Virus record (IMG/VR): IMGVR_UViG_2651869724_000008
DNA length: 8,162 nucleotides
Origin: a virus
Taxonomy: Duplodnaviria; Heunggongvirae; Uroviricota; Caudoviricetes
Direction: 5' to 3' (one strand)
In this document: piece after piece, positions 1-8,162 of the stretch
Position numbering within the stretch: the first letter of the stretch is position 1
Layout: every line of letters starts with the position of its first letter
Translations under genes and position numbers: made by a program
The notes under the pieces: model-generated
The model's input: the letters and a program-made list of their open reading frames with translations, nothing else
Databases searched by the model: none
What the model was told of the DNA's origin: nothing

Positions 1-1467
1 AAAAAACGCCAGAAGGATTTGCAGGATGCAAAAGAGCAGGCAGAGCGGAATTATCAGGAGCAACAGAAACGACGTAATGCTGAAAATGCTGCACTGAACC
101 GGATGAATGAAACGGAAGCAGCACGACATCAGCGTGAAATTGCGCGTATTAATGCCATGCAGTACGCCGACCAGGCTGTCAGGGATGCGGCGATACAACG
201 TGAAAATGAACGTTACGAGAAAGCCCTGGCATCCGGTAAGAAAAAAACACGCGAAACCCGTAATGATGAGGCCACCCGGTTATTGCTGCAGTACAGTCAG
301 CAACAGGCACAGGTGGAAGGACAGATTGCTGCTGCAAGACAGTCAGCAGGCATTGCCACTGAAAAGATGACAGAAGCGCATAAACAGCTTCTGGCTCTGC
401 AGCAGCGCATCAGCGACCTGGACGGGAAAAAACTGACGGCAGATGAAAAGAGTGTGCTGGCCCGTAAAGATGAACTGATTCAGGCACTGACGCTGCTGGA
501 TGTAAAACAGCAGGAGCTTCAGAAACAGACGGCACTCAACGAGCTGAAGAAAAAAACAATTCAGCTGACCAGTCAACTGGCTGAAGAAGAGCGCGCTCAG
601 CGTCAGCAACATGACCTGGATATCGCCACGGTGGGTATGGGTGATCAGCAGCGACAGCGATATCAGGTACAACTGAGTCTTCGCCAGAAATACCAGCAAC
701 AGCTGGAGCAGTTGAGGCGGGATAGTGAGCAGAAAGGGACATATAACACGGATGACTACAGAAAGGCCGAGCAGGCGCTGACGGAGAGCCTGAACCGACA
801 ACTGAATGAGAATCGCCGTTACTGGCAACAGCTTGAAGTTGTGCAGGGTAACTGGAAAAACGGTGCCATGCGGGCGTTTCAGAATTTTACGGCAGATGCG
901 GATAATGCGGCAGGAACTGCTGAACAAATGTTTACATCGGCATTCAGCAGTGCGAGCGACGGGCTGGCGACATTCTGTACCACTGGCAAACTCAATTTCA
1001 AATCCTTCACCTCTTCTCTGTTGTCTGATATGGCAAAAATTATGGCACAGATGGCTATGATGCAGGCGGTAAAGGGCGTCGGTTCTTTATTCGGCATCAC
1101 GGCTAATGCTGATGGCGGTGTTTATCAGTCGGCTGATTTGAGTCGCTACAGTGGCACGGTGGTTAACCGTCCGACGTTTTTTGCTTTTGCAAAAGGCGCG
1201 GGTGTGATGGGGGAAGCAGGACCTGAAGCCATTCTGCCACTGCGTCGTGGTGCTGACGGTAAGCTGGGGGTTGTGGCGGATATTGGGGGTTCAGGTATGG
1301 CGATGTTTTCCCCGCAGTACAACATCGAGATCAATAACGATGGCACGAACGGGCAGATAGGTCCGGCTGCCCTGAAGGCGGTTTATGACCTCGGGAAAAA
1401 AGCGGCAGCGGACTTTATGCAACAGCAGGCCCGTGATGGTGGTCGGTTAAGTGGAGCATATCGGTAA
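1..1467 (+). CDS. H: Tail tape measure protein, C-terminal ~488 codons (5' end lies upstream of the window)
   Basis: Frame 1 is open from position 1 (KKRQKDLQDAKEQ...) to TAA at 1465-1467. The translation is Q/E/R/K-rich and coiled-coil-like for ~300 aa, then Gly/Ala/Met-rich, ending INNDGTNGQIGPAALKAVYD...RDGGRLSGAYR, which I recognise as the conserved C-terminal end of lambda gpH. Position immediately upstream of M with a TAATG overlap matches lambda organisation. Confidence 0.9.
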   Translation, partial: KKRQKDLQDAKEQAERNYQEQQKRRNAENAALNRMNETEAARHQREIARINAMQYADQAVRDAAIQRENERYEKALASGKKKTRETRNDEATRLLLQYSQQQAQVEGQIAAARQSAGIATEKMTEAHKQLLALQQRISDLDGKKLTADEKSVLARKDELIQALTLLDVKQQELQKQTALNELKKKTIQLTSQLAEEERAQRQQHDLDIATVGMGDQQRQRYQVQLSLRQKYQQQLEQLRRDSEQKGTYNTDDYRKAEQALTESLNRQLNENRRYWQQLEVVQGNWKNGAMRAFQNFTADADNAAGTAEQMFTSAFSSASDGLATFCTTGKLNFKSFTSSLLSDMAKIMAQMAMMQAVKGVGSLFGITANADGGVYQSADLSRYSGTVVNRPTFFAFAKGAGVMGEAGPEAILPLRRGADGKLGVVADIGGSGMAMFSPQYNIEINNDGTNGQIGPAALKAVYDLGKKAAADFMQQQARDGGRLSGAYR

Positions 1468-1796
1468 TGGAGACGTTTCACTGGAAAGTGCGCCCGGATA
1501 TGAATGTGGTATCAGAGCCGAAAGTGGTGACAGTGAAGCTGGGCGATGGTTATGAACAGCGTCGTGCGGCGGGACTGAATAACCAGTTGTCGACTTACAG
1601 CGTGACGATACGTGTTCGTAAATGTGAACACCCATCTTTAAAAGCCTTTCTGGAACGGCACGGTGGCGTCCGCGCATTTCAGTGGACGCCACCTTATGAC
1701 TGGAAGCCGATCAGGGTGGTTTGTCGTAAATGGTCGGCAAGCGTGGGGGCGCTGTGGGTAACCATAACGGCAGATTTTGAACAGGTCGTGGCATAG
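1467..1796 (+). CDS. M: Minor tail protein M (tail tip)
   Basis: 109-aa ORF (METFHWKVRPDMNVVSEPK...), the same length as lambda gpM and recognisably the same protein. Its ATG at 1467-1469 overlaps the H stop (TAATG). Stop TAG at 1794-1796. Confidence 0.93.
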   Translation: METFHWKVRPDMNVVSEPKVVTVKLGDGYEQRRAAGLNNQLSTYSVTIRVRKCEHPSLKAFLERHGGVRAFQWTPPYDWKPIRVVCRKWSASVGALWVTITADFEQVVA

Positions 1797-1805
1797 GAGG
1801 CTCTG

Positions 1806-2504
1806 ATGCAGGATATTCCACAGGAAACACATCATGAGACGACACGCCTCACTCAGTCAGCCCAGGTGGTGCTCTGGGAAATCGATCTGACAGAGGTCGG
1901 TGGTGAACGTTATTTTTTCTGTAATGAGCAGAACGAAAAAGGTGAGCCGGTTACCTGGCAGGGGCGGCAGTATCAGGCATACCCCATTCAGGGGACGGGA
2001 TTTGAACTGAACGGCAAGGGCAGTGCTGCCCGTCCGACACTGACGGTTTCTAACCTGCACGGCATGGTCACGGGGATGGCGGAAGACCTGCAGAGTCTGG
2101 TCGGCGGAACGGTGGTCAGGCGTAAGGTTTACGCCCGTTTTCTGGATGCGGTGAACTTCGTCAACGGAAACAGCGACGCCGATCCGGAGCAGGAGGTGAT
2201 CAGCCGCTGGCGCATCGAGCAGTGCAGCGAACTGAGTGCGGTCAGTGCCTCCTTTGTGTTGTCCACACCGACGGAAACGGACGGCGCTGTTTTTCCGGGG
2301 CGCATCATGCTGGCCAACACCTGCACCTGGACCTATCGCGGTGATGAGTGCGGTTATAGCGGTCCGGCTGTCGCGGATGAATATGACCAGCCGACGTCCG
2401 ATATCACGAAAGATAAATGCAGCAAATGCCTGAGTGGCTGTAAGTTTCGCAATAACGTCGGCAACTTTGGCGGCTTCCTTTCCATTAACAAACTTTCGCA
2501 GTAA
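1806..2504 (+). CDS. L: Minor tail protein L (tail tip; C-terminal Cys cluster)
   Basis: 232-aa ORF, the same length as lambda gpL. AGGAGG at 1795-1800 lies 5 nt upstream of the ATG at 1806. The C-terminal region carries clustered cysteines (C173, C182, C205, C208, C212 in CTWTYRGDECGYSGP...CSKCLSGCKF). Confidence 0.93.
   Translation: MQDIPQETHHETTRLTQSAQVVLWEIDLTEVGGERYFFCNEQNEKGEPVTWQGRQYQAYPIQGTGFELNGKGSAARPTLTVSNLHGMVTGMAEDLQSLVGGTVVRRKVYARFLDAVNFVNGNSDADPEQEVISRWRIEQCSELSAVSASFVLSTPTETDGAVFPGRIMLANTCTWTYRGDECGYSGPAVADEYDQPTSDITKDKCSKCLSGCKFRNNVGNFGGFLSINKLSQ
2322..2441 (+). other. Cysteine cluster in the C-terminus of L (putative Fe-S cluster ligands)
   Basis: Five Cys within 40 residues (C173, C182, C205, C208, C212). 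Lambda gpL-family proteins have been reported to coordinate an iron-sulfur cluster through C-terminal cysteines. Confidence 0.55.
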
Positions 2505-2509
2505 ATCCC

Positions 2510-3253
2510 ATGACAGAGACAGAATCAGCGATTCTGGCGCACGCCCGGCGATGTGCGCCAGCGGAGTCGTGTGGCTTCGTGGTGAGAACGCCGGAAGGGG
2601 AAAGATATTTTCCCTGCGTGAATATCTCCGGTGAGCCGGAGGCGTATTTCCGGATGTCGCCGGATGACTGGCTGCAGGCAACACTGCACGGTCAGATTGT
2701 GGCGCTGGTCCACAGTCACCCCGGTGGTCTGCCCTGTCTGAGTGAAGCCGACCGGCGGCTGCAGGTGCAGAGTGATTTGCCGTGGTGGCTGGTCTGCCGG
2801 GGGGCGATTCACAAGTTCCGCTGTGTGCCGCATCTCACCGGGCGGCGCTTTGAGCACGGGGTGACGGACTGTTACACACTGTTCCGGGATGCTTACCATC
2901 TGGCGGGAATTGAGATGCCTGATTTTTATCGTGAGGATGACTGGTGGCGTCACGGTCAGAATCTCTATCTGGATAATCTGGAGGCAACGGGGCTGTATCA
3001 GGTTCCGTTGTCAGCGGCGCAGCCGGGCGATGTGCTGCTGTGCTGTTTTGGTTCATCGGTGCCGAATCATGCCGCCATTTACTGTGGTGACGGCGAGCTG
3101 CTGCACCATATTCCTGAACAACTGAGCAAACGAGAGAGGTATACCGACAAATGGCAGCGACGCACACACTCCCTCTGGCGTCACCGGGCATGGCACGCAT
3201 CTGCCTTTACGGGGATTTGCAACGATTTGGCCGCCGCATCGACCTTCGTGTGA
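2510..3253 (+). CDS. K: Tail tip assembly protein K; N-terminal JAB/MPN (JAMM) metalloprotease-like domain plus C-terminal NlpC/P60-like cysteine peptidase domain
   Basis: 247-aa ORF starting 5 nt after the L stop. It contains HSHPGGLPCLSEAD (an H-x-H-x7-S-x2-D JAMM motif, aa 68-81) and a Cys...His...His arrangement (C121 in DCYTLF, H187, H199/H200) typical of NlpC/P60. The 3' end overlaps the I start by 103 nt in another frame, as I recall for lambda K/I. The classical lambda K annotation (199 aa) corresponds to the internal Met at 2654; I prefer the 2510 start (see findings). Confidence 0.88.
   Translation: MTETESAILAHARRCAPAESCGFVVRTPEGERYFPCVNISGEPEAYFRMSPDDWLQATLHGQIVALVHSHPGGLPCLSEADRRLQVQSDLPWWLVCRGAIHKFRCVPHLTGRRFEHGVTDCYTLFRDAYHLAGIEMPDFYREDDWWRHGQNLYLDNLEATGLYQVPLSAAQPGDVLLCCFGSSVPNHAAIYCGDGELLHHIPEQLSKRERYTDKWQRRTHSLWRHRAWHASAFTGICNDLAAASTFV
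2711..2752 (+). other. JAMM/MPN+ metal-binding motif (HxHx7Sx2D) within K
   Basis: Codons CAC AGT CAC ... encode HSHPGGLPCLSEAD (K residues 68-81), read directly from the sequence. Confidence 0.7.
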
Positions 3254-3792
3254 AAACGGGTGCCGAAGCCATCCGGGCGCTGGCCATGCAGATCCCGGCG
3301 TTTCGTCAGAAACTGAGCAACGGCTGGTATCAGGTACGGATTGCCGGGCGTGATGCAGGCGAAAACGAATTATCAGCCCGTCTTAATGAGCCGCTGGAAA
3401 ATGGTGCCGTGATCCACATCGTTCCGCGTCTTGCGGGAGCCAAAAGTAGCGGTGTTTTTCAGGCGGTGCTGGGTGCGGCGTTGATTGCTACGGCAATCTG
3501 GATGCCGGGGATCAGTATCGCTTTCAGTGACATTCTCTTTTCAATGGGTGCGGCGATGACGCTTGGAGGCGTTGCGCAGATGCTGGCACCGAAAGCCAGT
3601 ACCGCAACAACGACCAGCACGGATAACGGTAAGCAGAACACGTATTTCTCATCACTGGATAACATGGTTGCCCAGGGCAATGTTCTGCCTGTTCTGTACG
3701 GTGAAATGCGTGTGGGGTCACGGGTAATTTCGCAGGAAATCAGCACGGCAGACGAAGGGGATGGTGGTGAAATCGTGGTGATTGGTCGCTGA
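3151..3792 (+). CDS. I: Tail assembly protein I (ubiquitin-like N-terminal region plus hydrophobic C-terminal region)
   Basis: 213-aa ORF MAATHTLPLASPGMARICLYGDLQRFGRRIDLRVKTG..., recognisable as lambda gpI. GAGAGAGG at 3132-3139 lies 11 nt upstream of the ATG. An in-frame TGA at 3115-3117 excludes an earlier start. Stop TGA at 3790-3792. Confidence 0.9.
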   Translation: MAATHTLPLASPGMARICLYGDLQRFGRRIDLRVKTGAEAIRALAMQIPAFRQKLSNGWYQVRIAGRDAGENELSARLNEPLENGAVIHIVPRLAGAKSSGVFQAVLGAALIATAIWMPGISIAFSDILFSMGAAMTLGGVAQMLAPKASTATTTSTDNGKQNTYFSSLDNMVAQGNVLPVLYGEMRVGSRVISQEISTADEGDGGEIVVIGR

Positions 3793-3810
3793 TGCAGAAT
3801 GTTTTATGTG

Positions 3811-3840
3811 AGACCGCCTCCGGGCGGTTTTGTCGTTTAT
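3811..3840 (+). terminator. Terminator-like hairpin in the I-J intergenic region (possible attenuator or mRNA stability element)
   Basis: ACCGCC (3813-3818), loop TCCG, GGCGGT (3823-3828) form a perfect 6-bp GC-rich stem, followed by TTTGTCGTTTAT. The U-tract is interrupted, so terminator strength is uncertain. Confidence 0.35.
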
Positions 3841-3852
3841 GGAGCATGACGA

Positions 3853-6800
3853 ATGGGTAAAGGCAGCAGTAAGGGGCATACCCCGCGCGAAGCGAAGGAC
3901 AACCTGAAATCCACGCAGTTGCTGAGTGTGATCGATGCCATCAGTGAAGGGCCGGTTGAAGGTCCGGTGGATGGCTTAAAAAGCGTGCTGCTGAACAGTA
4001 CGCCGGTGCTGGACAGTGAGGGGAATACCAATATCTCCGGCGTCACGGTGGTGTTCCGGGCAGGTGAGCAGGAGCAGACACCGCCGGAGGGATTTGAATC
4101 CTCCGGCTCCGAGACGGTGCTGGGTACGGAAGTGAAGTACGACACGCCGATTACCCGGACCATCACGTCGGCAAACATCGACCGTCTGCGCCTGACCTTC
4201 GGTGTGCAGGCACTGGTGGAAACCACCTCAAAGGGGGACCGGAATCCGTCGGAAGTCCGCCTGCTGGTTCAGATACAACGTAACGGTGGCTGGGTGACGG
4301 AAAAAGACATCACCATTAAGGGCAAAACCACCTCGCAGTATCTGGCCTCGGTGGTGGTGGGTAACCTGCCGCCGCGCCCGTTTAATATCCGGATGCGCAG
4401 GATGACGCCGGACAGCACCACAGACCAGCTGCAGAACAAAACGCTCTGGTCGTCATACACCGAAATCATCGATGTGAAACAGTGCTACCCGAACACGGCA
4501 CTGGTCGGCGTGCAGGTGGACTCGGAGCAGTTCGGCAGCCAGCAGGTGAGCCGTAATTATCATCTTCGCGGACGCATTCTGCAGGTGCCGTCGAACTATA
4601 ACCCGCAGACGCGGCAATACAGCGGTATCTGGGACGGAACGTTTAAGCCAGCATACAGCAACAACATGGCCTGGTGTCTGTGGGATATGCTGACCCACCC
4701 GCGCTACGGCATGGGGAAACGTCTTGGTGCGGCGGATGTGGACAAATGGGCGTTGTATGTCATCGGCCAGTACTGTGACCAGTCAGTGCCGGACGGCTCT
4801 GGCGGCACGGAGCCGCGCATCACCTGTAATGCGTACCTGACCACACAGCGCAAGGCGTGGGATGTGCTCAGTGATTTCTGCTCGGCGATGCGCTGTATGC
4901 CGGTATGGAACGGGCAGACGCTGACGTTCGTGCAGGACCGACCATCAGATAAGGTGTGGACCTATAACCGCAGTAATGTGGTGATGCCGGATGATGGCGC
5001 GCCGTTCCGCTACAGCTTCAGCGCCCTGAAGGACCGCCATAATGCCGTTGAGGTGAACTGGATTGACCCGAACAACGGCTGGGAGACGGCGACAGAGCTT
5101 GTGGAGGATACGCAGGCCATTGCCCGTTACGGTCGTAACGTCACGAAGATGGATGCTTTTGGCTGTACCAGCCGGGGGCAGGCACACCGCGCCGGGCTGT
5201 GGCTGATTAAAACAGAACTGCTGGAAACGCAGACCGTGGACTTCAGCGTGGGCGCAGAAGGGCTTCGCCATGTGCCGGGCGATGTCATTGAAATCTGTGA
5301 TGATGACTATGCCGGTATCAGCACCGGCGGGCGCGTGCTTGCGGTGAACAGCCAGACCCGGACGCTGACGCTCGACCGTGAAATCACGCTGCCATCCTCC
5401 GGTACCACGCTGATAAGCCTGGTTGACGGAAGTGGCAATCCGGTCAGCGTGGAGGTTCAGTCCGTCACCGACGGCGTGAAGGTGAAAGTGAGCCGGGTTC
5501 CTGACGGCGTTGCCGAATACAGCGTATGGGGGCTGAAGCTGCCGACGCTGCGCCAGCGCCTGTTCCGCTGCGTGAGTATCCGTGAGAACGACGACGGCAC
5601 GTATGCCATCACCGCCGTGCAGCATGTGCCTGAAAAAGAGGCTATCGTGGATAACGGGGCGCACTTTGACGGCGACCAGAGCGGAACGGTGAATGGTGTC
5701 ACGCCGCCAGCGGTGCAGCACCTGACCGCCGAAGTCTCGGCAGACAGCGGGGAGTATCAGGTGCTGGCCCGCTGGGACACGCCGAAGGTGGTGAAGGGAG
5801 TGAGCTTTATGCTTCGCCTGGCTGTGGCAGCAGACGACGGCAGTGAGCGGCTGGTCAGCACGGCCCGGACGACGGAAACCGAATATCGTTTCAGGCAACT
5901 GGCGCCGGGGAACTACAGGCTGACAGTCCGGGCGGTAAATGCGTGGGGACAGCAGGGCGACCCGGCGTCGGTATCGTTCAGGATTACCGCACCGGCAGCG
6001 CCTGTCACTATTGAACTGATACCGGGGTATTTTCAGATAACGGCGGTCCCGAAACTGGCTGTATATGACCCGACGGTACAGTTTGAGTTCTGGTTCTCGG
6101 AAAAGCGGATTACCGATATCAGGCAGGTTGAAACCACAGCCCGCTATCTTGGTACGGCGCTGTACTGGATAGCCGCCAGTATCAATATCAAACCGGGCCA
6201 TGATTATTACTTTTATATCCGCAGTGTGAACACCGTTGGTAAATCGGCATTCGTGGAGGCTGTCGGTCAGCCGAGTGATGATGCATCAGGCTATCTGGAT
6301 TTTTTCAAAGGAGAGATAGGGAAAACCCATCTGGCTCAGGAGCTGTGGACGCAGATTGATAACGGTCAGCTTGCGCCTGACCTGGCTGAAATCAGGACGT
6401 CCATTACGGATGTCAGCAATGAAATCACACAGACCGTCAATAAGAAACTGGAAGACCAGAGTGCAGCGATCCAGCAGATACAGAAGGTTCAGGTTGATAC
6501 AAATAATAATCTGAACAGCATGTGGGCTGTGAAGCTGCAGCAGATGCAGGACGGACGCCTTTATATTGCGGGTATCGGTGCCGGTATTGAGAACACCCCC
6601 GACGGCATGCAGAGTCAGGTGCTGCTGGCGGCAGACAGGATTGCGATGATTAATCCTGCAAATGGCAACACAAAGCCGATGTTTGTTGGTCAGGGTGATC
6701 AGATATTCATGAACGACGTGTTCCTGAAGCGTCTGACGGCCCCGACCATCACCAGCGGCGGCAATCCTCCGGCATTTTCCCTGACACCGGACGGGCGGCT

Positions 6801-7350
6801 GACGGCGAAAAACGTTGATATCAGCGGTAACGTGAATGCGAACTCAGGAACGCTCAACAATGTCACGATAAGTGAGAACTGTACGATTAAGGGCATGCTG
6901 GAGGCGACCCAGGTCAGAGGGGATTTCGTTAAAGCTGTATCAAAAGCCTTCCCGAAAAAAGTCGGTACGTGGGGTAACACGGAAACGCCAGACGGGACGG
7001 TTACAGTCACCATCAGCGATGATCATAACTTTGACCGTCAGATTATTATTCCGCCCATTATTTTTAACGGTATAGCGTATACCGATCCGGGAAGTGGTAA
7101 TAATCCGGGAGGTACAAGGTACACGGGTTATGGATTTGAAGTTCGCAAAAACGGCGTATTAATCGCATCCAGAGAAACTAAAGGGGCCATTCCCGGTAGT
7201 TACAGTGCGGTTATTGATATGCCGGGTGGCAGGGGAAGCGTCACTCTGGAGTTTAAGATTTTCCAGAAAGGCAATCAGGGGGCAGGCAATATCACCGACT
7301 GTACGGTGATTGTGACCAAAAAAGCGGCTTCCGGCATCAGTATTCGTTGA
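3853..7350 (+). CDS. J: Host specificity protein J (central tail fibre / tail tip protein)
   Basis: 1165-aa ORF. The first ~800 aa ([34 protein letters not shown]...) are near-identical to my recollection of lambda gpJ. GGAG at 3841-3844 lies 8 nt upstream of the ATG. The central part contains fibronectin-III-like repeats (e.g. [33 protein letters not shown]). The C-terminal ~150 aa appear divergent from lambda J. Confidence 0.95.
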
Positions 7351-7368
7351 AATTGTTATAACCCATAT

Positions 7369-7399
7369 AAGGGCACCAGAAATGGTGCCTTTTTTATTT
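7369..7399 (+). terminator. Rho-independent terminator-like hairpin immediately downstream of J
   Basis: AAGGGCACC (7369-7377), loop AGAAAT, GGTGCCTTT (7384-7392) give a stem of up to 9 bp with one G-U pair, immediately followed by a T-run (TTTTTTATTT, 7390-7399). It sits 19 nt after the J stop and 12 nt before the stf ATG. Confidence 0.55.
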
Positions 7400-7410
7400 G
7401 TGGAGTGAGT

Positions 7411-8162
7411 ATGGCAGTACAGATTTCAGGTGTACTGAAAGATGGTGCGGGAAAACCAATACAGAACTGCACCATTCAACTGAAAGCCAGACGGACCAGC
7501 AGCACGGTGGTGGTGAACACGGTGGCCTCTGAAAATCCGGATGAAGCCGGTCGTTACAGCATGGACGTTGAGTACGGGCAGTACAGCGTTATTCTGTTGG
7601 TGGAAGGATTCCCGCCATCCCATGCCGGGACCATCACCGTGTATGAAGATTCTCAACCGGGGACGCTGAATGATTTTCTCGGTGCCATGTCGGAGGATGA
7701 CGTCCGGCCGGAGGCACTGCGTCGTTTTGAACAAATGGTGGAAGAGGCAGCGCGTCATGCCGGGGAGGCGAAGAAGAATGCCGGAGAGGCAGAGACGTCC
7801 GCGAGGAATGCCGGCATATCAGCCAGTCAGGCAGAAAAGAGCGCTGCACATGCTGACACTTCAGCAGGATATGCATCGGAGTCAGCCCGGCAGGCGGCAG
7901 AAAGTGCAGCCTCAGCAAAGCAGTCAGAGGAGGCGTCCTCGTCCTCGGCCTCTGAGGCCGCTCAAAAAGCCAGTGAGTCATCACAAAGTGCAGCAGAAGC
8001 TGAATTGTCAAGAAAGACGGCAGAAAGTGCAGCCGGTAATGCAGCCAGGGATGCAACGACCGCAGCAGAAAAAGCCCGGGAGTCAGCAGAAAGCGCACAG
8101 TCAGCGGAACAAAGCAGGATAGCGGCGGAAGACGCCGTAAACCGAATCCCCACCGTGGTGGG
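7411..8162 (+). CDS. stf: Side tail fibre protein Stf, N-terminal ~250 codons (3' end lies beyond the window)
   Basis: Frame 1 is open from ATG 7411 to the window end, checked by manual translation; this ORF is missing from the supplied track because it has no stop inside the window. N-terminus MAVQISGVLKDGAGKPIQNCTIQLKARRTSSTVVVNTVASENPDEAGRYSMDVEYGQYSVIL matches the lambda Stf (orf-401) N-terminus from memory, followed by an Ala/Ser/Glu-rich repetitive shaft region. GGAG at 7402-7405. Confidence 0.88.
   Translation, partial: MAVQISGVLKDGAGKPIQNCTIQLKARRTSSTVVVNTVASENPDEAGRYSMDVEYGQYSVILLVEGFPPSHAGTITVYEDSQPGTLNDFLGAMSEDDVRPEALRRFEQMVEEAARHAGEAKKNAGEAETSARNAGISASQAEKSAAHADTSAGYASESARQAAESAASAKQSEEASSSSASEAAQKASESSQSAAEAELSRKTAESAAGNAARDATTAAEKARESAESAQSAEQSRIAAEDAVNRIPTVV
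7747..8130 (+). repeat. Degenerate short-period Ala/Ser/Glu-rich coding repeats in the stf shaft region
   Basis: The protein shows reiterated units such as AGEAKKNAGEAETSARNAG / SAAHADTSAGYASESARQAAESAASAKQSEEAS / KASESSQSAAEAELSRKTAESAAGNAARDATTAAEKARESAESAQSAEQS. The DNA repeats GCAGAAAG(T/C)GC-like motifs at about 7832, 7897, 8021 and 8086. Confidence 0.5.

What the first reader, a model, noticed from the sequence alone, without database searches (positions are those of the whole stretch)
2510..3253. K encodes two predicted peptidase domains and is best read from the upstream start at 2510
The 247-aa ORF contains a complete JAMM signature HSHPGGLPCLSEAD (aa 68-81) with candidate upstream Glu residues (E19, E29, E31), followed by an NlpC/P60-like Cys/His/His set (C121, H187, H199/H200). 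Starting at the internal Met at 2654 (equivalent to the classical 199-aa lambda annotation) would remove the N-terminal part of the JAB domain, including the candidate Glu. The 2510 ATG is only 5 nt after the L stop, consistent with translational coupling. A tail assembly factor with two intact predicted peptidase active sites is functionally intriguing: it could process tail proteins or act on peptidoglycan.
Basis: partly seen in the sequence, partly recalled or inferred. Interest (0 to 1): 0.5.

Follow-up and report, generated by a model that had tools for sequence, protein, structure and literature searches.

The report
Lambda-type tail protein K, full length
This is the ordinary full-length (247-residue) version of phage lambda's tail-assembly protein K, which carries two intact protease domains as first described in 2006; the shorter 199-residue textbook version traces to a single base missing from the 1982 lambda reference sequence.

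Summary
Window 2510-3253 is an intact 247-codon ORF. It starts 5 nt after the L stop and lies in a lambda-type H-M-L-K-I-J tail-tip cluster.

Pfam, a high-confidence AlphaFold model and a fold search all show an N-terminal JAB/JAMM metalloprotease domain (E19, H68, H70, S78, D81). They also show a C-terminal NlpC/P60 cysteine peptidase domain (C121, H187, H199).

The upstream start is strongly supported:
- Codons 1-48 hold the catalytic Glu and are under purifying selection (pN/pS 0.11).
- They align from residue about 1-10 in homologues down to 26% identity.
- Met49 is usually Ile in those homologues.

The two-domain architecture was published in 2006 (Iyer, Burroughs, Aravind). NCBI's pipeline already annotates 247 aa in prophages.

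Lambda's 199-aa K exists only because J02459/NC_001416 lacks one G at 14266/14267. Other lambda-derived sequences have it.

Most likely function: a non-virion maturation peptidase that removes the ubiquitin-like N-terminal domain of protein I. This is inferred, not shown.

Verdict: real, correctly read, already known, modest interest.

The parts
1806..2504 (+). Gene L (minor tail / hub protein), immediately upstream; its TAA stop is at 2502-2504
   Evidence: Pfam Phage_tail_L, E 1.2e-99; ORF list
2510..3253 (+). Gene K, full-length 247-aa CDS (28.1 kDa): tail-tip assembly protein with JAB + NlpC/P60 domains
   Evidence: ORF; Pfam; AF2 pLDDT 96.4, pTM 0.91; fold matches; 234/247 identical to lambda K read with the extra G
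2505..2512 (+). L-stop to K-start junction: 5-nt spacer ATCCC plus the ATG. No Shine-Dalgarno, so initiation probably depends on ribosomes terminating on L
   Evidence: Anti-SD pairing +0.7 kcal/mol. ATG and the spacer are kept in all 27 unique close relatives. L-K gaps of 1-3 nt in Mannheimia, Vibrio and HK633 phages
2519..2803 (+). JAB/JAMM (MPN+) metalloprotease domain, aa 4-98
   Evidence: Pfam PF14464, 50.4 bits. Foldseek matches to P. furiosus JAMM1 5ld9/5lda (TM 0.66-0.68), 2kks, AMSH and CSN5. phmmer to 2kks, E 3.4e-5
2564..2566 (+). Codon for E19, the predicted catalytic Glu of the JAMM site (P-A-E-S-C-G). It lies in the 48 codons lost in the 199-aa reading
   Evidence: Conserved in 149/157 homologues. 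Aligns to the E of NEACG in 2kks
2711..2752 (+). JAMM motif HSHPGGLPCLSEAD (H68, H70, S78, D81)
   Evidence: H68, H70 and D81 are invariant in the 46-sequence alignment A1. 152-153 of 157
2638..2656 (+). Internal start candidate: SD-like GGAGG (2638-2642), the G at 2644 that is absent from the lambda reference sequence, and ATG 2654 (Met49)
   Evidence: Anti-SD pairing -9.5 kcal/mol, about 10 nt spacing. Met49 is not conserved (Ile in most homologues). 1-nt difference mapped
2840..3181 (+). NlpC/P60 (C40, papain-like) cysteine peptidase domain, aa 111-224. Catalytic codons: C121 at 2870-2872, H187 at 3068-3070, H199 at 3104-3106
   Evidence: Pfam PF00877, 48.3 bits. Foldseek matches to MepS/Spr, LytE and C. 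difficile Acd autolysins. C121 151/157, H187 152/157, H199 152/157
3151..3253 (+). K/I overlap. The last 34 codons of K are read in another frame as the start of I. Variation follows the I frame, not the K frame
   Evidence: Variable sites by K codon position are 1, 8, 1 (K position 2 = I position 3). pN/pS in the K frame is 12.4
3151..3792 (+). Gene I, the proposed substrate of K. It has an N-terminal Lambda_tail_I (ubiquitin-like) domain ending in ..PRLAGAKSSG, hydrophobic helices and a C-terminal plug domain. The true start is probably ATG 3190 (Met14)
   Evidence: Pfam PF06805 on aa 14-97, E 1.4e-23. Distant I homologues start at the position of Met14 and share a G-x-K-x-G-G-[VIL]-[FL]-[QN]-x-[VI]-L-G motif. 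Matches lambda gpI chains 8iyk etc.

Best explanation
Window 2510-3253 encodes the normal, full-length form of lambda-type tail-tip assembly protein K. It is a 247-residue cytoplasmic protein made of a JAB/JAMM zinc metalloprotease domain (aa about 4-98; E19, H68, H70, S78, D81) fused to an NlpC/P60 papain-like cysteine peptidase domain (aa about 111-224; C121, H187, H199).

Translation starts at ATG 2510, probably by coupling to termination of L five bases upstream.

K is an assembly factor that does not stay in the virion. The most likely mechanism is that K works on the J-I-L tail-tip precursor as a maturation peptidase. Its JAB domain, acting like a deubiquitinase or desampylase, would cut protein I at the Gly-rich end of I's ubiquitin-like N-terminal domain (..PRLAG-AKSSG-VFQ..). 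Only the C-terminal 'plug' part of I would then remain in the finished tip. The NlpC/P60 domain would assist in this cleavage or perform a second one.

Shown here: the ORF, the start-site evidence, both domains, and conservation of both active sites.
Inferred: catalytic activity, the substrate and the cleavage site.

Confidence by part: about 0.95 for the gene model and domain architecture; about 0.5 for 'K cleaves I'.
For: Gene model
- ATG 2510 is the first start of the ORF.
- Codons 1-48 vary mostly at third positions (4/1/11), with pN/pS 0.11 against 0.20 for codons 49-213.
- tblastn: 1725 of 1762 phage records cover at least 80% of the query, with alignments starting at residues 1-8 down to 26% identity.
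- Full-length 230-260-aa homologues at 35-60% identity align from residues 2-10.
- Met49 is Ile in most homologues.
- PGAP annotates the 247-aa form in the prophage closest to this window, and K-like DNA is present in 4374 of 5426 complete E. coli genomes.

Domains
- Pfam matches above cutoff.
- AF2 pLDDT 96.4, with helix 3-15 and strands 21-27 and 30-36 inside the first 48 residues.
- Foldseek hits to JAMM1 (including its complex with the ubiquitin-like SAMP2), AMSH and CSN5, and to MepS, LytE and Acd.
- Both catalytic sets are kept in about 150 of 157 homologues.

Mechanism
- Conserved L-K-I-J neighbourhood.
- Iyer et al. 2006 found that JAB always travels with the ubiquitin-like I and proposed this cleavage.
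- K was not detected in lambda virions by mass spectrometry.
- Only the C-terminal part of gpI is seen in three lambda structures: residues 135-223, 134-222, or from 101 on.
- The single gpI peptide in virion MS (9.87% coverage) can only be tryptic peptide 202-223 (this assumes trypsin was used).
- In F-pyocin the gpI homologue loses its N-terminal region during maturation. The gpK homologue PA0639 is essential for the tip and absent from particles, and the protease is unidentified.
- I homologues share a G-x-K-x-G-G motif at the end of the Lambda_tail_I domain.
Against: - No enzymatic activity of any K homologue of the JAB + NlpC/P60 type has been reported in the papers I could search.
- The missing N-terminal domain of gpI in cryo-EM maps could reflect flexibility rather than cleavage. 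One lambda model starts at G101, inside the G-G pair, so the exact cut site is undefined.
[quoted passage not shown] It is also removed by unknown host proteases when the protein is expressed alone in E. coli. K is therefore not proven necessary or sufficient.
- My AF2 model of I was unusable (pLDDT 46), so the ubiquitin-like fold of I rests on Pfam and on Iyer et al.
- An SD-like GGAGG precedes ATG 2654, so an additional 199-aa product cannot be excluded.
Confidence: 0.6

Rival explanations
1. The NlpC/P60 domain is a cell-wall (peptidoglycan) endopeptidase. It would be carried in or with the tail and used to breach the murein layer during DNA injection, as proposed for the K-position protein g14 of the Rhodobacter gene transfer agent.
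For: - NlpC/P60 enzymes with the closest folds are peptidoglycan hydrolases (MepS, LytE, Acd autolysins).
- RcGTA g14, a 150-aa NlpC/P60-only protein, is reported to degrade R. capsulatus peptidoglycan and is needed for tail formation.
- The lambda field still lacks an identified murein-cleaving enzyme for infection.
Against: - gpK was not detected in lambda virions by mass spectrometry and not resolved in structures. The F-pyocin homologue was undetected in particle proteomics and absent from the cryo-EM structure.
- K scores 26.8 bits against a cutoff of 81.9 for the phage cell-wall peptidase model TIGR02219, so it is not a member of the g14-type family.
- This reading does not explain the conserved fused JAB domain or its linkage to the ubiquitin-like I.
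Confidence: 0.1
2. K is a non-catalytic chaperone or scaffold for the J-I-L tip complex. The peptidase folds would serve only as binding modules, for example gripping the ubiquitin-like domain of I.
For: - K is genetically an assembly factor absent from the product.
- Many MPN and NlpC/P60 proteins are pseudo-enzymes (general knowledge).
- No activity has been reported.
Against: - Both complete catalytic sets (E19, H68, H70, S78, D81; C121, H187, H199) are retained in about 95% of 157 homologues down to about 33% identity. That is not expected for pseudo-enzymes.
Confidence: 0.1
3. The product in lambda-type phages is, or includes, the 199-aa protein initiated at Met49 (ATG 2654). That would give an NlpC/P60 protein with a crippled JAB remnant.
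For: - Strong SD-like GGAGG about 10 nt upstream of ATG 2654, at -9.5 kcal/mol, against none before 2510.
- Met49 is kept in all 27 unique close relatives.
- Several records and gene callers choose this start.
Against: - The GGAGG is made of conserved coding codons (G-E-P-E-A) and is altered in some relatives.
- Met49 is Ile in 21 of 45 homologues at 70-90% identity and in most distant ones.
- Codons 1-48 are under stronger purifying selection than the rest and form core elements of the JAB fold.
- The 199-aa annotation originates from a 1-nt gap in the lambda reference.
- No promoter-like site lies upstream of ATG 2654; the scan found only two such sites, both on the opposite strand inside J.
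Confidence: 0.05
4. K, through one of its two domains, is the unidentified protease that cleaves the tape-measure protein H into H* and its C-terminal fragment. This could be instead of, or in addition to, processing I.
For: - The catalyst and site of gpH cleavage in a Gly-rich region are still unknown.
- The C-terminus of gpH sits directly on the gpI trimer in the tip.
- K has two active sites and there are two maturation cleavages to explain.
Against: - gpH cleavage is reported to occur late, after tail assembly.
- Classically K acts early on the tip initiator (recalled knowledge, not checked here) and is not found in finished tails.
- There is no comparative-genomic link between K and tape-measure cleavage.
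Confidence: 0.12

Closest known systems
Bacteriophage lambda tail-tip assembly protein K (gpK; UniProt TIPK_LAMBD / TAPK family of Iyer et al. 2006)
   Same: - Same gene in the same H-M-L-K-I-J cluster.
- 234 of 247 residues identical to lambda K once the missing G is restored.
- Same JAB + NlpC/P60 architecture as described in 2006.
- Same overlap with gene I.
   Different: The reference lambda entry is 199 aa because of a 1-nt gap at 14266/14267 in J02459. The window carries the intact 247-codon ORF. There are thirteen amino-acid differences.
Prokaryotic/archaeal JAMM (MPN+) proteases that cut ubiquitin-like proteins (P. furiosus JAMM1 with SAMP2, Haloferax desampylase, DSY2949 / PDB 2kks)
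   Same: - Complete E..HxHx7SxxD motif.
- Same fold (TM 0.59-0.68, rmsd 2.5-3.3 A).
- Encoded next to a gene whose N-terminal domain is ubiquitin-like with a Gly-rich C-terminal end.
   Different: - About 20-26% identity only.
- Below the NCBIfam desampylase cutoff (25.7 against 130 bits).
- Fused to a second peptidase.
- The putative substrate is a linear fusion (Ubl-linker-plug protein), not an isopeptide conjugate.
- No E1/E2 partner.
NlpC/P60 (C40) peptidases such as E. coli MepS/Spr, B. subtilis LytE, and RcGTA g14
   Same: - Cys-His-His triad and papain-like fold.
- g14 occupies the same position between the hub and central-fibre genes and is required for tail formation.
   Different: - The closest solved enzymes are known cell-wall hydrolases, whereas K is a phage assembly protein not detected in virions.
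- g14-type proteins lack the JAB domain.
- K does not reach the TIGR02219 cutoff.
F-pyocin PA0639 / PyoF8 (gpK counterpart in Pseudomonas tailocins)
   Same: - Homologue at the same locus position.
- Essential for tip formation.
- Absent from mature particles.
- Its neighbour PA0640 (gpI homologue) loses its N-terminal region on maturation.
   Different: It belongs to a tailocin, not a phage. I did not check its sequence or domain content here. The link between PA0639 and PA0640 cleavage has not been tested.

Membership tests
JAB/JAMM (MPN+) metalloproteases (Pfam PF14464 Prok-JAB) | Profile match above the curated cutoff, covering the whole domain | tested here: met
   50.4 bits against cutoff 25, E 2.3e-13, aa 4-98 on profile positions 4-103 of 114. 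The 199-aa form fails at 21.7 bits
JAB/JAMM (MPN+) metalloproteases (Pfam PF14464 Prok-JAB) | Catalytic motif Glu ... His-x-His-x7-Ser-x2-Asp | tested here: met
   E19; H68, H70, S78, D81. Conserved in 147-153 of 157 homologues
JAB/JAMM (MPN+) metalloproteases (Pfam PF14464 Prok-JAB) | MPN/cytidine-deaminase-like fold | tested here: met
   AF2 pLDDT 96.4. Foldseek 5ld9/5lda TM 0.66-0.68, 2kks, AMSH, CSN5, all probability 1.00.
JAB/JAMM (MPN+) metalloproteases (Pfam PF14464 Prok-JAB) | Zinc binding and (iso)peptidase activity | not testable with these tools
   Needs biochemistry
NlpC/P60 (MEROPS C40) cysteine peptidases (Pfam PF00877) | Profile match above the curated cutoff | tested here: met
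   48.3 bits against cutoff 23, E 1.1e-12, aa 111-224 on profile positions 1-105 of 105
NlpC/P60 (MEROPS C40) cysteine peptidases (Pfam PF00877) | Cys / His / polar third residue catalytic triad, and papain-like fold | tested here: met
   C121, H187, H199 kept in 151-152 of 157. Foldseek matches to MepS, LytE, Acd33800 with TM 0.6-0.68
NlpC/P60 (MEROPS C40) cysteine peptidases (Pfam PF00877) | Hydrolytic activity and substrate (peptidoglycan or protein) | not testable with these tools
   No assay possible. Substrate is unknown
Lambda TAPK / tail-tip assembly protein K family | Two-domain JAB + NlpC/P60 protein encoded between L (hub) and I (Ubl-plug), upstream of J | tested here: met
   Window gene order H-M-L-K-I-J. 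94.7% identity to lambda K. PHROG phrog_30 E 1.3e-157. Same order in mEp460, Burkholderia, Klebsiella and E. coli prophage loci; in Mannheimia and HK633 a short ORF lies between K and I
Lambda TAPK / tail-tip assembly protein K family | Required for tail assembly but absent from the virion | not testable with these tools
   Taken from the literature for lambda and F-pyocin. Not tested for this window's phage
Phage cell-wall peptidase, NlpC/P60 family (NCBIfam TIGR02219; RcGTA g14 type) | Score above the family cutoff | tested here: not met
   26.8 bits against cutoff 81.9
Desampylase (NCBIfam NF041370) | Score above the equivalog cutoff | tested here: not met
   25.7 bits against cutoff 130. 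A resemblance in mechanism only

The most novel reading that the evidence does not exclude
K is the single missing maturation protease of lambda-type tails, and each of its two active sites serves one of the two unexplained cleavages. The JAB site would remove the ubiquitin-like domain of I. The NlpC/P60 site would cut the tape-measure protein H into H* and its C-terminal fragment. Both would be gated by docking of the tip onto the tube.

A more remote variant is also not excluded. The JAB domain might additionally strip ubiquitin-like tags that bacterial defence systems attach to tail fibres (an idea from recalled knowledge, not examined here).
Probability: 0.12. Interest if true: 0.65.

Novelty: already known. 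Interest (0 to 1): 0.25.

Why it matters
K is one of the last lambda morphogenetic proteins without a demonstrated biochemical role. Recent structural papers still call its function or location unknown.

The truncated 199-aa reference entry hides the catalytic Glu and half of the JAB domain. At least one structural review analysed that form and saw only one peptidase domain. UniProt TIPK_LAMBD, RefSeq NC_001416 and several new phage records still propagate it. Anyone cloning 'K' from the reference annotation would express a crippled protein.

Using the 247-aa form makes the 2006 hypothesis directly testable. That hypothesis is a phage ubiquitin-like/deubiquitinase-like maturation step, which is now given context by the processed plug protein in lambda and F-pyocin.

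For the window itself nothing is unusual. It is a standard and very common prophage gene.

Tried and rejected
- **AF2 of protein I**. The result was pLDDT 46, so no fold search was run and the ubiquitin-like fold of I was not independently confirmed.
- **K-I complex prediction.** The structure tool returns no coordinates or PAE (one search shows no model files), so docking of the I tail into the JAB site could not be read out.
- **Natural K-I and L-K fusion proteins** in the database. I considered them as evidence for programmed frameshifting. I rejected that: they are singletons or near-singletons (1-11 member sequences per cluster) with different junctions, consistent with sequencing errors or pseudogenes.
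- **The search for related loci with the diverse alignment A1** failed for lack of a conserved 7-10-column stretch. With the distant homologue P0221 it gave only two partial loci. A wide paired K/I survey was therefore not done.
- **Pfam at E <= 10 on six I N-terminal domains** gave no ThiS/MoaD/ubiquitin family hits, only Lambda_tail_I.
- **Literature searches** for a published statement that lambda K is 247 aa, or that J02459 has an error in K, found none. The only trace is an uninterpreted variant-table entry. The Casjens and Hendrix 2015 review was not available.
- **The long antisense ORF 1857-2684** (275 aa) was considered and dismissed. Nothing examined here gives it any support, while the + strand frame across the same stretch shows clear coding constraint.
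Full report
**What is in the window**

The 8.2-kb window is a lambda-type tail-tip cluster on the + strand:
- the C-terminal part of the tape-measure gene H (to 1467)
- M (1467-1796)
- L (1806-2504)
- K (2510-3253)
- I (3151 or 3190 to 3792)
- J (3853-7350)
- the start of a side-tail-fibre-like gene

The closest phage records are Tritos, mEp460 and cdtI, at 94-95% DNA identity. One E. coli prophage is 99.8% identical over 2400-3400.

**Checking the observation**

The ORF 2510-3253 is 247 codons. An in-frame stop lies at 2486-2488, so ATG 2510 is the first possible start. It sits 5 nt after the TAA of L.

Pfam finds two domains on the 247-aa protein:
- Prok-JAB on aa 4-98, at 50.4 bits against a cutoff of 25, E 2.3e-13
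- NLPC_P60 on aa 111-224, at 48.3 bits against a cutoff of 23

The 199-aa form from Met49 keeps only profile positions 66-103 of the JAB model and drops below the cutoff (21.7 bits). The first 48 residues alone match the N-terminal third of the JAB model.

An AlphaFold2 model built on 46 diverse homologues is very confident, with pLDDT 96.4 and pTM 0.91. It places helix 3-15 and strands 21-27 and 30-36, which are core JAB elements, inside the first 48 residues.

Foldseek against the PDB returns two groups of hits, all with probability 1.00:
- JAMM enzymes: P. furiosus JAMM1 alone and bound to the ubiquitin-like SAMP2, DSY2949, AMSH and CSN5
- NlpC/P60 enzymes: MepS/Spr, LytE and C. difficile Acd autolysins

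No solved chain has both domains.

**Which start is real**

Several independent lines favour 2510.

1. Among close relatives, variable sites in codons 1-48 fall 4/1/11 by codon position, like the rest of the gene at 16/6/50. Summed over 75 unique sequences, pN/pS is 0.11 for codons 1-48 and 0.20 for codons 49-213. These comparisons are not phylogenetically independent.

2. In a tblastn search of 50,697 phage records, 1725 of 1762 matching records cover at least 80% of the 247-aa query. Alignments begin at residues 1-8 even at 26-35% identity. The matching phages infect Klebsiella, Pseudomonas, Burkholderia, Vibrio and Mannheimia.

3. An exhaustive HMMER search gives 2697 hits. The full-length ones (230-260 aa, 35-60% identity) align from query residues 2-10 to the first few residues of the target.

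4. In alignments, E19, C21, G22 and N38 are conserved in about 95% or more of homologues (C21, G22 and N38 invariant, E19 at least 90%, in the 46-sequence set). All four lie upstream of Met49. Position 49 is Ile in most homologues: 60 Ile against 11 Met below 50% identity, and 21 Ile against 19 Met at 70-90%.

5. In distant phages the K homologue is annotated at about 236-253 aa. In Mannheimia, Vibrio and HK633 phages it starts 1-3 nt after L.

6. PGAP annotates 744 nt directly after L in the nearest E. coli prophage.

There is no Shine-Dalgarno sequence before 2510 (+0.7 kcal/mol). That fits termination-reinitiation coupling with L but does not prove it.

ATG 2654 has an SD-like GGAGG about 10 nt upstream (-9.5 kcal/mol). 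This explains why gene callers often pick it, and it leaves room for a minor internal product. That GGAGG is built from the codons for G-E-P-E-A and varies among relatives.

**Why lambda says 199 aa**

This was the unexpected part. In J02459, which is identical to NC_001416 over this stretch, the K frame is closed 18 nt upstream of the annotated ATG 14276.

The ATG 5 nt after L (14133) opens MTQTESAILAHARRCAPAESCGFVVSTPEGERYFPCVNISGEPEA and then runs out of frame. The alignment shows a single missing G: the reference reads GGAGGC-TATTTCC where this window (base 2644), mEp460 and PhiR47_1 read GGAGGCGTATTTCC.

Exact-match searches gave the following:
- The G-less version occurs only in J02459, NC_001416, an 'UNVERIFIED' engineered lambda (OR474059) and one field 'isolate' of reference length (OR974322).
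- The G-containing version is exact in 38 listed records. These include lambda derivatives DE3, KT232076, LC730321 (48,503 bp), PV340536, the imm434 and imm21 hybrids, HK629 and HK630.

Over 1460 nt, PV340536 differs from the reference only by that one base, and with it lambda K is 247 aa.

Independently, whole-genome sequencing of the lambda-gt10 transgene in MutaMouse lists '14266 C>CG' as present in every copy. The authors do not comment on it (PMC6760142).

The simplest reading is an error, or a private mutation, in the sequence determined in 1982. I put this at about 0.85-0.9, but I could not test the original stock.

Annotation remains inconsistent:
- 199 aa in NC_001416, UniProt TIPK_LAMBD, DE3, lambda imm434 and PhiR47_1
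- 211 aa in KT232076
- 247 aa in PV340536 and mEp460

A 2020 review that analysed the 199-aa form reported a single peptidase domain.

**What is already known**

Iyer, Burroughs and Aravind (2006) described TAPK as JAB + NlpC/P60. They showed that it neighbours the ubiquitin-like TAPI in lambdoid and T1-like phages. They proposed that the JAB domain releases the Ub-like domain by cutting at its C-terminal glycine, with the NlpC/P60 domain possibly contributing.

The exact protein of this window is on at least 1000 contigs in public data. One source already names it 'metal-dependent protease of the PAD1/JAB1 superfamily'. K-like DNA occurs in 4374 of 5426 complete E. coli genomes.

**How it most likely works**

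Both catalytic sets are retained in about 150 of 157 homologues. This argues for real enzymes rather than binding modules.

K is required for tail assembly but was not detected in lambda virions by mass spectrometry, nor resolved in structures.

Its downstream neighbour I carries the Lambda_tail_I domain. In homologues from very different phages that domain ends in a shared motif, G-x-K-x-G-G-[VIL]-[FL]-[QN]-x-[VI]-L-G.

In three lambda structures only the C-terminal part of gpI is seen: residues 135-223, 134-222, or from 101 onward.

The virion proteome lists one gpI peptide with 9.87% coverage. Among tryptic peptides with up to two missed cleavages, only residues 202-223 fit that figure. This is my inference and assumes trypsin was used.

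In F-pyocin the gpI homologue demonstrably loses its N-terminal region on maturation. The gpK homologue is essential for the tip and absent from particles, and the authors state that the cleavage mechanism is unknown.

Taken together, the best-supported mechanism is that K is a transient maturation peptidase of the J-I-L tip precursor that removes the ubiquitin-like domain of I. This step is inferred, and I give it about 0.5.

**Rivals**

- A peptidoglycan hydrolase role has support from RcGTA g14. It fits poorly with K's absence from virions and its sub-threshold score for that family.
- A non-catalytic chaperone role is disfavoured by active-site conservation.
- A 199-aa-only product is disfavoured by all the comparative data.
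- Cleavage of tape-measure protein H is possible, since the catalyst is unknown, but it has no comparative support and the timing fits poorly.

**Verdict**

The finding is accurate and well reasoned, but it describes a known architecture in a very common gene. The only added value is the explanation of the 199-aa lambda annotation and the reminder that the full-length form should be used in experiments.

Noticed in passing
window 2644 (corresponds to lambda J02459 between 14266 and 14267); loci L003/L004 vs L091-L094: The lambda reference sequence lacks one G present in this window and in other lambda-derived records and lambdoid relatives. This splits lambda K into a 76-codon out-of-frame ORF plus the annotated 199-aa ORF. 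A MutaMouse lambda-gt10 variant table lists the same insertion (14266 C>CG) without comment.
   Followed up: yes
window 3151-3253 (I start candidates at 3151, 3190, 3217, 3250): The start of gene I is annotated four different ways in public records: ATG giving 213 or 223 aa, ATG Met14 giving 200 aa, TTG giving 191 aa, and GTG overlapping the K stop. Distant I homologues and the Pfam domain begin at the position of Met14 (3190). Only 3151 has an SD-like sequence. The TTG and GTG starts would cut the first strand of the ubiquitin-like domain.
   Followed up: partly
window 3151-3253: In the K/I overlap, nearly all variation among relatives falls on K codon position 2, which is I codon position 3. 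pN/pS in the K frame is 12.4. The I frame therefore dictates evolution here, and the C-terminal 34 residues of K are weakly constrained, although AF2 predicts a helix at 230-244.
   Followed up: partly
proteins P0013, P0029, P0097, P0117 (K-I fusions) and P0010, P0021, P0033 (L-K fusions): Public databases contain sporadic K-I and L-K fusion proteins with different junctions inside the overlaps, each cluster holding only 1-11 member sequences. They look like frameshift errors or pseudogenes rather than programmed frameshifting, but this was not tested.
   Followed up: partly
window 7351-8162: J is followed by a strong terminator-like hairpin (7369-7392, then a T-run). After it comes an ORF from ATG 7411 that runs off the window. 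It begins MAVQISGVLKDGAGKPIQNCTIQLKARR.., which from memory resembles the N-terminus of lambda Stf, and continues into an Ala/Ser/Glu-rich repetitive stretch. There is no lom-like gene between J and this ORF, unlike the closest E. coli prophage.
   Followed up: no
window 3853-7350: J here is 1165 aa, against 1132 aa in lambda and 1159 aa in the nearest E. coli prophage. The receptor-binding end probably differs from lambda's.
   Followed up: no
PHROGs result for window 2510-2653: phrog_7305 is a 76-position family of 'unknown function' that matches K residues 1-75. It appears to be made of N-terminal K fragments, and its length equals that of the 76-codon out-of-frame ORF created by the lambda-reference frameshift. 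It is probably an annotation artefact family.
   Followed up: no
window 1857-2684, minus strand: A 275-codon antisense ORF (GTG start) spans most of L and the start of K. Nothing examined here supports it, and the + strand frames across the same stretch show clear coding constraint. It is probably spurious.
   Followed up: no

Follow-up and report, generated by a model that had tools for sequence, protein, structure and literature searches.

We asked whether the C-terminal tip of protein J, the central tail fibre of lambda-family phages, has been exchanged for a different module in the locus described here, and, if so, which receptor such a tip would be expected to recognize. The window, i.e. 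the whole stretch of DNA that was analysed, comprises 8162 bases and is the entire contig JHSK01000068.1 of assembly GCA_001265925.1. It carries tail genes in the order H-M-L-K-I-J-side tail fibre, with matching Pfam families, and the same order is annotated in lambda, 434 and cdtI. Its features are listed below; percentages refer to identity with the J proteins of lambda (NC_001416, 15505-18903; P03749) and phage 434 (UMO75286.1 in OL657226), which served as references in MAFFT alignments.

1-1467, plus strand: C-terminal 488 aa of the tape measure gene H, open to the contig start (ORF)
1467-1796, plus strand: gene M (ORF)
1806-2504, plus strand: gene L (ORF)
2510-3253, plus strand: gene K (ORF)
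ending at 3792, plus strand: gene I (ORF)
3853-7350, plus strand: gene J, tip attachment protein or central tail fibre, 1165 aa, intact (ORF, Pfam, exact RefSeq match)
3853-6264, plus strand: conserved N-terminal part of J, aa 1-804 (96.8% lambda, 97.6% 434)
6265-6687, plus strand: second mosaic segment of J, aa 805-945 (52% lambda, 53% 434)
6688-6858, plus strand: conserved block between the variable modules, aa 946-1002, ending in SGTLNNVTI (89.5% lambda, 86% 434)
6859-7350, plus strand: module classed by identity as a 434-type receptor-binding (host specificity) module, aa 1003-1165 plus the stop codon (43.4% lambda, 95.1% 434)
7369-7402, plus strand: terminator-like hairpin (7369-7392) and T-run just 3′ of the J stop, from a consensus scan; a 10-pair stem AAGGGCACCAGAAATGGTGCCTTT, then TTTATTTGTG
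7411-8162, plus strand: start of an stf-like side tail fibre gene (called gene), ended by the contig end; its translation begins 'MAVQISGVLKDGAGKP...'

The J protein has an exact match in RefSeq, WP_028127177.1 ("phage attachment tail tip protein J [Escherichia coli]"), which falls in a cluster of 34,633 members at 90% identity. Six Pfam families (FNIII-A_GpJ, Phage-tail_3, Ig_J, Ig_J_second, Phage_Tail_Tip and Ig_GpJ_C) were found on it, every one above its curated cut-off and in the expected order, which makes up the full domain series of a lambda-family J; FNIII-A_GpJ, Phage-tail_3 and two Ig-like domains lie within aa 1-804. The protein exceeds the 1132 aa of lambda J by 33 residues, 28 of which are found in aa 805-945 and five in the tip.

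The first-pass annotation, made from the sequence without database searches, had described the N-terminal ~800 aa of J as nearly identical to lambda gpJ and the C-terminus as departing from it, while keeping a similar overall layout. The alignments bear this out in each respect: the identity to lambda of 96.8% over aa 1-804 gives way to 40.1% over aa 1013-1165 (nt 6889-7347), where identity to 434 is 96.1%, the DMPxGRG motif is present in both the window and the lambda J, and the peptide that had been quoted is the exact C-terminus of the 1165-aa ORF at 3853-7350. Over the whole module, aa 1003-1165 (nt 6859-7347), 66/152 positions (43.4%) are identical to lambda, with 17 gapped columns, and 155/163 (95.1%) are identical to 434 J in a gapless alignment. 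The possibility that there is no swap is ruled out by the 43% identity of the last 163 aa to the J of NC_001416: the C-terminal identity of over 90% that an unswapped tip would show is not reached.

The left edge of the module had been set at 6890, and here the earlier description needs correction, as the module itself stands but its true boundary is found some 30 nt farther upstream, at nt 6850-6870 (window aa ~1000-1006; aa ~972-978 in lambda J). Scored per 60-nt bin, the window's DNA identity to lambda drops from 0.95 (6733) through 0.77 (6793) and 0.72 (6853) to 0.42 (6913), and DNA identity to 434 is 0.86-1.00 across the coding part of the module. GC content is 45-48% over the tip module, as opposed to 58-64% in mid-J. 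A decrease from ~97% to ~43% identity with such sharp edges excludes chance.

The limits of the module coincide with the specificity region of lambda J, aa 960-1132 (PMC6646904). Relative to lambda, its indels are situated after lambda aa 1011, 1043, 1078 and 1099, and at 1109-1114, that is, at or near positions 1012, 1048, 1077 and 1107 (lambda numbering), which are the hot spots of indels and variability among natural J homologs (PMC6646904); this distribution fits a conserved scaffold with replaced receptor-facing loops. Lambda J (P03749; structures 8xck, 8xcj and 8iyk) shares with the window its architecture, the Ig-like fold described below and the DMPxGRG and DDHxFDRQI motifs, and differs from it in having a LamB-binding tip and in the indels within the receptor-facing hot-spot regions.

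With 43.4% identity to lambda J aa ~975-1132, the tip falls outside the lambda-type LamB-binding module, and no module of that type appeared among the megablast matches of the tip region. Both sequence identity and the position of the boundary at the conserved block place it within the 434-type (h434) module. Judged by its sequence, the tip module is a phage 434-type (h434) J receptor-binding domain, belonging to an allele class unlike the LamB-binding one of lambda. The 434 J and the lambda h434 hybrid agree with the window in the tip (155/163 aa), in the module boundary and in the N-terminal 800 aa, and 434 has an annotated terminator after J, where the window has its terminator-like hairpin; on the other hand, 434 differs in eight module residues, in a different shaft that is 28 aa shorter, and in the presence of lom.

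The fold of the tip could be assessed in several ways. The Pfam domain Ig_GpJ_C ([quoted passage not shown]) covers aa 1029-1164 with E = 4.9e-25, and a phmmer comparison of the last 215 aa with solved structures yielded A8 gpJ (9wca/9wcb, E = 2.9e-65; 9wcb is the A8 gpJ tip bound to OmpC) and lambda J (8xcj/8xck, E = 5.6e-59). A structure prediction of the C-terminal domain, which had been proposed in the first-pass annotation, was made with AlphaFold2 and gave a tip model with a mean pLDDT of 74 and block means of 77-95 across most of the domain; it is a monomer model from a shallow alignment, with unreliable loop detail. Its best Foldseek matches are the J receptor-binding structures 8xcj, 8xck, 9wca and 9wcb (E = 1e-15 to 1e-18). 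Pfam, sequence and AlphaFold model agree in giving the tip the Ig-like J receptor-binding fold of lambda J and A8 gpJ.

Similar exchanges are known in A8 (9wca/9wcb), 1A2 (PMC11338833) and phi330 (PMC12502783), engineered or natural gpJ variants which, like the window, have a lambda-family J with an exchanged C-terminal module, and in which this module directs binding to OmpC. The window tip does not belong with A8, to which it is homologous but only ~47-55% identical (phmmer and Foldseek against 9wca), nor with 1A2, the C-terminus of which is clearly of another class on a by-eye reading of error-bearing, machine-read supplement DNA (PMC11338833). The phi330 tip is 35-40% identical to the lambda and 434 tips (PMC12502783). 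Since the A8, 1A2 and phi330 tips (~35-55% identity) also use OmpC, the receptor does not simply track sequence class.

To see how common the module is, one may turn to complete E. coli genomes. BLAST located the 462-bp tip sequence in 2112 of 5426 genomes (~39%), with up to 7 copies per genome; 831 of the E. coli records matching the 434-type tip do so at 95-99% identity, and 1266 at 90-95%. Lambda's own tip is present in 98 of the 5426, always with at least 99% identity, and the five records listed for it are laboratory K-12, B and DE3 strains. The 434-type tip is thus about 20 times commoner, and these counts (2112 versus 98 genomes) make lambda the outlier and the supposedly divergent tip the common natural form. 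Among phages, tip DNA at 93-94% identity occurs in 434, the laboratory hybrid "lambda h434 imm21", cdtI, Ayreon, mEp460, mEp332, several PhiR phages and many Stx1a-, Stx2a- and Stx2c-converting phages. A protein search with the 165-aa tip, which returned mostly partial proteins, showed the class to be widespread in E. coli, E. albertii and Shigella, including Shigella sonnei. For the window as a whole, the best phage matches are cdtI (100% coverage, 94.2%), Ayreon and mEp460; some match to it exists in 4996 of the 5426 complete E. coli genomes, with a median of 2 and a maximum of 15 matching tail regions per genome. In the literature, the study of PhiR and mEp phages with 434-type tips deals with dependence on ManYZ and the tape measure and names no outer-membrane receptors (PMC13190303), and a preprint on Drexlerviridae-type GpJ does not cover the lambdoid 434-type tips (10.64898/2026.04.02.716166).

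The tip is not the sole divergent part of J. The segment comprising aa 805-945, overlooked in the earlier annotation, shares 52% of its residues with lambda and 53% with 434, and exceeds its counterpart in either by 28 aa, owing to insertions (window aa 836-856 and 860-866). The part of lambda J aligned with it contains residues 841-861, assigned in the lambda structure paper to the alpha-helical shaft; the segment therefore probably covers the shaft together with the beginning of the straight fibre, and a longer shaft could change fibre reach or triggering. At the nucleotide level, most of the segment (nt 6253-6612) is 21-64% identical to lambda, 434 and a prophage of E. coli AMSHJX01 (22-64% for the latter), whereas the segment is 93-99% identical to phages cdtI and Kati (93-97% for cdtI) and 96.5-98.3% identical to the 25 phage records listed, which include Kati, Ayreon and Stx2a phages.

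Comparison with these relatives shows how the parts are combined. The J of the AMSHJX01 prophage (WP_114107247.1, NZ_CP030939) has a tip identical to that of the window at 163/163 aa, with 100% nucleotide identity over 6853-7311 and 97% in the last bin, and its side tail fibre gene likewise follows J directly, without lom; however, this J is 1137 aa long and has a short lambda/434-like shaft. Conversely, cdtI and Kati have a J of 1165 aa with the long shaft and 434-type tips (154/163 and 158/163 identical residues, respectively), but these tips differ from that of the window at 5-9 residues, and lom is present downstream. As the tip is shared with the short-shaft J of AMSHJX01 and the shaft with cdtI and Kati, the modules occur in different combinations, and in a six-way comparison the tip and the shaft segment assort independently. 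The intervening block, aa 946-1002, is the likely crossover site. Within it falls lambda aa 964, the last identity stretch and the fusion point of engineered gpJ chimeras, including those carrying the A8 and 1A2 modules (PMC11338833). Farther upstream, in the J Ig-like domains (nt ~5773-6072), short patches are 77-83% identical to lambda and 434 at the nucleotide level, as compared with 95-100% elsewhere there, and in the first of these low-identity patches the AMSHJX01 J is closer to the window (97%); the patches look like fine-scale mosaicism.

The surroundings of J show further departures from lambda. No lom is found between J and the side tail fibre gene (7351-7410), whereas lambda, 434, cdtI and Kati all have it there; the gene next after J in AMSHJX01 is annotated as "prophage tail fiber N-terminal domain-containing protein", and, from the annotations under the matches, ev207, Tritos, HannyBb and PhiR11_1 appear to share the arrangement without lom. 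The receptor-binding end of the side tail fibre lies outside the window. In Ur-lambda, side fibres bind OmpC (PMC11338833), so that J and side fibres could compete or cooperate on one porin. Downstream of the tail fibres, the retrieved AMSHJX01 locus (11316-15574) contains type III effectors (NleG, a HECT-type E3 ligase effector and NleC), and the retrieved phage 434 locus (8047-10599) contains NleC genes and NleB-like and NleH-like fragments; both have the J tip discussed here, and the window stops short of the corresponding region. At the other end of the window, the C-terminal 488 aa of the tape measure are 27% identical to lambda H, except for the last ~40 residues, and match those of cdtI, Ayreon, mEp460, PhiR40_1, PhiR47_1 and PhiR55_1. 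The three PhiR phages were cited as evidence of ManYZ-independent SNIPE defence (PMC13190303), and a tail with a tape measure resembling theirs may take a path across the inner membrane that differs from lambda's ManYZ route. Antisense ORFs over the tip region (e.g. 6699-7013, minus strand, 104 aa) are regarded as by-products of the J frame.

What, then, would this J bind? The J C-terminus sets host specificity, and a lambda phage given the 434 tail-fibre gene in place of J is reported to use OmpC, which is the 434 receptor, instead of LamB (PMC11101478, PMC3509688). Since the tip is of the 434 class and the 434 gene brings about this switch, a receptor and a host range other than those of lambda are to be expected, as the first-pass annotation had proposed for a swapped module; that proposal finds support in the identity to 434. 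We put the probability at roughly 85% that this J, from an E. coli prophage, is a mosaic lambda-family central tail fibre in which the C-terminal ~163 aa constitute a 434-type, OmpC-using receptor-binding domain. By homology, with 95% identity to 434 J, OmpC is much the most probable receptor for the allele in the window.

The lambda structures suggest how such a fibre would operate. In lambda, a trimer of Ig-like domains inserts four bottom loops into the LamB trimer, and the opening of the tip is relayed via the beta-prism fibre and the alpha-helical shaft until the tail opens (PMC11101478). By analogy with lambda J, three copies of the Ig-like domain would form the fibre tip of the window phage, with distal loops docking onto a trimeric outer-membrane porin, which for the 434 class would be OmpC and not LamB, and the binding signal would pass up the straight fibre and the helical shaft to open the tail tip. 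The tip itself would have been acquired by homologous recombination in the block at aa 946-1002 (lambda aa ~918-974). Lambdoid phages swap their host-range cassettes in this manner, by homologous recombination at a conserved block.

Fast evolution and diversifying selection have been described for the J specificity region (PMC6646904), and one might suppose that the window J diverged from lambda by gradual point mutation rather than by module exchange. Such an origin is extremely improbable, because nucleotide identity to lambda collapses from 0.95 (6733) to 0.42 (6913) within ~200 nt, with several indels and a fall in GC content inside the module, and because the tip recurs, with 100% nucleotide identity, behind another shaft in the AMSHJX01 prophage. 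Exchange of a module can also be accepted while supposing that J is a relic in a defective prophage and that its receptor specificity has no present function. Many prophages are cryptic. The contig is only an 8.2-kb fragment, and E. coli genomes hold a median of 2, and up to 15, tail regions of this kind. We nevertheless regard a functionless relic as unlikely, since J is intact, as are the upstream tail genes M, L, K and I, which keep the lambda order (H and stf being open to the contig ends), and since the J tip is identical at the protein level in an independent genome, that of AMSHJX01.

More pertinent to the receptor is the question of whether a tip with the 434-type fold has, through substitutions in its distal loops, come to use another receptor or only particular OmpC variants. 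Within the module, eight residues are not those of 434 J (window residue first): S1007N, E1008Q, T1077D, G1125S, R1127G, I1136V, Q1138H and G1143R. Several of them, when placed by alignment to the lambda hot-spot residues, lie in or beside the hot-spot loops: T1077 is within the insertion that matches the lambda 1048 hot spot, G1143 aligns with lambda H1104, adjoining hot spot 1107, and G1125 and R1127 are in the DMPxGRG loop. Across 13 natural 434-class alleles, variation is clustered at aa ~1032-1047, 1077-1078, 1125-1129 and 1136-1143, which match the hot-spot regions of lambda together with the DMPxGRG loop, and the polymorphic positions are the same ones that distinguish the window from 434. 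Selectivity for OmpC alleles has been described for gpJ, with A8 using both the MG1655 and the EDL933 OmpC and 1A2 only the EDL933 variant (PMC11338833), and lambda J needs only a few substitutions to gain access to OmpF (PMC6646904). Against an altered receptor argue the 95% identity to 434 J and the retention in the window tip of all 33 of 33 invariant columns in an alignment that includes four more distant J tips; besides, the OmpF gain in lambda involves particular changes at the critical positions 1012 and 1107, together with others (PMC6646904), and an equivalent requirement is not known for the 434 class. We consider a change of receptor, or a restriction to certain OmpC variants, improbable, and retain the reading of a mosaic J with a 434-type, OmpC-using tip.

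If J is such a mosaic, particles should adsorb via OmpC and not LamB, so that mal/lamB mutants would not be resistant and ompC mutants, or hosts with a divergent OmpC, would be. As to its novelty, this is a textbook h434 host-range module in a catalogued protein, already known and with nothing new in kind; what is added is confined to the second mosaic segment, the lack of lom and a tape measure unlike lambda's, and each of these is ordinary lambdoid mosaicism. That J C-terminal cassettes are exchanged at a conserved junction was already clear from the h434 hybrids, and such exchange now serves as an engineering tool; current understanding is unchanged by the finding, which is useful for annotation and host-range prediction.

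It should also be considered that engineered gpJ variants discriminate between OmpC alleles (PMC11338833), and the fine specificity of this tip may accordingly differ from that of 434. Quite tentatively, residues T1077, G1125, R1127, Q1138 and G1143 may tune the fibre to the OmpC alleles of particular E. coli or E. albertii lineages, and the 28-aa-longer shaft may alter its reach or triggering; we would sooner doubt this than rely on it, but, if true, the thousands of natural 434-class alleles would constitute a readable code for OmpC-allele host range.
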